Part shown: positions 1 to 64,000 of the stretch, piece by piece
Layout: the number at the start of each line of letters is the position of its first letter
Numbering within the stretch: the stretch's first letter is position 1
Assembly: GCA_026066175.1 (NCBI GenBank)
Contig: GCA_026066175.1_4721.2
Reading direction: 5' to 3' (one strand)
DNA length: 64,000 bases
DNA from: a phage
Translations under genes and position numbers: made by a program
The notes under the pieces: model-generated
What the model was told of the DNA's origin: nothing
The model's input: the letters and a program-made list of their open reading frames with translations, nothing else
Databases searched by the model: none

Positions 1-1773
1 TTCACGAATCACGTTCATGATCGCAGCGGATACTTCAGCACGACGTTCTGCAGTGGTGGTACCCTGAACGGATTTCTCCAGGTCCAGATCGATTTCTTCG
101 AACCACGGACGAATCAGGTAACGACCGAAACCTTCGATCTGAATGTCACCGAACTGACGGAAGCGAGAAGTTGCAACCGCTTTCAGGGCGTCTTTGTAGC
201 TGAACAGTTTCTCAACCATCAGGTTGTCGAAACGTGCGTTAGCTGCTTGGATCAGAACATCCAGGTCAGCAGCGTTTTCTTCCCAATCCAGCGGACGAGG
301 AATGGAGAACGGAGCCAGCAGGCCGATTGCGTAACGTTCTTGCTTCATGTTGAAGTCAAGATGTTTACCGCGTTCACGACGGTTGCTGTTGTTACGACGG
401 ATACGCAGTTCGTAACCCACCAGTTTGAAGCTCAGGTCTTCAGCCAGATCTTTGAATTCCTGGCTCTTACGCGGTTGTTCGATGTTGTCCTGGTCAACCA
501 GACGATACAGTTCAGCGGTAGCGCCATTAACACGCAGACCCGCTTTCTCTACGTTGGAAGAACCGTAAACTTCGATCGCCAGCTGAGCAGCAGATTTCGC
601 ATCGATGATGTCCTGCAGCGCTTCAGCTTTCGCACCTTTAACGTCAACGGTGTTCTCATCAACGAAGATGGAGTGGGTGTCGAACGCCAGGGTCATTTTG
701 CGGAAGTCGCCTTCCAGGGATTTCTGGAAACCGTTGGTGATCAGACCGGATACGTCGAACGGAACGTAAGAGGTTTTGCTGTGCTTGGTGGATTTAATTT
801 CCACCAGGATTTTGGTCAGCGTGATCTGAGCATCCAGCGCGTCAGTGTTGTCGCTGTAACCGTTAGCCAGAATGCTATCGTCTTCAGCGATACCGATCAT
901 GTCGATCAGTTTATCAACCGCCAGGTAAGACGTTTTGTAAGTAACGCCTTTGATTTCGATGTCGCGCGGAGCAACGATGGTTTTATCAACGAAGTACTGC
1001 GCGTTAGCATCGTCAGCACGGTAGATCGGATGCAGATCGGTCACGTCGTTGGACAGAACGTCGTTGTACATGAACGCATCCAGCAGCGGACGACGTACCC
1101 AATCAGCCGGAGTACCATCACCGTTACGACGCAGGTGGTTGAACACCAGCGGACGACGGAAGGAAACGTCATAACCGATCTGGTTCGGAGCCAGAACGAT
1201 GGTGTTGTACAGTTCGTTACCCATGCGGCTCAGACGAGACGCCTTCACGTTGAACACAACGGAGTACGGCATCATGTCACGCAGTTCTTTCTGGTCGTAG
1301 GACAGCTGAACCAGTTCTTCAGATTCACAACCGCAGGAATCCGCAGCCATCATGACGAAGTTAGCGCTGTCAACATCACGGCCGGACGGCGAGGTGCTGA
1401 TGTTCATGGAACGTGCTTGTTTAGCATATTCCACCGGGTTGCCATGTGCCAGCATGATCAGCGCTGCAGCGCGAGCCTGCTGTGCGTTCATGGTGAACAG
1501 CTGTTCTTCAATACGTTGCTTCTCTTCCGGAGTTGTGGTTTCGAAGCCCAGCATGGACAGAACCGGTTCTTCAGCTTTACGGATGTCGCTGCTGAAGCTC
1601 TTAACATCCATTTCGTTAACCAGTTTGTCCATGGATTTGAAATCAACCTTAGAAGCAGATTCCATAGACAGGAAGGTGTTTTCCAGACCTTTGTCTGCTG
1701 GTTTGCTACCATTAGCGGTCAGGAACTGGCGAGTGGCCGCGACCTGTTGGCTAAGAAGGGTTTTATCATTCAT
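1..1773 (-). CDS. abundant virion structural protein, partial (C-terminus beyond window start); major capsid protein is a size-compatible guess only
   Basis: Open minus-strand frame from ATG (rc of 1771-1773) to the window edge, 591 codons; AAGGA SD about 9 nt upstream; extreme E. coli-type optimal codon bias (CGT, CTG, AAC, GGT, GAA). The listed plus ORF 247-1776 is its antisense shadow. Confidence 0.8.
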   Translation of the reverse strand, partial: MNDKTLLSQQVAATRQFLTANGSKPADKGLENTFLSMESASKVDFKSMDKLVNEMDVKSFSSDIRKAEEPVLSMLGFETTTPEEKQRIEEQLFTMNAQQARAAALIMLAHGNPVEYAKQARSMNISTSPSGRDVDSANFVMMAADSCGCESEELVQLSYDQKELRDMMPYSVVFNVKASRLSRMGNELYNTIVLAPNQIGYDVSFRRPLVFNHLRRNGDGTPADWVRRPLLDAFMYNDVLSNDVTDLHPIYRADDANAQYFVDKTIVAPRDIEIKGVTYKTSYLAVDKLIDMIGIAEDDSILANGYSDNTDALDAQITLTKILVEIKSTKHSKTSYVPFDVSGLITNGFQKSLEGDFRKMTLAFDTHSIFVDENTVDVKGAKAEALQDIIDAKSAAQLAIEVYGSSNVEKAGLRVNGATAELYRLVDQDNIEQPRKSQEFKDLAEDLSFKLVGYELRIRRNNSNRRERGKHLDFNMKQERYAIGLLAPFSIPRPLDWEENAADLDVLIQAANARFDNLMVEKLFSYKDALKAVATSRFRQFGDIQIEGFGRYLIRPWFEEIDLDLEKSVQGTTTAERRAEVSAAIMNVIRE

Positions 1774-1922
1774 TGAAAGTATCCTTTACAGATTTAACTT
1801 ATATAAGTCGGTCGATAGACCATAGCGTACACGCGTGCATGCGCCACTATAGTATCAGTAAACACTTACCGTTATTGAGGTTGTGATACAACACTAAAAA
1901 TGCCGCATAACTTTTCCCTACG

Positions 1923-2543
1923 TCACAAACGACGCAGGCGATAATGGATGGAACGATTGGTGCAATATGAACGGAACAGCGGTAATTGCGCAACTTCCGC
2001 AAGACTCATATTAATTCGCAGATGTTCGATAACCGCGCTGTAGTTATCGGCGATACGATCGCTCAGTAACTCTTCTGCCAATAAAGGAAGACAATCGACA
2101 ACGATGGCGATCACATCCTCATTAACATAACGCACCCGAACATTGAGTGGACGTTTGTCTGGGCCGTAAGTTGGATCCGCCAAACGACGTTCAATATCGC
2201 GTGGATAGCTCGTCAGTAAATGGTAATAACCATTGTCATAACGATTGATGTACTCACACAGCACATCAACATTCTTCTCTGGCGGCAAACCTGTTTCGTC
2301 ATAGTGATACGCAAACATACCACCAAGCAGGTTGTTAAGATGAACCGCAGGGTTCGCTTGTTCGTGTTCTTTCGTGATGAAGAAAGGCACGTTCTGGGCT
2401 GCGAAATAAAAACCTACATCATTGGGCGATAGTATGCCGAAAAGACTTTTAGGGTCTAATAACACCTGTAAGTCATCACGCGCATTTCGAATAATCGCGT
2501 GTTCTACCCAATTCGGAACGACGAGATATCGGAGTTCCTTCAT
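1923..2543 (-). CDS. hypothetical protein (206 aa)
   Basis: ATG start with AGAGG SD; divergent from the plus-strand gene starting at 2583. Confidence 0.65.
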   Translation of the reverse strand: MKELRYLVVPNWVEHAIIRNARDDLQVLLDPKSLFGILSPNDVGFYFAAQNVPFFITKEHEQANPAVHLNNLLGGMFAYHYDETGLPPEKNVDVLCEYINRYDNGYYHLLTSYPRDIERRLADPTYGPDKRPLNVRVRYVNEDVIAIVVDCLPLLAEELLSDRIADNYSAVIEHLRINMSLAEVAQLPLFRSYCTNRSIHYRLRRL

Positions 2544-2582
2544 TATGATTACCTCTTTGCAAGTATCGAAAGGATTGAGTCG

Positions 2583-4193
2583 ATGGACCCAAAACAGATA
2601 GCCATTAAGATTATTACGTTACTGTTTCGTAATGCACAATTGAACCATCCCGATCCCAGTACGATCGAACATGTTAAATCCGTCTTAGATAAAATCGAAC
2701 CCCCGAAAAACCATCTCACCGTTGATGTGGATAGAGAGGTTTTCAACAACCTGATGAACACCATTCATTGGATGTTGGAACAACCGTTATCGGAACCTTT
2801 CGATAAACAACAGTTGCTACAAAGGATACGTTTAGATTGCCTGGAACAAAGCCACGTTTACGAAATTCTCGCCGACGGATTGTACGATATCGAAGACGAT
2901 GCTCATATCAGTAAGGTCTGTTCGCTTTACTACAATGAATTACGTAATCTGATTACCCGTCGTCGTGTATTTGAAACCTTTAAAAACACGTACATGGATA
3001 TCAGTAACGGCCGCCTTGGGGACAAAGAATTTTTCGACGCGATGGCGAATTTGAAACTATCGCTAGATACCATCGAAATGGATACTGAAAACCCCGAAGA
3101 AATGTCCTGTATGATTGACGGCTTCATCGCTGATAGTGAAGACGATATTGAAAAAGTCGAACGTATGTTCGTTAAGGCGATGGAGCGTAACAGTCCTGAA
3201 GGGGGATTTGTCACCGGCTGGCAGGGGTTTAATAAAATGTTGGGGTCGGTCGGCGTATTACGTCGTGGTACTCTAGGATTGATTGGCGCGATGCAACACC
3301 GTAATAAATCAGGGGTGTTATTAAAACTTTTCACCCACCTGGCGTTGTACAATAAACCCCATTTCTTTTTTCCGGAGCGCGCAAAGAAAGCCTTATTGAT
3401 TCATCTCTCAACAGAGAACGAAGTTGAAGAAAACACGCTTCAAATCTACAAGAACATGCGAGAACAGGAAACAGGTGAATATGTCGATATTCGTAAGATT
3501 GACCCACGTGAAGCTTCACGCTATGTACTGAACGTTTTCAATAATGCGGGGTTCTCTGTCTGCATGCGTCGTGTTGATGGAATGAGCTATAAACAACTTG
3601 CTAACCTTATCGACCATTTTGAACGTATGGGTTATGAAGTTATGGCTTTGTTCATCGACTATCTAAAAATGTTCTCGTCAGAAGGATTAGATAGGAATGG
3701 GCCTACGGGCGCTTGGCTGCAAGAACTCTTCAACAAAGTACGTAACCTCTGTAGCGTTAAACGTATTTTAGGTATGACCGTACACCAGTTGTCTTCTGAT
3801 GCGAAGATGCGGGCACGTGATGGTAACGATGAAGAATTTGTTGACCAAGTCGCCGGTTTAAGTTACTGGGATGGATGTAAAGGGATTGACCGTGAGATTG
3901 ACCTTGAGGTAATTGTTGATATCGTTAAGGAACCTGGCAAACGTCAAAGCTGGCAGGTCTTTGCGCTAGGGAAAGACCGTCAACCGGATAACGGCTCAAC
4001 AAAACCTGAAGATAAACATTTTGCGATGCCGTTCCAAACCATCGGGATGCTTCCTGACGATTACGGTAAGAAAGCGGTGTATTGCCGCAAGGTTGGCGGA
4101 CAACCGGTCTCTGAAGGAGGCAAAGGTCCGTGGAACAAGTTTGATGAACATGCCGCACCGAGTAATGAACTACAATTTGATTTAGAATTCTAA
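2583..4193 (+). CDS. putative DnaB-like (SF4, RecA-fold) helicase homolog with deviant Walker A
   Basis: ATG at 2583 with AAAGGA SD (the listed 2499 start is GTG and would overlap the divergent gene). Motif order as in DnaB C-terminal domain: LIGAMQHRNKSG (P-loop-like, Asn in place of the conserved Gly), MALFIDYLKMF (Walker B / H2), TVHQLSSDAKMR (H3-like), GIDREIDLEVIV (H4-like). Confidence 0.6.
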   Translation: MDPKQIAIKIITLLFRNAQLNHPDPSTIEHVKSVLDKIEPPKNHLTVDVDREVFNNLMNTIHWMLEQPLSEPFDKQQLLQRIRLDCLEQSHVYEILADGLYDIEDDAHISKVCSLYYNELRNLITRRRVFETFKNTYMDISNGRLGDKEFFDAMANLKLSLDTIEMDTENPEEMSCMIDGFIADSEDDIEKVERMFVKAMERNSPEGGFVTGWQGFNKMLGSVGVLRRGTLGLIGAMQHRNKSGVLLKLFTHLALYNKPHFFFPERAKKALLIHLSTENEVEENTLQIYKNMREQETGEYVDIRKIDPREASRYVLNVFNNAGFSVCMRRVDGMSYKQLANLIDHFERMGYEVMALFIDYLKMFSSEGLDRNGPTGAWLQELFNKVRNLCSVKRILGMTVHQLSSDAKMRARDGNDEEFVDQVAGLSYWDGCKGIDREIDLEVIVDIVKEPGKRQSWQVFALGKDRQPDNGSTKPEDKHFAMPFQTIGMLPDDYGKKAVYCRKVGGQPVSEGGKGPWNKFDEHAAPSNELQFDLEF

Positions 4194-4218
4194 AACGCAA
4201 AAAAAAAATCGTACGGTT

Positions 4219-4250
4219 CCCTCCTCCAACCCGGAAGGGAAGGAGGAGGG
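4219..4250. terminator. conserved palindromic hairpin CCCTCCTCC-AACCCGGAAGGGAA-GGAGGAGGG between convergent genes
   Basis: 9-bp GC stem, internal AA/AA, CCC/GGG, GGAA loop; an A10 run at 4199-4208 gives a U-tract for the minus-strand transcript. Confidence 0.6.
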
Positions 4251-4267
4251 TTATGACCGTTATGGTG

Positions 4268-4594
4268 TTAACTTATCGTCATGAATTCCGTAGGTGAGAA
4301 TTTCCAACCGTTTTCATTGAGAAGCGTGTTAAGTTTCGCTGCAACGATAAGCCATGCGTGCATGGCTGTCACATCGTATTGGCGATTAACACGGCGTTGG
4401 TTTTCGATATCGATTTGCTCCCGTTCGGTGATGTTTGGGTAGAGCGCGACGGCGCTGGGCTTCCCTAACGCATCACTCATTACCGCCTGACATTCACTGA
4501 TGATGTTATTGAGATGATAATTGTAAACCGTTCCACGCATAACACGATGACGGCATTCAATAATAGCGTCGTAAATAATTTCTCTTGTTGTCAT
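4268..4594 (-). CDS. hypothetical protein (108 aa)
   Basis: ORF in the minus-strand block, start 6 nt after the upstream stop. Confidence 0.55.
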   Translation of the reverse strand: MTTREIIYDAIIECRHRVMRGTVYNYHLNNIISECQAVMSDALGKPSAVALYPNITEREQIDIENQRRVNRQYDVTAMHAWLIVAAKLNTLLNENGWKFSPTEFMTIS

Positions 4595-4600
4595 GATCGA

Positions 4601-5002
4601 TTAAAACACACGTTCGTTTTTAGCACGGGCATCCATAACCAAATCGTAGATACCAGCTGTTCGTAAACATTCTTCGTAATAACGGTGCGTACCTTCCTCC
4701 GCCATCCACGATAACCCACGACTATCGGCAACAATAACCAGTTTGTTATTGTTGAATGCGCATACCACACGGTAAGTCGCATTGTTGTTTGGATCACGTG
4801 TAATCAGTTCGTAAACACCATTAACCGGTTTACTGAATTCACCGTTCAGCGGAATAAGTTCCGTTGTACCTTCAGCAAACGTTACATTGATTGATGCTGG
4901 CTCTTTAGCAATGACGGTGTATTCCACGTTGTGTTCTTTACTGGTCATGATACCGAAATAAGAACTTACTGGAGAACGTGGTACACTAAGAATATTAAAC
5001 AT
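4601..5002 (-). CDS. hypothetical protein (133 aa)
   Basis: ATG start; same operon block. Confidence 0.6.
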   Translation of the reverse strand: MFNILSVPRSPVSSYFGIMTSKEHNVEYTVIAKEPASINVTFAEGTTELIPLNGEFSKPVNGVYELITRDPNNNATYRVVCAFNNNKLVIVADSRGLSWMAEEGTHRYYEECLRTAGIYDLVMDARAKNERVF

Positions 5003-5065
5003 GAATGTTGTCCTCTTAATTGGATATAGATTGTTGGTATGTATTTGAATAAGGTTGGTTTACTT

Positions 5066-5635
5066 TTAGACGATGAGCGTCCAGGTGGTCAGTACACCGC
5101 TTGCGAATTCAAGCTTAAGACGTTTACCAATAAGCTGTTGTTGGATCATCTTTTCCGTGATCCGACGATCGTGTTGAACGGCTTTATCGAATGCCTCTTT
5201 TGCTTCGGCTTGATAAAAGTTCGTTTCTTCGTTCTCGTCGATATCTTCGAATGCATCATCGTCGATATCAGCAAGTTTTACACGGCCGTTTTCATCGGGT
5301 TGTTCGGCCGGTTCGTTGTCGTAAGGCGTGTCTTTTGTCGGTGCGACACGGTGCTGTAGTTCAACCTGGGTTAGCATCACTTCCATCTCACCGTCGATAG
5401 GGATGATGTCATCAGCACTACCGTTTTCGGTTAGCTCTCGACTTTCCAGTAACGTCGTAGTAACAGTGAACACCTCCTCGACAGGAACCTCATCATCGTC
5501 GATGGTGTTAACCGTACCGCTGGTCACTTCGGCAACAACCATCAAATCGAATGCGTGAGGGTCGCCGGGCATTTTGATCCCAGGAAGTTTGTTGAGATAC
5601 CAAGGATCAAGAATCATGATTTCGGGATTAAACAT
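5066..5635 (-). CDS. hypothetical acidic protein (189 aa)
   Basis: ATG start; D/E-rich product. Confidence 0.65.
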   Translation of the reverse strand: MFNPEIMILDPWYLNKLPGIKMPGDPHAFDLMVVAEVTSGTVNTIDDDEVPVEEVFTVTTTLLESRELTENGSADDIIPIDGEMEVMLTQVELQHRVAPTKDTPYDNEPAEQPDENGRVKLADIDDDAFEDIDENEETNFYQAEAKEAFDKAVQHDRRITEKMIQQQLIGKRLKLEFASGVLTTWTLIV

Positions 5636-5710
5636 CGTATTTACCTTTTTATGTTAGGTGGGTTGCGGATGGAAGAATCAATGCATAGTCTGATTTAAGT
5701 TTGTTAAGAC

Positions 5711-6544
5711 TTACTTAGCTTTCGGATTATACGGACTAACATGTTGTTGCATTCGTTGGATTGTTTCGTAGTACGGGTTATAATGAGTGAACATATTGTT
5801 GTATGGATGGTAGCCGTAAAGCGCATTTTGCCTTGCCGGTGAGAAACCTTTTTGAGAAGGACGATTTGAATTTACTGCGAGCACGTAGTAAACCAAATTT
5901 TGATGGTCGAATGTTCCTTCGTTTTTGAAGGTGTCAGCATAGGCGCTTACCGCAGGAGCAAGTCTATCACCATCGGTTGTAATGATCGTACCATCCGGGT
6001 AAACTTCTCGAACGATACACCATGTTCCGATGAGAACATCTTCGGGTGTCTTATTACTGTATCCGACTGTAACGGTAAGGTAAGTATCGAATCCTCCTGA
6101 GCGCTGCGGATGTCGATAAATTGGGCCAGTCGTTTCTGCTTTATCGGTTACGGTTTTTTCGTAAGGACACTTCTTGATTGCTTTGATGTAAATATCGGGA
6201 ATCTCTAATACCGCCTTATCAGGATGAATTCTAAAATGATTCTTGAGTAAGCCCAAAAGGTTGGTTGCTACCACGTCGTGAGGTAGTACCCAATAACTGG
6301 TAGGGGAGTCATCGCCGTCTCTCTTGGAGAAGATGACTGCCTTGTTATCGTCGTCTGGTAGACTGAAGAAAACGATTGACTCAATAGGCATAGCCAGCTC
6401 ACCACAACAGGGGTCAGCGGATAACACCCAATTGTATTTGTTGTCCGTTTCGTATAAATGTTCTGTTCTGTCGATACTACGATCCTTCAATTGGATGTAG
6501 CGTTCACGTTGTTTCTTGGTTAATTTACGGTAGATAGTGGTCAT
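5711..6544 (-). CDS. hypothetical protein, paralog family of 5711/6630/7431 genes (277 aa)
   Basis: N-terminus MTTIYRKL; shares VREVYPDGTIITT and PIYRHP...YLTVT segments with the 6630 gene product. Confidence 0.75.
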   Translation of the reverse strand: MTTIYRKLTKKQRERYIQLKDRSIDRTEHLYETDNKYNWVLSADPCCGELAMPIESIVFFSLPDDDNKAVIFSKRDGDDSPTSYWVLPHDVVATNLLGLLKNHFRIHPDKAVLEIPDIYIKAIKKCPYEKTVTDKAETTGPIYRHPQRSGGFDTYLTVTVGYSNKTPEDVLIGTWCIVREVYPDGTIITTDGDRLAPAVSAYADTFKNEGTFDHQNLVYYVLAVNSNRPSQKGFSPARQNALYGYHPYNNMFTHYNPYYETIQRMQQHVSPYNPKAK

Positions 6545-6588
6545 GTTAAGCTCCTTGATTACGGTAAGGATGATTTCGGTTTTGTGAT

Positions 6589-6617
6589 GATGGTAGGACC
6601 ACTTTGTTTAGGATCCT
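6589..6617 (-). terminator. imperfect hairpin GGTAGGACC...GGATCCTACC between paralog genes
   Basis: 7-9 bp stem in the intergenic gap. Confidence 0.3.
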
Positions 6618-6629
6618 ACCAGTACGGGA

Positions 6630-7403
6630 TTATTCATGATCAGTGTAGAAATGGTGAGGATAGCCGGAGTACGATCCTGCGTTACCGGCTATGGATTCTT
6701 TCTGGGAATCGACGACGAGCGCGTAGAACTGTCGGGAATTTGTTAACGTTGAGAAATAAGAGGAAAGGACTTTTTCGTTCAACGCATCGCACGGTAGACA
6801 GGTACGCCCACAGAACGTCGTAATACGGCCATCCGGATAGATCTCACGGATCATACGCCATTCACCGATATCAACCGGCGATGGCGCTGCTACACCACCT
6901 GTTATCGTTAAATAACGATCATACGTGGTATGACATTCTGGATGTACGTAAATTGGCTTATTGGCCTCAACTTCTTCAGGAGCATAGCGTCGACCGAGAA
7001 GTTCAATAACCTCCAGATAGATTGTAGGCAGATCGCAAAGAACCCCTTCCTCTTTACGTTTCTTCGTGATTCGAGGACGAACCTCATTGATAACGTAGGC
7101 GAGTTCATTCAGCGCTTCTTGCGCTGGTAGCACGAATAAACGGTCCGGTTTGTCGGACAAGTCTTCATTTACGTAAACGTAACAAACATCGTCTTTAGGC
7201 GCGTAGAAGAAGCGAGAGACCTTAAAGGTTTCCGTAGTACGATAACCGAGACGCGTTTGGTCCTGCACCAGAGAAAATATCCAGCGACGTCCTTCGTCCT
7301 GTTCAATGATATCATTGAACATCTTTGTTTGATCAGGAAGTTGATATTCTTCCTGTAATTTAGCAAGTGCTTCATTATCCAGTTTGGTGTAAACATCAGT
7401 CAT
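6630..7403 (-). CDS. hypothetical protein, paralog of 5711 gene product (257 aa)
   Basis: N-terminus MTDVYTKL; IREIYPDGRITT and PIYVHPECHTTYDRYLTITGG align to the paralog; Cys cluster CGRTCLPC. Confidence 0.75.
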   Translation of the reverse strand: MTDVYTKLDNEALAKLQEEYQLPDQTKMFNDIIEQDEGRRWIFSLVQDQTRLGYRTTETFKVSRFFYAPKDDVCYVYVNEDLSDKPDRLFVLPAQEALNELAYVINEVRPRITKKRKEEGVLCDLPTIYLEVIELLGRRYAPEEVEANKPIYVHPECHTTYDRYLTITGGVAAPSPVDIGEWRMIREIYPDGRITTFCGRTCLPCDALNEKVLSSYFSTLTNSRQFYALVVDSQKESIAGNAGSYSGYPHHFYTDHE

Positions 7404-7430
7404 GATAGTATCCTCGATTAGTAAGGTTGG

Positions 7431-7835
7431 CTAGTCTATCTTAAGCCAGATTGATGGTAAATGGAAATAGACACCGTCGTCTATTTGTTTTTGTGTTAAC
7501 GGGGTTGGAAGTTTAGTGATGATGTTGTCGATCGATTCCTCAATGTCACTTGTTAGAACGTCGATGTGGTAATAGCGAGCGATGCGTCCGTTACGTTCTA
7601 GCCAAAACAGACGAACGAAATCACTATTTTTATTAATCGCATTCATAAACACGATTTGATGAAGCAGGATCATTCTTGACGAGGGGTAATCGTCAGGACG
7701 CGGAGTCATCACCAGTTCCCAACGTTTCCGTCGCACGCCTTTTTTGAATTGACTCGTTACATTTGAACCACTTTTACCTAAGTTTATAACAAATTGCTTT
7801 AGACGATACGGTGTGTTTCTGTAAATATCGGTCAT
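7431..7835 (-). CDS. hypothetical protein, short member of the same family (134 aa)
   Basis: N-terminus MTDIYRNT; first gene after the TATATTAC repeat. Confidence 0.65.
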   Translation of the reverse strand: MTDIYRNTPYRLKQFVINLGKSGSNVTSQFKKGVRRKRWELVMTPRPDDYPSSRMILLHQIVFMNAINKNSDFVRLFWLERNGRIARYYHIDVLTSDIEESIDNIITKLPTPLTQKQIDDGVYFHLPSIWLKID

Positions 7836-7854
7836 TGATTATAGCTCCAGGTTA

Positions 7855-7886
7855 TTATCACTAAGGTAATATAGTCGTGAAATAAA
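7855..7886 (-). promoter_or_regulatory. 32-nt promoter-like repeat; minus strand reads TTTATTTCACGACTATATTACCTTAGTGATAA
   Basis: Identical 32-mer recurs at 48100-48131; contains TATATTAC; lies 20-50 nt upstream of the 7835 start. Confidence 0.45.
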
Positions 7887-7919
7887 CTGGAGTAATAGAA
7901 ATAATAAGACGGCATAAGA

Positions 7920-7950
7920 CCCTCTCCCAACCCGGAAGGGAAGGGAGAGG
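7920..7950 (-). terminator. conserved palindromic hairpin, variant CCCTCTCCC...GGGAGAGG
   Basis: Same architecture as 4219-4250 with compensatory stem changes; follows the stop of the 7956 gene. Confidence 0.55.
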
Positions 7951-7955
7951 AAGTA

Positions 7956-9323
7956 TTAAACGGTTGGACGAACGGTGTTGTCTTTTTCCGGTGCAAGCCA
8001 GAGTGTGACGGTACCGTGGCAGGTCCATTGGGGTTCACGTACAGAAGAACCCGCCATCGTAACAGCGCAATCGGTACGCATAACAACGCCGTAAGCTTCG
8101 CAAAGGTTATTGTCTTGCATCCAAACAACTTTAGCAGGCATGCCAGGATACAGTAAATCCATGTTGGCATGTTCCCATACCAACTGCATCGTTCGACCGC
8201 GTAACCCAGCAGTATTACTTAATTCCCGCCAACGGTTATCCGTTACCCGGCCCATCCCTTTTGCTACCTTCACGTTATCACTACGTTCTTCCGTCACATA
8301 CTCGCTTACGTTCACGGTACGACTGATGATCGTATCACCGCCCTTCGATAACGTCATTCCCTGGCTCATCTGACTCGCTGAAACAAAGCGTCCACCCGCA
8401 TTACCTAACAATGAAGCTGCGTTGCTGATATCGCTGACCGACGCACCTCGTGTACACGCGATCTCCACGTATTTGTCACGATTGATCCAGGTATTTTCCA
8501 TGCCGGGAAACATATCGGCCGGATAATTGTAAAAAATCGCCGTACGTCGACCGTCGGAGAAACGGGTTTCGTCATACAGAGGGTAGATATACAAATACGG
8601 TGATTGGTAATAGCAACCAACGTCCGCTGAATAAATACCGACCTGGTTCTGGATCTTATCAACAAGATCCATCGCGTTGGTACCATGAGGAAGAATCAAT
8701 AACTTGAACAAATCATTGTTATTCGGTGCGACAATATCAACACCCTGCATTTTGAAGCCGGTATCCGCTTCAACAGCAGAAAGGATTTTACTGAATTCGA
8801 GTCGCAGTACATCCAGAACTTTCGATCCAGTATAGTTCTCACCGGTTTCTGACTGCATGAAGCTTTCAAGAACAGGATCGAACAACTGGAATTGAAGATC
8901 GACCATCTGCTCGTAATCTTTCTTCGCAGAATCGGTTGCAGTACGTTCATCGGTTGCGGACATACGACTGTCTACGGTGGTTAAACAAACTGCCCGATAG
9001 ACATAAGCTTGTGCGGCATCGTCTACGGTTTGGCGTTGTCCACGCATCAGACTGTACGCCTGCACGATGACGCGCATTTTAAGTTGTTGCTGGTACGGTA
9101 AAATGTATTTTCCGTAACTGCCCGGAGGGAACTTTACAGAGATATAAAGTTCATCTCCTGCGTTACGTTCATAGTCTCGATACGTGTGGACTTGAGTCAC
9201 TAAAGGAACAGACACCGTCATTGACGGCGTGATTAATTCCGCGGTGACTTTATACGCAACAGCAACTGCTTCCTGCGCAAATGTACCGATATACCGTCCT
9301 AACGGCGTCTGTTTGTAATCCAT
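7956..9323 (-). CDS. hypothetical protein (455 aa), possibly virion-associated
   Basis: Long ORF, ATG start. Confidence 0.8.
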   Translation of the reverse strand: MDYKQTPLGRYIGTFAQEAVAVAYKVTAELITPSMTVSVPLVTQVHTYRDYERNAGDELYISVKFPPGSYGKYILPYQQQLKMRVIVQAYSLMRGQRQTVDDAAQAYVYRAVCLTTVDSRMSATDERTATDSAKKDYEQMVDLQFQLFDPVLESFMQSETGENYTGSKVLDVLRLEFSKILSAVEADTGFKMQGVDIVAPNNNDLFKLLILPHGTNAMDLVDKIQNQVGIYSADVGCYYQSPYLYIYPLYDETRFSDGRRTAIFYNYPADMFPGMENTWINRDKYVEIACTRGASVSDISNAASLLGNAGGRFVSASQMSQGMTLSKGGDTIISRTVNVSEYVTEERSDNVKVAKGMGRVTDNRWRELSNTAGLRGRTMQLVWEHANMDLLYPGMPAKVVWMQDNNLCEAYGVVMRTDCAVTMAGSSVREPQWTCHGTVTLWLAPEKDNTVRPTV

Positions 9324-9325
9324 GT

Positions 9326-9931
9326 TTAACGACCCCGTTGCTGTTGTTGAATGATGAATTCTTCGATCTTCGTACCACGGAATTCGCTGTGACGAACCGC
9401 TTGCAGTTGCTCTTCAACGGTTGGGCCTGCATTGAGACCACCACGACGTGCACGGTGGATACCGATTTTACGTCGCTGACCGATTTCACGTAAACGTGAG
9501 GTTAACCCGCTCATTTCCGTCGGATCTTTAATACGTCCACGTGCAACGTTCCATAGACCACCCATGAACTCTTCGAGGATACGACTTGCTTCAAGCGAAG
9601 GCGCACGTGCGTTAGGATCGTTTTCAAGATTGTACTTTACATACTCCGTGTGCTCCAGAAGAAGCGTGAACATTTTCATCGCGTTGACATCAGGATTAGC
9701 GATACGCATCGGAACACCACGAGAGTGCTTTTCAGCGGCTTGTGGGATGGTAAGCTGTGCCGGTACCTCTTCGTTCATCGTCATATCGTCGATTTCTGCA
9801 ACCCCTGACGAGTAGACACCACTGACTTCGTTGGTATAGTTATCCACCATGAATTTACGGGGGATCCAGAATTCGAATTTACGTTCGAAAAGACGTTTGG
9901 TTGGGGTATCTTTAACGTGTTGTAGACTCAT
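9326..9931 (-). CDS. hypothetical protein (201 aa)
   Basis: ATG start; tightly packed with neighbours. Confidence 0.7.
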   Translation of the reverse strand: MSLQHVKDTPTKRLFERKFEFWIPRKFMVDNYTNEVSGVYSSGVAEIDDMTMNEEVPAQLTIPQAAEKHSRGVPMRIANPDVNAMKMFTLLLEHTEYVKYNLENDPNARAPSLEASRILEEFMGGLWNVARGRIKDPTEMSGLTSRLREIGQRRKIGIHRARRGGLNAGPTVEEQLQAVRHSEFRGTKIEEFIIQQQQRGR

Positions 9932-11244
9932 GGTTCAATAGCTCCTGCTCGTAACAGCATAATAACGAACGGTGTGAAATAATAACGATCTAACGGAGAA
10001 AGCAGTGGTATAGCGTCAACCATCTGCTTCAGTGCCGGATGACTGATTGCCTTTTCATCAATCATGTCGCGCACCATACTTTCAATAATCGTCATTGGTG
10101 CTTGGTTGCGATAGAACGCCTCGGTGAAAACGTAGTACGGGTCATCGGCGACCGACGGGAATAACGGAATGCCGTCATACTCCATTGAGGTAAGGTTGGT
10201 CACCAATGGGTTCGTCGGTGGTGTGCTTTCAGGAACAGCCAACGTTTTACCTACATCCTCACCCAGCGACGTGGTCGCAGGCCATATACAGAACCGTGCG
10301 CCACTAAAACGAATTCCACCCGCCGCCGGATACTGATAGAAACGCTTTGTTGACAACAGCGTGAATTTCACCGTCAACCGCGCCTCGTCTTCCCGACGTC
10401 CGTCCATTACCCATTCAAAGACAGAAATCGCATTCGCTTCCTGGCTGTCGTCTACGTTAAGACGTCCGAAGTTCCATGAAGGTTTTCCTTCAAGCGACGA
10501 CCATAATTTCGTAAACGCGTTAACACACCAGGGATCGTAGGTTGCAGCATCTTGACCAGGAACAAGCAGTGTGTTGAGTTCACGGCTGTAGAATTCATGG
10601 TAATACGCGTGACAAAGTCCCAGTGCACGACGGAGATAATCGTACTTACGATTGTATTTCTCCGTTGCCATTACGGGATGTTTTCCGTGCTTTAACTGGT
10701 CTTGGTCGTATAGCGTATCCTCAACGATTTTTGCTTCCAGTTCGATAAGCTGTTTTTCGTCAAGAATACGTTGGAAGGAAATATCGCATTCGTAAGCCGG
10801 TGCTAAGCTGATGTTCTTCGGCGTGATTCGGGTGATCGTGTACACCGCGATACGATGATCGAGACCGGAGATTAACAGCATGTTACCTAAAAGAGGAACC
10901 GATACCGCCGGAAGTATACACGTACCCTCTGATTGAAAACGTGCGGTCCCGTTGTCGTACGACGGCGTCAATGATGACATTAACTTGATAGGGTAATGTC
11001 TGATGCGACGGTACTGCTGTTCAGCGATGTCTCGGTTAGCTTGAAAACTGCTTTGTTCATCATCGCGACCGAGAATCTGTTCGTAATAATCACATTCTAC
11101 GGAATAACCGGATGCGTAATTCACTAACCCGATTTGACTATTGTATTGCTCATCTACCACCGCAGAACGATAAACATCGTCGCGAGCCTTCGCGGGTTGT
11201 TGGGGGTTGATGATGGGTTTCGCGGGCTTCTTAGCGAGCGCCAT
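9928..11244 (-). CDS. hypothetical protein (438 aa)
   Basis: ATG start; 4-nt overlap with the downstream gene. Confidence 0.8.
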   Translation of the reverse strand: MALAKKPAKPIINPQQPAKARDDVYRSAVVDEQYNSQIGLVNYASGYSVECDYYEQILGRDDEQSSFQANRDIAEQQYRRIRHYPIKLMSSLTPSYDNGTARFQSEGTCILPAVSVPLLGNMLLISGLDHRIAVYTITRITPKNISLAPAYECDISFQRILDEKQLIELEAKIVEDTLYDQDQLKHGKHPVMATEKYNRKYDYLRRALGLCHAYYHEFYSRELNTLLVPGQDAATYDPWCVNAFTKLWSSLEGKPSWNFGRLNVDDSQEANAISVFEWVMDGRREDEARLTVKFTLLSTKRFYQYPAAGGIRFSGARFCIWPATTSLGEDVGKTLAVPESTPPTNPLVTNLTSMEYDGIPLFPSVADDPYYVFTEAFYRNQAPMTIIESMVRDMIDEKAISHPALKQMVDAIPLLSPLDRYYFTPFVIMLLRAGAIEP

Positions 11245-12796
11245 AGCGTTTCACTCCTACGATGGTACCGACAAGGATTCTCGGTACGAATAAACTACGA
11301 TGTTTGAACCACGAAGCGGTTGTTGGGATACGTTTGATGGCTTCGATAAGCCCGATTAGCGTATAGCACCCCCGACTGTTCTTCTTAGGCCAGTACTTTT
11401 TATCTAGACCTAATACTGCAAACAGTTCATCCACCAGATTGGGATAACAACACAACGCTTCAAGTGTTTCAACCTGTAACTGACTTAAATCTAACAGTAT
11501 CGCTAGACGAACGTGGTAATCACTCCGTAGGTCTAATGGATCTTTCGCTTCAAGATCACCAACGTCGGTTAATGTCCACGCGTCTCTTGCGTAGCGGTAT
11601 TTACCCTTCCAAACCTCAAGGAAAAAAGGAGACCGGTAATGACATTTTGACCATTCTGGGTACTCACGGAACCACCGAACAAGATCGGGATGGAATTCAC
11701 CTTCTTCGGCTAACGAGTCCAACGTCACCAACAGGTTAGGTTGTTCAGGATCGATGGCAAGCAGCGCGGTGAAAAGCGTGCTTGATGGAAGTTCGGTTTC
11801 CACACTTGATGGCGGTAGCCATTCATCCAGATCAGGATACCGATACGCTTGAATCGATGCACCCTGCTCGGGCAAGAACGAATCACGAAGAATGTCCTGA
11901 TACTGCACCACCATACCACCACGACGCGCACGGGATTTATCACGCACCGAAAGGCTCGGTTTGTAAAGGTACTCTTCGGGGAGTATCTGTTGGTGTACTT
12001 GAACAGGATACCGCGCTACGATGTGTGTTGGCGTGTCGTATGTGTAACGGTAAGAGAAGGTTGCGTTGTACGAAGAACTGTTCTCATTCTTCTCGGGTTT
12101 CGGAGCGTCGGTGAAATCAAATTGACCAGAGATCTCTTCTTGCATTTCCCTGATAACCAATTTAACGCTCTTACCGTCACCTGCAACCGTCGTCATGGTG
12201 GTTGCGCGGTTGTCGAACCCGTCTCTAAGGTATTCGCTGAACTTATCCCCGTAACCCGCTATTGCTTCCCGGTGTGTATGAATAACTTTTAACAACATGA
12301 GAAACTGTGTTGGGATCGCATAGCTGTATTCGGCGCTAAGGAAGGCAGCGACGTGCTGACTTGTCAGCAAACGTTTCATGTCGTACCACCAACGTTCGGC
12401 GGTGACCTGATCCTCGAAACGTTTGGTGATTTGCATGGTCGCAACCATCGTACTGTAAACAGGCACTAACGACACACCAAGGTTACGGTCTTCAAATACT
12501 GGAAGACTGTTTCGTTTGTAAACGGTATCGTACATGGACGCCTGTTCTTCAGGGACAACGTTAAGCTCGATTTGGATAAACCCGTCAGCAGGCCCCTTTA
12601 CATCCTGATCAACAACTTGCGGTGGTTGCTCGTTCGCGGCGCTCATTTTAGCGTGAAGCGCTTCCCCTCGAAAAAGAATGTTCTCCCGACTATAATCCCA
12701 CCCGCAAAGCTCGCTGATCTGCCGTAACACCGCGATTGCAACCGGACGTGTTACCGTCGCGTATACGTCATTGATTTTTCGATCAAGTTTAGGCAT
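11231..12796 (-). CDS. hypothetical protein (about 521 aa)
   Basis: Listed start 12823 is GTG; in-frame ATG at 12796 has a GAGGA SD and sits 4 nt after the upstream stop. Confidence 0.8.
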   Translation of the reverse strand: MPKLDRKINDVYATVTRPVAIAVLRQISELCGWDYSRENILFRGEALHAKMSAANEQPPQVVDQDVKGPADGFIQIELNVVPEEQASMYDTVYKRNSLPVFEDRNLGVSLVPVYSTMVATMQITKRFEDQVTAERWWYDMKRLLTSQHVAAFLSAEYSYAIPTQFLMLLKVIHTHREAIAGYGDKFSEYLRDGFDNRATTMTTVAGDGKSVKLVIREMQEEISGQFDFTDAPKPEKNENSSSYNATFSYRYTYDTPTHIVARYPVQVHQQILPEEYLYKPSLSVRDKSRARRGGMVVQYQDILRDSFLPEQGASIQAYRYPDLDEWLPPSSVETELPSSTLFTALLAIDPEQPNLLVTLDSLAEEGEFHPDLVRWFREYPEWSKCHYRSPFFLEVWKGKYRYARDAWTLTDVGDLEAKDPLDLRSDYHVRLAILLDLSQLQVETLEALCCYPNLVDELFAVLGLDKKYWPKKNSRGCYTLIGLIEAIKRIPTTASWFKHRSLFVPRILVGTIVGVKRYGAR

Positions 12797-13172
12797 CGAT
12801 GTCGTCCTCGCTAATTTCCTCACCTCCTTGTTGTCGATATCCGGTATAATGAATCAGACTGCTCTGTAGAAGCTCTTTAACGAGCCCTAGACGCGTTTTA
12901 TCTGTTTCATTGGACGTTTCCATTAATGTTTCTATTTCGTTGTTTAAAACAGCGTATAGCGCTTCTAACGGCAATCCTTGGATGATTGGTTTGATGGTAC
13001 CTTCCGGTAGTGCCGCAACAGGAATCTGCACGACGGTTTCGTGTGCGGTATGTGGGTTAATACGGCAAATATACATACCGGGTACTGAATGTCGCGGGCA
13101 CGCCGCTACCAAGCATGTCTGTTGCTGCGCACCGTTAAGTGCGAGTGAAAGAAATTTTGCTTCACGTGTCAT
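12789..13172 (-). CDS. hypothetical protein (127 aa)
   Basis: ATG start. Confidence 0.6.
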   Translation of the reverse strand: MTREAKFLSLALNGAQQQTCLVAACPRHSVPGMYICRINPHTAHETVVQIPVAALPEGTIKPIIQGLPLEALYAVLNNEIETLMETSNETDKTRLGLVKELLQSSLIHYTGYRQQGGEEISEDDIDA

Positions 13173-13224
13173 CGCAGATTCCTGTTTGAAAGATAAGATA
13201 TCACATGATGGTCGACAGCATAAA

Positions 13225-13244
13225 GCCCACCCCGAAGGGCGGGC
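13225..13244 (-). terminator. hairpin GCCCACCC-CGAA-GGGCGGGC
   Basis: 8-bp GC stem with one mismatch and tetraloop, downstream of the 1127-aa gene stop; followed on the minus strand by TTTATGCTG. Confidence 0.5.
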
Positions 13245-13260
13245 TGTTTATGCGTACGGA

Positions 13261-16200
13261 TTACTTGTAGGCACCGCAATGGGCTTTGATGAGGAAAAGC
13301 ACCGCTTGCATCGGTTTATTGAACTGTTGCCATAACGTTAATGCCGGATGGAACAGCCAATCTTCCAGGCCGAGAACAATACCGTAGTTAACGACATTAT
13401 TAACATCGTTCTCAACGTTGAGTTCGCTATCCAGGAATTTATCGATTGAACGCAGGGTCTGCATGGCGTTGTCAGCAATAAGCCAAGCTTCATGCGCTTC
13501 ACGAGCCGCACGCAGCACTGCCTCCAGTTCGCTGATAGTAGCTACCGGTAATTCCTCACTGGTGAGGTCGTCAGAAACCGTAAACTGGCGATTGATACCG
13601 GTGTAGATCCACTGCATCAGTTTCGCTGCTTCCTCGTTCGGGTTGTTACGCGTTGTCGCATAGGTCGCGCTCATCTTCACGATATGCGTTTCACCAAGAT
13701 ACGCTTTGGACCCAACGCCTTTACGATCGCTGTCTTTCCACGGTTGTACGGTAGCGACCATGAGCTTATCCCATTTCTGAATAGGAATACGCTTCAGACC
13801 AACAACCGATCCGGCCGATGTTTCGGACTGGTTGCTCTTCCGCACTTCGCTGAGCTCGCGATCGATAGCAACGATTAATTCACGCGTCATGTTACCAAGC
13901 ATTTTGATTTCACCCAACGCAGCGATGAGCTTCTTCACATCGGTAATAGGTTCACCACCGATGGTAAGATGACGGATGAAACGTTTCAGAATAATCCGTT
14001 CTGCTGCTGGGTTACCACGACGCGCTTTAGCCAACGCTTGCTGTGTTTCGGCGAACAGCTTATCCCATGGAGCCGTAGCGGCGGTATAGTAACGGTGGTT
14101 GGTTTCAATCCAGTTACCGATACGGTTGACCGCACTCTTAACGGTATCCATGAACCCTTCCATCGCAATTTCGGTGGCTTCGACGTTACCCTGGAAGTTA
14201 TCAGGACCGATCTCACGCGCCGCCACCAGAATACCTTCCACCGCACTCACCGCATGCCGACCGATAGCCAGATTTCGCTGCGCTTCTTCAGCACGCTCAA
14301 CGAATTCTACAACCGCAGGATCGTCAACGATTTCCGCCTCAGCAACAACACGAGTACCAGCATCGCCTTCCAGTGTCTCGATGGTGACAACCGGATCGTT
14401 TTCACCAGCAACATCCTGGTACTCTTCCTGTTTGAGATCGCCGTTATCAGCCGCTGCGACAGCGGTGAGTATACGGACGGTAACATCACCGAGTTCTTTC
14501 GCAGCGAATCCGTAGACGGTACATGCTGTTGTCGCAAAGTTCATCAGTGTGCGCGTGCGTTTAACGATGTAACCAACATCGTAATCGTTGCCGCTCTTAT
14601 CGATGTCGCGGATTAACCGTTCAGCTGTCTCCTGAAGCTGTGTAGCTGCTTTCAGAAGGTCTTCGTTAAACAGTTTCGTTGACGCATCGATCAGCATATC
14701 AACACTAACGTTAGACGGTACGGCATCATCCTGCTGTTTCATGGCGCTAAGTTCGTCACGGAACTTACGAATACCGTCTAAAGCGGCGTCGGCGCTATGT
14801 CCGAACGCGGCCACGCCAGACATTGTTGTTGCTGTCAGCATGTCCGTATCAGCGTTTGGACTTTCGCCTTCTTTAAGATCCTTCAGCTGGTCGAAGAACT
14901 TACGGGATGCTTCAGCGATACGTTTGCTGTCTTTGACTGCGTTTACGATTTTATCAACCGATTTAGCATCGTTCGCAAGCAGCGTATCGAGTTTGTTCCA
15001 TTCGACGTTGACTTTCTTTTCATCCGAAGTATTACTCGGCGGAGGAAGCAGTTTCATCACCGGTGCTGTGCGTTGTTCTTTGGTCAGCTTGTTGGCCTTC
15101 CCTTCGATTTTTTTCTTATTAACACCAAAGAGATTTTTCAAACGCGCCACGAGGGCTTTTAAGAACTTCGCGACCGCTTCGTAAACCGATTTCAGAATCT
15201 GTTTAAAGCGACCCGGCTGCTTTTCCCCGTCTTCCAGATTAAGATCGCTGTTCAGCGCGACATCAAGCTGTTTGTACGATTCCATGATGTATTCGTCTTT
15301 GATTTCAGGACGAATCTCGAAGCTTTCCATCGGACCTTCAGCCGGACGGAATTCCATTTTCAGTTCGCCTTGCAGAGTAGGGTCGACAATGGCGATCGCT
15401 TCACCCTGACCATCAGCGTTAAAGCGTTCAGCGTAACGAGTACGGCGAACAATAACACTCTTATCCCCATCAAGACGACGTACCACCATGGTGCCAGGAA
15501 TGTATGGTTGTTCTGTTTCAATGACGGTTACATCTGCCTCACCTTCGCCGAGAATAACCGATGCACGCTGTTCAACAACAGGAACATCTAATACGCCACG
15601 TGCTTCCAGCTCTTGATGAATTTCGAACGACTCTTGTTTCAGATCTTCATCTTCTTCGTTTTCGTCTTCATCACCGTCACCTTTGGTGTCTTCATTACCC
15701 TCGGTGGTTTTGGTGTCGGTAGCATCAGCGTCGGCGTCTGTGTTGGTAGGTTCTTCGGACGCGGGTTCGGTGGTGCTATCCTCGGTGGACGTTTCGTCGG
15801 CGTTATCGACGTCAACATCACCTTGCAGCTCCGTTTCTTGAGCAACGGCGTCGGCTTTCTGCTCACCAGTATTGCCGTCATTAGCGTCGACAACAGGTTG
15901 TTCGTCAGCGACGGTATCTTCAACCTTTTCTACTTTCTCCACAACACGTTTAATCACGGTGACTTTGATGGGTTCTTCCGTCGTTTTGGTTTCTGGCGTC
16001 GCCTCGGCTACCTCAGCTGCTGTTTCAGCAACAGGTTCTGCTTTTTCCGGTTCGACGACATTGCCTTTAACACCTTCGGTGGTTTCTGCAGGTTGCGTCG
16101 CCTGTTCGATTTGTGCCGGATTGGTTGGATCGATGGCGTTAGCCGCATCCTGAATCTTGTTCTTCAGGTTGTCACGGTCAGCGTTAACGGTCGGATCATT

Positions 16201-16644
16201 GGTCACTTTCGGTGCCGGTGTTTCGGTCGGTGCGTTTGCTGGATATGGGTTCTTCGGCTCTTCACCAGGTGCGGTCGGTACGGCGATCAGCACGAACGGC
16301 TGCACGTCGTTACCGTCTTCCATGGTAACGCCACCGTTGCTCGGTGTGAAACGAATTCGTAAACTACCATCGATAGGACGGGTCACAATAACAGCACGTA
16401 CGACATCCTCGCCGTTCTCATCCGTGCTACGAATTACGCGAACGGCATCATCAACAGTAGCCCCTTCCTCGAGCGTATCTGATTCGATCGTCGCTTCGAT
16501 GCTGTCTGGCCGTGCCGCTGTAGGTAATGCGATCACCTGCTCTTCTTTATCAGTAGAAAGCGTTGCTTTGACTTCGATCGGTGTATCGCCGCTTTCCAGG
16601 TTAAGATGCGACTTACGCATCAAATCAGCTAACGATTTTTTCAT
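13261..16644 (-). CDS. large protein (1127 aa) with about 200-aa acidic low-complexity linker
   Basis: ATG start; central E/D/T/A-rich segment (product residues about 140-340); globular flanks. Confidence 0.85.
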   Translation of the reverse strand: MKKSLADLMRKSHLNLESGDTPIEVKATLSTDKEEQVIALPTAARPDSIEATIESDTLEEGATVDDAVRVIRSTDENGEDVVRAVIVTRPIDGSLRIRFTPSNGGVTMEDGNDVQPFVLIAVPTAPGEEPKNPYPANAPTETPAPKVTNDPTVNADRDNLKNKIQDAANAIDPTNPAQIEQATQPAETTEGVKGNVVEPEKAEPVAETAAEVAEATPETKTTEEPIKVTVIKRVVEKVEKVEDTVADEQPVVDANDGNTGEQKADAVAQETELQGDVDVDNADETSTEDSTTEPASEEPTNTDADADATDTKTTEGNEDTKGDGDEDENEEDEDLKQESFEIHQELEARGVLDVPVVEQRASVILGEGEADVTVIETEQPYIPGTMVVRRLDGDKSVIVRRTRYAERFNADGQGEAIAIVDPTLQGELKMEFRPAEGPMESFEIRPEIKDEYIMESYKQLDVALNSDLNLEDGEKQPGRFKQILKSVYEAVAKFLKALVARLKNLFGVNKKKIEGKANKLTKEQRTAPVMKLLPPPSNTSDEKKVNVEWNKLDTLLANDAKSVDKIVNAVKDSKRIAEASRKFFDQLKDLKEGESPNADTDMLTATTMSGVAAFGHSADAALDGIRKFRDELSAMKQQDDAVPSNVSVDMLIDASTKLFNEDLLKAATQLQETAERLIRDIDKSGNDYDVGYIVKRTRTLMNFATTACTVYGFAAKELGDVTVRILTAVAAADNGDLKQEEYQDVAGENDPVVTIETLEGDAGTRVVAEAEIVDDPAVVEFVERAEEAQRNLAIGRHAVSAVEGILVAAREIGPDNFQGNVEATEIAMEGFMDTVKSAVNRIGNWIETNHRYYTAATAPWDKLFAETQQALAKARRGNPAAERIILKRFIRHLTIGGEPITDVKKLIAALGEIKMLGNMTRELIVAIDRELSEVRKSNQSETSAGSVVGLKRIPIQKWDKLMVATVQPWKDSDRKGVGSKAYLGETHIVKMSATYATTRNNPNEEAAKLMQWIYTGINRQFTVSDDLTSEELPVATISELEAVLRAAREAHEAWLIADNAMQTLRSIDKFLDSELNVENDVNNVVNYGIVLGLEDWLFHPALTLWQQFNKPMQAVLFLIKAHCGAYK

Positions 16645-16659
16645 AAAACGTTGTTCCTC

Positions 16660-17763
16660 TTAAAAGTAATATTTCAGCGCCTCGCGAGAGACGTCAAGCA
16701 TAGCCGCCGTTGAGTTCGTGAAGAACTCGGCATAGCCCACAAGCGGCACCTTGATCCACGCGGTATACGCTGTAAGGTATCGAGAAAGGGCTACCATAGC
16801 ATCATCAGAAGCTGTAATGGATAACTGACCTTGTTGACGATACACATCGTTCAGTTTTGCTTGCAGGTTCCCTGCGATCTCAAGTAATTCGTTGGCGTAC
16901 TTTTTACGATGGTACGTAATAAGCAGATCAACACCGGTATTTACCGATTCGAGTAAAACGCCAATCTGCTCCAACGACGGCATGGTTACAACCATATCAC
17001 GCTCAACAGACACGACGTCCTGAACTTCAAATCGTGCTGATTGAATCGCGAGAGATTGTTGGATTGCTCCAGAACCCGTTGCGGTAACCTGATCAAGTCG
17101 TAGCATCCGGTTACCTAACAACGTCGTGTTAACCAGCCGCGATTCATTCAACGCACTGTACACCTTGTTCAACAGCGTGTGTGCATCACGATTAATCACA
17201 TCGATTAATGCGGTATCCGTCTGTTTTAAGATGATGTCAAGCGCTCTGTCTAACGTGTTTGCGAACTGTTTGAAGTCATCACGGAACGACGTTGACAACA
17301 GGTATTCTGCGATCTTCAGGTTTTGTTTGTATAACGTGTTTCCGGTGGTGAAGTCGAACCCGAAACTGTTTCCATAACGCAAATGTGGTGCGAGCGTGGG
17401 TGAGGCTTCAAAACTTTGCGCGATGGGTTTATGTCCAACCGCTTTCGTGTATTGACGACGGATATTACTCAGCTCGATTTGCAACGCACGACTGCGGTCG
17501 ATATACCGTGCGATGAAAGCAGTGATATTCCGCAACGTTGTCCAAATCGCATCGATGATCGCTTTGATGATTTTCATCGCAAGCTGGTTGTATGATTCCA
17601 GGGTAAGGAGATCAGCGCTTTCTGTAGCATAACCGGTTGCCAGAGCGCCGCCCGCTTGCTGATAAATAAGCTGATGGATTTGTCGTTGTGTTGCCGTCTC
17701 AGGTAGAGGTAAGGTTTTTAACAAGCTTAAGGCTTGGATTTGTCCATCATTGGTCTGCAGCAT
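16660..17763 (-). CDS. hypothetical protein, member of 5-gene paralog family (about 368 aa)
   Basis: Listed start 17826 is GTG; ATG at 17763 has a GAGGAA SD. Family-like helical segment with conserved Trp (AIIDAIWTTLRNI). Confidence 0.7.
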   Translation of the reverse strand: MLQTNDGQIQALSLLKTLPLPETATQRQIHQLIYQQAGGALATGYATESADLLTLESYNQLAMKIIKAIIDAIWTTLRNITAFIARYIDRSRALQIELSNIRRQYTKAVGHKPIAQSFEASPTLAPHLRYGNSFGFDFTTGNTLYKQNLKIAEYLLSTSFRDDFKQFANTLDRALDIILKQTDTALIDVINRDAHTLLNKVYSALNESRLVNTTLLGNRMLRLDQVTATGSGAIQQSLAIQSARFEVQDVVSVERDMVVTMPSLEQIGVLLESVNTGVDLLITYHRKKYANELLEIAGNLQAKLNDVYRQQGQLSITASDDAMVALSRYLTAYTAWIKVPLVGYAEFFTNSTAAMLDVSREALKYYF

Positions 17764-19048
17764 TGCGGGTTTCCTCAAGTTCGAGATGTGCATCAAGGTA
17801 ATCGTTAAGACCATCGATGACGTCACAGACCGTTAACAGGAATCGAGCAAAAGCAACGGCCTGGAAGCCAACGACATTACGAGCAATGCTAACACGTTGC
17901 ACAATGGCGGTTGAAGCCGCTTGGTCATCGTAGATCTGATGCAACAAACGTTCGTAGGGCTGAATCCATTCATCTTGATCAGCGAGGCTTGCCTCAAGAC
18001 AACGTTTAAATTCCAATTGACGTAGCGTTGACCATAAGGTGCTTAATGCGCCGATGATGGCGTTGGTTCCATCAAGAACATCGTTCAAGGGCAGGAAACG
18101 GAATCCGTCCTTCGCTGACTGGAAAGGAATGGCTTCCCATACAACGCTAAACTGTGCGCCAGTATAATCATCGACGTTCAGTACTTTTAACTGCGAAGCG
18201 CCAACCGGTGCGTTTATGATGACGTCATTGGTTTCAGTGTTCTCCAACGGCTTTTCACACAACGCGTCGTTGATCGCCTTAAGGATGTTTTCCCAACATG
18301 CCTCATTTTCAGCCGCGATGTTATCTTTGTTCTCCAACACCGGTGCTTTTAATAACCGCATCAGTAACGGATCAAGCTGACGATGCCATGCCGCCAGTAT
18401 CCCGGTATTTGTCATGATGTTTTCTGCGGTCTGTTGTAAATCCGCAACGCTGCTTACCGCACCGCCTCTTGGATGGAGATATCGCCAGTTATACGGGAAG
18501 TTCTCCCAGAAGGCATTATCTTCGTTAACCGTATATGCAGGAAGATTTTTCAGTTTTACGGCTTTCTTCAGCAACGGTTTTACTTGACGCACAAAACGAC
18601 GATAACTGCGGTTGCAAATATCAATGGCGTAGCGATACAACTCGTTCATGTAAAGCCATAACGCTCGGGTTGCCTCTTTCGCGGTTTTGTCAAAACTTTC
18701 CATGTTAAGACTCATCCCACCTGAGGTTTCCTCTTCCATCCCATCGATGATCTGATTGGGATCCATTCCCATCCCAGCCGCTGCGGTTGAAGCGATATGT
18801 TTGATGGTATTAATATCACGTTCTTCAACTTCGGTCATGTTAGGGACAATATCTAACCGGAGTTTGTTTAATGTTTGAAGGTGTTGTTCACCTTCCTTCA
18901 TGACGGTGTTCGTTTCATCGAGTGAGCGAAGCTGATTTTCGATATTACCGACATCGAGGATGTTGCCAGCGACACCGAATGATTCTACAGGTTCATCATC
19001 TATCCCTTGAAACAACGCGGTCATGGGTTGTTGCAACACGTTTTCCAT
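17747..19048 (-). CDS. hypothetical protein, paralog family (433 aa)
   Basis: IKHIASTAAAGMGMDPNQ and ATRALWLYM segments align with the 19202 and 20504 gene products. Confidence 0.8.
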   Translation of the reverse strand: MENVLQQPMTALFQGIDDEPVESFGVAGNILDVGNIENQLRSLDETNTVMKEGEQHLQTLNKLRLDIVPNMTEVEERDINTIKHIASTAAAGMGMDPNQIIDGMEEETSGGMSLNMESFDKTAKEATRALWLYMNELYRYAIDICNRSYRRFVRQVKPLLKKAVKLKNLPAYTVNEDNAFWENFPYNWRYLHPRGGAVSSVADLQQTAENIMTNTGILAAWHRQLDPLLMRLLKAPVLENKDNIAAENEACWENILKAINDALCEKPLENTETNDVIINAPVGASQLKVLNVDDYTGAQFSVVWEAIPFQSAKDGFRFLPLNDVLDGTNAIIGALSTLWSTLRQLEFKRCLEASLADQDEWIQPYERLLHQIYDDQAASTAIVQRVSIARNVVGFQAVAFARFLLTVCDVIDGLNDYLDAHLELEETRNAADQ

Positions 19049-19105
19049 TTAGGACTCCTACGTAGGAAAGATCATGGTGGGTGATCATGTCCACCATTGT
19101 GCGCG

Positions 19106-19128
19106 GTATGGAGCGTGGCTCCATACCC
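19106..19128 (-). promoter_or_regulatory. perfect 10-bp hairpin GGTATGGAGC-GTG-GCTCCATACC in the 5-prime leader of the 17747-19048 gene
   Basis: Lies between the conserved palindromic hairpin and the start codon. Confidence 0.35.
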
Positions 19129-19162
19129 AAGTCAAAAGATAACCGGATATTAACGGCATATA

Positions 19163-19194
19163 CCCTCCTCCTTCCCTTCCGGGTTGGAGGAGGG
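19163..19194 (-). terminator. conserved palindromic hairpin (inverted orientation)
   Basis: CCCTCCTCCTTCCCTTCCGGGTTGGAGGAGGG, between the 19202 stop and the 19048 start. Confidence 0.55.
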
Positions 19195-19201
19195 ATTTAG
19201 C

Positions 19202-20494
19202 TTATTTTGCTTTCTCGGTTACCGCGTTGAAGTATTTCGCTGCAGCAAATACCGCCTCCGCATACTGACGGACAGAGGCACGGAGGATCTTGGTTCCTAA
19301 TACCGAGCTTAAACGAGCCATTTCTGTTACAGCCGCGATATAAGGACGTACGGTTTCACGATCGGCCTCAGGTAACTTGTCGAGCATTTCGCCCCACTTC
19401 GTTTTGATTTTCATTCCGTTGAGTTTAGCATCTCGTCCTACAGTGCTTGCCAAACTTTCAACTTTATGCAAATATGTCGGCTCCACCCTATGGAATGCCT
19501 TCAGATATGCCGTCAATGCGCTTTTCAGCTCATTCCCATCGTGGAAAATATTCACATTTTCGATATTATCTGTTACGGTGTCAACAACTTCGATATGAAC
19601 ATCCTTCACCAAAGCACATGCTTTAATGACATCTTTCTCTTTTTCTAACGCATCCAGCCCTTTAACGACATATTGTTTTCCGCCGCTTTCTGGAAGTCTG
19701 AACGCTCTCAGCGCAGCTTTAGTGGTCTGAAGATACTTATCTAGAACACTATCGAGCGTTGTTAAATCAGTTAGGACATTGATGTCGTAGTTGATGTCAC
19801 CGATCATAGTAAATAGGAAATCTGACGTCGCCGCACTTGCAGCTAATTGTTCGATATGTTTGCTAACGGATGTTGCATTAACCGATTTTGCGTTCGGGAA
19901 CATATTAACCATATTCCCGGTAGGCTTCTCTAGCTGCTTGATCTGACGTTCCCCTTTATTGACTTCGGATGCGATTTTGGTGATCTCAGCATAAGCCAGA
20001 ACGAGATTCTTGAAAAGCGTCTGGAGCAACTTAAACAATTGTTCAGCAATATTCGCGATGGTGACCCAGACCGCATACAGTGCTTGCGCTGCACGTTCCT
20101 TGAAGCCTTCCAGCACGATAGCTTGGCCTTCGACTAACTTATCATTAGCCTGGAACATGTCTTCATCAGACATACCCAGGTTAGCTGCCGATGTTGATGC
20201 GATTTGGCGGATAAGCGCAACGTCGCTGGCGCGGGCTTCTGTGATCGTTGATGCGATTACGTAGGCGGTATCTTCCAACGTTGCTGATGTCCGTACAGCG
20301 ATTTCAGCCAGTTCGCTGTTCTCGTCGATGCTGTCGTCGGTATGTCGAATCACCAACTCAACTTCATCTTCCTCAATTTCTGCGTTGGGGTCTTGTTGCT
20401 CGGGTGAAATCGATGCAAGAACATCTTCAGCGCTGAGTAGTGCGAGTTCAAAAGCGTTTTTATTGATGTTATCAAAAAGAGAAATACGGGCCAT
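19202..20494 (-). CDS. hypothetical protein, paralog family (430 aa)
   Basis: SDVALIRQIASTSAANLGM and VEGQAIVLEGFKERAAQALYAVW align with the 20504 gene product. Confidence 0.8.
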   Translation of the reverse strand: MARISLFDNINKNAFELALLSAEDVLASISPEQQDPNAEIEEDEVELVIRHTDDSIDENSELAEIAVRTSATLEDTAYVIASTITEARASDVALIRQIASTSAANLGMSDEDMFQANDKLVEGQAIVLEGFKERAAQALYAVWVTIANIAEQLFKLLQTLFKNLVLAYAEITKIASEVNKGERQIKQLEKPTGNMVNMFPNAKSVNATSVSKHIEQLAASAATSDFLFTMIGDINYDINVLTDLTTLDSVLDKYLQTTKAALRAFRLPESGGKQYVVKGLDALEKEKDVIKACALVKDVHIEVVDTVTDNIENVNIFHDGNELKSALTAYLKAFHRVEPTYLHKVESLASTVGRDAKLNGMKIKTKWGEMLDKLPEADRETVRPYIAAVTEMARLSSVLGTKILRASVRQYAEAVFAAAKYFNAVTEKAK

Positions 20495-20503
20495 GTGGGT
20501 TCC

Positions 20504-21823
20504 TTAACCTTTAGTATAGGCTTTAACGAGGGTGTTAATAAAAGAAGTTAATGCACGAAGGTACTGATAAGCGAATTGGTTTTCAATACGTTGCTCTTTA
20601 CTGCAGAGCATGATCGCCCGTTTCACCAGTTTGGGATATATTTCAACGTACGGTTTATAACTGTCGTCGTATTGCTGCGTATCGAATTTTTTCATGGCTT
20701 CATACTGCAGCTTTTCCATCTGACGAACACGAGCACGATCGAAGATCTTGGAGAACGCACGTCCGCGTTGGGTGATCGCAATCAGATCTTTCGCTAACGA
20801 AAGCGGTTTAACGCTACGGAAATCATCCGGTGTGGGTAGCGTGTAGTTTTCTGGATCGCTATCCCATTCGGTCGCTGCGTCTTCAACCACGACATCCAAT
20901 TTCAGATAATTTTCAATCGCGGCAAGAACGTTGTCTTTTGCCGCATTGAATTCTTTTAAGAACACAGCAGCATTAACATAACGAATACGTTTACCAGAAA
21001 CCGCCGGTGTAACCACATCACTCCCGTCAACGGAACCTCTGTTCTCCAATGCGGTTTTCAGTGTATCCAGAAACGACATGTAGTCCACAGGAAGTTGGTC
21101 AACACGATCTAAACGAAAATCGAATGTCTTCACACCAAGACCGGTGGTAAGGTCGTAACGTGCACCGCCTGCCATGATTCGGTTATAGTTCTCAAGGTTC
21201 TTCTTGATTTCGTCAACACCACCGACATGATTGCGATTGGAAAAGAGGATACGCCAACCGGCTTTGAACGGCACGGTAACCGTTTCTTCTTTACCTTTCG
21301 GAAGTTTTTCTAACGCTTTGATCGCATTCTGGAAATTGCGGGTTTCATCATAGATGATCCGCGTTAATCCTTCCAGGACAGCAGCCAGTTGCAGAACAAT
21401 ATCAACAATGATATCCCAGATCTTTTTCAACGCTCGAACGACGGTGTCTTTGAACCCTTCAACAACCAACGCTTCACCCACGGTGATGTTGTCAGTAGGA
21501 CGAAGCATTGCATCGGAAGGCAGACCTAAAGCGATTGAGGCGGATTCTTGAACGTTACGTACCAATGCAACGTCGCTGTAGTTAGCCGTCTCAATCGTTG
21601 GTGCAACATCAAAACTGATTTCTCGTAATGCTTCAACAGCAGGGAAAGCACGATCGAGCGCCTCTTCATGTTCATCGATGTTCGCTAAACGGAGTTCAAC
21701 CCCATCAGCGTCAATGACTTCGGTGGTAGGCTCTGCTGCAAGCGCCTCGGCAACGATGGGATCCTTCTCAAAAGCTTCAAGGCTAATATCGCCTTGTGTA
21801 GCAAATAGTGGTATACGTACCAT
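20504..21823 (-). CDS. hypothetical protein, paralog family (about 439 aa)
   Basis: Listed start 21847 is TTG; ATG at 21823 has a GGAGAC SD. Motifs SDVALVRNVQESASIALGL, VGEALVVEGFKDTVVRALKKIW. Confidence 0.8.
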   Translation of the reverse strand: MVRIPLFATQGDISLEAFEKDPIVAEALAAEPTTEVIDADGVELRLANIDEHEEALDRAFPAVEALREISFDVAPTIETANYSDVALVRNVQESASIALGLPSDAMLRPTDNITVGEALVVEGFKDTVVRALKKIWDIIVDIVLQLAAVLEGLTRIIYDETRNFQNAIKALEKLPKGKEETVTVPFKAGWRILFSNRNHVGGVDEIKKNLENYNRIMAGGARYDLTTGLGVKTFDFRLDRVDQLPVDYMSFLDTLKTALENRGSVDGSDVVTPAVSGKRIRYVNAAVFLKEFNAAKDNVLAAIENYLKLDVVVEDAATEWDSDPENYTLPTPDDFRSVKPLSLAKDLIAITQRGRAFSKIFDRARVRQMEKLQYEAMKKFDTQQYDDSYKPYVEIYPKLVKRAIMLCSKEQRIENQFAYQYLRALTSFINTLVKAYTKG

Positions 21824-21871
21824 GTGATGTCTCCAGTAATAATTCAAAAGATAAATCAGCGCAGCATAAGA

Positions 21872-21903
21872 CCCTCTCCCAACCCGGAAGGGAAGGGAGA
21901 GGG
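21872..21903 (-). terminator. conserved palindromic hairpin, variant CCCTCTCCC...GGGAGAGGG
   Basis: Between the 21926 stop and the 21823 start; preceded by GCATAAG as at 7913. Confidence 0.55.
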
Positions 21904-21925
21904 AATATGTCAGTTTACTAACTGA

Positions 21926-23257
21926 TTATTTCTGTGCTGCGTCAGCCGGTTTTTCAGCCGCCTGGCCGCTGTACTCTTTCAGCATTTTAGCAACGCCGTC
22001 CAGTACTGCGTTACCCGCCTGAACACCGTACTTCATCAGGCTAACCTGCGGGTTGATGTAGCAAGAACGTGCGTCTTTCAGTGCAGACAGCACAGTTTTA
22101 ACACGCTGTTTCTCTTGAGCAGAAACTTCGCCTTTCTTAGCCAGTTCAGCTTCCATATCGTCGCCGAATTTAACAGCGTCTTTGAAGCCCTGGGATTTCT
22201 TACCGATGTTACCTTTCGCAGCCAGCAGTTTATCGGCCAGCGCTTCAACGCTGTTGATCACCGCAGCCATCTGGTTCGGGGACAGTACATCGGCTTCCTG
22301 TTCCATCACGGTGATTGCGTTATTGCCGCGTTCCCAGGTCACTTTACCGTCGGTGGTTTTGAATCCCCAACCGTTCGGACCTTTCACATCAGCGATCGCA
22401 GGCGCGTTCAGTTTGTCGGTGTACTCAGTATGTGATTTAGACTTAACGAGTTCAACGAATTTATCCGCACGATCGTCAGCCGCCTTCATTGCTTTCTCGA
22501 AGGTATCTGCGATTTTGCTTGATGCACCAGCGATATCGATATCGCCAATATAACCGGTAACAGTGGTGCCCAGTTTAACTTTCGCGTTCTTCGGAGAGCC
22601 TTTACGTTTGGCGATCATTTCTTTCAGTTTAGCCGCACGTGCTTTCAGTTTGGTTGCACCGTCGAAGATACGATCGATGAACTTCACGAAGTTGTCCCAG
22701 GTGGATTTCAGGAAGTTCTTAATTGCAGTCCACAGTTTCTGCCACCATTTCTGTTCTTCCAGGAAGATCATGTTGGTTGCATCATAACGGGAAGCGGAAC
22801 CGCCGAAGCTTTCGAAGGAAGGCATGGTTTCCGGCAGTTTGAAGCCGATAGTACCACACAGACGTTTCAGATTACGCATGTGTTCTTGCGCGGTCTGTGC
22901 AGACATACCACCGTCTTTCAGATAGCTTTCGGTCGCAACAACGGTTTCCGTCATTTCGTCCATGGCTTCGTCCATGGCTTCAGCGGTTTCGTCGTCTTTT
23001 GCGATTTCGATAACAACAGCATCAACCTGCTCGATGTCACCACGGACTTCGATAGCCAGTTCGGTTTCAGCAGCGGTGTCTTCAGCGATTTCAGCACGTT
23101 CGGTCAGTTCAGCCACAACGGTTTCATCGCCTGCAGCAGCATCGGCTGCCGGTTCTGCTTCAACGGTTGCCGCAGCTTCCGGATCGATCTCAGCAGCCAG
23201 TTGAACCAGCTGTGCGTTAGATGGATTTGCGACAAGACGATCAAAAATAGAAGGCAT
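21926..23257 (-). CDS. hypothetical protein, distant member of the same paralog family (443 aa); probably abundant
   Basis: Strong optimal-codon bias; acidic N-terminal region; WQKLWTAIKNFL helix comparable to family members. Confidence 0.85.
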   Translation of the reverse strand: MPSIFDRLVANPSNAQLVQLAAEIDPEAAATVEAEPAADAAAGDETVVAELTERAEIAEDTAAETELAIEVRGDIEQVDAVVIEIAKDDETAEAMDEAMDEMTETVVATESYLKDGGMSAQTAQEHMRNLKRLCGTIGFKLPETMPSFESFGGSASRYDATNMIFLEEQKWWQKLWTAIKNFLKSTWDNFVKFIDRIFDGATKLKARAAKLKEMIAKRKGSPKNAKVKLGTTVTGYIGDIDIAGASSKIADTFEKAMKAADDRADKFVELVKSKSHTEYTDKLNAPAIADVKGPNGWGFKTTDGKVTWERGNNAITVMEQEADVLSPNQMAAVINSVEALADKLLAAKGNIGKKSQGFKDAVKFGDDMEAELAKKGEVSAQEKQRVKTVLSALKDARSCYINPQVSLMKYGVQAGNAVLDGVAKMLKEYSGQAAEKPADAAQK

Positions 23258-23300
23258 AATTTTGTTTCCTTTACAATAAATTGCACATTAGCTAATGCGG

Positions 23301-23326
23301 CTTAAGCAAGGCTAAAGCTTGCTTAA
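23301..23326 (-). terminator. hairpin CTTAAGCAAG-GCTAAAG-CTTGCTTAA
   Basis: 10-bp stem overlapping the stop of the 23323 gene. Confidence 0.35.
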
Positions 23327-23853
23327 AAGCCCTTAAAACCCGGTGCCATAGGTTGCCCAAACACCGCATTTAAAGTACATATGATGTCCTGGATGCCATT
23401 GTCCCAATGGAGCCAAGTACGCACCATCTCTTCGTCTGACAACGTGATATAACTCATAAGTTTACCGCTGCTTTCCAGACGTTGGTGTGAACTTAACGAC
23501 TGACGATCTGACCAGTTATCGATCAGCTGTCCTGCAATCTGAACGTTCGTGTCCCGTCGACCCGTGTGAATGAACCGTAATGTATCACGGATAAACTCCA
23601 GGCTCGCGAAGTTCAGGTTGGGGTTATGGCTGTTCATTTCCACCCAATCGGTGATGGGGTACATCAAACGATAAAGGGTAGAAAGTACCTGACGTTCATA
23701 TTTCCAGTCATCCAGAGGAGTACCATCGACCAGACGCTGATACAAACTTACCACGTCACGGTCGTAGTTCTCCTGCCGCTTTACACCGTTAACCGGGAAA
23801 CCAAAGAACCCAGTACCGTATAAAGTTAAAGGTACGTCACGGAGTGCACTCAT
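23323..23853 (-). CDS. hypothetical protein (176 aa)
   Basis: ATG start, ATGA overlap with the upstream gene. Confidence 0.7.
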   Translation of the reverse strand: MSALRDVPLTLYGTGFFGFPVNGVKRQENYDRDVVSLYQRLVDGTPLDDWKYERQVLSTLYRLMYPITDWVEMNSHNPNLNFASLEFIRDTLRFIHTGRRDTNVQIAGQLIDNWSDRQSLSSHQRLESSGKLMSYITLSDEEMVRTWLHWDNGIQDIICTLNAVFGQPMAPGFKGF

Positions 23854-24749
23854 ACAGCCGCCTCTTCTTTTCGTTTGATGTTGTAACGAAGTGTCTTCAG
23901 ACGGTCTTCATGATATTCGATCTGTTGTTGGATCTTCGGATCGTTACCCGCGTTCTGTTGCTGTTGCTTCAACGAAAGAATCCAGTATTCCAGCGCTTGC
24001 GCTTCTTCTTTAGCCACCTGTAATGCGGCTTCTTCTTTCTCGCTACGATAGATGCGGAAACGATAAATCCATGAGTTGGTCATCTGTGGGTTCCACATCC
24101 CCAGACGCATCGGGTCGGTATTACCTGCGTTGTATAATCCGTTACCCACACCGTCTTCATCAGAAACGATGACGTCAGGGATTTTATCCAGACCGGCAAG
24201 GATCTGTTGTTTCTGCCCACACAACACTTCGGTAGCGGTGGCGAAACCGTACATATTCGCTGTCAGGTAAGCGATGTCGTTTTTGGTGAAGAATTCACCA
24301 AGGGCTTTATCCCCACCAGGCATACTTTCACAGATGATTGTTGCGCGTAGCAGTGTACGAGCATAGCCGACGTAGAAACTCAAAGATTCAACAAGACGTA
24401 CCAACGCGGCTTCTTTGAAGCTCAACCCGTCAGCGGCAACATCGATCTCCAGGTTTTTATTCACACGTTTAACGATTTCTGGAATCAGATCAACCGCGTT
24501 ACGTAACGCGAGATGAACGTTTTCAACCCAGCTGCCAGAACGCACACGTGTTAAACGTTGATGGAGGTCTTTATCCGCCAGTTTCCATAAGGCGCTTTCC
24601 CCTTTCTGAAGAAGGGGTGCGGATGTTTCGTAGTAAGGGATGGCGGTGTTGCTGATTTCGTCGCGAATCGACTCCAGTGCGTCAGCAACGCCGTTGCGTT
24701 TAAACAGCGGTTTTAAACCGCGAATGAATTCTTTAAAATCGATCGCCAT
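23850..24749 (-). CDS. hypothetical protein (299 aa)
   Basis: ATG start. Confidence 0.75.
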   Translation of the reverse strand: MAIDFKEFIRGLKPLFKRNGVADALESIRDEISNTAIPYYETSAPLLQKGESALWKLADKDLHQRLTRVRSGSWVENVHLALRNAVDLIPEIVKRVNKNLEIDVAADGLSFKEAALVRLVESLSFYVGYARTLLRATIICESMPGGDKALGEFFTKNDIAYLTANMYGFATATEVLCGQKQQILAGLDKIPDVIVSDEDGVGNGLYNAGNTDPMRLGMWNPQMTNSWIYRFRIYRSEKEEAALQVAKEEAQALEYWILSLKQQQQNAGNDPKIQQQIEYHEDRLKTLRYNIKRKEEAAV

Positions 24750-24787
24750 GGATAAGCACCTATGCTATTTCAAAACGGTTTTGTATA

Positions 24788-25894
24788 TCAACGGATCTGT
24801 GGGATGTTTCCGGTGCGTAAAGCCTGAAGAATCGCCAACAAATCGGAACCTGAGGTTGAAGAACTGTTGGCTTTCTCCAGCTGTTTGAAGCTGACGGTGG
24901 TTCCCTGATCCATGCTGTGGAAATAGAAGGTCGCCATCTCTTCTGCTTCATCGATGATGATCAGCTGCATCGCAAGGGCTTCAGCCATGACTTTCTGACG
25001 CACGCTGTAATCCGATAAACGACGTCCGATCTTACGCTCGATGGCTTCTTGGTTAGCCTTAGAGATGATATAGGTGGAGGCGATGGCTCCAGAAGAAGGG
25101 ATCTTTGTGCTGGCTGCGGCTTTTGCTGCGTTGATACGCGCCGCGTTAACCGCTTTGCGAATACCTTCTTTATCCATACGCGAAATGCGTTTATGCTCAC
25201 GAACCAGATCACTCAACAGAATGATGTCACTCCAGAAGGACAGTTCACCCGCCATCATGCGATGCCAGCGTGCACGCCAGGTGTTCTGTGGGCCACCAAT
25301 CGCGAGAATAGAGGCGAGCACTTCTGCTGGGGAGCTTGCGATACGCATGCTGATGTTCAACGGCATTTTCATCGTGGCCTGACCATCGGTCAACGTAACC
25401 GTCAGGAACTTCCCGGTCACCGCGTTCGCATCTTTGTTCAGCATTTCAATGGCGGCATCGCTAGCACCGACATCAAGGCTATTTTTCTGTTTTCCTTGTA
25501 AGTTAAAGCCTTTCTCATCAAGGAAGACAAGACTTTTGCTATCCGCGCTTTCGAATGCGATTTTTGCGGCTTTACCGAACAGATCGGCGTTACGATTTGG
25601 GTTAACACGACCCAGGGTTTTATCCACGCTGATGTTACCGACCTGCATGATGGTATTCAACGCCAACAGATAAAAACCGGTATACATGTTTTCGGCGGTA
25701 CGCATGCAGTTGCCTAACGCATTGCGTGCGTCGCTGTAGTACAGTTCACGTTCGAAAATAAGCGGAGCAATGACACGTGACGGTTGCGAGAGTTCAACCA
25801 GCGAACCCGGCTGGATAAGTTTATTGACTTCGTAGACTTTAGCGATACCGGACGCAACAACGTTAACGGCGTCGGCAATTTCTGATGCTACCAT
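24788..25894 (-). CDS. hypothetical protein (368 aa)
   Basis: ATG start; first gene of the long minus block. Confidence 0.8.
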   Translation of the reverse strand: MVASEIADAVNVVASGIAKVYEVNKLIQPGSLVELSQPSRVIAPLIFERELYYSDARNALGNCMRTAENMYTGFYLLALNTIMQVGNISVDKTLGRVNPNRNADLFGKAAKIAFESADSKSLVFLDEKGFNLQGKQKNSLDVGASDAAIEMLNKDANAVTGKFLTVTLTDGQATMKMPLNISMRIASSPAEVLASILAIGGPQNTWRARWHRMMAGELSFWSDIILLSDLVREHKRISRMDKEGIRKAVNAARINAAKAAASTKIPSSGAIASTYIISKANQEAIERKIGRRLSDYSVRQKVMAEALAMQLIIIDEAEEMATFYFHSMDQGTTVSFKQLEKANSSSTSGSDLLAILQALRTGNIPQIR

Positions 25895-25929
25895 ATTGAA
25901 ATCCTTAGTTACAAATAAAGGAAAGAAGA

Positions 25930-27138
25930 ATGTCTAATTACTACGACCAAGCTATTCAAACCATTCAGGAGAATAATGCGTCGTTAACACCCGAAGCGGT
26001 GGAGGCGGCGGGCAACACAGCGTTATTCACTGATTCGGATTGGGCAATAGCGCGGAAGAATATTCGTACCAGTGTCGGTCAGGGGACATACGAGGACAGT
26101 ATCGCCAGACGGTATCGAAATGTCTCCCCGATTCCAGGGAACAGCCCGATTCCGATCAACCGCGATCATGCCGGTATCACCTTCTTTACACGACCCAATT
26201 TAAATCTTACCGACGCGAATTTAAAACGCGATCGTCGCTTATGGTCGTTACGTACGGATAACCCCAATAGTATCCAGGCGGTTGTCCGTGACTATTTAGA
26301 CCCTGTAGGAGCCAGAAAGCGTAACCATCGAGGACGTGCCATCGTCGACGAGCGCAATCCATTCATAAGTATACTGACGGATAACCTGACGGATATCAGT
26401 GGTTTTAACGACATGGAGATGCAGGTTTATCAAGGTAAACCCGGATTACGGCAAGAAACCGTGGTGATGGCCGACGGTTCGGTGGATATGTTTCAGCCTT
26501 ATAATCTTAACGCGACGTTCAAGAACATCATGGGTAACCCCATCATGTTCCTTCATTATATTTGGCTGATTTACATTGCAGGCGTGCATAACGGTGAATT
26601 GTCGCCAAGCCCGCAGGCCATCATCGATAACGAGATGGATTATTGGACACGGTGCTATCGCATCATTCTCGATCCTACTGGCATGTATGTTCGTTACATC
26701 TTTGCACCAACAGCGATGTTCCCTGTGGGGCTACCGATTGGTAACATGGCCAACTACAGCATTGATAAGCCATTCACGCAGGATAACGAACGTATCACCA
26801 TTCCGTATCAAGCGGTGGGGAACAACGCGTTCGATGAAATCCTGAAGGACGAATTCAACCGTTTGGTGTTGATGTTCTATTACGGTGATAATGATACCCG
26901 TACGTTCCTTGAGGACGAAGAGGTCGTCCCGATTTCACCCTACGAACGTCGGATTATGTCCTATCGTGTCGATATGTATCCCTTCATCCATCCATTAACC
27001 TCGGAGCTGCTCTGGTTTGTTCCGGCTGATGACTATAATGAATTCTATCTGGATCTTGAACCATCTGCATTACCGCCGGATACGTTCAGTCGCGATCTTG
27101 TCCGTACCACTATTCCGCAAAGTTACGAGGGAGAATAA
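25930..27138 (+). CDS. hypothetical protein (402 aa)
   Basis: ATG with AAGGA SD; stop overlaps the next start (TAAATG). Confidence 0.8.
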   Translation: MSNYYDQAIQTIQENNASLTPEAVEAAGNTALFTDSDWAIARKNIRTSVGQGTYEDSIARRYRNVSPIPGNSPIPINRDHAGITFFTRPNLNLTDANLKRDRRLWSLRTDNPNSIQAVVRDYLDPVGARKRNHRGRAIVDERNPFISILTDNLTDISGFNDMEMQVYQGKPGLRQETVVMADGSVDMFQPYNLNATFKNIMGNPIMFLHYIWLIYIAGVHNGELSPSPQAIIDNEMDYWTRCYRIILDPTGMYVRYIFAPTAMFPVGLPIGNMANYSIDKPFTQDNERITIPYQAVGNNAFDEILKDEFNRLVLMFYYGDNDTRTFLEDEEVVPISPYERRIMSYRVDMYPFIHPLTSELLWFVPADDYNEFYLDLEPSALPPDTFSRDLVRTTIPQSYEGE

Positions 27139-30132
27139 ATGAGCGTAACCAACAAAGATCTTGCCGAACAGCTCAATCGCTATATGCTCTCACCGATTGA
27201 GATGCAAGCTGTTGCAAGTGATATGATTCGCCTGGCCTCCGACGGAGAATTAACTTTGGTTGACCCAAGCTGTCCGTTTGTGTATCTGTTGGAAGTTGCC
27301 ACCGCCACAGCCGCCAACCAGAATGCGCGTGATGAGTCACGGGTGCGCGAACTGTATCCGAAGTTAGCAACGACCTGGAGCCAACTCTACCGTTGGATGT
27401 ACGATGAGTCTTACGTGGGCCGGTTCGCAACACCCGGCAAAACCGAAATCATCTATTCATTAGGTTACCAGGAAATCCTTGATCGCGCTGTTGAAATCCC
27501 AAGCACCGCCGCATCGAACGATTTAAGTCGTTCTTATAGCCGTAAGTTGGTGATTCCACGTACCACGGTGTTTACGGTTGCCGGTATGGATTTTGGGGTG
27601 CATTACCCGATTGAGATTCAGGTACAAGCGCACGATCAAATACGTGCTGTATATAACACGGATACCATCAGCCCGTTACAAACCCTGGAAAGCAACCAGG
27701 TTGAATACGGTGTTGTTCGTGTAAAAGCAGGTAAAGTGCTGGTGATGCGTATTCCGTTATACCAGTTTAAGACGTTAACGAAAGATGTGCCGTTTAACAG
27801 CGTTCACGGGATGAACAGCAGTATCACCTTTGAGGATCAATTCTATCATTGTCGTGCGTATATGTCATCGAACAACGATACCTGGACGGAAATCGCAACG
27901 ACACACAGCCAGCAGATTTACGATCCATTAACACCAACCATCGCATTACAGGTTGAAGGCAATACCCTGAACTGGCGCGTACCTGAAATCTACCTTTCTC
28001 AAGGGACGATGGATAAAAGCACGATACGGCTTGAAGTTCTCACCACGAAAGGTAAGATAAGTGTCGATCCGTCCGATTACGATGTAACGGATTGGAAAGA
28101 TAACTACATCGATCTGTCGCCAAAAGCAGAGCAGAAATACAGTGCGCCGTTAAGCGCATTCAACATTAAGGGTATTTACAGCGAAGGTGCGTTGTCAGGT
28201 GGGCGATCGGCGCTGACTTTTGAAGAACAGCGCGAACGCGTTATGGCGGGTGTGAACAAAACCAAGGTACCGATTACAGGAACGCAGGTGGAACTGGTGT
28301 TGCAAGACGCCGGTTACGGGATGGTCACCACGATCGATAACGTCACGAATCGTTCGTTCCTGGCAACGCGAGATCTTCCGCAGCTGAGCGACAGCGTACC
28401 GCAGGCAGGTTCGTTGATGGGATCTTTCTATACATCGGCTGCTGCGTTGGTGAAAAGCAAATTCGTTGCGGATAATGGCGATCGTATTACGATTAAACCG
28501 GATTGCCTGTACCGGGATAGTAACGGTAACATCACGTTAATGACAGATGACGAGATCGACCGTATTAATGCCGGGAACTCCGACGTCAAACTGAACGCGG
28601 TTAATAATGCGATGGTCATGTATAGCCCGTTCCATTACGTGTTGGACGCAACAAGTGATTTTGATATCCATGCTTATTACTTAGACGCACCGAAAATTGG
28701 TACGCAAGCGTTTCTTGATGCGAACGAAACCATCCCATTAACGGCGATGGTAACCGGTTATCGCCTCGATCGTAATGCTGAAGGATACCGTTTAAATCTT
28801 ATCGTTGAAGGTAACGACGCGTGGAAAGCGCTTGACGATAAGAACGTGCACGTGCAGCTTGCGTTCAACCCGCGCGGTGAAGGTGATTATGCAACGATGG
28901 TTGCATCGCCAACCACGGATGAACAGGGTCGTCGTTTGTTTACGTTTGATATCACGACGAACTACGACTTCACACGGGTGTTGGCTGATGACTCTACAGC
29001 GTACGAGCCGTATATCGCATTGACGTCTTTCTCGATGTATGAATCCACACCACGCGATTACTGGGCGTCATTACAACAGTACCTGGAAATCTTCCATGTG
29101 GTGACGGATTACGCGCCGGAGGACGTTGATGGTATTCTGCATAGTGCTTCCGACAATTACCTGGTTAAGAAACTGACGCTTCAGAATGGTTATTGCTTCT
29201 ATCGTGAACGCCTCACCGCAACCTTCGGTTACGATTTGGACGGTCTCTGGATGCGCTCAAGAACGGTGGCTTCGGAAATCACGTATAAGCGTTACACCGA
29301 GAACATTCCGTGGGTATACGAAGAAGATATTCCAGCTACGGATGAAACAGGTTCGGTGATCATCGAACAAGGTGATGGTGGTACGTTGTCAGTGAAATAC
29401 CTGCACCGTAAAGGGGATCCGAAATTAAACAGTGATGGTAGCCAAGCGTATCGTTATTTGAAAGGCGACATCATGAGAGATAATTACGGGAATCCTATTC
29501 CGGTCGATGAACGTGAGGTTCTGCGTAATCTGGATATGTTCTTTATTGACGCGTCGTATCTCCTGGCGAACGATACCGACGTTGCAGATTACCGTAACGC
29601 GATCCCCACACAACTGATTGAATGGATCCAAAACGATATCAGTACCTTCAGAACGTTCTGTTACGAAGAGACCGAGATCTCACTGTATCCGAAACAATCG
29701 TTGGGTTACGTCGATGTTATCGTTGAAAACGGGTTGGAAACCACACTGCCTGCTGCTTTGTCGTTCAACGTGACGTTGTATTTACCGGCGAAGCAATACG
29801 CTGACCTGGATTTACGTCAGGTACTACAATCGATGGTTTCTAAAGTCATCAATGAGTGCTTAACGTCGCGTACGGTAGCAAAAGCAGAGATGATTGCAAT
29901 GATCCGTGAAGAAGGTGGGGAAGATATCCTGAACGTTGAAATCGATGATTTCGGTCCAGGTAGGAACCTCAGTGTGTATACGGCGAAGAACGACGGTGTT
30001 CGTTGTGCGGTGAAGAAAGAGCTTTACGTGAAAGCAGATGGTATCTTATCTGTACGTGAAGCGATTGACGTGAGCTTTGTAAAACACGCACAAAGCAACA
30101 GTTCTGCATTAGCACAGGGTCTTCGTATCTAA
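27139..30132 (+). CDS. large hypothetical protein (997 aa), probably structural
   Basis: Long ORF coupled to the upstream gene; no enzymatic motif recognised. Confidence 0.85.
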   Translation: MSVTNKDLAEQLNRYMLSPIEMQAVASDMIRLASDGELTLVDPSCPFVYLLEVATATAANQNARDESRVRELYPKLATTWSQLYRWMYDESYVGRFATPGKTEIIYSLGYQEILDRAVEIPSTAASNDLSRSYSRKLVIPRTTVFTVAGMDFGVHYPIEIQVQAHDQIRAVYNTDTISPLQTLESNQVEYGVVRVKAGKVLVMRIPLYQFKTLTKDVPFNSVHGMNSSITFEDQFYHCRAYMSSNNDTWTEIATTHSQQIYDPLTPTIALQVEGNTLNWRVPEIYLSQGTMDKSTIRLEVLTTKGKISVDPSDYDVTDWKDNYIDLSPKAEQKYSAPLSAFNIKGIYSEGALSGGRSALTFEEQRERVMAGVNKTKVPITGTQVELVLQDAGYGMVTTIDNVTNRSFLATRDLPQLSDSVPQAGSLMGSFYTSAAALVKSKFVADNGDRITIKPDCLYRDSNGNITLMTDDEIDRINAGNSDVKLNAVNNAMVMYSPFHYVLDATSDFDIHAYYLDAPKIGTQAFLDANETIPLTAMVTGYRLDRNAEGYRLNLIVEGNDAWKALDDKNVHVQLAFNPRGEGDYATMVASPTTDEQGRRLFTFDITTNYDFTRVLADDSTAYEPYIALTSFSMYESTPRDYWASLQQYLEIFHVVTDYAPEDVDGILHSASDNYLVKKLTLQNGYCFYRERLTATFGYDLDGLWMRSRTVASEITYKRYTENIPWVYEEDIPATDETGSVIIEQGDGGTLSVKYLHRKGDPKLNSDGSQAYRYLKGDIMRDNYGNPIPVDEREVLRNLDMFFIDASYLLANDTDVADYRNAIPTQLIEWIQNDISTFRTFCYEETEISLYPKQSLGYVDVIVENGLETTLPAALSFNVTLYLPAKQYADLDLRQVLQSMVSKVINECLTSRTVAKAEMIAMIREEGGEDILNVEIDDFGPGRNLSVYTAKNDGVRCAVKKELYVKADGILSVREAIDVSFVKHAQSNSSALAQGLRI

Positions 30133-30152
30133 AACAAATAGCGCAAACATAA

Positions 30153-30184
30153 CCCTCCTCCAACCCGTAAGGGAAGGAGGAGGG
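30153..30184. terminator. conserved palindromic hairpin with GTAA loop between convergent genes
   Basis: CCCTCCTCCAACCCGTAAGGGAAGGAGGAGGG; flanked by ACATAA and AATATGCTGTTAT exactly as at 54842-54873. Confidence 0.6.
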
Positions 30185-30193
30185 AATATGCTG

Positions 30194-33100
30194 TTATCTT
30201 ACGTTATTGCTATTCTGCTGTTCACTGAACCAACCATAGACTTTGAGATCGGTACCGTATCTCAGTGCAAGGTATGCGTTCATCGCAGCACAGAACAACG
30301 TCGCGTAGTGCCATAAGAGCTCAACATCCATGTCATCGGGAGTCTTGGTAAAACCAGCACCTGGTACAAAGCGTGACGGTTCATGCATGAACGTGCGGTA
30401 CCAGTCGTGCTGTTGTTGTTTCGTCGTGAAATCACGGTGTGGTTCTAACGCTTCTCTTGCAAGACGACGATACTCGAGAAGATGGTGATTAGCCCGATTA
30501 TTGCGAGGGTAACTGACTTCGTAGTTAGGATCGACAGCTTGGCATAGCGCTGTTGAGTCTAATAACTCGATGGCTTTGACTAACTTATCGCTCGCGTTGG
30601 TGATGAGCGCCGATCTGTAATACTCGATCGAATTAGCAAGTTGCGAATAGAAGTCATCTAAGGCATCTGGATTTGATACCTGCAGATCAAGACCTAATGT
30701 CCACGGATAGCTGCTTTCATCATTGAGTTGCGGTACGACACCCAGGAGATGTTGGCAGATAGCTGCGTGATTATTGAACTGATCGTGGAAAATAGCTCGT
30801 GCAACTTCAATCGCATGATGATAACTCAAACGCCGTTCCTGACGTGTCGTCCTAAATGAGTTAACGGCGAGCAGTCCCGCGGTAGCCGCGCAAACATCAG
30901 TGTCGTTGACGTTGTTAAGCACATAGTTACTAAGCTGGAAAGATTCTTGCTTCAACGTTCCATTGGTCGCCGTTGCTTCGCTATTCGCTTTATCAACGAT
31001 GGTGCTTAGCGCGTTAATATAACGTTTAGCGCGAACTTCCAACCACTGTGCGATCCCAAGCACATCCACAGCCGCTTTAGCAAGGTCACGTGCGTTCACG
31101 ATTTCGTTCTTCAATGCACCCAGCCCTTTATTTTCAGGTGAGGAGGCTTGTTGTCGAATCATGCTGTTCAACATGGTAAGCAGGTTATCCAGCTCGTGTC
31201 CGCTGACCTTGTTACGTGCGTCAGTAATCGGCCCTTGCAGGAATTTACGACAACCGTCATTATACCGAATCAGTTTATCCACGTCGATGGATTCGTTCGC
31301 GGTTTCCTTGAACTGATTCTTTAATTCTTCACGGTAGTCGTGTATCTCGCTTGTAAGATTATCAACGGTGATACCATTGTGACCAAGAAGAACTTTACTG
31401 AAGTTGCCCTTCTCGAACGCCAGTGCGATGCCTTCACGAATCTTAGCCAGCTTATCCTGATCTAACTCACGACCGTTTGACAGTTCTTTCACTTCAGCGC
31501 TGATTATTGCTGCAACTGTTCCAAGGTTATCGGTAACCCCTTTGAACGTGCTTGACCAAACACTTCCCGCTTCAGCGTATTTTGCGATGGTCTGGATACC
31601 GACGCTATGTAGCGACGCTAAACGTTTCTTCGTACCTTCGGTAAGCAATGCATCTTTAGCTCGCGTAAGTTGACTGTTATTGGCTTCCGCTTGCTGGATG
31701 GCCGCTTTCGCATTCCCGTTACGCCAGCTCTTAACCAACCAATCGACTAAACGTTTCAGGATATTGATGGTATATTCCATCGTACGTCGTAACGTTTCCC
31801 ACGCGCTTTCAGCGGTATAGATCCCACCAACAGTGTACCCTTCCATCTTCAGCGCTTTGGTATCGGTTTGACGTGCCAACCATTCTACCGTCGCAGAACA
31901 AACGTTTACGAACGCCTCCAGGTAGTTGTAATAGGCCTCTGTTGCGGAGGTTTCGTTGAGCTTGGAATGCAGATAAAACTGTTCGTATAGCTCGTCGTCA
32001 TCACCGAAGGCGTCGTAGTTCCACAGTTCGGTATCGCAGCCGGTACCACAGAAGACATCCGCCGTTGTAAACTCCTTAAGTGCTTTCGTTGCGTCGTTGG
32101 TCAGGAATTTACCTGTCTCAAGTACGTCGTCAACATTAAGTCTCGGGAGTTCGTCAGTAATTGGGTTTTCCAGCATCAACGTATTGAAGAACACGCTGTA
32201 CTTGTATCCAAGCCATTTTGGATAACTGTTTTCAGATATCGTAGACGCCGGTTTGATTTTCTTGGCTTCAGCCAACGTGTCTTCTGCAACCTGATATTGG
32301 TTTTCCCCAGCTTTGATACGTCGTAATGCTTTTTCTTCCAACTGTTTGAGTTTGGTGTGCCGTGCTTGAGCTGGAGCCTCAACCAGTTTTTGTACCGACC
32401 GCATGGCGGAAATCGCTTCTTTCAATGTGGTGATCGGCATACGAACTTTACCGTCATCGAAACTCAGCGCGCGAGCAATACGTCGACTTACAACAGGTTC
32501 GGTATGGATGTTTCTTTCTACCCACGATTTGTTTGCGTAGGTTTGCGTGATTTGCTGCTGGATCTTTTCAAGATAGCCCCAGCTTTTGGATGCTTTGCCG
32601 TCCAAAAGCGGATTAGGTCCTTTCTTATCAAAAAGCTTTTTGATAGGATCAAAGAAACCTTCTTGCACGAGATCGATACGGGTGTAACCATCAGCTGCTT
32701 CGATTTCTTCTTGGGTTTTATCCCAGAAGTCGTCGCTCTTTGCAGCAACCGCTGTATCTTTAATGTCCAGGATGATCTGACCCACCGTTTGCGCAAACAG
32801 CAAGGCCGCACGTACCGATTGTGCGAACATCCGCTGATATTTGATTCGAACGCATTGCATCTGGGTTAGCAGATTCAGTTGCGCGATCCCATCCAAGGTG
32901 CTATCTTGAGCAAGTCCTTCAGCCTTAGCGATAACCTGTTTTACACGTTCAGCGACATCAACGTATTGCTGGCATACATCCCGCAGAATACGTGCTGCGA
33001 AGACCCCGGTACCGATATAGTTCAACAGGTCTTTTAATGACCATTCAGACGGACAATCGGCTGGTGCGGTAGGGAGTAAGCAACCATCACCGTCCATGAA

Positions 33101-33799
33101 TCGCTCTAATGCGCTAATATCCTGATTTTCTACGCTCATGGGGATATCGACATCAGCCGCTTGCAGATCCAGCATCTGTTGTAGGATGTTGGTGTCGGCT
33201 TGTACGAGCGTTGCAAGCGCTCGGCTGTGTGAGATTATTGGTAACGCTGGTGACCATACTGCAGCAAGCTTGTCGGCGTGACGTTGAATGGCATACCCCA
33301 TATCCTCGATCACATCGGGATGCTCGATAACCCCCTGAAGCGTTTGATGCAGCTCACCGAGTTGCTGAGACAGATCGACCATCATGGTGTTGAAGGTTTC
33401 GCCATCCTCTTTGTGGTTGTCCAGACGCTCGAGTTCATGTTGCAGCAATGCGACGAGCTGTCCGTTGCCTTCTTGCTTCAGCTTGCTTTCCATTAATGTA
33501 ATGGCTTTATCGACGATCTGACGCGCTTCACGAAAACCGGTTGTGGAAGGAAGCTCTGTCCATAACGCCAGCGGTTTACCGTCAAGGGCTTCCGGCATCG
33601 ATAACGAAAGCATAGTCAGTTGTTGGCGTGATACTTGCTGTTCACGGTGTAATGTTTCTTTTAACGCCAGGAGATCGTCAAGAAACGCGCCGTTAAGGGC
33701 GGTCGTACGCGGTGTTGAATTAATACCGTCAGTTAATGATTCAAGCACCAGGAGACCGTTATCAGCTGAAGAGAGTCCCGCGGCAAGATATTTGTTCAT
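30194..33799 (-). CDS. giant helical protein (about 1201 aa)
   Basis: Start moved to in-frame ATG at 33799 (GGAG SD) so the 33815-33845 hairpin is intergenic. Shares an LVQEGF...KLF motif with the 931-aa neighbour. Confidence 0.85.
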   Translation of the reverse strand: MNKYLAAGLSSADNGLLVLESLTDGINSTPRTTALNGAFLDDLLALKETLHREQQVSRQQLTMLSLSMPEALDGKPLALWTELPSTTGFREARQIVDKAITLMESKLKQEGNGQLVALLQHELERLDNHKEDGETFNTMMVDLSQQLGELHQTLQGVIEHPDVIEDMGYAIQRHADKLAAVWSPALPIISHSRALATLVQADTNILQQMLDLQAADVDIPMSVENQDISALERFMDGDGCLLPTAPADCPSEWSLKDLLNYIGTGVFAARILRDVCQQYVDVAERVKQVIAKAEGLAQDSTLDGIAQLNLLTQMQCVRIKYQRMFAQSVRAALLFAQTVGQIILDIKDTAVAAKSDDFWDKTQEEIEAADGYTRIDLVQEGFFDPIKKLFDKKGPNPLLDGKASKSWGYLEKIQQQITQTYANKSWVERNIHTEPVVSRRIARALSFDDGKVRMPITTLKEAISAMRSVQKLVEAPAQARHTKLKQLEEKALRRIKAGENQYQVAEDTLAEAKKIKPASTISENSYPKWLGYKYSVFFNTLMLENPITDELPRLNVDDVLETGKFLTNDATKALKEFTTADVFCGTGCDTELWNYDAFGDDDELYEQFYLHSKLNETSATEAYYNYLEAFVNVCSATVEWLARQTDTKALKMEGYTVGGIYTAESAWETLRRTMEYTINILKRLVDWLVKSWRNGNAKAAIQQAEANNSQLTRAKDALLTEGTKKRLASLHSVGIQTIAKYAEAGSVWSSTFKGVTDNLGTVAAIISAEVKELSNGRELDQDKLAKIREGIALAFEKGNFSKVLLGHNGITVDNLTSEIHDYREELKNQFKETANESIDVDKLIRYNDGCRKFLQGPITDARNKVSGHELDNLLTMLNSMIRQQASSPENKGLGALKNEIVNARDLAKAAVDVLGIAQWLEVRAKRYINALSTIVDKANSEATATNGTLKQESFQLSNYVLNNVNDTDVCAATAGLLAVNSFRTTRQERRLSYHHAIEVARAIFHDQFNNHAAICQHLLGVVPQLNDESSYPWTLGLDLQVSNPDALDDFYSQLANSIEYYRSALITNASDKLVKAIELLDSTALCQAVDPNYEVSYPRNNRANHHLLEYRRLAREALEPHRDFTTKQQQHDWYRTFMHEPSRFVPGAGFTKTPDDMDVELLWHYATLFCAAMNAYLALRYGTDLKVYGWFSEQQNSNNVR

Positions 33800-33814
33800 A
33801 AAACACTCCGTTGG

Positions 33815-33845
33815 CCTAGGGGAAGGCTGAAAACCTTCCCCTAGG
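33815..33845 (-). terminator. perfect 12-bp hairpin CCTAGGGGAAGG-CTGAAAA-CCTTCCCCTAGG
   Basis: Between the two giant genes. Confidence 0.5.
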
Positions 33846-33858
33846 GTTATAAACACAA

Positions 33859-36654
33859 TTAAGCTAATTTACCGAAACCGGCTTTCTGCAGTTTCTCGTT
33901 GATGATTTTCGCTTCAGCGAAGACGTAATCGCGGTAGGCGGTCACTAACGCATCCACGCGTGAACGCAAGGCTTCTTCGAAGCTATACCAGGCGGCGATT
34001 TCACGAATCTGCACGCTGATATAATCAACGGTTGAGCGAAGCTCGGTTGCGTTTTCTTGCGGGATGGCTTTCACTTGGCGAGCAACATCGCTTAAACGGC
34101 GGAACTGTGTTTCGATTTCTTTAAACTTACTGTCGGCAAGTTTGCTGAATTCGTCACCAGAACGGGTAAATAACAGATAGCTGTTGCCGTCAAGTGCGGT
34201 CGCTAACTGCTGAAGTACGTTGGTGTCCGGATACACAGGAGTACCGCTTTGCAGTACTTTCTCACCGAATTCCGCGAAGTCCTTCGGTGGTAAGTGTGCA
34301 GACGTTGTCAATTCGTTGAAACGGAAAGTCAGCGAATTATCATACAGCATCCGGTACGCTTCCATACCCTGTTTCATGGTACCGGCCAGGTTAGCCAGAC
34401 GCGGAGCAATCTCGCCTTCTTTAGCGCGTTTCTGGTCTTCTAACGCCCCTTCGAGTTCTTTACACTGGTCGTTCAGATACACGATACGATCAGGACGTAG
34501 ACGACGCATCTCACGAAGAATAGTATCCAGCTTACCTTCCTGGAAATAACCCAACGTTAAAGACGTACACGCTTGCTGAAGACGATCGAACACCGGTAAG
34601 GTTACCATCTCCTTACGGATACCATCAACAATCGCAGAAACAGCCGAAAGTTTCTGTTCTGTAGTCAATGGAACATCAGAGGCCGACTTGCTGGGTGCAC
34701 CAACAACGTTACGCATTGCGTCGGTATCCTCGGTTTTATCAACCTCTTTACGAACATGCTCATCAGGAACATAAACGTTCGCGTTACGTTTCGCCTGCTT
34801 GATGGCGTCGTTGGCCGCTTTTTCGGTGGCCGCTACGCTATCGGCACGTTTCTTCAAGAGTTCAATAATCCAGAGCAACAGACGACGAATCGCAGTGTAG
34901 GCTGTCGTGATGATGACACCGATAACAGCCATCTTCATGATACCGAACGATTCCATGGTCGGCTCTAACGCTTGGTCTGGCATATACCGTTCACGCAGCT
35001 CCAGATAGATCTGCTCATCTGGTTTGCTGACCTCACCACGATGCGAAGTCCGATAAATGGCTTCGTCAATCTCAACAAGATCTTTGCGTGCCTGACGGTC
35101 AGATTCTGTTAGGTAAGCACAACCGGATACGTCGTCTTCGAAGCTTAAGAATTTGAAAAAGTCACTGACGTCGATCTTGATCTTCTTCGCTTCATTATCG
35201 ACATCGATAACATCTTTTTTCTGTGCCTGATATTCCGCTTTGATGTCGTTCACCGGCTTCAACGCACGTTCTTTTAATACCTGCACGATCTGTTTCCAGT
35301 CGGCGTCACGCTCAAGAACAAGGAAGTAATTCTTGAGTTCAAAAGCACGGTAACGCGCAACGAGTTGTTCTACCTGAATATGAGCGAGTTGCACATCCAT
35401 CAGCCAACGCGACATTGCTGAGATCAAACGGCTATAAGCAAGCAATGTCTGATATGTTAGCTTCATGTGCTTTTCGTACAGCTCAATATCGCCGTCTTGA
35501 ATATCAGCCGTTGGGTTCATTTCCTTCGTTGCTTTGAAGATCTGTTCGGCCTCATTTAACGTTTGTTCGAATTTGACTTCATTAAACGTGTCAAACGGTT
35601 CAGCCAACTCCATCATTCGATCGTGAAGCTCACGAACCCAGGCTTCCTTATTGTTGCGAATAGCTGCGTCATCGTGAAGTTCAGTTTGATGTTTCTGTAC
35701 CCATTCTTCGACGATATCAGCGGCGGCAACAATTCCTGTACCATCGGAAACTAACGGAACAACTCCAGCAAGTACGCCTACACACGCCGGGGTTTTCCAA
35801 TAATCGTTCAAAGCGTTTCTGAATTCAACGATGGATTGTACGTTTGGTACCGTATCCAAAAACGTACTGCCGTTACGGCTCATTGTCGTTACGATATCAG
35901 CGAATTCCTTCTGCTTAGCGGTAACAAAAGGAACCAGGACCATAAGCCATTCAGCAACCGACTTCGCTTTCTCTTTCAGATTTTTGTCAGCGATTTCCTT
36001 AAGGTTTATCGCACCACCGTAACCTGCAAGCTCTTTATATACGTCGCTAAGGGTCATCTGTTTATCCAACATTTCTTTGAAACGTGGGTAATCAGCACCT
36101 AACGCATCGACAATATCGTTGATTACGTCATCAGTTGTTGCGATAAACTTCTTCGTATCAACGTTTGAATATTTCCAGACGTATCGTACTGCTTTCTTGA
36201 TTCCTGCAAAGATAAACGCCCAGATACGCTTGATGAGTTCCCAGACTTTCTTCGCGCCATCGACAAACAGTTTAGAGACCTTGGCAACGAATCCTTCCTG
36301 CACCAATTCAACGCCGTTACGTGATGGGATTTCCGTGAAGAAAGCATCCGGCAGTTGTTTCGGGAATGCGTCACCAAGACGCATACGCAGTTCCGGTACA
36401 TCAGCACGAGAAATACCGCGTGTTACTAATTGTTCGTGAAGACGAACGTTTTCTTCACCAGAGGTCACGAATTCGTCAACATCGAAGGAGACCATTGTTT
36501 CCTGATCTTCGGTGGTAACGACGCTTGAACCATCACTGGTTTGGATGTCTTCGTCAGGGAATGCCATGAGCATACCGTGACGCATTTCAACCACCCCGTA
36601 ATCGGTTGCTAAACCGAATTCGTTGTGGTCTGGGGTAATAACTGGGATACTCAT
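33859..36654 (-). CDS. giant helical protein (931 aa)
   Basis: ATG start overlapping the upstream stop (ATGA); motif GVELVQEGFVAKVSKLF. Confidence 0.85.
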   Translation of the reverse strand: MSIPVITPDHNEFGLATDYGVVEMRHGMLMAFPDEDIQTSDGSSVVTTEDQETMVSFDVDEFVTSGEENVRLHEQLVTRGISRADVPELRMRLGDAFPKQLPDAFFTEIPSRNGVELVQEGFVAKVSKLFVDGAKKVWELIKRIWAFIFAGIKKAVRYVWKYSNVDTKKFIATTDDVINDIVDALGADYPRFKEMLDKQMTLSDVYKELAGYGGAINLKEIADKNLKEKAKSVAEWLMVLVPFVTAKQKEFADIVTTMSRNGSTFLDTVPNVQSIVEFRNALNDYWKTPACVGVLAGVVPLVSDGTGIVAAADIVEEWVQKHQTELHDDAAIRNNKEAWVRELHDRMMELAEPFDTFNEVKFEQTLNEAEQIFKATKEMNPTADIQDGDIELYEKHMKLTYQTLLAYSRLISAMSRWLMDVQLAHIQVEQLVARYRAFELKNYFLVLERDADWKQIVQVLKERALKPVNDIKAEYQAQKKDVIDVDNEAKKIKIDVSDFFKFLSFEDDVSGCAYLTESDRQARKDLVEIDEAIYRTSHRGEVSKPDEQIYLELRERYMPDQALEPTMESFGIMKMAVIGVIITTAYTAIRRLLLWIIELLKKRADSVAATEKAANDAIKQAKRNANVYVPDEHVRKEVDKTEDTDAMRNVVGAPSKSASDVPLTTEQKLSAVSAIVDGIRKEMVTLPVFDRLQQACTSLTLGYFQEGKLDTILREMRRLRPDRIVYLNDQCKELEGALEDQKRAKEGEIAPRLANLAGTMKQGMEAYRMLYDNSLTFRFNELTTSAHLPPKDFAEFGEKVLQSGTPVYPDTNVLQQLATALDGNSYLLFTRSGDEFSKLADSKFKEIETQFRRLSDVARQVKAIPQENATELRSTVDYISVQIREIAAWYSFEEALRSRVDALVTAYRDYVFAEAKIINEKLQKAGFGKLA

Positions 36655-37091
36655 GCATTCTCTCCTTGCAGTGCGTTAGCGAAAGCCGTTGCGAGTTGCG
36701 CAACCAGCTTAGGATCAACACCTTCGATAACGTCGGGCAGCCCTGCGGTTTCTTGGTCACGAACGGCGGAGGCTAATAACAGCATGGTTTCAGGTGCGGT
36801 CGGCTCATGCACCATGCGGTAACGCAGGCACCAGAAGTAGCGGGCAACGTCTAACGCATCGGCCAGCCCAATAACCAGTACCTTGTTCAGCTTATCCAGC
36901 CCTTCACGGATTTTAGGGAGATGTTCGCGAACGAAAATGCTATCTGCGGTCAGATCTTCTTTTTCAGCGAATACGGGCATGCTGTAACCAGCGATATAAC
37001 CTGCGGCAATACTTAGCGCACGGGTCTGTTGTTCGGCTGGGAAATCACGTACCAGGTCTTTCAGTTGAACAGCGAAATCAGAAATATTCAT
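36651..37091 (-). CDS. hypothetical protein (146 aa)
   Basis: ATG start; coupled to the 931-aa gene. Confidence 0.7.
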   Translation of the reverse strand: MNISDFAVQLKDLVRDFPAEQQTRALSIAAGYIAGYSMPVFAEKEDLTADSIFVREHLPKIREGLDKLNKVLVIGLADALDVARYFWCLRYRMVHEPTAPETMLLLASAVRDQETAGLPDVIEGVDPKLVAQLATAFANALQGENA

Positions 37092-37124
37092 GTTAAATTC
37101 CTTTATAGTAGAAGGTGAATTAGG

Positions 37125-38435
37125 TTACGCGATGATGGAGTCGAGTTTCGCTGACGCTTTGAACAGATCGTTGTTCATTGTTGAAGAAAGGACTTGCTGA
37201 ATCTCTTCCTGTTTAACGGCTTTACGAACCCCAGGACGAAGGATAAGCGTAACCATCTGCGAGAAGGTACGATTATTGTTCATCACACTCAGTGTTTCAT
37301 CGATTGTTTTGATGGTATCCAACGTCATGGAACGAACATCGCTTGGGATATCACGATCTTTCAGGCGTATGATTAAATCTTGTTTGATTTTACGGAATCG
37401 TTCCATGTCGTTATCGTAAATGTTGTATGTTGGATCTAACCAAACCGAAAGCGCGGTTACCGCTACAACAACTAACACGCCGATAGCACCAACAGAAGCT
37501 AAACCTATCGCCATCATGGAGACGATAGTAGCATCCATGATGAAGGAGAGCCAGAACATCGTTTTGGACTTCATGGAGTTGGTACCATAAAGTCGAAACA
37601 TTTTAGCAAGCCCGCTAACGAGATACTCCCCACCACCATGACGCGTAGCGAACTGATCAGCCATGAATTCGGAAGAAACGTCGGTATAGCGTCCAGCGTT
37701 GTTGACATTTCTTAACTGCATCGCTTTGTTAGAAACATAAACCGTGTACCAGACATTACCATCGTCTGAATCGCTGATTTTGTTTACGTCGACGTTAGTA
37801 TCCAGCGTTTTGTTTAACGCCTTAGCCAGTTCAATACGTTTTACCTTATCGGTTGTCCCTAGCAGTTCACGCTGTACAGTCATGATTGAGGCTTCAACAC
37901 GAACCGTTTCCGATAATGTTTCAAGGAAAGTAAATGCGTGCCCGATTTCATGCAGCATTATGGCCGCTTTTTCTTCCGGAATAAATGGTTCTGTCGCTGT
38001 TAGCAATTCATACGTGATGGCGGAACGAATCTTCAATTCCTCAAAGATACCGTAAACACGACCTTTTTCTAAATCGACATAACCGACAGGCGTATCTTTA
38101 ATCTTCTTAAGGAGTGTGACACCATCGGCACCGCGCATCCATAATCGATGATAGTCTGCCATGATCGTGTTGTTTGTCGAAATATCCGGCGGGTACACGT
38201 AGGCGTTCATCTGGCCCATTTTCACATCAACCGAAAATTCGATGTTCAACCCCGTATAGCGTTTAACCATCTCGGTTAAATGACCGTCCTTGAAAACGTT
38301 TAAAACCTCTTTTTTATCCAGTCCTTGTTTGCTTCTGAAGAACTCGGTCATTTCCTTGAACAAAGAACCATCCTGGAATTTGATGGCCTCCATCGTTAAC
38401 TCGTCATGACCATACACACGTTGTAGTAATGACAT
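37125..38435 (-). CDS. putative HtpX/M48-like zinc metalloprotease with membrane hairpin (436 aa)
   Basis: HEXXH at product residues 162-166 (AAIMLHEIGHAF); about 90 aa downstream SSEFMADQFATRHGGGEYLVSGLAKMFRL resembles the M48 third-ligand region (E. coli HtpX [25 protein letters not shown]); about 40-residue hydrophobic stretch at residues 293-333. Confidence 0.75.
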   Translation of the reverse strand: MSLLQRVYGHDELTMEAIKFQDGSLFKEMTEFFRSKQGLDKKEVLNVFKDGHLTEMVKRYTGLNIEFSVDVKMGQMNAYVYPPDISTNNTIMADYHRLWMRGADGVTLLKKIKDTPVGYVDLEKGRVYGIFEELKIRSAITYELLTATEPFIPEEKAAIMLHEIGHAFTFLETLSETVRVEASIMTVQRELLGTTDKVKRIELAKALNKTLDTNVDVNKISDSDDGNVWYTVYVSNKAMQLRNVNNAGRYTDVSSEFMADQFATRHGGGEYLVSGLAKMFRLYGTNSMKSKTMFWLSFIMDATIVSMMAIGLASVGAIGVLVVVAVTALSVWLDPTYNIYDNDMERFRKIKQDLIIRLKDRDIPSDVRSMTLDTIKTIDETLSVMNNNRTFSQMVTLILRPGVRKAVKQEEIQQVLSSTMNNDLFKASAKLDSIIA

Positions 38436-38509
38436 TTTACACTCTCTAAATTTACGTAAATTTAAGGGTTGGTTAAAAGCAGGTTGGCTGGCCTCGCCAA
38501 TCTGTCACA

Positions 38510-38528
38510 GCCGTTGTGCTGCAACGGC
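38510..38528. other. hairpin GCCGTTG-TGCTG-CAACGGC in the divergent intergenic region
   Basis: 7-bp perfect stem in the 182-bp gap between divergent starts 38435 and 38618. Confidence 0.3.
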
Positions 38529-38617
38529 ATTCATAGAAATACCTTCGGTTAAAAACAACAGAACGTGAGGATGATATAGAAATTCACCTTCTAACCTTTA
38601 TTAGAGTCTATCACGTT

Positions 38618-40117
38618 ATGAGCGAACAAGAACAAAAACTCAAGAAGAAACTGCTCGGTATTCAATGTCGACACATCAGTTATAACGAAGCCAACGATGG
38701 CAGCAAGAACGATCTCATGATTGCAAAAGAGATCATGTTCTTCGATGACAACACACAAGCCACCAACCTGCGGTTCTTTGAAAACCACAAACGTCCGTTT
38801 TGGGTTACAGTTGAAAGCAAACGTAAGAACAAATATAAAAAGGAAAGCGAGAAGCTCTCAAACGTACGTCGTTATGAGGTACGCCAAAGCGAACTGGTTG
38901 AGAAAATCAGTTCGGTGCTTTATAAACGACGTGCTGACGATAACACCCGTTTACAACAGCTTGCGCGGAGTCCTTACCTCTATGGAACGGACGTTAGCGC
39001 CAGCTGCTATTTAAAAACCCAGTACAATACAAAATGGCCGGAATACGTTGATAAACTGCCTGCTTCTATCGCATGTTTCGATATCGAAACCGACGTTGTC
39101 CACGGGCACGGTAAGATCGTTTGTATGTCTATTACAATGGGCTACAACGCGATTCTTTGTTACACCCAGGACTTCGTTGGTCATATTCCGAATGCGATTG
39201 AGAAAACCCGTGAGAAGATTCGTTATTACCTGGCCGACCGTTTAAACACCAAAGAGGATCCTCACGCCTTTGAAAAATACCATTACGATATTCGCATTGT
39301 AGAAAGCCCTGCGCAAGCGGTGATTCAATGCATGCAGAAGGTGCACGAATGGCAGCCGGATTATCTCCTTGGCTGGAACATCGCGTTCGATATTCCGCGT
39401 ATGCTCCAGGCATTGCAGGACGAAGGTTATCGTCCCGAGGATGTTTTCTCCGATCCTCGCGTACCACCGAAATACCGTTTAGCACGCTGGGTACCACCTA
39501 AAACCGATAAGGTATCGGCATCAGGCCGTAAAACCAACCTTACCCTTGAGCAAACCTGGCCAATGTTTTATACGATGGCCACGTATCAGGTTATGGATGC
39601 GATGTGTGGTTATAAGTTCGTTCGTTTAGGAAGACCGGATGAAGGACGCTACTCACTCGATGCGGTGTTAGAGCGAAATAAATGCCATACGAAATTAAAA
39701 GCGATCCCAGGTACCGAAGGGTTCACGGAGCTCGCCTGGCACGAAGAGATGCAAACGAACCATCAAATCGACTACGGTGTATATAACCTTTGGGATAACC
39801 AAGGCATCGAGGCGTTGGACCAGAAAACAAAAGACTATTCGATGACCATCCCTATCCGTTTAGCAGCGTCGGATTTGAAAGATTTCAGTTCCAACCCTAA
39901 ACGTATCTGTGATAAACTTTTCTTCGTTTATCTCAACCGTGGGGAAGTCATGGGATGTACTGCTGATGACATGACGCAAGAGGAGGATAAATGGGTGATT
40001 TCACGTGCAGGGCATATCGTGACCTTGCCGTGCGATCTCATGGCGGATAACGGCATCCATCTCTTCTGGGATATGCCAAATCTAAGAAGCTATATTCGAT
40101 TATTTGTTGCGGATTAA
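38618..40117 (+). CDS. family-B DNA polymerase N-terminal/3-prime-5-prime exonuclease domain protein (499 aa)
   Basis: DEDDy motifs in PolB-like order and spacing: Exo I ACFDIETD (residues about 152-158), Exo II LLGWNIAFDIPRML (about 251-264), Exo III YSLDAV (about 345-350). No polymerase motifs A/B/C. Confidence 0.75.
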   Translation: MSEQEQKLKKKLLGIQCRHISYNEANDGSKNDLMIAKEIMFFDDNTQATNLRFFENHKRPFWVTVESKRKNKYKKESEKLSNVRRYEVRQSELVEKISSVLYKRRADDNTRLQQLARSPYLYGTDVSASCYLKTQYNTKWPEYVDKLPASIACFDIETDVVHGHGKIVCMSITMGYNAILCYTQDFVGHIPNAIEKTREKIRYYLADRLNTKEDPHAFEKYHYDIRIVESPAQAVIQCMQKVHEWQPDYLLGWNIAFDIPRMLQALQDEGYRPEDVFSDPRVPPKYRLARWVPPKTDKVSASGRKTNLTLEQTWPMFYTMATYQVMDAMCGYKFVRLGRPDEGRYSLDAVLERNKCHTKLKAIPGTEGFTELAWHEEMQTNHQIDYGVYNLWDNQGIEALDQKTKDYSMTIPIRLAASDLKDFSSNPKRICDKLFFVYLNRGEVMGCTADDMTQEEDKWVISRAGHIVTLPCDLMADNGIHLFWDMPNLRSYIRLFVAD

Positions 40118-40210
40118 CCTTCGTTCTGTAAAAGTTTACCGATGTATGGAAATTTCTGTGAGATACCAAAGGTACTCGATAAGTTTAGGAATTTCTGGAC
40201 GGAGGTAATT

Positions 40211-41347
40211 ATGTTGGAACATCTTGAGTGTTTGGACAATGAATACTTAAATTTCACCAATCGTCGTTATCGTATCTTCGAGGACGGTACCCTCTACGAT
40301 TATAAAGAGAATCGCAAAGTACCCGTCATCATCGAAGACAACAACTCTTACGTTATCATTGACTGGTATCGTGGAGTGGGTAAATACGAGCTGGGAATGA
40401 TCATACTTACGGCATTTGATCGAATCCATATCCCTAACTATCTCTACGACGAAATCGAATCTTTGTTTATTGACAACGATCCGACGAATTTCTCGTATAG
40501 TAACCACATCTATCGTTTCCGTAACGGTCCGTTAGCGGTGGAAGGGTATCCGGGGTACTACTACATCCCGTTTGCCACGTACTATGCGTTAAATGAACAA
40601 GGTGAATGTTTAAGTCTCTTGTCGGGGGAAGGTATAACGTGGACAATGACGCCACAGAACGGCACACGACGTCCAGGCTATCGATACAGAAAAGTAACAC
40701 CCGATAGTGGGTTCACAGCCCAACTGTATCGTCATCGTGCGTTGATGTTAACGTTCCGTCGTTATGATGCGAGCGTTGTAGAAATGACCGTTAATCACAA
40801 GAACGGGATTAAAGGCGATGATTGGCTGGATAACCTTGAATGGGCAACCTACAAGGAAAACAACAATCATGCGCGTATCAACGGCTTATGCGACGGTAAA
40901 GCAAAACCCGTTAAGATCTTTGATTACGTTCGTCACACCGAGCGTCAATTCAAAAGCATCGCTGAAGCAGAACGCGCTTATCCACACGTTGCAAAAGGAC
41001 GTTTCAAATGGTGGGTTGAGAATCCGCCGAAACGCATTCCAGAATGCAACCTGTACATTAAACATGCGTTCGATAACACCCCATGGCCAGAATGGAAACT
41101 GGGTGACGATCGTCGTATTGAGGATGTATCAGGTATTCCTATCATTGCACTGAACATGGTAACCGGCGAGAAACGAGTGTATCCGTCGGTTACTGCTGCA
41201 GGTAAAGATACGAAAACAAGTTGGATAACCGTAAGACGTCATTGCGATAGGCGTGTTGTTCCTGCGAAACAAGCCTGGTGCTTCCGTTATGTTGATGATG
41301 TCAAGAATATGCCGGAGTTAACCTCCCCACCAACAATCGAACAGTAA
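40211..41347 (+). mobile_element. HNH homing endonuclease ORF (379 aa from ATG 40211)
   Basis: GGAGGT SD 7 nt upstream; HNH core LYRHRALMLTF...VNHKNGIKGDDWLDNLEWATYKENNNHA (nt about 40763-40886). Confidence 0.8.
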
Positions 41348-41349
41348 CG

Positions 41350-41830
41350 ATAACAGGTCCCCCTACTTGTAATGAGTGGGTGAACTCTCTTTAATTGCTG
41401 GAAACCTTTAATGCCCCTCCACACCACAACGCAATCCGAAAGGGTAAACGTGACGGTTGTCGAAAGACAGAAAGAAGTTGGAGGGGATCACCTAAGCTGA
41501 AATAAAAGCCGTTACTTTCTGGATATGGGAAGAGTCTAACGGTGCTAAGGGTTCTGCTAGAAATAAGGTAACCGTAGCAGCGAAGACCCTACGGACTGTC
41601 GTGACCAACTCACTGAGTTGGCGTGGTGAAACACGGACAGACTACGGGTAACGTTCAACGACCATCCGGTTGCGCGGAGTAGGAGAAATAGGATGTTCTC
41701 TGAAAAGGGAGAAGTCGGTCGAGGTGTTGTAGAAACACCGTTGCTTTGCTTCGCAAACATAAGACAGGCTAAGATATGGTCTATATTAAATGTAATACTA
41801 TGATGTATAGAATTTAATGGCTCGATATTA
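41350..41830 (+). ncRNA. candidate group I intron catalytic core (or degenerate remnant)
   Basis: About 500 nt without ORF; R-like GTTCAACGACCATCC (41653-41667) and S-like AAGATATGGTCTA (41771-41783) can form P7 (GACCA/TGGTC) with a compensatory change relative to the canonical GACTA/TAGTC; Q/P-like GCAATCCGAAAGGG at 41431-41444; several local hairpins. Confidence 0.4.
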
Positions 41831-41859
41831 GCAGTTCATATCCAAATGGGCAGATCCTT

Positions 41860-42075
41860 TTGAATCTATCCAGAGCGTGCGTATTTCGTGAGCTTTCACG
41901 GATTGAGGGCGTCTCTGATTATCAATTCAGGAAGCTGGGTATTAACTTCATCACGGGCGGTAAAACGAATGCGGTTGACTTCTGCCGAATCGTTCATAAA
42001 GCCCCGTCGATGTTCGAACTGTTAGCGCATTTTGACGCGACACGTCCGAAGGAAGCGCCAAAGACCCTTGATTGA
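41860..42075 (+). CDS. small ORF (71 aa, TTG start); possibly the 3-prime exon of the upstream gene rather than an independent gene
   Basis: Open frame begins at 41818 right after the intron-like core; followed by an A11 run and a bidirectional terminator. Confidence 0.25.
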   Translation: MNLSRACVFRELSRIEGVSDYQFRKLGINFITGGKTNAVDFCRIVHKAPSMFELLAHFDATRPKEAPKTLD

Positions 42076-42100
42076 AAAAAAAAAAGAAACGCATGCGAAG

Positions 42101-42131
42101 CCCCTCCCCTGGCGGAAGCCGGAGGGAGGGG
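42101..42131. terminator. hairpin CCCCTCCCCTGGC-GGAA-GCCGGAGGGAGGGG with flanking A11/T-rich tracts
   Basis: Variant of the conserved hairpin; A-run 42076-42086 gives a U-tract for the minus-strand cluster, TTTTATGCG on the plus side. Confidence 0.6.
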
Positions 42132-42148
42132 TGGAGGTTTTATGCGTT

Positions 42149-42634
42149 TTATGCGCGTTCGCTGCTAACCATGACTTTATAATCAGCGTCGGTTAAGAAG
42201 ATAGACAGGAAGCCATGTTCTTTGCAAAGCTCACTAAGGACCTCGGTAATGATTTCATTGATCAATGGTTTATTTGCGAGAGCGTAGATATACCCATCAG
42301 TAAAAGAAAGGGCATGTTTAATCATCGGCTCATGAGACGCCAGGACAAGGATCACATGGTGTTGACCATCATCGGTAACGACCGCTTGCGTCGACACAAA
42401 GAAACCAGTGAAGCCGCATTGGTAACTGGCTTTAGGGATATATAAATCACCTAAAGCTTCGTCACGCGCTTTCATGTGGGTTTCAGGCGTGATGCTACTA
42501 AGCTGATCTTCGGCGATATCCAGAGTCTCTTCAACGGTTTTCAGAATGGCTTCTTTGAAATCCTTGCGGTAGACCTGGATAATTTCACGGTCGTTGATGT
42601 AATCGCCGGATTCGATGGTAAAGTTCAAGTTCAT
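42149..42634 (-). CDS. small hypothetical protein, tandem array member (161 aa)
   Basis: GGAG SD followed by an A-run before ATG; C-terminal EHGFLSIFLTDADYKV strand similar to the family motif. Confidence 0.7.
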   Translation of the reverse strand: MNLNFTIESGDYINDREIIQVYRKDFKEAILKTVEETLDIAEDQLSSITPETHMKARDEALGDLYIPKASYQCGFTGFFVSTQAVVTDDGQHHVILVLASHEPMIKHALSFTDGYIYALANKPLINEIITEVLSELCKEHGFLSIFLTDADYKVMVSSERA

Positions 42635-42687
42635 TTTTTTTTACTCCTGATTTATGTGTCGATTGATTGACGTATTAATTTATGTTT

Positions 42688-42706
42688 GAAGGTGCTGTTC
42701 ACCTTC
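42688..42706 (-). terminator. hairpin GAAGGTG-CTGTT-CACCTTC
   Basis: Directly after the stop of the 42708 gene; near-identical 24-mer also at 18872-18895. Confidence 0.4.
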
Positions 42707-42707
42707 G

Positions 42708-43139
42708 TTAGATATCATCCGGTGTATATTCGATGTTGTAAACGACGTAACGGTCTGACGCATGAACGACGAGCTCGACGGGGAAATCATAATGCTTGGT
42801 TTTGTCTCGAACATGCTGGGTAAAGAGATCCGTATAACGGATTAAGTCTTCCACGGTATACTCAGAAGGGAAGAAGACATCGATGGTTATTGACTTTTCA
42901 TAGAGGCGTATGACCAGCTTATCCAGAAGGTTGGCATATCGGTTACACGGGGCGACGTCCAGAAGACAGAAATCACCGTCTTCTGCGTCTCGTGGTATCC
43001 ACATCGTGGTATCTTGTAACGACGTTTCAAGGATCTCGAAAATGCAGTCTGCTGTAAGTCTTAGTTTATCTGTTATTTCACGGTTAGGTGAATAATGGTC
43101 ACGAATGCTTTTCACTGCTTCTTTGATGGAGAAAGTCAT
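42708..43139 (-). CDS. small hypothetical protein, tandem array member (143 aa)
   Basis: MTFSIK N-terminus, ILETSLQDTTMW, KSITIDVFFP, HYDFPVELVVH. Confidence 0.75.
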   Translation of the reverse strand: MTFSIKEAVKSIRDHYSPNREITDKLRLTADCIFEILETSLQDTTMWIPRDAEDGDFCLLDVAPCNRYANLLDKLVIRLYEKSITIDVFFPSEYTVEDLIRYTDLFTQHVRDKTKHYDFPVELVVHASDRYVVYNIEYTPDDI

Positions 43140-43153
43140 CGTTGATGCTCCTT

Positions 43154-43663
43154 TTAAAAGATATCAAGCCATGAGGATGGGGAAACCAGTTCGCTTGTGA
43201 AACATTGCGTACCGTCGGTATTTACCGCATGGGTAAGTTTATAAGCCTTAACGGCCGGTTTACTGCCGATGGTGAGGACGGTTGTCATGTCGAGCCATTC
43301 GGCACGATGGAGAAATGCCATATCAGCCACCTTCTGTAGACCATTTGCTTCAAAATCGATACGGTCGTTAAGCGGCATCAATCGGATTTCAATACGTTCT
43401 TTGAAGAGTTGAAACGTTACTGAAAACTCATGCGGTTTGGCATTAAGACATAAAGGCCCTCGATGGAAGTGTTGGTATGCTTCATTCTTGTTATGCTCGA
43501 AAACCCAGCAGTTGTGGACAAGAGAAGCGTCTTGTAACGAGGATTCCAGGTAGTCAAATACCTTGTTTATTGTTTGCTCGAGCAGAGACGCTAATGAATC
43601 TGGATATCCAGCAAATGCTGCTTCGGCGATCGATTTTACTGAAATGGTATTGTTCTGGTTCAT
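43154..43663 (-). CDS. small hypothetical protein, tandem array member (about 169 aa)
   Basis: Listed start 43690 is TTG; ATG at 43663 has an AAGGAA SD; YLESSLQDASLVHNCW matches the family. Confidence 0.7.
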   Translation of the reverse strand: MNQNNTISVKSIAEAAFAGYPDSLASLLEQTINKVFDYLESSLQDASLVHNCWVFEHNKNEAYQHFHRGPLCLNAKPHEFSVTFQLFKERIEIRLMPLNDRIDFEANGLQKVADMAFLHRAEWLDMTTVLTIGSKPAVKAYKLTHAVNTDGTQCFTSELVSPSSWLDIF

Positions 43664-43667
43664 CTCT

Positions 43668-44120
43668 TTATTCCTTGTCGGATTCGTCAATGTATTTGGT
43701 GTCGTAAGACATATGCTGGATTAATTTTCTAGGCTCGATGAAAATACGACACGAGATAAATACATCGGGATCATACTGCTCTACACAACGCCCGAAAACC
43801 AGCTTTGCAGTCTGGCGCATCAAGGCTATTTCCCGATCATTCATCTCATTATCGAATTCGATGTTTATCGTGATTTTATCAGGAAATAAATAGATAGAGT
43901 AATTGCCACTAATACCACCATCATCAAAACGATAATCGTTGTGGTAATGGTGAAGCTTACCGTCGTGTGTCGTCTGGTACCATCCGATGATACTATCAAG
44001 TCCCACACCCAAGCGGCGTTCGAATGCCCAATTAATAACATCCTCGACAACGGATGCGGGCGTGGGACCATTGAATAATCTATCCAGACGCTTTTTCATC
44101 GATTTGGTTTTCACGTTCAT
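43668..44120 (-). CDS. small hypothetical protein, tandem array member (150 aa)
   Basis: ATG start; C-terminal QYDPDVFISCRIF. Confidence 0.7.
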   Translation of the reverse strand: MNVKTKSMKKRLDRLFNGPTPASVVEDVINWAFERRLGVGLDSIIGWYQTTHDGKLHHYHNDYRFDDGGISGNYSIYLFPDKITINIEFDNEMNDREIALMRQTAKLVFGRCVEQYDPDVFISCRIFIEPRKLIQHMSYDTKYIDESDKE

Positions 44121-44150
44121 TGTTTCTTTTCCTGTTATAGTCGGTATACA

Positions 44151-44184
44151 GCCCTTCCCCGGCCTTGATGGCTAGGGAAGGGGC
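44151..44184 (-). terminator. imperfect GC hairpin GCCCTTCCCCGGCC-TTGAT-GGCTAGGGAAGGGGC
   Basis: Intergenic within the array. Confidence 0.4.
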
Positions 44185-44196
44185 TATGTTACGTTG

Positions 44197-44598
44197 TTAC
44201 GCTTCGCAATCAGCTGAAGATGTTGCACGCTTCTTGCCATCAAAATGCCAAAGTAGACACGCTGGGAAGAGGCAAACATCTAGAGTGCAAGGGATGTCGT
44301 ATTTTTCTTCCAGTTCGTAAAGACAATCCGCGAGCTGCTTTCGTGCATTCTCATCGTGTCGTAATGCGATATGACCTAATCGTTGTTGGTCGTTCTTTAC
44401 ATATACCTCGAAAAGTATGTGTTGTTGAAAAGCATTGATTCGTACCCCTTCAAGTATATCGGTGTCGAGCATGCGAGTAAAACTCATTGCTGTCGACGAT
44501 GTCGAGGTTTCTTGTTTAACCAGATCGATCATGGTGGGAATATACGAATGGTCGATGTTATCGACGACCGCTTTAGCGACGGAATCTGCAATGTTCAT
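44197..44598 (-). CDS. small hypothetical protein, tandem array member (133 aa)
   Basis: C-terminal KYDIPCTLDVCLF. Confidence 0.7.
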   Translation of the reverse strand: MNIADSVAKAVVDNIDHSYIPTMIDLVKQETSTSSTAMSFTRMLDTDILEGVRINAFQQHILFEVYVKNDQQRLGHIALRHDENARKQLADCLYELEEKYDIPCTLDVCLFPACLLWHFDGKKRATSSADCEA

Positions 44599-44628
44599 CT
44601 TTAATCCTTAATGTTATCGTTACCGTAT

Positions 44629-45048
44629 TTAGGTGGTTTTCGGGTTATGTTCGTATTTGACGATCGTTACTGGAATATTGCAACGGTCGAAACAGTTGAA
44701 TGAAATTGTTGTTGGGATATCGAACGCCACGACTCTGGCTTTAATATACCCGATTAAGTCGTCTTCGATAAATAAAACCTCAGGCTTATCGTTAGCATCG
44801 ACCCAAACACCAACACAGAGCTTGTCGTTATTGGTCAGTACGTTGATAGTGTATGTACTGTCGTCCATGTGAATATGCGATCTTCTACAAGAATTGAGTA
44901 GAGCAGTCGGACTATTCGCAGTCGCCCGCAACTGGTTGCTGGTCTGGATCGTGTTCAGGACATCACGTATGATGTTATCTACCAACGTAAATAGTTTCTC
45001 AGTAACGTTCTCTTTTAGAAGCTGCATCAAAGAAACAGTTGTGGTCAT
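44629..45048 (-). CDS. small hypothetical protein, tandem array member (139 aa)
   Basis: C-terminal AFDIPTTISF. Confidence 0.7.
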   Translation of the reverse strand: MTTTVSLMQLLKENVTEKLFTLVDNIIRDVLNTIQTSNQLRATANSPTALLNSCRRSHIHMDDSTYTINVLTNNDKLCVGVWVDANDKPEVLFIEDDLIGYIKARVVAFDIPTTISFNCFDRCNIPVTIVKYEHNPKTT

Positions 45049-45809
45049 TTACGATCCTCTTTAACAACAGATGTTACCCACGACGTGATGGCTGGATGAA
45101 AACAGAGGGTGAAGGTGACGGATGTTTTGTATCTCGATGCGCAGTTTCGCAGTCGTGTTTCGAAGATTCTTTTCGATTCAAGATCGTTGTTGTCGATAAC
45201 AGACAAACCGCTTACTATCCCAATAACGTTGATGCCTTTGTCTGTCTGAGTTGTGACGATGCGCCGTAACGGTTCATACTCGTAGCTGTATACGCACCCA
45301 TTCTTAGGACCGGGTGTCGAACTGGCTGCACGGGCGACGGCAACTAACATATCGACAATACGATCGATTCGAGTCCTTGCGTTGTCACTGCCGGTCTCGG
45401 TTGAGATTTCTTTCGTATCGAATATTATTACTCCGCTATCGTTAGATCCCGTGGGGAAACACATAGCTAAACGAATAGGATATTCGTACATTGAGGTTCT
45501 TTTTTGGAAAATTTCAGATAGATGTTGTTCATACGTCAACACATCAACATCATCTAGAGATGGGGGTAATACAGCCTGAATAATAACGCCGTCATCGGTT
45601 AAACCGATTCCCAGGAGACGTAGTTTATTGTCGCTTGGTACTGTTTTCTGGAGATATGCTTTACCGTTAACGATATCGGTATCCCACGTATCTTCACATA
45701 ACAAATTTTCAAACCGATCGAAAATATGGTCTACGGTATCGATGAGTTCTGTGACACGTCGTTGTTGGTTGGTTTCAATCAATTGTTGGATTCTTTCTTT
45801 GATAGACAT
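45045..45809 (-). CDS. hypothetical protein, tandem array member (254 aa)
   Basis: ATGA overlap with the downstream gene; MYEYPIRLAMCF. Confidence 0.75.
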   Translation of the reverse strand: MSIKERIQQLIETNQQRRVTELIDTVDHIFDRFENLLCEDTWDTDIVNGKAYLQKTVPSDNKLRLLGIGLTDDGVIIQAVLPPSLDDVDVLTYEQHLSEIFQKRTSMYEYPIRLAMCFPTGSNDSGVIIFDTKEISTETGSDNARTRIDRIVDMLVAVARAASSTPGPKNGCVYSYEYEPLRRIVTTQTDKGINVIGIVSGLSVIDNNDLESKRIFETRLRNCASRYKTSVTFTLCFHPAITSWVTSVVKEDRK

Positions 45810-45811
45810 GA

Positions 45812-46264
45812 TTACTCCTTAGTTCCTTCTTTGTCGGCTTTATACTCCACACAGTGGAATTCACATTCATCGATAAACCTGAGTGTTACTGTAATAGGGA
45901 AATCGCGCGGCGAAGCGGATTCCTTAAATGCGCTATCAGCAACATCAGATAACCGACGTATGGTATTTCCTCCTTTCGCCACGAACGGGAATTTAATGTT
46001 AATAAGGATACGGTGTTTGTAAATAGTAAAGACGACAGTGCTGTCGAAATGCACACCAGTTAAAGTCATTGTTGGGATGCGTTTTACGACGGAGAAATAT
46101 GTCCCGTCAATATCGCTACTTCCCACTGACCATTCATCGGAATTGCGCAGACTTCCCTTGAGGAGTTCAACGCTTTGCGTGACCACCTCAGCAACCTGTG
46201 CGACGTAGGTGTCTTTGTGCGTATCGAACAGTTCATTTACGCTGGATTTGAATGAAAAAGCCAT
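45812..46264 (-). CDS. small hypothetical protein, tandem array member (150 aa)
   Basis: MAFSFK N-terminus, ILINIKFPF, PRDFPITVTLRF. Confidence 0.75.
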   Translation of the reverse strand: MAFSFKSSVNELFDTHKDTYVAQVAEVVTQSVELLKGSLRNSDEWSVGSSDIDGTYFSVVKRIPTMTLTGVHFDSTVVFTIYKHRILINIKFPFVAKGGNTIRRLSDVADSAFKESASPRDFPITVTLRFIDECEFHCVEYKADKEGTKE

Positions 46265-46308
46265 TGCCGTGATCCTACCTTTTCTTTATCTGTGATAAAA
46301 TTGTTTAT

Positions 46309-46330
46309 GTGTTCCCTCTTACGGGAACAC
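46309..46330 (-). terminator. hairpin GTGTTCCC-TCTTAC-GGGAACAC
   Basis: Perfect 8-bp stem after the stop of the 46338 gene. Confidence 0.4.
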
Positions 46331-46337
46331 GTCATTT

Positions 46338-46847
46338 TTAACTATCGGTTTTGCTGTCCTCTGGATCGTAGCGGAATTCGAATAGTTCCGATCCGTCGTG
46401 TCCTGCTATTGTCAACATAATCGGCATGTCGAATCCTCGAGCGCGCGAATGGAGACATTGCGCTAATTTTATTTTCGCATACGCTGCTATTTCGTTGGTT
46501 GCTATACGAGACTCGCCTGAGATGCTGAGTATGATATCAATACTAACAAGGTCGTCGTGTAGCGCAAAACGCCAGCGATCGATACGGGGATTATCGGCAG
46601 CAAGCGATTCGTTTACAAGATAGACTTTTTCATCGAACGACACGGCAGGACTCCAGCATTGTTCGTTCAACAGACATGTCTGAAGTCTTGAAATCGTCAG
46701 ATCGATGATGTCCCAGCACGCAACCAGCGTCATATCGGATACGAGATTGAGAAGTTCGTGTACACGATCTTTTATTTTTAATGCCTCTCCTTGCGGACGT
46801 CCGCAAATACCGTGTGCGTCAACTTTCTTATTAACTTCGTTACTCAT
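46338..46847 (-). CDS. small hypothetical protein, tandem array member (about 169 aa)
   Basis: ATG at 46847 preferred over GTG at 46853; C-terminal GFDMPIMLTIAGHD. Confidence 0.7.
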   Translation of the reverse strand: MSNEVNKKVDAHGICGRPQGEALKIKDRVHELLNLVSDMTLVACWDIIDLTISRLQTCLLNEQCWSPAVSFDEKVYLVNESLAADNPRIDRWRFALHDDLVSIDIILSISGESRIATNEIAAYAKIKLAQCLHSRARGFDMPIMLTIAGHDGSELFEFRYDPEDSKTDS

Positions 46848-46912
46848 AATCACCTCTTTTTAATCTAAATGTTCGTTGGGATTGTTTACCATTTGGCGTC
46901 AGCTTAAAACGA

Positions 46913-47518
46913 TCACATGCTTCCCAGCACGTTCATAAGCATAGAACCCATACGGGAGCTCAAATTCGACGCGCCGGTGTATTCAGCCAGTTGGCGATAG
47001 ACCTCTTCTGGGCTGTCTTCTTCGCCGTCAGCGTTGATATAGACCGAAAAAGAGAGCAGGTCAGTATCCACGTTGACCAACAAACGTCGTTCATTACGAT
47101 CCTTCAGGTTTTCGGTAATCGCAGCTTTCAACAGATCCAATGCGTTAATTGCGCGCAGGATATCTGTATCCGGGCTCTCTAGGGTGATTTTACCTTTCAG
47201 ATCGATGTTGACTTTGGTGACTACCGGACTGAGATCGACTTTAACGTGTTTGTCGGGATTCATGCGAATAACCGCGCGGTCGATATCCGAACCGAAGAAC
47301 GCGATGGTTGGGCCCAACGCTTCGTTGTTCGGATCCATGTTTTCATCCATTCCCGCCTGCAAGAAACGTTCTACGTTATCCAATTCACGATAAACGGACT
47401 CTTCGATTTCCTTCAGGTAGTTTGCTGCGGTTTCATGTTCTTTACGTAGCTCGTCTTTAAGGAGCTGTACGGTGGTTTCACTGGAACGAATGCTGTTAGC
47501 GAATTGGGTGATAGACAT
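46913..47518 (-). CDS. hypothetical protein in array (201 aa)
   Basis: ATG start; family membership uncertain. Confidence 0.7.
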   Translation of the reverse strand: MSITQFANSIRSSETTVQLLKDELRKEHETAANYLKEIEESVYRELDNVERFLQAGMDENMDPNNEALGPTIAFFGSDIDRAVIRMNPDKHVKVDLSPVVTKVNIDLKGKITLESPDTDILRAINALDLLKAAITENLKDRNERRLLVNVDTDLLSFSVYINADGEEDSPEEVYRQLAEYTGASNLSSRMGSMLMNVLGSM

Positions 47519-47572
47519 CTCGAATTCCTTAAATTTCTTAGATTCAATTAATGATGGAAAGCAGAAAAAAAT

Positions 47573-47590
47573 GGTGGGGCGAACCCCACC
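47573..47590 (-). terminator. intrinsic terminator GGTGGGG-CGAA-CCCCACC followed by a U7 tract on the minus strand
   Basis: 7-bp GC stem, GNRA-type loop, A-run 47565-47571 on the plus strand. Confidence 0.65.
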
Positions 47591-47613
47591 AAAACGTCAG
47601 ACACACGCAAAAA

Positions 47614-48039
47614 TCAGTTCAATGACGTGTACAACGCATAACGGCTATAAATCTCGACCGTTGGTCCATTATGGGTTAACAGACCATCCCGGTTGTAGTA
47701 CTGGAAAAACGAATAACGTTTATCGAAGCGGTAGACAAAAGCAATGTCTTTACCAGCAAGACCGGTAATGTTTGGTTTGTTTTTGTCTAACAGCGCTTTG
47801 ACGTTTAACAACGTTGCCGCACGTTCTTTAACGTTAGGGATCAAGCCATCACAATCGATATAAACGGTGTAGCCTGTTTCAGATGTTGCGACTGTCGTAT
47901 TTTGATCGATGCGAAAGATTTTCGTGTTATGCGCACCATCTTCAAGAATCGGATTCTGCTTTTCATATTGACGAGAATCCAAATATGTTTCAACGTGATC
48001 GCGAATAATTCCGATATACCCGAATACTTCTCGTACCAT
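47614..48039 (-). CDS. small hypothetical protein, first gene downstream of the promoter-like repeat (141 aa)
   Basis: ATG start. Confidence 0.7.
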   Translation of the reverse strand: MVREVFGYIGIIRDHVETYLDSRQYEKQNPILEDGAHNTKIFRIDQNTTVATSETGYTVYIDCDGLIPNVKERAATLLNVKALLDKNKPNITGLAGKDIAFVYRFDKRYSFFQYYNRDGLLTHNGPTVEIYSRYALYTSLN

Positions 48040-48099
48040 CTTGACATCCTCTTATATTGGATTGATTACGGTTTGTTAAAAAGATAAGATACTTTACTC

Positions 48100-48131
48100 T
48101 TATCACTAAGGTAATATAGTCGTGAAATAAA
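48100..48131 (-). promoter_or_regulatory. second copy of the 32-nt TATATTAC-containing promoter-like repeat
   Basis: Identical to 7855-7886; 60-90 nt upstream of the 48039 start. Confidence 0.45.
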
Positions 48132-48160
48132 TTGTGTTATACGTGAATTAACAGCATAAG

Positions 48161-48219
48161 CCCTCCTCCCCATCCTCCCAACCCGTAAGGGAAGGGAGGA
48201 TGCAAGGGAAGGAGGAGGG
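48161..48219 (-). terminator. extended nested version of the conserved palindromic hairpin
   Basis: Outer CCCTCCTCCC/GGAGGAGGG around inner CATCCTCCCAACCCGTAAGGGAAGGGAGGATG. Confidence 0.5.
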
Positions 48220-48225
48220 TAGAGA

Positions 48226-48642
48226 TTAAATATCGTGGATGGCGGTGCCGTTTAACCAGCAGTACAGCTTAACGCGACAGGGATAACGATTCGCAGCTAA
48301 GAGTAATTCATCACGCAAACGTTGATAGACTCCATCTTGATGTTCTCGAACGATAGGGTAATCAGCCCAACATTCGATCATCACGTCACCATTAGCCAGG
48401 ATCGTCGTACGCATCCTGTCCTGGATACGACGGTCTTTCTCAGCATTAGGGAGATACATTCCTTCAGTACGAATAAGGTCACCACAAGGCATGGTTAACC
48501 ATTCATTCGTCTTACCGGTGTTCTTATAATCCATCACAGCTTGCATTGCAGTGTCAACGCTAAAAGAAACATAATTCCAAACAGGTGTCCAGTAGGCGGA
48601 CTGGGGAATAAAGGTTGCAGGTTGTTCAAGTGTTTCGTTCAT
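48226..48642 (-). CDS. small hypothetical protein (138 aa)
   Basis: ATG start; C-terminal RYPCRVKLYCW. Confidence 0.7.
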   Translation of the reverse strand: MNETLEQPATFIPQSAYWTPVWNYVSFSVDTAMQAVMDYKNTGKTNEWLTMPCGDLIRTEGMYLPNAEKDRRIQDRMRTTILANGDVMIECWADYPIVREHQDGVYQRLRDELLLAANRYPCRVKLYCWLNGTAIHDI

Positions 48643-48696
48643 GGAGTGCTTTTCCTATTTTTATTTTCTGCACAGGATAAATTCAACAGCATAATA

Positions 48697-48729
48697 CCCT
48701 TCCCTACCCTTATATGGGGCGGGGAAGGG
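48697..48729 (-). terminator. imperfect GC hairpin CCCTTCCCTACCC-TTATAT-GGGGCGGGGAAGGG
   Basis: Intergenic; degenerate relative of the conserved hairpin. Confidence 0.35.
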
Positions 48730-48838
48730 CTTATGACCGCAATGAGAATCTCTCACGACAAGCTCACAACGATTATCGCGTAACCCTGCGAGTAAGGGAG
48801 ATTCGGATCACCTCCTAACGGGAGCTACCCAAAATCTT

Positions 48839-49474
48839 TTACGCGAAGCGACGCATGTAACCTGCCAGGTAACCGCGGGTATCGAAGTAGGCGATTTCTG
48901 GAATGGCGATGTTAAGGTCGATAGCACGGATTTCAACCTGGCGACGGCTTTCATCATAGATCGCATCCATCAGACGCAGTACTGTCAGGAAAGCCATGCG
49001 GGTATGGTAATCCAGCGGCATGTTGTCGATACCGCGATACAGATAGCGGTTGGCATTAAACGCCCCTTCGCTGTTTTCTTTCCAAATCTTCAGCACGTCT
49101 GCAAAGGCGGTACGGAAGACTTCTGGATTATCAACATCCAGCAATGCGCGGAAAGCAGACATTAAAGAACGCTGGTGACGGATCAACGACTGCGGTGTTT
49201 GGGCCATGGTCGGACCCATTTCTTCCGCGTATTTCTCGAACGGCGCAACCAGAGTTGCAGCACGAGAAGCAACGATAGTTAACGCCGGTGATTCAACCGC
49301 AACCTTTTTCACAGGCTGTTCTTCAACCGTTGGTTTTGGTTGTTCAACGGTTTCAGCAACCGGTTCAACAACAGCAGGTTGTTCTTGTTGTTCCATCACC
49401 TCGTTTTCGACAACCGCTTCTTCAGCCGCATTGCCTTGTTTTGCCGCAAAACGTTGGTCTTTATTCTTGGCCAT
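48839..49474 (-). CDS. hypothetical protein with E/P/V-rich N-terminal region (211 aa)
   Basis: ATG start. Confidence 0.7.
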   Translation of the reverse strand: MAKNKDQRFAAKQGNAAEEAVVENEVMEQQEQPAVVEPVAETVEQPKPTVEEQPVKKVAVESPALTIVASRAATLVAPFEKYAEEMGPTMAQTPQSLIRHQRSLMSAFRALLDVDNPEVFRTAFADVLKIWKENSEGAFNANRYLYRGIDNMPLDYHTRMAFLTVLRLMDAIYDESRRQVEIRAIDLNIAIPEIAYFDTRGYLAGYMRRFA

Positions 49475-49499
49475 GTTTCTTTCCTTTCATTTAACAAGA

Positions 49500-50801
49500 T
49501 TAACTGATATAGAGTTCGGGATCATAAGGCGCAAGCGAAACGCTGGCGTTATGCATCGCTTTCATCATTGTGTTCATGAAGACGTTGTTCACGCCGGTAA
49601 TTTCCGCCCCGATCGCATCCGGGGTTGGAGCCATCGCATTACCGCAACAGGTAGCACAGTATTCCAACGGACCTGCTTTACAACGCTGTGGGTCACGTAA
49701 CTTGATGGTTTGTCCTTCCAGTGAAGCTAACAGCTCTGCATCGATGAGCTTAAGCGCAGCACCATCGATCATGTAACGACCTACCAACAACTTGTCTTTG
49801 ATGTGGTCGCGGTTTACCGTAAACAGAATATGTTCTTGAGTACCACAATCATCCATCGTGATTTTCAGGTTCTGTGTTGCACGTTGTGATTCTTTAGCGG
49901 TTTGTCCTGCTAAAGCGGTTAACGCACCACGTGAGAACGAACCCGCACGTGCGCTGTTGTTATACTCAGCCCAGTGGTCAACACGCATACCTTCAGCCAG
50001 GCTATGTGTAATTACGTTACGTTTACCTGGGTCAACGAAGTCAGCTTCAACCCCCATCATGATGTGCGTTTTCTTTCGAGTATTACCGAAACTCTTGCCA
50101 GGGTTAATATAGAACCCTTCTGATTCGTCACCCTTAAAGGATTCTTTATCCATTTTGGTTAACGTGGACTCGAGTTTGATCAGTTCTTCAGGGGTGAATT
50201 TACCTTCTTCCTGTAGACGTGCCAGCTCTTTATCACGATAGGCGATAATGTCGTCATCAACCGTTAATGCTTTATCGCTCATCGATGGAACAATCAAACG
50301 ATTAATCGCGGTTAACGCACTGATGTTGTTGGTGAATTTCTTCACTTCGCTTGCATACAGCGGACCGATTGGACGTTCGTTAGGATCAGGAATTCCCTCT
50401 TCAGGATCGTCAGCGACACGTGGCGCAATCAACGCTTCCAACGTACCGCTGGTTAACCGTCCTGCTTGATACTCGATCTGTATCCCAAAAGCGTCATAAA
50501 GAACGTACATATTAAACAACGCTTCACCGAATGTGGTGGTGGTTGTGTTCTTAACCGATGGAAGATCGCCAGGTGCTAATTCAAGAGGCTCCCAGAAGTT
50601 AAGCAGAGGTTTTGTCGGTTCGGTTTCCCATTGATGTTCTTCACCGTCGATGGTTACGGTAACGATGTTACCTTGACGACGAAGTTTTGGTTGATATTTC
50701 TCAGCACCGCCTTCAGTAAAAGCGAAAGCATCGTTTATCCATTCAAGATAACGGTAATGTCCCTCACGCAACGCGTAAAGGAAATAGTCGCGAGGTGTCA
50801 T
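49500..50801 (-). CDS. hypothetical protein (433 aa)
   Basis: ATG start; C-terminal Cys cluster CKAGPLEYCATCCG. Confidence 0.8.
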   Translation of the reverse strand: MTPRDYFLYALREGHYRYLEWINDAFAFTEGGAEKYQPKLRRQGNIVTVTIDGEEHQWETEPTKPLLNFWEPLELAPGDLPSVKNTTTTTFGEALFNMYVLYDAFGIQIEYQAGRLTSGTLEALIAPRVADDPEEGIPDPNERPIGPLYASEVKKFTNNISALTAINRLIVPSMSDKALTVDDDIIAYRDKELARLQEEGKFTPEELIKLESTLTKMDKESFKGDESEGFYINPGKSFGNTRKKTHIMMGVEADFVDPGKRNVITHSLAEGMRVDHWAEYNNSARAGSFSRGALTALAGQTAKESQRATQNLKITMDDCGTQEHILFTVNRDHIKDKLLVGRYMIDGAALKLIDAELLASLEGQTIKLRDPQRCKAGPLEYCATCCGNAMAPTPDAIGAEITGVNNVFMNTMMKAMHNASVSLAPYDPELYIS

Positions 50802-50812
50802 GTAACAGCTCC

Positions 50813-51685
50813 TTAACCCTGGGCAGGATCGCCGTGACGTGAGACGAATTCGGATAACGCACGTAGCGCTTCTTTTGATTCTTCAGCCATCGGGAAGTTT
50901 GTCGTAATAAGCTCACGCAAGATAGGAAGGACGGCAGTATCATCGAGATCCGACGCCAGTGCGAACGCGATCAGCTCTTGCGTGTATTCATACGGTTGTT
51001 GTCGTATCGCCGCAAGCTGGCCGCGGCATTGCGTCATCAGTAAGTCAAGGGTAACACCAACCGTACCACCTTCTTCAAGGTACTGCTTAAAGACAGGCGG
51101 ATACATACCATCCAAAACACGAATACGTCGACGGATGTTTTCAGGAATATGAACGTTTTCCTCATCGGCGATATTCTCGCTGTCTTTCTCCAGCTTCTTG
51201 GTTAATACTTGCTGAATGCATGGAAGCAAGCTGGAGTGCACGAAACCGATAAGCTGTATCACGTTTGTTGTGCCGGTGCCGTAAATATGACGTGCGCATT
51301 CGGCCAGCGCTTCAGATGCGGTGTAATCTTCATCTTCAACGATCGCCAACAGTAACGCGGTATCGTCATGGGTTTCAAGGTCCAGCAACGTGGATGCCAA
51401 CGCATGAAGATATTTCAAGCTGTCTAATGATAAATGCCCTTCGTTCACCCGAATACCAAAGGCCAGCAATTGCTGTTTGTAAAGTTCGATGCAACCGTTG
51501 GTTAAAATGATGTCTAACTCATTTAGGTCGTATTGTTCATCAGCACCGGATAACATCGTATTGCAGAATGTTTCCAGTTGTTCACATTTAAAATCTTGGT
51601 AAAGACGATGCATGCAGTGCTGTAACAGTGTGTGCCTTGTTTCAGGGATTTTACCTTCTAACAAGGCCAAGACGGAATCAATCAT
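50813..51685 (-). CDS. hypothetical protein (about 290 aa)
   Basis: ATG at 51685 preferred over GTG at 51691. Confidence 0.75.
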   Translation of the reverse strand: MIDSVLALLEGKIPETRHTLLQHCMHRLYQDFKCEQLETFCNTMLSGADEQYDLNELDIILTNGCIELYKQQLLAFGIRVNEGHLSLDSLKYLHALASTLLDLETHDDTALLLAIVEDEDYTASEALAECARHIYGTGTTNVIQLIGFVHSSLLPCIQQVLTKKLEKDSENIADEENVHIPENIRRRIRVLDGMYPPVFKQYLEEGGTVGVTLDLLMTQCRGQLAAIRQQPYEYTQELIAFALASDLDDTAVLPILRELITTNFPMAEESKEALRALSEFVSRHGDPAQG

Positions 51686-51781
51686 ATCCACTCCGGTGCG
51701 GTAAATGTCTACTAGCTCTCATAATCTATTGAAGAAACTACCGGCTGACGCCAACTGAGATTAATTAGGAGTAACCATCCC

Positions 51782-52255
51782 ATGCCAGTTTCATCCAAAC
51801 CAAGAAAGAAATCCACAGCAAAACCGAAAGCTCAAGAAACAACAGCAATTCGTTGGGACGAGTTACGCGAACCTATCGAGAATTGCGAATTGTTGCTGAG
51901 TACCTTAGGTGCAGCGATCTATCAAGCCACGCAACCTTGCCGCTTACGATTAACCCAAAACAAACGTGATGAGTTCGTTGCGTTATCAACCAGCACGAAT
52001 AAAGATCTAACGGAATTACAAACAGAACTGACGACAATCAAGAACTCGATCACGCCGATGTATGGCAAAGAAGTGGATGAACAAAGTATTCTGTTGCAAT
52101 ACAACTACGGGATGTCGTTAATGAACATTCTGGAACGCGCATCCGATATTTTGCGTCCTGATGTTGCACGTCTAAGTCAATTGCGTGTTGAAGGGATGGA
52201 AAACCAAATCAGATTCTCTAACAGTGTTAAATCCCAAGGAGCCGCTGAAGCATGA
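51782..52255 (+). CDS. hypothetical protein with basic N-terminus (157 aa)
   Basis: ATG with upstream GGAG; N-terminal KPRKKSTAKPK. Confidence 0.65.
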   Translation: MPVSSKPRKKSTAKPKAQETTAIRWDELREPIENCELLLSTLGAAIYQATQPCRLRLTQNKRDEFVALSTSTNKDLTELQTELTTIKNSITPMYGKEVDEQSILLQYNYGMSLMNILERASDILRPDVARLSQLRVEGMENQIRFSNSVKSQGAAEA

Positions 52256-53892
52256 GCGAACAAGAAAAAGAAGTCATTAAAGATCAGGCTGAAGACGTAG
52301 CGCGTTCAGAAAGCAATGCTTACGTTTCGCATTCTGAGTCTGTTGGTTCAGAAGAACCTCAAGCATCTGAAGCCATGTACGAGGAAGCCCCAGCGCATCC
52401 GCCACTGATTGATTTCTCAAAAGCAACCATACGGTTCCAGTGTGACGATATTCGTCCGAAGAATCCGAAGAAAACGAAACGTCAACCGTTGATGTTACCG
52501 CTCTATTCACCACGCGTACATACAGCGTTTTATCAGCAGTATATCGCGGATGCGTTGGATACCGTCCAGGACATCATTGCAAACCGTCAACAACCGACCG
52601 AAGAACAATTTGATCGATTCAATAAAGCCGCGATTCAATCGTTCTCTGACGGACAGTATCAGCCGAATGGCGATGCTCAGGATCGTGCATTAGAACGTAA
52701 GGGGAGTCAATGGACGAACGTACCGGTTGACGCTTCCGGCGTTGGACGTGTTATACCGGGTATCCCACAACCGAATCATATCCCCGATGATGTTGAAGCA
52801 CCGCTGACTGGATCGGATGCGATTTATTTCGCTATTCGTAATACGAAATCAGGTGCTCCGGCGGTGATGCCGTTATGGCATAGCGGAATCAAACTGCAAT
52901 TCAACCCACCATCGAATGAACGTGTTGCGATCATGCATGAGCGTATCGCACGCGATAAAATTCTGGGCGGTCGTGATAGTGCTGGATTCTTGTTTTCGGC
53001 AACGTCGATTATCACCATGAAACACGCGATCGAATTAGCTCTCGAATGCTGTTACATGGCCAACGTTCCGAATCTGGATATCCAGCGTTTAAAAGACATC
53101 ATCCCCGTTACAGATGTTCCAGCGCTCTTGTTGAACGTGTTGGTGACCATGTACCCCTACGGCTATCCGTACGTACAGACCTGTTACCAGAATCCAGATA
53201 CCTGTGATTACCGTGTTGAAGATATCGTCAGTTTTGCGAAGCTTTATCAAGTTGACAACAGTGCGATTACAAAACGTATGCGTCAGATCATGACCGAAGG
53301 TCCGGTCATGACGGATGAGCTTTTGCGCGAATACGCGAACGAGCTGGGTGAAACCAATTCCCGTACGTTGGATCTGTCTGATAACGGTTCGGTGATCATT
53401 GAACTTGAAGTCCCGAAAATCTCCCGTCATATCGCCATGGGTGAACGCTGGTTAAGCGATACCTTAGAAGATCTCCGTGATATTCTTTCTCGTCCATCGA
53501 TGACGGAAGAAGAACGTGATCGCGTTATCCGTGAACGTCAGTTCTACAGCTGGATGCGTCAGTACGATGCGTGGATCAAATCCATGCATGTGTCAGTAAA
53601 CGGTACCATGCGTCGTGTAAGCGAAGCAGACACACCGGTCGTATTAGCGCAGTTATCCCGCGACAGCGACTTACGCGAACGTTACATTGACGGGTTGATG
53701 CAATTCATCGGCGATTCAACCATCGCGCTTGCAGCGATGCCTGCCTGGAAGTGTCCGAAGTGTAACGAGGATATTGCGGAGAATCTTCGCGATCAGAAAT
53801 ACTACGACTTGATTGCATTGGATGTACCCCAGCTTTTTTTTACCCTAAACTCCGTCCAATCGCTGAGGGAGGGGATGGACGCGGTATTCTAA
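52252..53892 (+). CDS. hypothetical protein (546 aa)
   Basis: ATG with AAGGAG SD; ATGA overlap with the upstream gene. Confidence 0.8.
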   Translation: MSEQEKEVIKDQAEDVARSESNAYVSHSESVGSEEPQASEAMYEEAPAHPPLIDFSKATIRFQCDDIRPKNPKKTKRQPLMLPLYSPRVHTAFYQQYIADALDTVQDIIANRQQPTEEQFDRFNKAAIQSFSDGQYQPNGDAQDRALERKGSQWTNVPVDASGVGRVIPGIPQPNHIPDDVEAPLTGSDAIYFAIRNTKSGAPAVMPLWHSGIKLQFNPPSNERVAIMHERIARDKILGGRDSAGFLFSATSIITMKHAIELALECCYMANVPNLDIQRLKDIIPVTDVPALLLNVLVTMYPYGYPYVQTCYQNPDTCDYRVEDIVSFAKLYQVDNSAITKRMRQIMTEGPVMTDELLREYANELGETNSRTLDLSDNGSVIIELEVPKISRHIAMGERWLSDTLEDLRDILSRPSMTEEERDRVIRERQFYSWMRQYDAWIKSMHVSVNGTMRRVSEADTPVVLAQLSRDSDLRERYIDGLMQFIGDSTIALAAMPAWKCPKCNEDIAENLRDQKYYDLIALDVPQLFFTLNSVQSLREGMDAVF

Positions 53893-53909
53893 TCGATCCG
53901 CGATACGGG

Positions 53910-54314
53910 TTGCATGATGGACAGCTTCTTCGTCAGGACGAGAAGATCTGGCAATTGTTGTTAGCGCGTAAAGGCGATGGGAGCATGAAGCTGAACATCG
54001 AAATGGGTATTGCTTACGATACCATGTTCGGCATGTATGATCGCGTTAGTGATTGGACACCATTGAAATGGGTGGCTCAGCATCCTGCCGAAGACCCATG
54101 GGATCGATTAGGTATTAAACCCCTAATCGAAGACTATGCGCGATTCGGCATCAAGGAGTTCATGACGCTCGACGCGTTTTTAAAAGCCCCCTATCCCTAT
54201 GCGCAAACGGTGCTCAAAATCGCACAAGACGAATTACGGAAACGTAGTGCGGTATTGGACGATGATGAGGACAAATTACGACGGGAAGAAGAACGTCTAC
54301 GAAACGGAAGATAA
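53910..54314 (+). CDS. hypothetical protein (134 aa), start uncertain
   Basis: Listed start is TTG; first in-frame ATG is 25 codons in. Confidence 0.45.
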   Translation: MHDGQLLRQDEKIWQLLLARKGDGSMKLNIEMGIAYDTMFGMYDRVSDWTPLKWVAQHPAEDPWDRLGIKPLIEDYARFGIKEFMTLDAFLKAPYPYAQTVLKIAQDELRKRSAVLDDDEDKLRREEERLRNGR

Positions 54315-54315
54315 C

Positions 54316-54825
54316 ATGGCAAGATTTACCAGTTTGATTGGGTTGGATATTTGGGAAACGCCTGCTGATGTTCGGGTTATTCCTGTTAACACGGTTGGTG
54401 TGATGGGACGTGGTTTAGCTAAACAAGCCGCGGAACGTGTGCCCGGTCTTCTTGAAGCGTACCGTAATCAGTGTCGTGATGGATTTAAGGTGGGTGAAGT
54501 TGCAACGTATCAAGCTGGGGAAAATGACCATCTCACGTACGTCCTGTTTCCATCGAAAGCGGATTGGCGTGAAAGAACCCGTCGTGAGTATATCATCGAT
54601 GGTCTGTTGGCGTTGAAGACCTGGTTATTAGAGACCCAGTTTGAAAGAGACTGCTTCTCATACCGGAATCTTGCCGAACCCTTGATTGTTGCTATCCCAC
54701 CAGTTGGTTCAGGCTGCGGTAATATCGGTTCTGGACAAACCGAAACAATCCAACCACAATGGGTACGCGCACAAATCAAACAGTATCTTGCCACCGTGCC
54801 AAACGTTCATTTCTACTTGTTCTAA
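54316..54825 (+). CDS. putative macrodomain protein, TARG1/DarG-like (169 aa)
   Basis: ATG at 54316 (the listed 54199 start would overlap the upstream gene). Motifs in order: IPVNTVGVMGRGLAKQ, PSKADW, VAIPPVGSGCGNIGSG. Confidence 0.7.
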   Translation: MARFTSLIGLDIWETPADVRVIPVNTVGVMGRGLAKQAAERVPGLLEAYRNQCRDGFKVGEVATYQAGENDHLTYVLFPSKADWRERTRREYIIDGLLALKTWLLETQFERDCFSYRNLAEPLIVAIPPVGSGCGNIGSGQTETIQPQWVRAQIKQYLATVPNVHFYLF

Positions 54826-54841
54826 TGCAAAGGTAACATAA

Positions 54842-54873
54842 CCCTCCTCCAACCCGGAAGGGAAGGAGGAGGG
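54842..54873. terminator. conserved palindromic hairpin between convergent genes
   Basis: CCCTCCTCCAACCCGGAAGGGAAGGAGGAGGG with the same flanks as 30153-30184. Confidence 0.6.
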
Positions 54874-54890
54874 AATATGCTGTTATGCTA

Positions 54891-55265
54891 TTAATGTTCG
54901 TTCCAGATGGCATCTTCCGGTGGAACAATAGGATCTTTCTTTGGCATTGATGGCACTTCATGGCGATGCTTACGGAACTGCCTATCAATAACCTCACGAA
55001 GCCGGTACGCATCAACCCATGTTGACTTGTTGAAGAGTTCCAAGGTTACCGTCAATCGTGTTCTCGTCATCGAATAGCTTTTCTTTGCAATGAGATCGGG
55101 ATAATTCAGTTGAGCGAACCATGCACGGATTTGTTCTTCCGTAAACGCGATGCTGTAATAACTGAGTTTACCGTCATTGAAATCATGCGCATGGGTGTAG
55201 CGTCCAGCGTAACGCCAGACAAGATGCACATTCAGATCTATCCATGGTGGGGTGGTATCAGCCAT
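54891..55265 (-). CDS. hypothetical protein (124 aa)
   Basis: ATG start. Confidence 0.6.
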   Translation of the reverse strand: MADTTPPWIDLNVHLVWRYAGRYTHAHDFNDGKLSYYSIAFTEEQIRAWFAQLNYPDLIAKKSYSMTRTRLTVTLELFNKSTWVDAYRLREVIDRQFRKHRHEVPSMPKKDPIVPPEDAIWNEH

Positions 55266-55274
55266 GTGTTACCC

Positions 55275-55844
55275 TCAACGATTCTTCATCACTTTACCCA
55301 GGCTTTCGATATTATCCCAAAAGCGATTTTTACTTGGCGCATCGCCGACGATAACCGACATCAAATCGCGACGTTCACGACTGATGATGCCCTGTGATTT
55401 CCAGATCACCATCGTCCAGCAAGCTGCCAGAACGAACAGATGGTTGATGCTTGGTTTGGTTTGCGCAATGAACGCAAGCCATGCCCAGATACCGGTATAT
55501 ACTAATGTCACTAAAAAGAGAGATATTGTCGCAATGACCACAACGAAGTTTTGGACAGCGGGTTGATTAGCGTTATCCTGAATAGCGGTAAGATCGGGAA
55601 GATTACCTTCAACTGAACTCGTTTCATCAATTTCCAATTCTTCGATTTCTTTTCGTGTGTCAGGAGCTAATCCAGCATCATCGAGATGCTTTTTTAACCG
55701 CTGTATGCTTAATCGTTGACCGACAGGAATGTTGATGTTGTCGTAACTATTAAGCGCATCGACCAGGGAACGACCGTCCACCAACACCAAACTCGCGGTA
55801 CCCATCGTTTGCGGTTTTATTTTGTAAAGGTCTTTTACTTTCAT
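55275..55844 (-). CDS. predicted membrane protein, two C-terminal TM helices (189 aa)
   Basis: Hydrophobic segments VVVIATISLFLVTLVYTGIWAWLAFIA and LFVLAACWTMVIW. Confidence 0.7.
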   Translation of the reverse strand: MKVKDLYKIKPQTMGTASLVLVDGRSLVDALNSYDNINIPVGQRLSIQRLKKHLDDAGLAPDTRKEIEELEIDETSSVEGNLPDLTAIQDNANQPAVQNFVVVIATISLFLVTLVYTGIWAWLAFIAQTKPSINHLFVLAACWTMVIWKSQGIISRERRDLMSVIVGDAPSKNRFWDNIESLGKVMKNR

Positions 55845-55865
55845 GTAGCCACCACCTCCAACGTG

Positions 55866-58478
55866 TTATGCGTCTGGTGTAAAATCAAAAGGAATGTCCA
55901 TACGAATGATATCATAACGTTTTCCTAGGAAATAGAACTCTTCGGGAACCTGACCGGGAATGATGCTATCACCGATGAACTGCGGATACGCCCAGATGTA
56001 CTGAGTGAGTCCTTCGAACATATCCAGGTTATTTGCGTGGTTACCCATGATGCGTTTCCAGAGTTCGCGTTTATACGGTGTTTTAACATCGAACCCATAA
56101 AGCGGTGCAAGATCTTCACCAGGAACAAATCCCAGGTAATAGTGAATCTGGTTAACTGGGAAACCAAGCGTATCTCGCGGAATGGTGATCGCTTGCTCAG
56201 CCTTGGTGACATGTGTCTCAATAATCCAGTCATAGCACTCTGAATAGAACCGATCGAATTTCTCTGGATTATACCACGCTTTGGGAAGATTGAGTTTCTC
56301 CGTGAATGCATTCGACATGATCGTCGGCAAGAACGGAAGAACACCGGTTTTGATCTGCGTGTATTTCGATTTTACCCGGTTAACCAGATTCCAGCAACTG
56401 TATCCTAACTGTTCGTTACAAAACTCAACGTAGAGATCGTAGTCGCCACCGGATAACGGGTTGTTAATATCACCGATGTCTGCGGCATATTTGTCAGGAT
56501 ATTGGTTATTGAAAGCCAGTTTGGTTTGGTAGTCGTAGATACACGGTTTGTTGTTCGCCGTGTTGATCCACCACCAGGGTTCACCTACTTGTACACAAAT
56601 GTCCTGGACATGAGGATAGATGATATCAGCAAATGCTGTTAACACATCCCCTAACCACGCCATCGCATATTGGTTACACGGAGACAGCAACCAAGACGGC
56701 GGCGTGTATCCGGTTGCTGCGATATTCCCTTCCCAATCTTGCTGTGCCCACTCGAACGGACACGCTGTACTCATCAATTCGTAACTTAAACTGATGGTTA
56801 CAGAGAAATGGTGTTTTGCAGCGAGTGCGGCGAAAGCTTCATGCCATGCAATACAGGGCGGATTTAATACATCCGTGGTGTTCACCAGTAGCTTACCCGC
56901 ACTCGGCGTCCAGACGGTGTCGTAGAAATGCGACATTCCAACATAGTGTACTAATTCATCCTGATATCCCGCATACACCAGGTTCTCGAACACGCGTTCT
57001 GGCGTGATGTTATAATGGTCATCATAAGCGGTTATCGCACGAAGTTCGTGTGGTGCGCAGTGGTGACGATTAACGGTCATTTCCTGATACACCCCATCGA
57101 TAGGAAGAATCTCGATGGTTAAACCGAGGTCGATCGGTGTTTCCAGATAGGTCGTTTCAGTCGCATCTTCCTTATAATGTCGAGAACTCATGCTGAACAT
57201 CAACGACGTTACCGATTCAAGTTCGATGGGCTCGTCAGCATAGAACCCCGCCATTGCGTCATTAAAATCGATCGTCACGGTCGCGCTTGTACCGTCTTCA
57301 GAGACGTCTGTCGCATATCGGGTTAATGAGATATACTGACGGCTATCGTCTTTGTGTACGACGGTTAAAACCGGCGGGTTTTCGGTATCCGCAAAGTTAC
57401 GCTGATCGCCGGTAAACGTGACCTTTGCTTTAAAGATCAAACCGAGTAACGACGTCATGGGATCATACGCGATACAACCGTGATCCAGCGTATCCGTTGT
57501 CCGCCATTCTACCCCGACCAACCCGTTAGCGGTATGACATCGCATATACGCGTTAAGAACCATGTCTTCACTGACGACCGCGAAGTTCTCTGTTGATTGA
57601 CCGTTGATAATCCAATACATCGGTTGCCAAAGATTGCGAGTACCTTTTGCATAGCGGTAGGTTGGTGCACCTTTGGGGTTGCCATTATTAAGATGAAATA
57701 CGGCAGTACCTTGATAATGGTCGTTCGTATTAATCGGAACACTGTAAGCATCACCGAGATCCGTACGTTCCACCTTCGTAATGGCTGCGTTTTCAAACAA
57801 CCCACGTAGCGCTGGTAAACCGATATCTGCAGGTGCGTTTTCACGACGTATCGCATCGGCAATACGATGAGCTAAGGCTGGGTAAATGACTTCACCTTGT
57901 TGCAGGTTCGCAAGCCCCGCAAAGCGATCGGGATCGATACCGGCAATTAACAACTCGATATCACCTTTCGTTCTATCGTCGTGAAGATATTTCAGTCCGG
58001 TAAGGTCGAGATGTTGAATAAGCGACAATAGGTTGTATTTACGGTTTTCGACGGTTAGTTCGAGATCGCCTGCCCAGACCAGACTTTCGTCATCGGCTGT
58101 TAAAGTAACGGTTTGTCGACCTGTGATGGATGTCGTCGTTATCTTATTTAATTGCTCTTGCAGGAAGTCTGTTGCAAGGTCAAAGGCAACGCCGTAGCGA
58201 TCGGCGACAGTTTGCATGATTTCACGTAACTGGGTATCTTCTTCAATGATAACCTTGATGGGTATTCCCAAGAACGCTTTAGCGAGGTCCCGTTTAACCG
58301 TCGAGACAAACACGGATTTGTAATATCGGCTTCCATCTTTCCCTTTAAAAAGAATGGAGGTTGTTTCGGGTGACGATAGAACACGTGCAAATTCAACATC
58401 GTCGAAGGTAAGAGAAAGTCCGTTTTTCTCGTTGGTCAATCTTAGTATTTCATTCTGCGCGGTTTCATGTAACTTCAT
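55866..58478 (-). CDS. virion protein with fibre-adaptor-like N-terminal module (870 aa)
   Basis: N-terminal 150 aa paralogous to the 63370-63897 product (KRDLAKAFLGIPIKVIIEE vs RRDIAKAFLGIPIKIVLES; LVWAGDLELTVEN vs MVWRGQLDLTVTN). Confidence 0.85.
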   Translation of the reverse strand: MKLHETAQNEILRLTNEKNGLSLTFDDVEFARVLSSPETTSILFKGKDGSRYYKSVFVSTVKRDLAKAFLGIPIKVIIEEDTQLREIMQTVADRYGVAFDLATDFLQEQLNKITTTSITGRQTVTLTADDESLVWAGDLELTVENRKYNLLSLIQHLDLTGLKYLHDDRTKGDIELLIAGIDPDRFAGLANLQQGEVIYPALAHRIADAIRRENAPADIGLPALRGLFENAAITKVERTDLGDAYSVPINTNDHYQGTAVFHLNNGNPKGAPTYRYAKGTRNLWQPMYWIINGQSTENFAVVSEDMVLNAYMRCHTANGLVGVEWRTTDTLDHGCIAYDPMTSLLGLIFKAKVTFTGDQRNFADTENPPVLTVVHKDDSRQYISLTRYATDVSEDGTSATVTIDFNDAMAGFYADEPIELESVTSLMFSMSSRHYKEDATETTYLETPIDLGLTIEILPIDGVYQEMTVNRHHCAPHELRAITAYDDHYNITPERVFENLVYAGYQDELVHYVGMSHFYDTVWTPSAGKLLVNTTDVLNPPCIAWHEAFAALAAKHHFSVTISLSYELMSTACPFEWAQQDWEGNIAATGYTPPSWLLSPCNQYAMAWLGDVLTAFADIIYPHVQDICVQVGEPWWWINTANNKPCIYDYQTKLAFNNQYPDKYAADIGDINNPLSGGDYDLYVEFCNEQLGYSCWNLVNRVKSKYTQIKTGVLPFLPTIMSNAFTEKLNLPKAWYNPEKFDRFYSECYDWIIETHVTKAEQAITIPRDTLGFPVNQIHYYLGFVPGEDLAPLYGFDVKTPYKRELWKRIMGNHANNLDMFEGLTQYIWAYPQFIGDSIIPGQVPEEFYFLGKRYDIIRMDIPFDFTPDA

Positions 58479-58500
58479 TGAAAACCTCTGCCCTTTAGAA

Positions 58501-59142
58501 TTAGATGTACTGCTTACCGCCCACGAAGGACGTTAGCCAGTTCCCGCTGACGAGCTGTGACGCCCAACCTGGAACAGCTTTACCATTCTGGCTCATGATG
58601 TTACCACACCAACCAGGGAATCCGGGACGGATGTAATAGAAAGTTAAATTGTAGAGATGGCAATTCCATACCGCAACGTTATGTTTACCAGAAACCGCTT
58701 TAAAGACAAACGCGACAGGTAAAGGAGACGATAACAATTCGGTCACAGGGACAGCTGACCAGTTCGCATTCGCGTTCCATGGTTGCCATGTATGGCTACG
58801 CGAGTCGCAATATACGTTACCGTTGCTACCGCGTCCGCCCGCGTTCCACCAAAGCGATGGACTCATGTTCTTAAGTGATGTAAATTGCTGCGGTGGGATA
58901 TTCGGAATGATGACAGGGTTAGTACCTTGTCCATGTTTCTTTTCTTTTGCGTTCACATATCCGTTTATCGATTCAAGGTATTTAGTACCAGGATAATTGT
59001 TCTGGACTTGTGTTGCAATATCACGAACGTCGAACGTCCAGCAGATCATGGTGTTATAGTAAGCGTCGGTGTTGTCGTACCATGCGTTACCATCTTGTAA
59101 ACGTGCGCCGCTATTCGGTGTTTTATCTGTGCTTATAGCCAT
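58501..59142 (-). CDS. hypothetical protein, paralog of 59152 gene product (213 aa)
   Basis: C-terminal 40 aa nearly identical between paralogs (GFPGWCGNIMSQNGKAVPGWASQLVSGNWLTSFVGGKQY). Confidence 0.75.
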   Translation of the reverse strand: MAISTDKTPNSGARLQDGNAWYDNTDAYYNTMICWTFDVRDIATQVQNNYPGTKYLESINGYVNAKEKKHGQGTNPVIIPNIPPQQFTSLKNMSPSLWWNAGGRGSNGNVYCDSRSHTWQPWNANANWSAVPVTELLSSPLPVAFVFKAVSGKHNVAVWNCHLYNLTFYYIRPGFPGWCGNIMSQNGKAVPGWASQLVSGNWLTSFVGGKQYI

Positions 59143-59151
59143 GGTGTTGTC

Positions 59152-59919
59152 CTATACGTTGATGGTTGAGATGTCGGATGCCGGATGTGTGTTGTCATCC
59201 GGCGGTACGTACAGAAACACCCACAGATAAAACAGTAGCTTCTCTAACTTCAATTTAATTGAAGTTAGATATTGCTTACCTCCAACAAACGACGTTAGCC
59301 AGTTACCTGAAACAAGCTGCGATGCCCAGCCGGGTACAGCCTTACCGTTTTGACTCATCACGTTACCTGCCCAGCCTGGAAAACCCGGTCGGAAAATATA
59401 TACTTGAATATGCGTCAGTGCGTTATCATTACCACCGCCAACAGCAACGTTACGACTACCAGACGACGGGAAATATTCTTTTAAGAACAGGGGATCGGTT
59501 GCTAATAAAGAAGCAGGCCAAGGATTTGCAGATGCATCAACGTCGAATTCGGTCCAACTCCAATGACGGTTTGTGTCGAACCATGTTGACGTACCACCAC
59601 CTCTCACAGCAAGATTGCGCGCATCACGGACATTATAGATCGATTCGATGTTACGCCATCCGCCTTTCGCGGCGTTTGCTGCATAGCAAATCGCATTACC
59701 ACCATTCTTCTTCTCGAAAACGGTTCGTTTGATATGAACACGGTCGATAAACGCCTCACCGTATTTGTTGACGAGTGTTTGTGCGATATCACGAAGATCG
59801 TGCATATGGAAAGCGATGTCTTCGTTATGAAACCATGTTGTTGCATTCCAAACAGTACCGTTTGGTTCAGCACACATCGATCGGATATTGTTGCGTTGAT
59901 TAATCGCGATAAAACCCAT
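59152..59919 (-). CDS. hypothetical protein, paralog of 58501 gene product (about 256 aa)
   Basis: ATG at 59919 (GAGGT SD) preferred; alternative ATG at 59970 abuts the hairpin. Confidence 0.7.
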   Translation of the reverse strand: MGFIAINQRNNIRSMCAEPNGTVWNATTWFHNEDIAFHMHDLRDIAQTLVNKYGEAFIDRVHIKRTVFEKKNGGNAICYAANAAKGGWRNIESIYNVRDARNLAVRGGGTSTWFDTNRHWSWTEFDVDASANPWPASLLATDPLFLKEYFPSSGSRNVAVGGGNDNALTHIQVYIFRPGFPGWAGNVMSQNGKAVPGWASQLVSGNWLTSFVGGKQYLTSIKLKLEKLLFYLWVFLYVPPDDNTHPASDISTINV

Positions 59920-59974
59920 TGTATACCTCGTTCCTATTCTCAAAAAGGAAATTTCATACGATGACGCCATAGCG

Positions 59975-60006
59975 GCCCCTCCCGACCCGTAAGGGAAGGG
60001 AGGGGC
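59975..60006 (-). terminator. conserved palindromic hairpin, variant GCCCCTCCC-GACCCGTAAGGGAA-GGGAGGGGC
   Basis: Same architecture with GTAA loop. Confidence 0.5.
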
Positions 60007-60018
60007 GCACACTATGAA

Positions 60019-60525
60019 CTATTTACCGATAACTTCAACAGAATCAGGATCCGCGATTAACGCACGATCGGTTGAGCAGTTGAAGAAGACCATACCAACA
60101 CCATCACCATTCGAGTTCAGGGTTGAACTTACGTAAGACAATGTTGGTTTATTCATACGGTAGAAGCGTTCGCTGGTGGTGGTATTAAAGCCTAGATCAA
60201 CGTAGTCTTTTACCGTGGTGTACAACTGTGTGGATTCGAACACGGTTACCGGAGAGTCCACCGTAAACTGACTACCCTCGTCGACAACCAGAACTTTATC
60301 GTTCCAGATTTCAGTGGTTGAAAACTTCGGTTTCCAATGTTCGAACTCTTGGGTCGCACCCCAGCAAGAATAAACAGCAAGATTGCTGTTCTTCTCAACA
60401 GGTTTCAACCCCACCAGTTGCGTCAGGTCTTTATCCAGGTTCGGTAAGCCTTCCAGCGTAGCGCATCCACCCAGAGAAAGTACCATCAACATACCAAGAA
60501 TAATCGCGCAAAGTTTTTTCATCAT
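60019..60525 (-). CDS. putative outer-membrane lipoprotein (168 aa)
   Basis: Signal peptide MMKKLCAIILGMLMVLSLGG followed by Cys (lipobox-like LGGC, Ala at +2); AAGGAA SD. Confidence 0.7.
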   Translation of the reverse strand: MMKKLCAIILGMLMVLSLGGCATLEGLPNLDKDLTQLVGLKPVEKNSNLAVYSCWGATQEFEHWKPKFSTTEIWNDKVLVVDEGSQFTVDSPVTVFESTQLYTTVKDYVDLGFNTTTSERFYRMNKPTLSYVSSTLNSNGDGVGMVFFNCSTDRALIADPDSVEVIGK

Positions 60526-60531
60526 TAGATT

Positions 60532-60566
60532 TCCTTATGTGTTAACGGAAGTGACTTCCATAAGGA
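60532..60566 (-). promoter_or_regulatory. hairpin TCCTTATG...CATAAGGA overlapping the lipoprotein SD
   Basis: 8-bp outer stem; the 3-prime arm on the minus strand contains the AAGGA SD of the lipoprotein gene. Confidence 0.35.
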
Positions 60567-60573
60567 TTGATGA

Positions 60574-63363
60574 TTACTTTTTGAGCGCTTTAAGTTCTTC
60601 TTCCAACGCTTCCACTTTCGTCGTAAGCTTCTGTACTTGTTTGATTAATGGAACCACCAAACGTTCGTACATAACACCTTCAGCAACCAACCCATTAGAA
60701 GAAACGATGGCGGGGTCATCTTCTTCGGTTGCATCACGCCAGTGCACGTATTGTGGTGCTATCTCACCGACCTCTTCGGCAATCAACCCATACCAACCCC
60801 AATCCTTGTTGTCCGCTTCGCAGGTAGAACGATACCAAACAGGACGCATCTCCAATACTTTATCCGCTTGTTCATCCGTGATATTCTCGATATCTTTCTT
60901 ATAGCGACGTGACGACGTTGAACGGAACACATTGTTGATCCCAGCAACAGGACTGATATACATATTAGCCCCGCTGGTTGTAGTGCTAATGTCCCATACC
61001 GCAAATCCGCCGTTACTCCCATTTTTTACTACCAACGTATTGGCAATAATGTCCAGGTTATTGTCGTACCCGGTTAACTGGTTTTCCGTTACATAACTGG
61101 ATAGGTTAACCGAGTAGTTCTTACTGTTATAACAACGACGCCATCCTGGGCTGTTGGTGCTGCCGTTATAGTTGTCGTAGCTATAAATGAACTCGGAGTT
61201 GGTTTTCGCCCCACTGACGGAAGACGTGGTAGCGGTTGTAACACGGATGGTGTAGTTTGTCATCCCGAAGCTAACGACCTCGATAACAGCGCCAGCCAGA
61301 GGGATGATCCCGCATTTGGTTTCACTGTCTGGGATGTATGCGCTATCGGCAGCAGCGAAGGAGCAACGTGCGACCCAAGCACGAGTGTTGAAGGCTCCAT
61401 GGTTTTGCAGTAATGTGATAAACGAGGACGTTGTAATCGAGCTGTTATTATCACCGGTGATCAACCAGCCGGTTGGACATGCAGTTGCACCAACGTTTTT
61501 CGCTGTTAGCGTGATGTTCTGTGATCCGTCGAAGGCTACGCCGCTAATAGTACGCGCAGTCTGTAGCTTCGTCGCCGTTGCTGCGTTCCCTGACGTGTTC
61601 TGATTACCTGCTTTGTTCACGCCTGGTAAATCAATGTTGGCGGTTCCATCGAAGCTGACGCCGCCTATTGTTCTTGCTGTAGCGAGTTTCGTTGCTGTGG
61701 TTGCAGCATTACCAACCTTTAACCATTCGCCCCATGGACCATCGATGCCGTTCCATGATGCTGTTAAACTACGTACGTAAATATTTCCGGTACGTACAGT
61801 GTAACGTTGCGTTCCACCGAACTGTCCAGCTGGGAGCACTTCGATATAACCTACCGCGTTTGCTTCAGGGAAATTGTGGGCAACATCAGCATTCGTTGAT
61901 GTTTGTTTAGACCAAATACCTACGGACTCCTCTACCGGACCGTAGGTATCCAGATTTGCGTCGGTGGGGAGCTGTCCTCGAAAACGTCGGAATAATGATG
62001 CTGTTAACCCCAACGTTGTTTGCATTCCTTGAACGCTTGACTGCGATAAAAGCGCCCGCGCTGTCGACGTAATGGCAGCTAAAGCAACCTTGTCGGCTCC
62101 GGTGAAAAATGGGAATTTGTTCGCCGAGGTCGTTAAGCCTGAAAGGGCTGTTAGTAATGCGTTAAGGGGTTGTTTTCCGGCTAACGCGTTAGTTATCGTC
62201 GTTGCGAAATTAGGATCGTTGCCTAAAGCTTGAGCCAGCTCATTAAGCGTATTTAGCGCTTCTGGAGACGAGTCAATCAGCGACGCGATAGCACGCATTA
62301 CAAATTCCGTGTTGGCAATCTGTTGACTGCTATCATTCTCTGCAGCCGTTGGCGCTGCTGGGATACCGGTGAATACAGGGTTATTAAGATCTGCCTTGAG
62401 GGCGATGAGACGTCTAAGCGCTTCAACATCGACTCTCAGGTTTTCCCATCCGACGAGATAACCTTCATCGGTTGTGTGATAACGGTTGTACCAAAAATCG
62501 CCATTAACACCGAAAAAGAATATTCCCTTCTCTTCGTATTGTGGGCCAGAACTGTTCCGCGATGAGCTAATGTATTTTATTTCGATAAGGCCGTTGAATA
62601 CCACTCCTGGGATAATTTTGTCGTTTCCATGCAATTGTGATACCTGGTACGCCCCCGGCGTTGCGGTTCTAATCCACGTTAAGAATTCCGATGTTCCAGC
62701 GTTACCGCTAAAATGCTTGGCGTCGGTGAGTATCGCACCAAAACCGAACATACCGGGTAAAGCAACTCGTCCATCGGTACGGTCACGAATATCTGTCGCA
62801 ACAACGGGCAATTGTTTACGAACGTCATTAACCGCTTTAGGTGTTGCTGATTTTGTCTCGTCGTCGCTCTCAGTATCATTGCTCAGGATGGTCAGTCCTC
62901 GAGTATCTGTGGTCGCATCAGGAAGAAACGCGTTATCCAACACCTTAAGCTGTATTGCATCCGTGTTACTAACAGCAACATACACCTGGCAGTTAAGAAC
63001 GCTGGTTGCGCCTTCGGTGGGCACAGGCTTATATCTTTCTGGTGCGCTGCAGACGGCGACCAGAACACCTTGATCGTCATACAGACCGATCTCACGTACC
63101 CAGAACCCACCTTGACTGGTGGGAATAATGCCTTCAACAATAATCCGGGTTGTGTCGTCAACATCAATGCGGATGTTGGAAACTTCCCCACGATAAACTT
63201 CGTGTATAAGTGCCGTTTGGCTAGCATCGGGGGTTGGTGTAGAGCCGTTACTGTCACCAACGGCAAAATGCGTGATTTTTAGTTTCTCACCGTCAGGAAG
63301 TAATGCTGCGGTGATACGTTCTGCGCCTTTATCGGTAATAACCGTTTTATATGTTGTACTCAT
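60574..63363 (-). CDS. tail fibre protein with C-terminal S74-type intramolecular chaperone domain (929 aa)
   Basis: N-terminus MSTTYKTVITDKGAERITAAL...ITHFAVGDSNG...EVYRGEV...VEGIIPTSQGGFWVREIGLYD matches the phage tail-fibre N-terminal domain; C-terminus SSRRYKKDIENI...LEMRPVWYR...YGLIAEEVGEIAPQYV...MYERLVVPLIKQVQKL matches the self-cleaving chaperone domain. Confidence 0.9.
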   Translation of the reverse strand: MSTTYKTVITDKGAERITAALLPDGEKLKITHFAVGDSNGSTPTPDASQTALIHEVYRGEVSNIRIDVDDTTRIIVEGIIPTSQGGFWVREIGLYDDQGVLVAVCSAPERYKPVPTEGATSVLNCQVYVAVSNTDAIQLKVLDNAFLPDATTDTRGLTILSNDTESDDETKSATPKAVNDVRKQLPVVATDIRDRTDGRVALPGMFGFGAILTDAKHFSGNAGTSEFLTWIRTATPGAYQVSQLHGNDKIIPGVVFNGLIEIKYISSSRNSSGPQYEEKGIFFFGVNGDFWYNRYHTTDEGYLVGWENLRVDVEALRRLIALKADLNNPVFTGIPAAPTAAENDSSQQIANTEFVMRAIASLIDSSPEALNTLNELAQALGNDPNFATTITNALAGKQPLNALLTALSGLTTSANKFPFFTGADKVALAAITSTARALLSQSSVQGMQTTLGLTASLFRRFRGQLPTDANLDTYGPVEESVGIWSKQTSTNADVAHNFPEANAVGYIEVLPAGQFGGTQRYTVRTGNIYVRSLTASWNGIDGPWGEWLKVGNAATTATKLATARTIGGVSFDGTANIDLPGVNKAGNQNTSGNAATATKLQTARTISGVAFDGSQNITLTAKNVGATACPTGWLITGDNNSSITTSSFITLLQNHGAFNTRAWVARCSFAAADSAYIPDSETKCGIIPLAGAVIEVVSFGMTNYTIRVTTATTSSVSGAKTNSEFIYSYDNYNGSTNSPGWRRCYNSKNYSVNLSSYVTENQLTGYDNNLDIIANTLVVKNGSNGGFAVWDISTTTSGANMYISPVAGINNVFRSTSSRRYKKDIENITDEQADKVLEMRPVWYRSTCEADNKDWGWYGLIAEEVGEIAPQYVHWRDATEEDDPAIVSSNGLVAEGVMYERLVVPLIKQVQKLTTKVEALEEELKALKK

Positions 63364-63369
63364 GGCGTT

Positions 63370-63897
63370 TTATCCCGGGTAAATAGCGATGACATCACCA
63401 ATGACAGTTGCCGCACCAGCGTATAAATAAGCTGGAGATGCCTCACGTTGGTTTGTCACGGTAAGATCCAATTGTCCACGCCAAACCATGGAGGTATTCG
63501 CGATGGGAATCGAGATCTTCTTGGATGTGTCGTCACGAAAATCAATGACAGTAGCAAGGATAGCTGAATCAAAATCGACATCGGTTTCAAAGATGAATCC
63601 GTACTGATCTGAAATAGCTTGTATAACCGCTCTTATAGTTGTTGTTTCAACCGACTCCAAAACGATTTTTATCGGTATCCCTAGAAACGCTTTCGCGATA
63701 TCACGTCGTGCGTAAGTGATAAAACTTTCACCACACCACCTTGTTCCTTCATTTGCTGTGACGATCACTTTTGCCCTGTTAGCACCAGAACTCCCATCCA
63801 GGGTTAAAGTGAGATCGGAGTTACTGAACACGCTACCGTTACGTTGGTTTATCAACGTAATCAGTTCGTCTTTCCACGGCAGGTAAAGTGAACGCAT
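63370..63897 (-). CDS. fibre-adaptor-like N-terminal module protein (about 175 aa)
   Basis: ATG at 63897 with GGAGGAGGG SD (listed start is TTG); paralogous to the N-terminus of the 870-aa protein. Confidence 0.7.
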   Translation of the reverse strand: MRSLYLPWKDELITLINQRNGSVFSNSDLTLTLDGSSGANRAKVIVTANEGTRWCGESFITYARRDIAKAFLGIPIKIVLESVETTTIRAVIQAISDQYGFIFETDVDFDSAILATVIDFRDDTSKKISIPIANTSMVWRGQLDLTVTNQREASPAYLYAGAATVIGDVIAIYPG

Positions 63898-63937
63898 AAG
63901 CGCACCCTCCTCCAACAATCAAATTAAGATGCAAAAC

Positions 63938-63965
63938 GCCTCGAAACCGGAGTGCGATTCGAGGC
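63938..63965 (-). terminator. hairpin GCCTCGAA-ACCGGAGTGCGA-TTCGAGGC
   Basis: Perfect 8-bp stem upstream of the 63897 start; likely terminates the gene beyond the window end. Confidence 0.4.
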
Positions 63966-64000
63966 AAACGTAAACAGTCTTAACGACCGCATAAAATTCC

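Follow-up and report, generated by a model that had tools for sequence, protein, structure and literature searches.

How does a phage obtain a family-B DNA polymerase from a reading frame that stops ahead of the catalytic palm? The window, a stretch of 64,000 nucleotides of phage DNA, contains between positions 38618 and 42075 a 499-aa ORF followed by an HNH endonuclease gene, non-coding sequence and a short open frame. The initial annotation proposed that either the polymerase is naturally split or a homing-endonuclease or intron element has invaded the locus. Sequence comparison (87.8% nucleotide identity) relates the window to Escherichia phage Goslar, a jumbo phage (chimallivirus) that forms a phage nucleus; there too, a 499-aa gp068 precedes gp069 (NUMOD1/HNH). 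We are highly confident that positions 38618-42075 form one gene, encoding the N-terminal subunit of a two-subunit divergent family-B DNA polymerase and interrupted by a mobile group I intron with an HNH/NUMOD1 endonuclease gene (Table 1). Each of the two proposals was supported, and they are not exclusive, since both hold at once.

Table 1. Features of the interrupted polymerase gene and its 3' flank, in window coordinates.
Feature	Position	Strand	Evidence
Exon 1, polymerase N-subunit gene, codons 1-499	38618-40114	+	ORF, phrog_3011, homolog alignment, SPN3US gp44 tblastn
Group I intron, 1706 nt	40115-41820	+	Intronless allele L002, invariant ADLD, Rfam Intron_gpI, Goslar layout
HNH/NUMOD1 homing-endonuclease ORF, 401 aa	40142-41347	+	Pfam, PHROG, 1U3E match
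Internal guide sequence GUCC	41357-41360	+	Position and pairing search
Ribozyme core	41362-41781	+	Rfam alignment, RNAalifold, inspection
P2	41362-67/41375-80	+	
P3	41385-91/41705-11	+	
P4-P6, large P5 extension	within core 41362-41781	+	
P7	41660-64 (GACCA) with 41777-81 (UGGUC)	+	Inspection
P7.1/P7.2-like, two hairpin-sized inserts between P7 and P3'; P8 next		+	Inspection
P9 hairpin (AUAUUAAAU/AUUUAAUG) and terminal omega-G 41820	41784-41820	+	Fold, junction
Exon 2, codons 500-583 and stop	41821-42075	+	phrog_3011, SPN3US gp44 tblastn, Goslar comparison
GC-rich hairpin between convergent genes, A-runs and U-runs on flanks	42086-42150	.	Fold

The 499-aa ORF (38618-40117) contains the motifs FDIETD, GWNIAFDIP and YSLDAV. 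Its Pfam match to DNA_pol_B_exo1 was weak (E=0.023). By contrast, the phrog_3011 profile ('DNA polymerase') matched exon 1 over profile positions 4-494 with E=2.5e-149, and SPN3US gp44 aligned to 38651-40060 by tblastn (1.8e-57). A Foldseek search, for which the query was a model of the intronless homolog P0001 and not of the window protein, returned RB69/T4 gp43 as the top match (E~1e-12, probability 1.0). The proposed PolB exonuclease family was thereby confirmed at the level of profile and predicted fold, with exon 1 spanning the N-terminal and 3'-5' exonuclease domains through the invariant Asp499 and ending at U40114. In an alignment of 91-92 sequences, D155 and E157 (DxE, Exo I) and N254 of the Exo II signature NxxxD were invariant, and D258 was conserved in at least 90%. 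The initial assignments of Exo I and Exo II stand. That of Exo III to YSLDAV does not: YSLDAV is a conserved block preceding Exo III, which we take to be the invariant Y-x3-D formed by Y389/D393 (YNLWD). Exon 1 is ~90% identical between the window and Goslar.

No palm motif had been recognized at the locus. This is correct for the 499-aa ORF alone, but motif A is encoded downstream, in the short open frame, which runs to 42075 and had been described as preceding a terminator without its being recognized as exon 2. This frame is open from 41818, and conserved coding begins at 41821 and not at the TTG at 41860. It opens with Leu500-Asp501, includes motif A (DISSSYPN, 41824-41844) and continues for ~70 aa. 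The phrog_3011 match resumed here at profile positions 495-571 (E=2.9e-18), and SPN3US gp44 aligned to 41824-42033 (8e-06). All 91 of 91 homologs carry motif A, and four residues (D499, D501, Y506 and P507) do not vary among 91-92 homologs. Relative to Goslar, exon 2 of the window has 52 nucleotide differences over 84 codons with only 7 amino acid changes; within its first 68 codons, 28 codons differ with 1 amino acid change. This pattern indicates strong purifying selection on exon 2 in two intron-containing lineages.

Comparison with relatives lacking the insert, as had been suggested, fixed the intron boundaries. The intronless homolog P0001, a 583-aa protein encoded on a 237-kb contig, is 96% identical and colinear across the junction, and its DNA (L002) contains no insert. 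Together with the invariant residues ADLD, this allele makes the placement of the junction unique: the first intron codon is an in-frame TAA (40115-40117), the last intron nucleotide is omega-G 41820, and joining U40114 to C41821 yields a 583-aa reading frame. With a slash marking the junction, the predicted spliced RNA reads GCGGAU/CUCGAU (...UUGCGGAU/CUCGAUAUU...) and the intronless site reads ...TTCGTTGCAGAC/CTTGACATTAGC.... Upstream of the junction the two differ at 4 of the final 18 positions and downstream of it at 2 of the initial 6, and every one of these changes is synonymous. This alignment places the intron after the codon for Asp499 and before that for Leu500, two residues ahead of the catalytic motif-A Asp501. 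Motif A is intact in the predicted spliced product, where it straddles the junction (...LFVAD/LDISSSYPN...), and the junction-spanning tryptic peptide of this predicted protein is LFVADLDISSSYPNGQILLNLSR. The spliced product would have a mass of ~67 kDa, compared to 57 kDa for that of the 499-aa ORF.

The intron ends in ~470 nt of structured non-coding RNA (41348-41820), close to the ~500 nt initially estimated. Rfam Intron_gpI (RF00028) matched 41278-41801 with 43.2 bits (E=5.2e-9), which is under the curated gathering score of 50, and a scan of the whole window at the gathering threshold gave no Rfam match. The Goslar intron scored 44.7 bits (E=1.5e-9), and introns at the same site in other relatives scored 57-92 bits (up to 91.8). 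The low score of the window intron is probably due to large peripheral insertions. We tested covariation with RNAalifold and by pair counting. Using 12 related introns of the same site, RNAalifold predicted 31 pairs in helices P2-P7.1, 23 of which show compensatory changes. Paired cells amounted to 92.3%, compared to 72% in shuffled alignments (0 of 500 reached the observed score) and 40-53% in slid controls; this formal count excludes P7, P8 and P9 because the MAFFT alignment places the window and Goslar sequences wrongly across P8-P7'. Like P7, J8/7 (AAGAUAU) was found by inspection. Folded locally as single sequences, the P2, P7.1/7.2 and P9 segments were not significantly better than shuffles. 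Extra hairpins P7.1/P7.2 between P7 and P3' are a mark of subgroup IA introns, which are typical of phages. Here, a 39-40 nt insert (41665-41704) contains the possible hairpins UCCG/CGGA and GGAGAA/UUCUCU, seen by inspection, one of which is supported by RNAalifold (columns 345-379). The covariation of the core helices, the U/...G boundaries and the restored frame together indicate that the element is a group I intron.

The guide sequence GUCC can pair with GGAU at the end of exon 1 (40111-40114), forming a P1 with a G41357.U40114 wobble at the splice site, and A41355-G41356 could form a candidate P10 with C41821-U41822 of exon 2. P1 is only 4 bp and closes a 1.24-kb loop, and P10 is only 2 bp. 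All relatives have GUC(C) directly 5' of P2, and the guide covaries with the exon (GCUGAU/GUCAGC in L062, GGGGAU/GUCCC in L071). Two other guides were considered and rejected: GUUC at 40123 offers only 4 bp with no P10 and differs in position from the ORF-less relatives, and GUUUG at 40230, with 5 bp and a 5-bp P10, falls within the endonuclease coding sequence and has no conserved counterpart in Goslar. The 25 nt following the 5' splice site, within which GUUC 40123 falls, are identical in Goslar.

These features bear on whether the gene is interrupted at the RNA level at all. A free-standing homing endonuclease could have broken the gene with no RNA splicing, leaving 499-aa, HNH and 71-84-aa proteins to be made separately and the polymerase pieces to reassemble. 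Such a fission has precedents, given that the polymerase of phiKZ-related phages already consists of separate polypeptides (PMC5694885) and that the literature records a gene 43 broken in two alongside a seg-type endonuclease (PMC2988022); reassembly of the pieces has been proposed for 43A/43B of Aeromonas phages 25 and 44RR. The 499-aa ORF also has its own stop codon. We nevertheless consider it very unlikely. A covarying group I ribozyme lies exactly between the pieces, the boundaries fit the U/...G rule, and the guide covaries with the exon. Moreover, exon 2 coding starts right after the G, with neither a start codon nor a Shine-Dalgarno sequence, and the first listed start (TTG 41860) would remove motif A. 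Insertion of an endonuclease also fails to account for the introns of 297-450 nt that occupy this site in relatives and have no ORF.

It is equally improbable that the insert is a decayed remnant that no longer splices, which would leave either a truncated N-subunit without motif A or reliance on another polymerase. The sub-threshold Rfam score and short P1 are what such decay might produce, but purifying selection on exon 2 in two intron-containing lineages, the invariance of the motif-A residues across the family and the viability of Goslar, an isolated phage with the same structure, all argue against it, as does a ribozyme core that is 91% identical to that of Goslar with P3-P7 and J8/7 conserved. 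An intein or an assembly artefact is scarcely conceivable, for although inteins also target polymerase active sites, nothing in the window speaks for one and the reading frames refute this (the insert is out of frame with the exons, which are in different frames, and contains many stops besides its initial TAA), a Pfam scan found no intein domains, and the interrupted structure is present in independently sequenced Goslar, in L006 and in other contigs.

Within the group I intron, the HNH ORF described initially was recovered, with PF13392 HNH_3 (25.8 bits, cut-off 24.8) and PF07453 NUMOD1 (31.6 bits, cut-off 22.8) both above their Pfam cut-offs. It is not free-standing, as had been thought, but sits in the P1 loop, downstream of the 5' splice site and upstream of the internal guide sequence. 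It also matched PHROG HNH endonuclease families and, weakly, I-HmuI (1U3E, E=0.012), and we predict that it encodes an I-HmuI-like HNH homing endonuclease. The likelier start is an alternative ATG at 40211 (378 aa), which has GGAGG upstream at 40201-40205. The predicted protein is 70% identical to Goslar gp069 and 43% identical to the endonuclease of L005. At the nucleotide level the ORF is 69% identical to its Goslar counterpart, compared to 91% for the core, which is the pattern of similar cores with far more divergent ORFs attributed to Goodrich-Blair and Shub 1994 (as cited in PMC11620839). We examined horizontal transfer of the ribozyme as an explanation and rejected it. The core is not far more conserved than the exons (91% versus ~90% for exon 1), so it is enough to assume that the intron was inherited vertically while its endonuclease gene evolved fast.

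The spliced frame encodes the N-terminal domain, the 3'-5' exonuclease and the beginning of the palm including motif A, and ends before motifs B and C. A six-frame search of the 64-kb window with regular expressions for PolB motifs found neither, the only matches being motif A at 41824 and chance matches. When 25 distinct large ORFs of the window were compared to PHROG and Pfam, no polymerase C-terminal subunit was detected, and tblastn with SPN3US gp18 and Goslar gp244 gave no match to the window. In Goslar, gp244 matches Pfam PF20286 (divDNApol, E=2.4e-204), contains motif C as VLSDTDS and is encoded ~95 kb from the polymerase N-subunit gene. A 'split subunit DNA polymerase' has already been described in phiKZ-related phages (PMC5105663, PMC5694885): in SPN3US the family-B enzyme consists of gp44 and gp18, and the earliest description of such a polymerase was that of OBP (Cornelissen et al. 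2012, as cited in both papers). SPN3US gp44 matches exons 1 and 2 and is the homolog of the window gene, and gp18, the separate C-terminal subunit type, is the homolog of Goslar gp244. Homology thus indicates that the polymerase is probably also split by nature, as is known from phiKZ-like phages: motifs B and C would reside on a second polypeptide, the 'divergent family B polymerase' subunit represented by Goslar gp244 and SPN3US gp18. The intron sits inside the N-terminal subunit gene and therefore is not what splits the polymerase. Nor do the homologs behave as stand-alone exonucleases beside a full-length PolB, since all 91 have motif A and the partner subunit has no exonuclease domain.

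We propose the following order of events. The primary transcript would fold so that GGAU of the exon base-pairs with GUCC, the guide located 1.24 kb further on. With exogenous guanosine, the ribozyme core would cut after U40114 and ligate it to C41821 beyond omega-G41820, restoring the 583-aa frame (...LFVAD-LDISSSYPN...). On unspliced RNA, the in-frame TAA that forms the first intron codon would halt ribosomes, and the endonuclease would be translated from its own Shine-Dalgarno sequence and ATG. The endonuclease may then cut or nick intronless alleles in co-infecting relatives, and repair would copy the intron in (homing). The mature N-subunit would assemble with the separate C-terminal subunit providing motifs B, C and the thumb (Pfam divDNApol; Goslar gp244, SPN3US gp18), which is encoded beyond the window.

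Group I introns with HNH-type endonucleases occupy conserved catalytic codons of DNA polymerase genes in the Bacillus phages SPO1/SP82/phi-e (I-HmuI family) and Bastille (I-BasI) and in the cyanophage Pf-WMP3 (I-PfoP3I), and the same is seen here. The host gene of those introns is a family-A polymerase, whereas in the window it is the split divergent family-B N-subunit of a nucleus-forming jumbo phage. Also unlike those introns, the present one has its ORF in the P1 loop, ahead of the entire core. A closer parallel within the Chimalliviridae is PhiPA3 gp210, an endonuclease encoded by an intron that interrupts an RNA polymerase gene (Birkholz et al. 2024, PMC11620839). Both cases combine a mobile intron, a homing endonuclease and an essential polymerase gene, with intron-plus and intron-minus relatives coexisting. 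Our case differs in that the phage infects E. coli and the target is the DNA polymerase N-subunit and not an RNA polymerase subunit. In Aeromonas phages 25 and 44RR, gene 43 is divided into 43A and 43B, accompanied by either an untranslated spacer or a seg-type endonuclease (Petrov et al. 2010, as given in PMC2988022). As in the window, a PolB-type polymerase consists of two polypeptides and a homing endonuclease gene is tied to a break. The 43A/43B pieces are, however, not joined in RNA, whereas we infer that the window interruption is removed by splicing; also unlike 43A/43B, the true protein split is ~80 residues downstream of the endonuclease-associated break, with the partner ~95 kb away in Goslar.

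SPN3US gp44 and most homologs are uninterrupted. Among 79 related IMG/VR loci, 15 are interrupted at these two Asp codons, 14 of them with an Rfam group I match. The codons thus are recurrently colonized in chimallivirus polymerase genes, and introns with and without endonuclease genes both occur there. Phages ~96% identical to Goslar include three allele types, insertion takes place at two adjacent sites, and close relatives with the intron (the window, Goslar, L005) and lacking it (L002) coexist. Such near-identical phages offer a natural system for studying homing and interference competition inside the phage nucleus. One possible reading, which we hold to be rather doubtful, is that the motif-A Asp codons are a family-wide homing hotspot at which distinct intron/endonuclease lineages compete, the HNH enzyme acting as a weapon that enters the phage nucleus of a co-infecting relative and disables its intronless DNA polymerase gene. 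The weapon role is drawn by analogy from PhiPA3 gp210, for which it has been shown on an RNA polymerase gene. If this reading were true, Goslar-type phages would be an E. coli model of intron-mediated viral competition.

The concept is not new: phage DNA polymerase genes are already known to harbor introns with HNH endonucleases, and the phiKZ-type polymerase is already known to be split. What is new is limited to an unannotated instance: a literature search returned no description of this intron, and in the RefSeq record of Goslar gp068 is listed as a 499-aa 'DNA polymerase', with exon 2 and the intron unannotated. The structure described here revises how an essential replication gene should be annotated in a phage lineage that is widely used as a model. 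Because the motif-A aspartates are encoded across the splice junction, production of the polymerase would depend on ribozyme activity.

Downstream of exon 2, where a terminator was noted initially, a strong hairpin followed by U-runs has a predicted dG of -40.9 kcal/mol (z -6.2) on the + strand and -29.7 kcal/mol (z -4.1) on the - strand. A simple terminator scanner did not list it, as its loop and tail rules are not satisfied. With A-runs and U-runs on its flanks and convergent genes to either side, it is probably a bidirectional intrinsic terminator.

PhiKZ-related phages have a 'split subunit DNA polymerase', comprised of gp18 and gp44 in SPN3US and first recognised in phage OBP (PMC5105663, PMC5694885). 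SPN3US gp44 (594 aa) is a homolog of a 583-aa protein that the window encodes in two exons (38618-40114 and 41821-42075). On sequence grounds, the element between these exons is an unannotated group I intron in this already known split polymerase. ORF calling recovered the reading frames at the positions given in the initial annotation, and its identification of the 499-aa product of exon 1 as the exonuclease-containing N-terminal part of a family-B polymerase held. This product matches phrog_3011 'DNA polymerase' (E=2.5e-149) and, weakly, Pfam DNA_pol_B_exo1 (E=0.023). An AlphaFold model made on a 96%-identical intronless homolog (pLDDT 87.9) had RB69 and T4 gp43 as its best PDB matches (E~1e-12, probability 1.0, ~455 aligned columns, targets of ~900 residues). 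Confidence in the model was low at N-subunit residues 460-583, as would be expected of a palm fragment folding against a partner.

The initial annotation reported that the 499-aa product ends before any palm motif. This is correct for that ORF taken alone. The short downstream ORF, however, has a frame that stays open from 41818 onward; its sequence, W-L-D-I-S-S-S-Y-P-N, includes polymerase motif A. Joining the GAU codon that ends exon 1 (Asp499, U40114) to CUC (Leu500, C41821, immediately after G41820) yields the 583-aa protein. A database search with this spliced sequence found P0001, an uninterrupted protein of 583 aa from a 237,273-bp contig, with 96% identity and 100% coverage. P0001 is colinear with the spliced product across the junction (...RSYIRLFVADLDISSSYPNGQ...) and its DNA, L002, lacks the insertion (...GTTGCAGAC|CTTGACATTAGC...). 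Only one junction is possible, since a shift of one base to either side alters Asp499 or Leu500, which are invariant. It follows the group I rule, with U ending the exon and G ending the intron. Across alignments of 91-92 homologs, D499, D501, Y506, and P507 never vary. Exon 1 covers positions 4-494 and exon 2 positions 495-571 of the 576 in phrog_3011, and both exons were matched by SPN3US gp44 in tblastn. In exon 2, conservation sets in right at the 3' splice site, a position that lacks a start codon. Across the 84 codons of exon 2, the window and Goslar differ at 52 nucleotides but at only 7 amino acids; 28 of the first 68 codons differ with one residue changed. The scarcity of amino-acid changes despite many nucleotide differences indicates that this frame is translated in the intron-containing phages.

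The stretch previously described as structured and non-coding corresponds to a match to the whole Rfam Intron_gpI model at 41278-41801 (43.2 bits, E=5.2e-9, below the curated 50-bit threshold; 44.7 bits in Goslar). Judged by its structure, the element qualifies as a group I intron on every count but this gathering score. Between P7 and P3' is an insert with two possible hairpins, as in subgroup IA. Using RNAalifold on 12 introns of this insertion site, with no Rfam input, we recovered P2, P3, P4, P5, P6, and one P7.1-type hairpin, with compensatory changes in 23 of the 31 pairs. Paired cells amounted to 92.3%, compared with 72% in column shuffles (0/500 reached the observed value) and 40-53% when partners were slid by 1-3 columns.

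Features of the intron in the window
Feature	Coordinates	Strand	Remarks
Group I intron	40115-41820	+	1706 nt; opens with in-frame TAA
Endonuclease ORF	40142-41347	+	ends 10 nt 5' of guide
Guide GUCC	41357-41360	+	directly 5' of P2; pairs with exon GGAU, G.U wobble at splice site
Core helices			P2, P3, P4-P6 (P5 extension ~150 nt), P7 GACCA/UGGUC, P8, P9

The guide covaries with the exon in related viral loci: L062 has exon GCUGAU and guide GUCAGC with a 6-bp P10, and L071 has GGGGAU and GUCCC. In relatives without an ORF the same GUCC is found 10-60 nt past the 5' splice site. Two further candidates for the guide, at 40123 and 40230, were discarded. The position of the guide after the ORF, together with its pairing to the exon, places the endonuclease gene in the P1 loop, as is likewise seen in L005, L062, and L071. 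L1 is among the known sites of endonuclease genes in group I introns. The endonuclease assignment was borne out by HNH_3 and NUMOD1 domains, both above Pfam cut-offs; I-HmuI, an intron endonuclease, was matched directly but weakly (1U3E, E=0.012). The more likely start codon is the ATG at 40211, five bases downstream of a GGAGG. The intron opens with 25 nt that the window (40115-40139) and Goslar (L001, 5158-5182) share without a difference, followed by a sharp drop in similarity where the endonuclease region begins. This edge could be the boundary of an endonuclease-gene exchange or a functional P1-loop element.

The initial annotation offered invasion by an intron or homing endonuclease and a naturally split polymerase as alternatives. 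Invasion is upheld by the Rfam match, intronless L002, the exact junction, and covariation. The polymerase is also split. Motif searches and PHROG/Pfam scans of 25 large window ORFs found motifs B and C nowhere in the window, nor is there a homolog there of SPN3US gp18 (759 aa, motif C ...VVSDTDS...). Homologs of gp18 occur in 302 phage records, including Goslar (at 174356-176461), where gp244 (717 aa) matches Pfam PF20286 'Divergent Family B DNA polymerase' (E=2.4e-204) and contains KLDNNSLSG (motif-B-like) and VLSDTDS. Domain scans of Goslar gp244 gave no exonuclease hit, and tblastn with it matched nothing in the window. With motif A on the N-subunit and motifs B and C on a separate gp244-type gene, the enzyme is genuinely bipartite. 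The protein break lies ~80 residues past motif A. The partner gene is ~95 kb away in Goslar, and in the present genome it would lie outside the window.

Fifteen of 79 related IMG/VR loci are interrupted at this spot. In 12, among them Goslar and two Goslar-like contigs, the break follows the Asp499 codon, and in three (L042, L043, and L066) it comes two codons later, after Asp501; with L070 assigned to the latter site, the numbers become 11 and four. Inserts fall into two sizes: those of ~300-450 nt lack an ORF, whereas those of ~1.5-1.8 kb carry one upstream of the core. All interrupted loci except L071 have an Rfam group I match (maximum 91.8 bits). Further introns in the N-subunit gene occur at codon 467/468 in L066 (5330-5764, 86.7 bits), which therefore has two, and L079 (5435-6642, 57.6 bits). 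A ~210-nt break in L082 (4454-4666) lies near Exo I, at codons 161/167, and gave no Rfam hit. Phages ~96-97% identical to each other in their exons carry three allele types: L002 has no intron, L004 and L006 have one of the Goslar type, and L005 has a different one, whose endonuclease is only 42-43% identical. Relative to these phages, the window lineage is ~90% identical in exon 1 and 91% identical in its ribozyme core, but only 69% (nucleotide) and 70% (amino acid) in the endonuclease gene. Similar introns with divergent ORFs are known among HMU-phage polymerase introns, as cited in PMC11620839. The 18-28 nt 5' of the insertion site are common to all intron-containing alleles; the intronless allele differs at several synonymous positions. 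Adjoining the site in exon 2 (window 41827-41838), Goslar (L004) has synonymous AGY<->TCN recoding of three Ser codons in a row (window ATT AGC AGT TCA, Goslar ATA TCT TCA AGC), which may reflect co-conversion from a divergent donor or evolution of the endonuclease target site.

The element would act in the manner of the classical polymerase introns of phages (SPO1/I-HmuI, Bastille/I-BasI, Pf-WMP3/I-PfoP3I) and of the gp210 intron in PhiPA3, a related jumbo phage (PMC11620839). We found no description in the literature of an intron in the Goslar or a chimallivirus DNA polymerase gene. The concept is not new; the value lies in annotation and in giving experiments a handle on the phage nucleus in an E. 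coli model.

Over the 4.7 kb surrounding the locus, the window shares 87.8% identity with Escherichia phage vB_EcoM_Goslar (Goslarvirus), a jumbo phage that forms a nucleus, and a DnaB-like helicase, phiKZ-type RNA polymerase beta subunit, tail tube protein, and phiKZ internal head proteins elsewhere in the window are consistent with a Goslar-like phage. Goslar has the same layout: gp068 'DNA polymerase' (499 aa), gp069 'NUMOD1 domain protein', ~800 bp unannotated, then opposite-strand genes. In RefSeq NC_048170 the intron (5158-6919) and the 84-codon exon 2 with motif A (6920-7174, matching window 41821-42075) are unannotated. A very stable hairpin (dG -40.9 kcal/mol, z -6.2) follows the polymerase gene, with A-runs and U-runs flanking it on both strands. 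Downstream, ~10 small minus-strand ORFs (42149-47518, 133-254 aa) lie in tandem, back to back, with weak pairwise similarity between a few members (blastp E~1e-4); Goslar and L002 also have this array, as hypothetical proteins. A 509-aa plus-strand ORF with a TTG start (247-1776) has no PHROG or Pfam matches and lies in a region whose G+C (0.50) exceeds that of the remaining window. The minus-strand 929-aa protein at 60574-63363 has mosaic matches to dozens of PHROG tail-fibre families (N-terminal 1-180, middle, and C-terminal modules), a pattern typical of a modular receptor-binding protein.

Follow-up and report, generated by a model that had tools for sequence, protein, structure and literature searches.

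Why does the DNA polymerase gene of a Goslar-like phage end early, followed by an HNH endonuclease gene and then by a stretch without any open reading frame? The question is raised by a 64-kb piece of phage DNA (hereafter the window; the exons, the intron and its ORF all lie on its plus strand). With 88% identity, the region resembles that of the nucleus-forming jumbo phage Goslar of Escherichia, which has the same gene layout and for which both RefSeq and GenBank annotate gp068 ("DNA polymerase", 499 aa), gp069 ("NUMOD1 domain protein") and then an 820-nt gap without any feature. A preliminary description of the window had pointed out strings that resemble a group I intron core directly downstream of the endonuclease open reading frame (ORF), and had left splice sites and host gene unfixed. 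Core and ORF indeed sit side by side as parts of a single 1706-nt element, and the splice sites can now be assigned to U40114 and G41820 in the gene for the exonuclease subunit of a family-B DNA polymerase. We consider it very likely that positions 40115-41820 are a mobile IA-type group I intron that interrupts the gene for the N-terminal/exonuclease subunit between the codons of Asp499 and Leu500 (FVAD|LDISSSYPN), two codons before the catalytic Asp of motif A.

Results

A split DNA polymerase gene

The first exon (38618-40114) comprises 499 codons, ends in ...RLFVAD and encodes a homologue of Goslar gp068. It appears as an ORF from 38618 to 40117 because the intron starts with UAA, a stop codon that cuts the annotated polymerase gene short. 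Its product matches the PHROG family 3011 "DNA polymerase" (576 positions) with E=2.5e-149, residues 7-499 covering profile positions 4-494, and the same profile resumes at position 495 in exon 2 (41821-42075; positions 495-571, E=2.9e-18), which contributes 84 codons plus the stop and carries motif A (LDISSSYPNGQ...). By tblastn, homologues of exon 2 form the C-terminus of polymerases encoded by single uninterrupted coding sequences in 237 other jumbo-phage records, and it is unannotated only in Goslar. The frame that is open after the core stretch spans 41818-42075, with neither a start codon nor a Shine-Dalgarno sequence for exon 2 at the junction and the first in-frame start, a TTG, at 41860.

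Alignment with three intronless proteins (FVAD and LDISSSYPNGQ against ADLDIxSxYPN) leaves only one pair of sites, U40114 and G41820, that restores the protein and also obeys the rules of U before the 5' splice site and G before the 3' splice site, and this unique junction defines the intron as 40115-41820 and the spliced product as a protein of 583 aa. Two other splice registers were discarded: GA|G would encode Glu without the required U, and GU|G would delete the residues AD. The terminal guanosine of the intron (omega-G, G41820) precedes CUCGAU, and Goslar has the same junction (...AAGAG|CUCGAU) with an intron of 1762 nt. Ligated exons are predicted to read GCGGAU-CUCGAU (longer form GTTGCGGAT-CTCGATATT, or GTTGCGGAT|CTCGATAT as an 18-mer), and the tryptic peptide LFVADLDISSSYPNGQILLNLSR is predicted from the spliced polymerase junction.

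An intronless allele of the same gene lies on a 237,273-bp ENA contig from a metagenomic Goslar-like genome (L021), where an uninterrupted frame encodes a 583-aa protein (P0001) with 96% identity. Comparison with this contig by blastn breaks at the predicted junction, at 40113/40114 in the window and at 5515/5516 in Goslar. Together, the continuity of the PHROG profile, the intronless allele and the U/G rules fix the predicted junction to the nucleotide.

How close the insertion lies to the active site was assessed by structure prediction and profile comparison. AF2 modelled residues 10-450 of P0001 with confidence, and Foldseek matched this model best to the family-B polymerases of RB69 (gp43) and T4 (E=5e-13). 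Motif A is not resolved in this model (pLDDT below 50 for residues 499-515), and the last 120 residues do not fold well by themselves. Searches of the PDB with single-sequence and 4-sequence polymerase profiles returned nothing useful. A profile of 48 sequences aligned with RB69 gp43 over three collinear stretches (E=1.8e-5), and the final one (2.1 bits by itself) sets aDlDisstYPn against SFD411LTSLYPS of RB69, with the second Asp at D411. Residues D499, D501, Y506 and P507 are invariant in the 48 homologues. On this evidence, the invariant residues together with one weakly scoring collinear stretch, the intron would sit two codons upstream of the catalytic Asp of motif A. The protein showed no recognizable motif B or C, and another polypeptide presumably supplies the remainder of the polymerase. 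When the small minus-strand genes downstream were checked for paralogy by blastp, the matches were marginal only.

The ribozyme core and its fold

Searches with Rfam at the gathering threshold gave no match anywhere in the 64-kb window. In E-value mode, the sole Rfam match below E=0.1 was Intron_gpI (RF00028) at 41278-41801, with E=3.8e-9 for a 2.3-kb region and E=1.1e-7 for the whole window. The covariance-model check named in the preliminary description was thus significant by E-value, but its 43.2 bits fall short of the curated gathering score of 50. Plausible causes are the large peripheral insertions and the distance of the 5' strand of P1, which lies 1.24 kb away, so that the model forces P1 and P2 into the 3' end of the ORF. 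This placement by Rfam (41278-41370) is an artefact, with the real 5' exon 1.2 kb upstream. Exact-match scans of viral contigs found the same P7 variants at other loci, and all but one of these new loci had an Intron_gpI match, mostly above the gathering score. Curated Rfam thresholds miss introns whose peripheral insertions are large and whose P1 strand lies far from the core.

The two strings that had first suggested a core, GTTCAACGACCATCC at 41653-41667 and AAGATATGGTCTA at 41771-41783, occur as quoted and once each in the 64 kb by exact match; with 2-3 mismatches allowed there are 5 and 3 matches against 2.1 and 1.3 expected, which alone is not beyond chance. The covariance model assigns them to just the elements they had been taken for. 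The former falls on J6/7 and the 5' strand of P7 ("R", 41653-41664, with GACCA at 41660-41664) and the latter on J8/7 and the 3' strand of P7 ("S", 41771-41781, with UGGUC at 41777-41781). The pairing of GACCA with UGGUC, which had been read as a compensated form of GACUA with UAGUC, is a real variant, and both forms are found among related introns: the U-A form in phiKZ, PhiPA3, EL and HPP-Temi, the C-G form in the window, Goslar, a third Goslar-like contig (L007) and the metagenomic contig L012. A third string, GCAATCCGAAAGGG, lies at 41431-41444 as described, but its interpretation as the P/Q element did not hold, since covariance model and fold place P4 at 41396-41401/41572-41579 and make this string a GAAA-capped hairpin in the P5 extension.

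We built a model of P2 to P9 by hand from the covariance alignment and from domain folds of the window sequence and checked each helix for complementarity. The ribozyme part of the intron spans 41346-41820. The model starts with the P2 hairpin (CCUACU/AGUGGG, 41362-41367/41375-41380), which is replaced in relatives by a hairpin that differs in sequence, followed by the 5' strand of P3 (CUCUCUUU with AAAGGGAG, 41385-41392/41704-41711), P4, and P5 (41404-41408/41565-41569) with an extension of about 140 nt that bears two GAAA-capped hairpins. P6 (41586-41589/41646-41649) has three branches, P6a-c, in which one-sided G-U changes keep the pairing; they include the hairpin CCAAC..GUUGG, already noticed in the preliminary description and located at 41605-41621. 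Between the two strands of P7 come P7.1 (UCCG/CGGA, 41665-41668/41675-41678) and P7.2 (GGAGAA/UUCUCU, 41682-41687/41696-41701), both supported by helix check and three-phage alignment, then the 3' strand of P3, and P8 (41713-41770), a branched stem AGUC.GUC/GAC.GGCU with two inner hairpins. P9 (UAUA/UAUA, 41782-41785/41806-41809) is followed by the 3' tail that ends in omega-G. The conserved group I core is thus present, with P3-P8 and P4-P6 domains, the P3/P7 pseudoknot, and J6/7 and J8/7 of consensus form. Helices P7.1 and P7.2 between P7 and the 3' strand of P3 are the hallmark of subgroup IA in the Michel-Westhof classification, and by these predicted helices the intron is of subgroup IA type. 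Global pairwise identities of the ribozyme cores range from 0.63 to 0.75, with no closest relative discernible.

The fold was evaluated by covariation among the window, Goslar and L007. Across the 124 modelled pairs, 97.5% of cells are paired in the three phages, compared to 40-47% after a shift of the partners by 1-3 columns. Both sides have changed in five pairs, a number reached by one in 500 shuffles, and four of these double-sided compensatory pairs lie in one helix of the P5 extension (41508-41514/41537-41543; variants CCGUUA/UAACGG, CCACCG/CGGUGG and CCACUG/CAGUGG). Covariation is confined to such peripheral helices, and the core helices are invariant among these three close phages. That there is no functional intron at all, merely a chance resemblance at a locus of three separate parts (a polymerase fragment of 499 aa, an HNH gene standing by itself and a non-coding gap), would agree with the Goslar annotations and with the empty Rfam search at the gathering threshold, but is so improbable that it can be dismissed given the covariance match over the whole window, the covariation in favour of the fold, the PHROG continuity at 494/495, the uninterrupted 96%-identical allele, the single-gene homologues of exon 2 in 237 phages and the lack of translation signals for exon 2 at the junction.

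A subtler reading is that the intron is a decayed relic that no longer splices, with a subunit that ends at Asp499 and works without motif A, or with exon 2 made separately. The sub-threshold covariance score, the short P1 (see below), the low AF2 confidence for the C-terminal 120 residues and a 3' tail that is 13 nt shorter than Goslar's could be taken that way. However, the invariance of D499, D501, Y506 and P507 in 48 homologues implies a need for motif A, conservation reaches 93% in the ribozyme compared to ca. 65% in the ORF block, P3, P7, J6/7, J8/7 and omega-G are intact in all three phages, and tail lengths of 10-23 nt fall within the range of relatives. We therefore regard a splicing-dead relic as very unlikely.

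The P1 helix and the position of the ORF

At the 5' end, the splice site follows U40114, as given by the reading frame, the U/G rules and the break in the blastn alignment, and the first intron segment (40115-40140) is invariant in the three Goslar-like phages except for position 40140. The internal guide sequence was sought by comparison of seven introns (the window, Goslar, HPP-Temi, phiKZ, PhiPA3, EL and L012), which share one plan: an exon ending in ...GAU, a short leader, an HNH ORF, GUCC, P2, P3 and AAUUGCYGG (P4). GUCC is invariant just 5' of P2 in all seven, and the P2 hairpin itself varies in sequence. Because this order is invariant, we take GUCC to be the guide, with (G)GAU pairing to GUC(C). 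By homology, P1 of the window would thus form between exon GGAU (40111-40114) and GUCC (41357-41360), with the predicted U.G wobble at the 5' splice site between U40114 and G41357; it comprises 4 bp plus a G-U pair, followed by a C-C mismatch. A helix search proposes an extension P1a (UCGUU/AACGA, 40121-40125/41346-41350). P10 would have at most 2 bp (C41821-G41356 and U41822-A41355) and is not claimed.

Relatives have analogous extensions of P1 between their first intron bases and the bases 5' of GUCC: UAAA/UUUA in HPP-Temi, which gives 8 continuous bp (GGAU|UAAA with UUUAGUCC), UGU/ACA in PhiPA3, AGUGAUG/CAUCACU in EL and AGUUAUA/UAUAACU in L012. In the ORF-less intron L024, GGAU/GUCC and GACAUUCU/AGAAUGUC form a simple hairpin with an 8-bp P1a. 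The intron L022, inserted at the same site as that of the window, has the exon sequence GGUGAU and the guide GUCACC, a two-sided change compared to GCGGAU/GUCCCC of the window, and in L023 an extended P1 of about 15 bp encloses the ORFs. From the position of GUCC, the hairpin of L024, the covariation in L022 and the extended P1 of L023, we conclude that the ORF probably lies in the loop of P1 (L1).

The competing architecture has the proximal GUUC (40123-40126) as guide, with an 8-nt P1 loop, and the ORF in a P2 loop closed by AGUUUACC (40133-40140) and GGUGAACU (41379-41386). Both helices exist in the sequence, and the block 40115-40140 is invariant apart from position 40140, but phiKZ, HPP-Temi and L012 have no proximal guide, the ORF-less L024 and the covariation of L022 place the guide at GUCC immediately 5' of P2, and the 8-bp helix overlaps both P2 and P3. 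We therefore find this arrangement rather improbable. Comparison with relatives also led us to reject two further pairings, a proximal 7-bp helix UUGCGGA/UCUGUAA and CGGAUU/AAUCCG with 41433-41438.

The endonuclease

The ORF placed in L1 (40211-41347) encodes 378 aa. It starts with AUG at 40211, 5 nt downstream of GGAGG, and another in-frame AUG is found at 40142. Its Shine-Dalgarno sequence can pair with intron nucleotides 40118-40126, which overlap the P1a strand. Pfam detects an HNH_3 domain (25.8 bits against a cut-off of 24.8) and NUMOD1 (31.6 bits against 22.8), and PHROG HNH families match as well. The best PDB match is I-HmuI (1U3E, E=0.01), with an alignment that spans the beta-strands and VDHKDGNK...NLRW, and the HNH core VNHKNG...DNLEW...NNNH is preserved. 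Amino acid identities are 70% to Goslar gp069, 34% to the HNH protein of HPP-Temi, 29% to PhiPA3 gp210 and 27% to phiKZ gp179. The ORF is intact in all three intron-containing phages (378, 396 and 396 aa). Its product is thus predicted to be an I-HmuI-like homing endonuclease of the HNH/NUMOD1 type.

At the nucleotide level, the ribozyme is 93% identical to that of Goslar, the exons ca. 89% and the ORF block only ca. 65%, with sharp boundaries at 40140/40141 and 41345/41346. The contrast between ORF and ribozyme and the sharpness of its boundaries suggest that the two have partly separate histories, and judging from titles cited in a recent study, similar ribozymes with highly divergent ORFs are a described feature of such introns (PMC11620839).

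Signs of mobility

Over the gene, identity between Goslar and the intronless L021 is 95.5%, and segments well away from the junction reach 92-100%, mostly 97-100%, compared to 82%, 67% and 72% in three overlapping 60-nt segments across the insertion site. The diverged flank spans ca. 60-80 nt and its differences are synonymous (GCA GAC CTT GAC versus GCG GAT CTC GAT), with six of them in the intronless allele within 15 nt on either side of the insertion site. The window phage is ca. 89% identical to Goslar overall, yet their exon flanks are identical from -27 to 0. An intron that is present in some phages and missing in others, together with a diverged flank, is the pattern expected from homing with co-conversion and supports it as the probable history, though the flank could instead stem from intron loss or unrelated recombination. 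The putative target of the endonuclease is the L021 sequence around 4496/4497 (TTCGTTGCAGAC|CTTGACATTAGC).

The distribution of insertion sites was surveyed through the endpoints of the best 120 homologues of the polymerase. About 24 of these 120 (ca. 20%) end at or near the motif: ca. 12 at ...AD|, the site of the window, 4 at ...ADLD|, as also in HPP-Temi, 3 a few codons further and 5 at an upstream ...W|I site. All five inspected loci with such endpoints had Intron_gpI downstream (27-79 bits). One of the five carries two introns in tandem, and another has its HNH gene on the opposite strand. Within this one motif, at least 3-4 sites are taken by related introns. Motif A of this polymerase family is a hot spot.

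We propose the following course of events. Exon GGAU would pair with the guide GUCC to form P1 and loop out the 1.2-kb HNH gene, the core P3-P9 (41385-41810) would bind guanosine for an attack after U40114, and docking of omega-G would allow ligation of the exons and production of the 583-aa protein. The endonuclease would presumably nick or cut the polymerase gene of a co-infecting relative wherever it lacks the intron, and repair from an intron-containing genome would copy the intron along with short exon flanks. Catalysis, the geometry of P1 and the activity and specificity of the endonuclease are what we infer here from sequence comparison.

An alternative to the last part of this scheme is that the intron splices but is no longer mobile at this site, with an HNH protein that is inactive, retargeted or domesticated, and with precise loss or ordinary recombination behind its presence and absence. 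The low identity of the ORF block to Goslar (ca. 65% of nucleotides, 70% of amino acids) with its sharp boundaries fits this idea, and the six synonymous differences near the site in the intronless allele might already block recognition. We nevertheless consider loss of mobility unlikely, given that the ORF is intact in all three intron-containing phages, its HNH core is kept and aligns with I-HmuI, the window shares its flank from -27 to 0 unchanged with Goslar despite their overall divergence, related introns are found at several sites of the same motif, and PhiPA3 gp210, a homologue, is enzymatically active (PMC11620839).

Discussion

The locus shows a classic phage arrangement, a group I intron with an HNH homing endonuclease inserted into a conserved motif of a gene for DNA metabolism, which is unannotated both here and in Goslar. 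We found no description of an intron in the Goslar polymerase gene in the literature that we searched, with incomplete coverage, and neither introns nor homing are mentioned in the paper on the Goslar genome. Since Goslar is in wide use as a model of nucleus-forming phages in E. coli, it matters that its gp068 is annotated 84 residues short, without the catalytic Asp of motif A, and that gp069 is not a free-standing gene. Studies of the replisome, be it by knock-down, tagging, proteomics or structural analysis, should be based on the predicted 583-aa spliced product.

Beyond annotation, the intron endonuclease may possibly serve as a weapon of interference competition among co-infecting Goslar-like chimalliviruses, aimed at the active-site motif of the DNA polymerase in analogy to PhiPA3 gp210 against phiKZ; the synonymous substitutions at the site would then be target escape and the staggered insertions in motif A the trace of an arms race. 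We put this forward tentatively and with more doubt than conviction, though the natural pair of alleles with and without the intron in a tractable coliphage could test such a role beyond the single case of PhiPA3 and phiKZ. In addition, the locus could show how group I splicing and the expression of an intron ORF proceed when transcription and translation occur in separate compartments. Because the Shine-Dalgarno sequence of the ORF can pair across the P1a strand, folding of the ribozyme in the ribosome-free phage nucleus and translation of the endonuclease in the cytoplasm could be mutually exclusive states of one RNA.

Among known systems, the closest characterized relative is the intron of PhiPA3 gp210, an HNH endonuclease encoded by a group I intron in a chimallivirus RNA polymerase gene and an active enzyme that acts as a competition weapon against phiKZ (Birkholz et al. 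2024, PMC11620839). PhiPA3 gp210, phiKZ gp179 and EL gp185 belong to nucleus-forming jumbo phages of the same virus family; the HNH proteins of PhiPA3 and phiKZ are homologous to that of the window (27-29% identity, E from 1e-15 to 1e-18), and all three elements share its layout of exon GAU, ORF, GUCC guide, P2 and P3/AAUUGCYGG core, with insertion beside codons for catalytic Asp residues. They differ from it in their host gene, which is an RNA polymerase instead of motif A of a DNA polymerase, and in their ribozyme part of ca. 250-330 nt compared to 476 nt in the window with its much larger P5, P6 and P8 extensions. The window intron is further set apart by the compensated C-G pair in P7 and the Rfam score below threshold.

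The closest case in the same gene is the uncharacterized split polymerase of Pseudomonas phage HPP-Temi (PP968062: CDS0345, HNH gene CDS0346 and CDS0348), whose record annotates two polymerase fragments and no intron. Its HNH protein is 34% identical to that of the window over 91% coverage, its Intron_gpI match scores 59 bits, and its insertion lies 6 nt further downstream (ADLD|IVSTYPN compared to AD|LDISSSYPN).

More distant parallels are the group I introns in the DNA polymerase genes of the Bacillus phages SPO1 and SP82 (I-HmuI and I-HmuII) and in Bastille (I-BasI), which like the window combine this type of host gene with HNH homing endonucleases, in their case nicking enzymes. These polymerases are of family A and the hosts Gram-positive. 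The ORF of the window encodes 378 aa compared to 174 aa for I-HmuI, with an extra N-terminal region and NUMOD1, and the similarity between the two is marginal (E=0.01). The td, nrdB and sunY introns of T4 (subgroup IA2) resemble the window intron in their IA-type core with P7.1 and P7.2, in the in-frame UAA directly after the 5' splice site and in an ORF looped out from a peripheral element. The T4 ORFs, which encode GIY-YIG or HNH enzymes, are located in P6a or P9.1, whereas the ORF of the window would occupy L1.

Comparison of the polymerase intron with Goslar

The group I intron in the family-B DNA polymerase gene differs unevenly from its Goslar counterpart. The block formed by the leader and the HNH ORF (40141-41345) is ca. 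65% identical to Goslar at the nucleotide level, compared with 93% in the flanking ribozyme and ca. 89% in the exons, and the change in identity is abrupt at both edges. Judging from these alignments, the HNH ORF may have undergone an exchange that did not involve the ribozyme. At its 3' end, the intron has a tail (41786-41820) that falls 13 nt short of those in Goslar and a third Goslar-like contig and is poorly conserved (47-66% identity); omega-G and the first codons of exon 2 are retained. In both the RefSeq (NC_048170) and GenBank records of Goslar, gp068 is given as a 499-aa protein, and neither record annotates the Goslar intron (5517-7278 of locus L001) or its 84-codon exon 2 (7279-7533).

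Possible pairings of the intron leader

In the local minimum free energy fold of the window, intron bases 40118-40126 (CCUUCGUUC) pair with 40198-40206 (GGACGGAGG; z only -1.6), which would occlude the GGAGG Shine-Dalgarno sequence of the HNH ORF. Because 40121-40125 is also one strand of the proposed P1a pairing, P1a formation and occlusion of the Shine-Dalgarno sequence may be in competition. On visual inspection, the intron ORFs of Goslar, phiKZ, EL, and HPP-Temi also have their Shine-Dalgarno sequences covered by a hairpin, a different one in each phage.

The adjoining segment 40126-40140 is invariant and has no role in the structure model comprising P2-P9 and P1. It finds a perfect 7-bp complement at 41443-41449 in the P5-extension hairpin (GUUUACC/GGUAAAC), and this candidate helix retains a G-U pair in Goslar despite the C40140U change. 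An alternative candidate partner lies at 41379-41386, where the segment could form 8 bp that overlap P2/P3.

Region downstream of exon 2

Between exon 2 and a convergent minus-strand ORF ending at 42149, the stretch 42076-42140 contains an A-run, a G+C-rich hairpin (CCCCTCCC...GGGAGGGG, about 42100-42130), and a T-run. This arrangement is conserved in Goslar and looks like a bidirectional terminator; it is absent from the list produced by a simple terminator scan. Around ten small minus-strand ORFs of 130-250 aa follow in a row (42149-47518), correspond to the Goslar hypothetical genes gp070-gp076, and show only marginal similarity to each other (blastp E about 2e-4 to 4e-4).

Related introns at other loci

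Other arrangements include a tandem pair of group I introns in the same polymerase gene at sites W|I and AD| (L026, 4874-7000), an HNH gene on the strand opposite to the intron (L025, 5000-6600), and three Intron_gpI matches inside 1.2 kb (L011, 3458-4679).

Further introns interrupt RNA polymerase-like genes. In phiKZ (NC_004629), gp180 terminates with ...LGAD at GCGGAU|UAA and is followed by a 92-bit group I intron with gp179 inside. Between this intron and the start of gp178, visual inspection points to an unannotated exon of ca. 62 codons starting FDGDTVSF... (intron to exon, about 2397 to about 3840-4026 of locus L019), which seems to complete an NADFDGD-like motif of RNA polymerase beta-prime. 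At L012 (IMG/VR 3300042270_000151, 3540-5300) and likewise L008, an HNH ORF and a 61.6-bit group I core split an RNA polymerase beta-prime-like gene after ...GADYDGD, and the first 26 bases and the R/P7/P7.1 region of this intron closely resemble those of the window's polymerase intron. Different genes appear to have been colonised after GAU codons by related introns.

Follow-up and report, generated by a model that had tools for sequence, protein, structure and literature searches.

An eight-gene family of tandem, lineage-restricted paralogs in a probable early accessory operon of a Goslar-related jumbo phage

A window of 64,000 nucleotides of phage DNA (the whole stretch that was analysed) carries at 42149-48642 a run of 12 successive minus-strand ORFs (133-254 aa; junctions short or overlapping), which a first-pass annotation based on sequence had interpreted as about 12 diverged paralogs transcribed from one promoter-like repeat. 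This raises the question of which of these genes belong to one family, how they are transcribed and what they may do for the phage. The run is placed between replication genes and transcription genes. Goslar is a 78% nucleotide match to the window, with orthology gene by gene, and on this sequence evidence the source phage is assigned to the Goslarviruses, as a nucleus-forming jumbo phage and a relative of the E. coli phage Goslar. All 12 ORFs are real genes, and the region as a whole is probably best explained as an accessory operon that a Goslarvirus expresses early, with three small early genes unrelated to the family (W01, W10 and W11) flanking an array of eight members. The genes are as follows.

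42149..42634, minus strand: W01, 161 aa, gp070 ortholog that closes the early unit; family membership not demonstrable
42708..43139, minus strand: W02, family member (leave-one-out HMM 42.4 bits); query protein for AlphaFold2
43154..43663, minus strand: W03, family member (leave-one-out 13.4 bits)
43668..44120, minus strand: W04, family member, gp071 ortholog (leave-one-out 17.6 bits, shuffle maximum 6.8)
44197..44598, minus strand: W05, 133 aa, family member
44629..45048, minus strand: W06, 139 aa, probable family member, the weakest case
45045..45809, minus strand: W07, 254 aa, with the family domain N-terminal and the helix-strand-strand motif repeated in its C-terminal half
45812..46264, minus strand: W08, family member, gp072 ortholog (leave-one-out HMM 41.1 bits; hhalign 77-98%)
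46338..46853, minus strand: W09, family member, gp073 ortholog (leave-one-out HMM 32.8 bits, shuffle maximum 5.1; hhalign 75-82% to other members)
46913..47518, minus strand: W10, 201 aa, gp074 ortholog, very acidic (pI 4.6); not a demonstrable family member
47614..48039, minus strand: W11, gp075 ortholog (76% identity) of 141 aa that opens the early unit; not a family member
48226..48642, minus strand: W12, 138 aa, gp076 ortholog; outside the early unit and the family

Genes W02 to W09 form one lineage-restricted paralog family of acidic proteins of 130-170 aa. Using leave-one-out HMMs, each of the eight scored above all 500 shuffles, and profile comparisons between ortholog groups (hhalign) gave probabilities of 75-100% against a decoy maximum of 11.9%, so that the members are similar to each other above chance. 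When the 487 ORFs of the window were searched with the family HMM, W05 and W06 were the only matches outside the training set. From these sequence comparisons, six members can be graded as strongly supported, W05 as supported (HMM E 3.3e-5 in the search of all ORFs of the window; 83%, E 9e-6 over 82 columns against the core profile) and W06 as weak (11.5 bits leave-one-out for a shuffle maximum of 11.4; hhalign E 2.6e-3 with the register kept at AFDIPTTISF; second rank among non-training ORFs with E 0.035, the next ORF having E ~1). W03 was linked by hhalign to W04 (85%, E 6e-6) and to the W02-like group (E 3e-4), and the two parts of W07 were scored separately: 25.4 bits leave-one-out and 82-98% (hhalign) for the N-terminal part, and 64% probability (E 6.5e-5) across 29 columns of the C-terminal motif for the other. 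The proposed relationship thus stands for eight contiguous genes (42708-46853) and falls for those at 42149, 46913, 47614 and 48226, in which no family similarity above reversed-sequence and shuffled decoys was detected by HMM or profile-profile comparison.

All the motifs quoted in the first-pass annotation were found (MTFSIK/MAFSFK, E(S/T)SLQD...W, and (Y/F)(D/E)(F/I/M)P with a strand after it). Apart from S-I-K at the N-terminus, a single Trp and a Y-D-x-P turn, conservation in the family concerns mostly hydrophobic core positions; its members have no catalytic constellation in common, in agreement with the lack of a recognisable catalytic motif noted earlier. Two gene starts were revised: W03 starts at the ATG at 43663 and not at the TTG at 43690 (its orthologs open with MNQN/MSQN), and the true start of W09 is probably the ATG at 46847.

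The family had been expected to be new if unmatched in databases, and this is what was found. Searches by sequence against Pfam, PHROGs, NCBIfam and the PDB returned zero matches at or near any threshold, and among 1.84 billion protein clusters 27 matched, those inspected being Goslarvirus proteins or repeat artefacts. The AlphaFold2 model of W02 (pLDDT 87.8, pTM 0.77) is predicted to consist, in order, of two helices, four strands, a helix and two strands. In the viral models of BFVD this fold was matched by a Goslar paralog of 163 aa, the length of gp073 (E 1.5e-9, TM 0.73), and by nothing else; in the PDB there was no significant match (none by Foldseek at E up to 0.001). The best structural neighbours were the T3S4/PscP substrate-specificity-switch domain (5cuk) and PA3611 (3npd), at 5-8% identity and with the N-terminal helical hairpin of the family left out of the match. 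Since no sequence or context link to the family was found for either, the resemblance is a generic fold likeness and not membership.

Transcription of the block was examined through the following elements.

48161..48219, minus strand: strong stem-loop that closes the nucleus-dependent unit lying upstream, to which the 48226-48642 gene belongs
48151..48159, minus strand: TTATGCTGT motif directly following this hairpin, which may be a middle/late promoter (core TATG)
48100..48131, minus strand: early promoter element TTTATTTCACGACTATATTACCTTAGTGATAA, of the virion RNA polymerase type
47565..47591, minus strand: intrinsic-terminator-like hairpin and U-run after W11 (8-bp GC stem, then UUUUUUU)
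46309..46330, minus strand: intergenic stem-loop after W09 (z -4.1; 0/200 shuffles fold as well)
44148..44187, minus strand: intergenic stem-loop after W05 (-27 kcal/mol, z -4.25)
42688..42706, minus strand: intergenic stem-loop after W02 (z -3.7)
42075..42148, minus strand: terminal hairpin and U11 terminator, common to the convergent DNA polymerase exon 2

The repeat at 48100-48131 was confirmed: the 32-nt element TTTATTTCACGACTATATTACCTTAGTGATAA has a second identical copy at 7855-7886, and in six relatives it is retained upstream of the orthologs of the first gene. Its promoter-like reading is upheld by the presence, once within the element, of TATATTAC, the early-promoter core of phiKZ/201phi2-1 (PMC7058600 Table 2; PMC7598289), which places it in the chimallivirus early-promoter type; as in the extended form of 201phi2-1, TATATTAC is followed by four bases and then GTG. 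The element heads eleven minus-strand genes, from 48039 down to 42149. It does not head the whole array as had been claimed, W12 being located upstream of both the promoter and the hairpin at 48161-48219, which separates them (-46.9 kcal/mol, z -6.8, 0/200 shuffles as stable); a hairpin occupies the equivalent place in 6/6 relatives. The TTATGCTGT motif that follows has five minus-strand copies in the window (0.94 expected counting both strands), of which four come after a GC-rich hairpin and all five are upstream of minus-strand genes; by analogy with the phiKZ late-promoter consensus, TATG (PMC7598289), it may be a middle/late promoter.

At least five internal hairpins had been announced, and five intergenic stem-loops were indeed found, in addition to the terminal terminator behind the last gene. 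The DNA polymerase gene is intron-split, and its exon 2 is convergent with the last gene of the early unit. One of the internal hairpins bears on the operon: as a terminator-like structure follows W11 (Goslar carries an annotated terminator at the equivalent place) and no second early-promoter motif was found downstream of it, expression from one promoter needs read-through. The even coverage of published Goslar RNA-seq across gp070-075 implies that this hairpin is read through. Transcription under one promoter, as first suggested, would therefore hold for the early unit provided that there is read-through after W11, and does not extend to W12, which belongs to a different, nucleus-dependent unit.

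The timing was checked against the same published Goslar data, which cover gp070-075 of the orthologous block and were obtained in Goslar and not in the source phage, five of the eight family members having no Goslar ortholog. These genes were assigned to the nucleus-independent early class and gp076 to the nucleus-dependent class: upon ChmA knockdown, log2FC was about +1.0 to +1.3 for gp070-075, -3 to -7 for neighbouring genes and -4.5 to -6.1 for gp076. Full expression without the phage nucleus is the mark of genes that the injected virion RNA polymerase transcribes from the early-infection vesicle. The unit resembles the early units of phiKZ-like phages (Chimalliviridae) in its AT-rich element with the TATATTAC core heading small genes of unknown function, in the virion RNA polymerase type of its promoter and in the nucleus-independent expression of the Goslar orthologs. 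It differs in that its promoter is known from sequence, its gene content is Goslarvirus-specific and it holds an eight-member paralog family, described in none of the others.

The description of a diverged, diversifying tandem family is supported by comparison with relatives, whose arrays comprise 7 to 13 genes each and include a 305-aa fusion and the deletion chimeras P0076 and P0078; members have been gained, lost, fused and deleted between close relatives. In all array groups dN/dS is 0.13-0.58, compared with 0.02 for polymerase genes, and the array proteins change at 6-30 times the rate of neighbouring core genes, although purifying selection persists. With a mean dN/dS below 1, the data do not demonstrate an arms race. 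Tandem paralogs, copy-number change and evolution faster than the core are shared with the 'genomic accordion' families of eukaryotic DNA viruses, such as African swine fever virus MGF360/505 and the poxvirus Bcl-2-like and ankyrin families, in which a scaffold is kept while the rest varies, and in which copy number, fusions and deletions differ between close relatives. The proteins and hosts are unrelated, and MGF360/505 and the poxvirus multigene families have an established function in host range or immune evasion, whereas a comparable role of the Goslarvirus family would be drawn by analogy.

Other explanations were considered for the membership and the status of these genes. That all eleven or twelve genes form one family, W01, W10, W11 and W12 having diverged beyond sequence detection, is unlikely. 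When W01, W10, W11, W12, W05, W06 and the C-terminal half of W07 were concatenated in an AlphaFold run, each segment was ordered as one or more N-terminal helices, three to four strands, a helix and two strands, but this order is common in small alpha/beta proteins and the model is of low confidence (mean pLDDT 42.7; W01, W10 and W12 mostly <50). All genes of the block encode small proteins, most of them acidic, and W10 (without homologs outside Goslarviruses) and W11 are confined to the same lineage as the family; however, HMM and profile-profile scores of the four genes are at decoy level, W12 falls in a different transcription class, and all four are found in nearly every array, unlike family members. 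Truncated and chimeric copies in relatives (a 79-aa W06 fragment, P0076 and P0078) could suggest decaying or non-functional duplicates instead of working genes. Such decay is highly improbable given the dN/dS across all groups, the reading frames intact over 6-8 genomes, the transcription of the block in Goslar and the confident folded model obtained from the family alignment.

Regarding function, the family members are most likely early, non-enzymatic host-interaction proteins, judging from timing, turnover and evolutionary rate, with the reservation that 'host interaction' is a default guess, since many early genes of jumbo phages are accessory and of unknown role. Early nucleus-independent expression and a location between replication and transcription genes would also suit a service to the phage's own early programme (e.g. 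vesicle-to-nucleus transfer or mRNA handling). This has a low probability, as neither sequence nor fold comparison revealed a homolog in other nucleus-forming phages, Goslar replicates without five of the eight members, copy number differs among close relatives and evolution is fast relative to core genes. A virion-packaged paralog family, comparable to the inner-body or ejection proteins of phiKZ-like phages, is hardly credible: a preprint describes families of structurally similar packaged proteins in chimalliviruses (bioRxiv 10.64898/2026.04.21.720040), but the orthologs are of the early class and structural genes of the nucleus-dependent class, and the Goslar virion study reports other proteins as abundant in its main text, where gp70-76 are nowhere named.

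Under the preferred host-interaction reading, the proteins would be synthesised in the cytoplasm of the host during the first minutes of infection and would bind host or competitor targets stoichiometrically, serving host takeover or countering defences that the phage nucleus cannot exclude, with paralogs possibly specialised for different targets or host strains. The SPO1 host-takeover module and the early genes of T4 and T5 likewise consist of many small, mostly non-essential genes behind early promoters, and in these 'monkey-wrench' clusters folds are unknown and conservation is poor beyond close relatives; they are mostly composed of unrelated genes, whereas the Goslarvirus array is one expanded family with a candidate role. 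More specifically, and as a tentative proposal that is rather doubtful, the eight members may be cytoplasmic effectors of a new class, produced early and with a fold not seen before, which nucleus-forming phages would direct against defences or host functions outside the phage nucleus. Targets outside the nucleus would act at the RNA, protein or membrane level.

Even if the family is ordinary accessory baggage, the annotation gains gene starts, operon boundaries, an early-promoter element and an intron-split polymerase gene. Nucleus-forming phages protect their DNA from nucleases, but in the first minutes of infection the phages are still exposed in the cytoplasm. The array provides a defined candidate set for covering this early cytoplasmic exposure, its members being uncharacterised and lineage-restricted proteins of early expression and varying copy number, apparently without enzymatic activity. 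Because 237 Goslarvirus genomes have been recovered from within bacterial assemblies (PMC12768965), each with a host genome, presence or absence of paralogs can be directly compared with host defence content. If the effector proposal is true, individual paralogs would suit different host strains, and this would account for their gain and loss across Goslarviruses of E. coli, Salmonella and Shigella.

The twelve minus-strand ORFs at 42149-48642 (W01 to W12, W12 being the first in reading direction) were present as described in the first-pass annotation, and the sequence motifs quoted there were all found in them. Orthologs of W03 open with MNQN/MSQN, and its start was accordingly moved to the ATG at 43663; W09 probably starts at 46847. 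Among 50,697 phage records, this region matched Escherichia phage vB_EcoM_Goslar alone (78% identity across half of the region), a jumbo phage of the family Chimalliviridae that forms a nucleus. When the genes were compared one by one, the following correspondences were obtained, each gene being placed by the lower coordinate of its interval:

42149, minus strand, W01, ortholog of Goslar gp70
43668, minus strand, W04, ortholog of Goslar gp71
45812, minus strand, W08, ortholog of Goslar gp72
46338, minus strand, W09, ortholog of Goslar gp73
46913, minus strand, W10, ortholog of Goslar gp74
47614, minus strand, W11, ortholog of Goslar gp75
48226, minus strand, W12, ortholog of Goslar gp76
48839, minus strand, gene next to W12, ortholog of Goslar gp77

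A Goslar counterpart was absent in this comparison for W02, W03, W05, W06 and W07. W10, whose homologs were confined to Goslarviruses, had a 100% identical counterpart in an E. coli O157 assembly, which fits the common occurrence of Goslarviruses in bacterial genome assemblies (237 genomes, 38 species; PMC12768965). Literature searches returned unrelated phages only for gp71-76, and no paper treating these genes for gp070-074. The gp77 ortholog just upstream of the array (48839-49474, minus strand, 211 aa) matched PHROG 18957 (unknown function, E 5.5e-21), and therefore has relatives among other phages, unlike the array genes.

Family membership was assessed using leave-one-out HMMs (the scored gene and its ortholog being left out of each model, with 500 shuffles as background), and using profile-profile comparison of ortholog groups from nine related arrays, for which reversed-sequence decoys reached at most 11.9% probability and a minimum E-value of 2.5e-3. 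With the HMMs, W02 (42.4 bits), W08 (41.1), W09 (32.8) and the N-terminal half of W07 (25.4) were clear members (shuffle maxima 5-10 bits), and W04 (17.6), W05 (14.8), W03 (13.4), the C-terminal half of W07 (12.6) and W06 (11.5) scored lower, yet above every shuffle; W01, W10, W11, W12 and the next gene (48839) fell inside the shuffle range. Profile-profile links of 75-100% joined W02, a W02 variant, the N-terminal half of W07, W08, W09 and an extra paralog of the relatives, and the W03 profile was linked to W04 (85%) and to the core (E 3e-4). Against a core profile of 37 sequences, from which W05 and W06 were left out, the following were obtained:

W05: 83%, E 9e-6, 82 aligned columns, in register
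W07 C-terminal half: 64%, E 6.5e-5, 29 columns, helix-strand-strand part only
W06: 11.6%, E 2.6e-3, 36 columns, in register at AFDIPTTISF

W01, W10, W11 and W12 remained at decoy level in both probability and E-value. The window contains 487 stop-to-stop ORFs; searched with the core HMM, they yielded, beyond the six training members, W05 (E 3.3e-5) and W06 (E 0.035) only, the next match being noise (E about 1). On the four similarity tests, the family is therefore composed of eight contiguous genes, W02 to W09 (42708-46853), with W06 as its weakest member. The first-pass annotation had described about 12 paralogs, at least eight of them with shared features: the lower count stands and the higher one does not.

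The idea that all twelve genes form one family was further considered by folding a single linker-joined chain (W01, W10, W11, W12, W05, W06 and the C-terminal half of W07) with AlphaFold, W06 being represented by an alignment of three near-identical orthologs only. Mean pLDDT was 42.7 (best segments W11, about 60-76, and W05, about 62-73), and every segment of this low-confidence model began with one or more helices, followed by three to four strands, a helix and two strands. This common order would be compatible with a shared architecture, but it is weak evidence, the model being poor and the pattern common; given the shuffle- and decoy-level scores of the four outlier genes, a twelve-member family is improbable. 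A concatenated profile of W01, W10, W11 and W12 gave no matches among 8000 candidates, which is probably a candidate-selection failure.

The AlphaFold2 model of W02, obtained from a 42-sequence family alignment (pLDDT 87.8, pTM 0.77), opens with two helices at the N-terminus, continues with four strands and a long helix, and closes with a two-strand hairpin. In the PDB, Foldseek found no match to this model at E up to 0.001, and the sole significant match among predicted viral structures was a Goslar protein of 163 aa, the length of gp73 (E 1.5e-9, TM 0.73), an independent model of a paralog. Conserved columns are mainly buried hydrophobics, the exceptions to this hydrophobic core being the N-terminal S-I-K (Lys 86%), Trp47 (91%), Asp118 and Pro120 of the Y-D-x-P turn, and Tyr138; the first-pass annotation had recognised no catalytic motif, and no catalytic constellation is conserved. 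All eight members are acidic (pI 4.7-5.8). The family had been expected to be new if unmatched in databases, and no match was found in Pfam, PHROGs, NCBIfam or PDB sequences; when 1.84 billion cluster representatives were scanned in full with HMMER, 27 matched, those inspected being Goslarvirus-type orthologs, paralogs or chimeras and one low-complexity artefact. W02-W09 constitute an undescribed protein family, scaffold-conserving, lineage-restricted and without known relatives. Four long proteins from the representative search (P0075, P0081, P0086 and P0088) were dropped as spurious low-complexity matches; P0088, the one read, is a repeat protein.

The promoter-like repeat initially placed at the head of the array was only partly confirmed. 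The 32-nt element TTTATTTCACGACTATATTACCTTAGTGATAA is real and lies exactly at 48100-48131, with a second identical copy at 7855-7886, 5' of a further series of small genes on the minus strand; the TATATTAC that it encloses is present once at the array head, and a local tandem repeat was thus ruled out. Nor does the element head the whole array, since W12 sits upstream of it, beyond a hairpin of -46.9 kcal/mol (z -6.8). Six relatives keep the element upstream of their W11 ortholog, the Goslar version being TACATTAC. TATATTAC is the phiKZ early-promoter core as published and, as in the 201phi2-1 consensus, the core is followed in the array element by four more bases and GTG (PMC7058600 Table 2). 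Such AT-rich motifs mark virion RNA polymerase promoters (PMC7598289); sigma-70 promoter-like sites were at or below chance (13 versus 15 expected). Stem-loops were found 3' of the promoter after W11 (47572-47591; a GC stem with a U-run, where the Goslar annotation has a terminator), W09, W05 and W02, and W01 is followed by a terminal hairpin and a run of eleven U. tRNA and Rfam scans gave no match within the array itself.

Expression data for Goslar were taken from Supplementary Table 2 of a study of the early-infection vesicle (bioRxiv 10.1101/2023.09.20.558163), where transcripts at 30 min are compared between infections in which the nucleus shell protein ChmA is or is not knocked down; the locus tags were verified against the record. 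In these data gp070-gp075 have log2 fold changes of +1.0 to +1.3, as in other blocks staying on, and gp048-069 and gp076-093 drop by 3 to 7 log2 units. Read density, computed here from the published counts, is 0.8-1.3 per nucleotide from gp075 to gp070, and this even coverage suggests one transcript with read-through of the hairpin after its first gene. The gp075/gp076 expression boundary coincides exactly with the hairpin-plus-promoter module; the early-promoter-headed unit therefore contains eleven genes, and W12 belongs to the upstream, nucleus-dependent unit. Nucleus-independent early expression is established for the Goslar orthologs only.

The copy of the element at 7855-7886 (minus strand) heads six small minus-strand genes (108-277 aa, 7835 down to about 4268), probably another early block; here too, a CT/GA-rich hairpin and a TTATGCCGT motif precede the element. 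TTATGCYGT was found five times, always on the minus strand (7909-7917, 9954-9962, 13215-13223, 48151-48159, 48686-48694), versus 0.94 expected, five being reached in 1 of 100 shuffles; it lies directly 3' of a GC-rich hairpin in four of five cases and upstream of minus-strand genes in all five. Since it encloses TATG, the phiKZ late-promoter core (PMC7598289), it may be a middle/late promoter of this lineage, and the copy just upstream of the array early promoter hints at dual promoters. In three related arrays (L004, at about 5760-5800, and the matching site in L007 and L011), an insertion of ~42 nt lies directly after TATATTACCTT, in the region 5' of the W11 ortholog; made of a palindromic hairpin (CATGATGC..GCATCATG) and a GC-rich segment, with duplicated TTACCTT on its flanks, it resembles a very small element, mobile or duplicated, within the promoter or 5' leader.

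On the other side of the array, the gene of the DNA polymerase (exonuclease domain) is split (38618-42075, plus strand) into 38618-40114, encoding residues 1-499, and 41821-42072, which encodes residues 500-583 in a different frame, as shown by uninterrupted 583/586-aa orthologs in two relatives (97% and 92% identity). Within the 1.7-kb insert, which explains the 801-nt gap downstream of W01, lie an HNH/NUMOD1 endonuclease ORF (40142-41347) and, at 41278-41801, a full-length match to the Group I intron model RF00028 (E 3e-9; its 43.2 bits fall short of the gathering score, 50). The layout is identical in Goslar, where it is annotated as separate genes and about 800 nt of 'non-coding' DNA.

Array size differs between close relatives:

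Goslar: 7 genes
window: 12 genes
relatives: 10-13 genes

Between W09 and W08 the relatives have extra paralogs, and they also contain two unrelated inserts and a W06 truncated to 79 aa (L004 9397-9636); variation falls on family members, W01, W10, W11 and W12 being nearly always kept. Two matched proteins are deletion chimeras of neighbours, P0076 (W06 N-terminus, W05 C-terminus) and P0078 (W03 N-terminus, W02 C-terminus), and a 305-aa protein of L011 (8081-8998) is an in-frame fusion of two full members, an event of which W07 looks like an older instance. Turnover is thus rapid. No relation to the family was detected for the inserted small genes (122-124 aa, L004 7027-7401 and L006 7851-8219; 151 aa, L006 6067-6522); the 151-aa product weakly matched PHROG 21654 (E 7.8e-5). 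Pairwise Nei-Gojobori dN/dS was 0.13-0.58 for array genes (highest for W02, 0.58, W08, 0.35, and W03, 0.31) and 0.02 for both the DNA polymerase and the RNA polymerase subunit. Real genes under constraint, those of the array nevertheless evolve far faster than core genes. The dN/dS values and the intact frames contradict a reading of the array as decaying duplicates, which is very unlikely. Packaging of the proteins in the virion is just as hard to credit, being contradicted by the expression class of the orthologs and by the absence of gp70-76 from the main text of the Goslar virion paper.

The family proteins would be synthesised in the cytoplasm as infection begins, and may bind host or competitor targets without acting as enzymes, a reading that fits their dispensability (five of the eight are missing in Goslar), their variability and the lack of catalytic residues. 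An early role internal to the phage is a less probable alternative, though a more plausible one than packaging or decay. Lineage-specific families expanded in tandem among early accessory genes are familiar both in other large phages and in large eukaryotic DNA viruses. Should a member counter a defence acting outside the phage nucleus, the family would be of far greater interest.

Follow-up and report, generated by a model that had tools for sequence, protein, structure and literature searches.

The window, by which we mean the whole stretch of 64,000 nucleotides of phage DNA that was analysed, carries at positions 54316 to 54825 a gene for a stand-alone macrodomain protein of the DarG2 type. 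Our preferred reading, to which we assign a probability of about 80%, is that this gene encodes an orphan DarG2-like macrodomain of the AdfM family in a Goslar-type jumbo phage, and that its product erases from phage DNA the ADP-ribose attached by DarT2 toxins. Phages are stopped by DarTG systems via the ADP-ribosylation of their DNA, a defence that they can answer, among other means, with orphan antitoxin-like erasers. The AdfM proteins of chimalliviruses further illustrate that the protein "nucleus" of these phages is an incomplete shield, which needs a dedicated repair enzyme inside.

Proteins of this kind are already known: AdfM has been described, and the gene of the closest relative is annotated and named. 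Roughly half of chimalliviruses encode a macrodomain homolog, and that of phiKZ, gp104, received the name AdfM (anti-DarT factor macro) (Morgan et al., Cell Rep 2026, PMC13309987). Purified phiKZ AdfM strips off the ADP-ribose which the DarT2 of Pseudomonas aeruginosa sets on the TNTC motif, and AdfM rescues DarT2 toxicity. DarTG2 restricts phages without AdfM: their DNA is modified, they replicate less and packaging is blocked (PMC13309987). The AdfM proteins of Asesino (gp217), phiKZ and PhiPA3 (gp108) localize to the phage nucleus (PMC13309987). The original prediction, made from the letters of the DNA, had proposed that the product reverses host-imposed ADP-ribosylation of DNA, and precisely this role has been demonstrated for the phiKZ ortholog gp104; Goslar gp83 is included among the AdfM proteins in the alignment of Figure 1B, the legend of which is the only place in that study where Goslar is mentioned (PMC13309987). 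The window provides a second, approximately 10%-diverged member of the Goslar clade of E. coli/Salmonella type. The finding is correct but ordinary and opens no new question, and its uses lie in the constrained positions, which mark the catalytic core, in the varying positions, which mark a candidate import surface, and in a correction of the start of Goslar gp083.

The gene and its genomic neighbourhood

At the nucleotide level, the window is approximately 89% (88.6%) identical to Escherichia phage Goslar, and Goslarvirus is classed in the Chimalliviridae, the nucleus-forming jumbo phages. PhiKZ-type internal head proteins, a gp91-like protein and a divergent DnaB are also encoded in the window. 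The annotation of Goslar gp083 reads "macro domain-containing protein ... similar to ORF104 phiKZ", and phiKZ gp104 aligns with the product described here over the full length (32% identity, 168 columns, E 3e-26). By tblastn, the gene was detected in 190 phage records, each genome with a single copy; most are of phiKZ-like Pseudomonas phages, Erwinia and Salmonella jumbo phages and phiEco32-like phages. The gene and the features that surround it are as follows:

54316..54825, + strand, stop codon included: coding sequence of the 169-aa stand-alone DarG2-type macrodomain, ortholog of Goslar gp83 and phiKZ gp104 (AdfM), based on the open reading frame, homology, DarG HMMs and AF2/Foldseek
54265-54315 (8290-8340 in the Goslar locus L001): extra 17-codon stretch of the longer annotation, overlapping the upstream gene
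51782-52255, 52252-53892 and about 53985-54314 (span 51782..54314), + strand: three upstream co-oriented genes, function unassigned, based on PHROGs
54842..54873, no strand assigned: GC-rich hairpin, putative bidirectional terminator that separates the macro gene from the convergent gene on the minus strand at 54891-55265

The stand-alone macrodomain reading frame that had been predicted is real: it opens with an ATG at 54316, closes with a stop codon ending at 54825, and contains all three of the motifs quoted for it in their places. The stop codon of the upstream gene occupies 54312-54314, and the macro ATG follows after one further base. A longer in-frame reading frame starting at 54199 runs into the upstream gene. 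The start at 54316 is backed by the alignment of the N-terminus (MARF...) with that of phiKZ gp104 (MAEF...), the 169-aa product is the gene call in four independent other assemblies, and, on our reading of the alignment between the window and Goslar, most of the changes just 5' of the ATG are silent in the upstream reading frame. RefSeq Goslar gp083 (186 aa) and the database protein P0001 both begin 17 codons further upstream, overlapping the upstream gene. The longer starts, at 54199 as well as in the 186-aa RefSeq protein, are probably over-extended, and the N-terminal phiKZ gp104 alignment, together with the 169-aa calls elsewhere, suggests that the annotated start of Goslar gp083 is too long.

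Between the gene and its Goslar ortholog, nucleotide identity is 83% and amino-acid identity 90% (89.9%), and the resulting dN/dS of 0.06 reveals strong purifying selection. Judged by this ratio, the gene is clearly functional.

The macro gene is the last in a four-gene block on the plus strand, the products of which comprise 157, 546, about 109 and 169 aa, and the same block recurs with the same order and sizes in Goslar, in the locus L006 and in L005, a 48%-identical relative. The three upstream genes showed no DarG, DarT or Pfam domain and matched only PHROGs of unknown function. Their products were also compared by BLASTP with phiKZ gp100, gp101 and gp103, and nothing significant was found. 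Synteny with phiKZ was rejected, the neighbourhood being conserved only within the Goslar clade, and the gene thereby differs from the assayed AdfM gene, as its neighbours have no detectable similarity to phiKZ gp100-103. Downstream, the 65-nt stretch 54826-54890, which contains the hairpin, has a predicted folding energy of -28.7 kcal/mol (z = -4.9; 0/200 shuffles as good). The site gives a terminator-like match on the minus strand, and the homologous site in Goslar is annotated as a terminator.

A DarG-type macrodomain without the DarT-binding domain

A profile search had been recommended with the original prediction, and both Macro and DarG models were matched. The Pfam Macro model (PF01661) passes marginally, at 23.0 bits where the cut-off is 22 (residues 23-138, E 8e-5), and PHROG 335 ("phosphatase") is matched at E 3.5e-17. 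The PADLOC DarG model gives E 1.6e-21 and is covered only at profile positions 8-143 of 329; NCBIfam antitoxin_DarG (NF048014) gives E 2e-22 and 80 bits, with coverage only of positions 7-146 of 338. In a sequence search of the PDB, the DarG macrodomain of Thermus aquaticus (5M31/5M3E, E 4.9e-13) came first, accompanied by M. tuberculosis DarG (5M3I). A profile built from 17 homologs scored DarG proteins at 150.8, 146.8 and 123.9 bits in hmmsearch, as against 53 for human TARG1. A word-indexed search for homologs yielded just 17 proteins, and it was an exhaustive HMMER search which revealed the breadth of the family (2817 library relatives, E<=1e-3). Among the nearest cellular relatives are proteins above the full DarG cut-off of NCBIfam, namely P0108 (361 bits) and P0150 (327 bits).

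The AlphaFold2 model is confident (pLDDT 87.5, pTM 0.85), and superposition of the modelled fold, which had likewise been proposed as a check, fits DarG best and TARG1 next. In Foldseek against the PDB, rank 1 was held by T. aquaticus DarG (TaqDarG) with bound ADP-ribose (TM 0.79/0.88, rmsd 1.8 A), followed by apo TaqDarG, M. tuberculosis DarG and a Thermosipho DarTG fusion, and only then by TARG1; the top structures by identifier are 5M3E, 5M31 and 5M3I. Altogether, 183 PDB fold matches were obtained at E<=1e-3, and the best of those listed are macrodomains, together with designed proteins on that scaffold, so that the model shows the macrodomain fold, a mixed beta-sheet between layers of helices. 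The marginal Pfam Macro assignment is corroborated by this predicted structure. On the PADLOC and NCBIfam DarG models, the protein scores 75-80 bits, whereas phiKZ AdfM reaches 133-138 bits; by these scores, the Goslar-clade protein stands further from DarG than phiKZ AdfM does.

The active site, which alignments place within three segments, is retained throughout the family:

54379..54426, + strand: first ADP-ribose-binding loop, residues 22-37, IPVNTVGVMGRGLAKQ
54550..54567, + strand: PSKADW, residues 79-84, the catalytic-Lys segment
54688..54735, + strand: second (diphosphate-binding) loop, residues 125-140, VAIPPVGSGCGNIGSG

In the alignments, N25 (codon 54388-54390) corresponds to TaqDarG N22 and phiKZ AdfM N23, K81 (codon 54556-54558) to TaqDarG K80, phiKZ K78 and TARG1 K84, and W84 to TaqDarG W83 and phiKZ W81, while G131, G133 and G135 correspond to TaqDarG G117, G119 and G121. 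Conservation was counted over 159 aligned family members drawn from the exhaustive search. The position of K81 is Lys in all 159 relatives and that of N25 is Asn in all 158 that align there; W84 is matched by Trp in 150 and by Tyr in the remaining 9. In the first loop, G31 and G33 are present in 159/159, and in the second, G131, G133 and G135 in 156, 148 and 155 of the 159, respectively. The supposition that the catalytic Lys and the two Gly loops are conserved among homologs was thus borne out, these positions being essentially invariant among the approximately 159 relatives. Mutational work on TaqDarG attests to their importance, as K80A renders the enzyme inactive, N22A has the next strongest effect and G119E impairs it; W83 has been proposed to stack on the thymine, and TARG1 has Ala at this position (Jankevicius et al. 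2016, PMC5179494). In phiKZ AdfM, N23A lowers activity (PMC13309987).

The protein had been assigned to a joint TARG1/DarG type, and of this assignment the DarG2-like part holds and the TARG1-like part does not. TARG1 mainly de-ADP-ribosylates glutamates of proteins. TARG1/OARD1 (4J5S) belongs to the same macrodomain subclass, shares the position of the catalytic Lys (K84) and constitutes the second-best structural group, but it scores 53 bits against 150 for DarG and lacks the Asn and Trp of DarG. Membership in the TARG1 group, which is defined by the K84 and D125 dyad, was considered and rejected: the Lys is kept, the profile scores are much lower, and in the profile alignment the second catalytic residue of TARG1, D125, falls on an invariant Gly, G135 of the present protein. 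Since the equivalents of N22, K80 and W83 are conserved and the D125 position is Gly, the protein is of the DarG type and not of the TARG1 type.

With the DarG2 of DarTG2 systems (T. aquaticus, M. tuberculosis), the protein shares the fold of the N-terminal macrodomain, the N22/K80/W83 residues and the two Gly loops. It differs in that it is encoded by a phage, has no DarT adjacent to it and lacks the C-terminal domain by which DarG binds DarT; the NCBIfam model is matched in its N-terminal half alone, with 80 bits against a cut-off of 250 bits. Classification as the DarTG antitoxin equivalog (NF048014) was rejected on the grounds of the score below cut-off, the absent C-terminal domain and the lack of an adjacent DarT gene. 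A split DarG was also considered, and PADLOC, Pfam and PHROG searches found no neighbour that supplies a C-terminal DarT-binding domain or a DarT. Among the 56 ORFs of the window, a Pfam scan (E<=1e-3) detected exactly one Macro domain and no ADP-ribosyltransferase, DarT (DUF4433), NADAR or sirtuin domain. Owing to the lack of the C-terminal domain and of any DarT, ADP-ribosyltransferase or NADAR among these ORFs, the product is an orphan antitoxin-like enzyme.

Two related proteins of other origin came to light in the searches. P0040, a metagenomic representative of 318 aa, has a DarG-type macrodomain (6-153) fused to a NADAR domain (167-303), and to judge from this architecture it could be a dual eraser for the ADP-ribosylation of thymidine by DarT2 and of guanosine by DarT1. 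The locus L007 (Citrobacter plasmid NZ_CP056352.1, 882-2577), on a small mobilizable ColRNAI plasmid, harbors a complete pair of DarT (DUF4433) and DarG (346 aa), and DarTG2 is thus plasmid-borne in Enterobacteriaceae. A nucleotide-level search with this darT-darG pair in 5,426 complete E. coli genomes gave no match, a result that does not speak against the presence of DarTG2 in E. coli.

Proposed mechanism and competing readings

Like the assayed AdfM, the product is a stand-alone, DarG2-like chimallivirus macrodomain of approximately 160-170 aa with the Asn/Lys pair in place (N25/K81 here, N23/K78 in phiKZ), and it is 90% identical to Goslar gp83, a listed AdfM, although it has only 32% identity to the phiKZ protein that was assayed. 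It is by analogy with the latter that we infer the enzymatic activity, the substrate, the nuclear import and the protection against DarTG2 for the Goslar clade. In the proposed course of events, host DarT2, freed on infection, would ADP-ribosylate thymidines in single-stranded phage DNA. The macrodomain would probably be imported into the phage nucleus via the PicA pathway, as in the case of the phiKZ, PhiPA3 and Asesino proteins, and would act there on the phage genome. The two glycine loops would form the pocket for the ADP-ribose and hold its diphosphate, and N25 and W84 would position the modified thymidine. K81 may then serve as the nucleophile on the ribose C1'', such that the bond between thymidine and ribose is hydrolysed, ADP-ribose is released and the DNA is left unmodified again; on the restored DNA, replication and packaging could go on. 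Because the C-terminal domain of DarG is missing, DarT2 would be neutralised only by erasure of its product, not by binding of the toxin.

Defence of this type exists in E. coli, which possesses DarTG2 systems that protect it against phages, coliphages among them (PMC7003065, PMC11825919). The strategy of a phage-borne "orphan antitoxin" or anti-DarT factor is shared with AdfN, an orphan NADAR protein, and with AdfA and AdfB (PMC11825919, PMC11481870). AdfN erases ADP-ribose from phage DNA and counters DarTG1 while being inactive on DarTG2 (PMC11825919); it differs from the present protein in its unrelated NADAR fold and in its target, the guanosine modified by DarT1. AdfB binds DarT and was not shown to erase the modification (PMC11481870).

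An alternative that we regard as improbable is that of a general ADP-ribose macrodomain, i.e. a Poa1p/YmdB-like ADP-ribose-1''-phosphate phosphatase, an O-acetyl-ADP-ribose deacetylase or a protein mono-ADP-ribosyl hydrolase. The targets of such an enzyme would be ADP-ribosylated proteins or RNA, or small molecules derived from ADP-ribose, and not DNA modified by DarT2; it might, for instance, blunt another defence based on NAD+ or ADP-ribose. Relatives are indeed labelled "phosphatase" (PHROG 335 and phage records) or "O-acetyl-ADP-ribose deacetylase", and the Goslar note refers to cd02901, a Poa1p-like family, but these labels stem from automatic annotation and not from tests. The fold search also gave significant matches to structures of Poa1p and TARG1; whether compared by sequence, profile or fold, however, DarG scores far above the families of TARG1, Poa1p and YmdB type. 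The insertions that adjoin the binding loop could change specificity, yet the DarG-specific equivalents of N22 and W83 are kept, the position of TARG1 D125 is Gly, and the assayed ortholog acts on DNA (PMC13309987).

Compared with the erasure of DarT2 marks, a role in the phage's own modification of its host appears very unlikely. The original prediction had mentioned the regulation of a phage ADP-ribosyltransferase, and the protein would in this case be an antidote or regulator for an enzyme like T4 Alt/Mod, limiting self-damage or timing the modification of host targets. Jumbo phages commonly carry ADP-ribosyltransferases and macrodomains (over 40% and 56%, respectively; PMC9503650), and the inspected sequence amounts to 64 kb of a genome of approximately 237 kb. 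This suggestion nevertheless found no footing in the window, as the 56 ORFs mentioned above contain no candidate transferase, nor do PADLOC, Pfam and PHROGs reveal one in the immediate neighbours; in addition, the deletion phenotype of the phiKZ ortholog is explained by host DarTG2 (PMC13309987). That the protein is an inactive reader or sponge of ADP-ribose, kept mainly as nuclear-import cargo or as a structural protein, is scarcely credible: some macrodomains merely bind ADP-ribose and the gene is located among virion and replication genes, but the positions at which DarG is inactivated (K80, N22 and G119), along with W83, are conserved under strong purifying selection.

Divergence of the Goslar clade and further observations

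Two insertions distinguish the Goslar clade from the assayed phiKZ protein, one at approximately 106-121, following a long helix (pLDDT ~68), and one at approximately 138-147 (pLDDT ~58). The latter, of about 10 residues, is modelled with low confidence; it immediately follows the diphosphate loop and is nearly confined to this clade, few of the aligned relatives having residues there. From Goslar gp83 the protein differs at 17 amino acids, all within residues 51-142 (window 54466-54741), with none in residues 1-50 or 143-169. For phiKZ gp104, import requires PicA and a species-specific central region (the middle third, aa 66-115; PMC11087766); it depends on a folded surface, is species-specific and is not readable from sequence (PMC11087766). 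Residues 51-142 overlap the region that sets import specificity in phiKZ and PhiPA3. It is conceivable, if doubtful, that the AdfM of the Goslar clade has functionally diverged from the phiKZ type, in which case the insertions and substitutions would represent an import surface particular to this lineage or a shift in substrate range. Such a shift could concern a TTT/TCT-specific DarT2 of E. coli, ADP-ribosylated RNA or another base.

Outside the macro gene, a number of minor observations were made. A copy with 89% identity, P0003, comes from an 809-bp contig assigned to Salmonella enterica serovar Muenchen, where it is recorded as a hypothetical protein; this suggests that Goslar-like phages, or their DNA, are present in Salmonella isolates. 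In the window itself, approximately 2 kb at ~5700-7850 are without a Goslar megablast counterpart, only 64% of the interval 4000-10000 being covered. This stretch is a variable accessory island and encompasses the following reading frames, none of which has a PHROG or Pfam match:

5711-6544, - strand: ORF of 277 aa
6630-7403, - strand: ORF of 257 aa
7431-7835, - strand: ORF of 134 aa

The minus-strand gene at 55866-58478 (870 aa) combines DUF7941 with the N-terminal and TIM-barrel domains of a "non-contractile tail sheath protein" (PF23844, PF23845; E 9e-85). Its homolog is "hypothetical" in Goslar, and a second DUF7941 protein is also encoded in the window. Finally, the plus-strand interval 38618-41347 contains an ORF with a DNA polymerase B exonuclease domain (per Goslar gp068), immediately followed by a NUMOD1/HNH_3 homing-endonuclease ORF. 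Another "polymerase" piece is annotated elsewhere in Goslar, and a mobile endonuclease may have split or invaded the polymerase gene.
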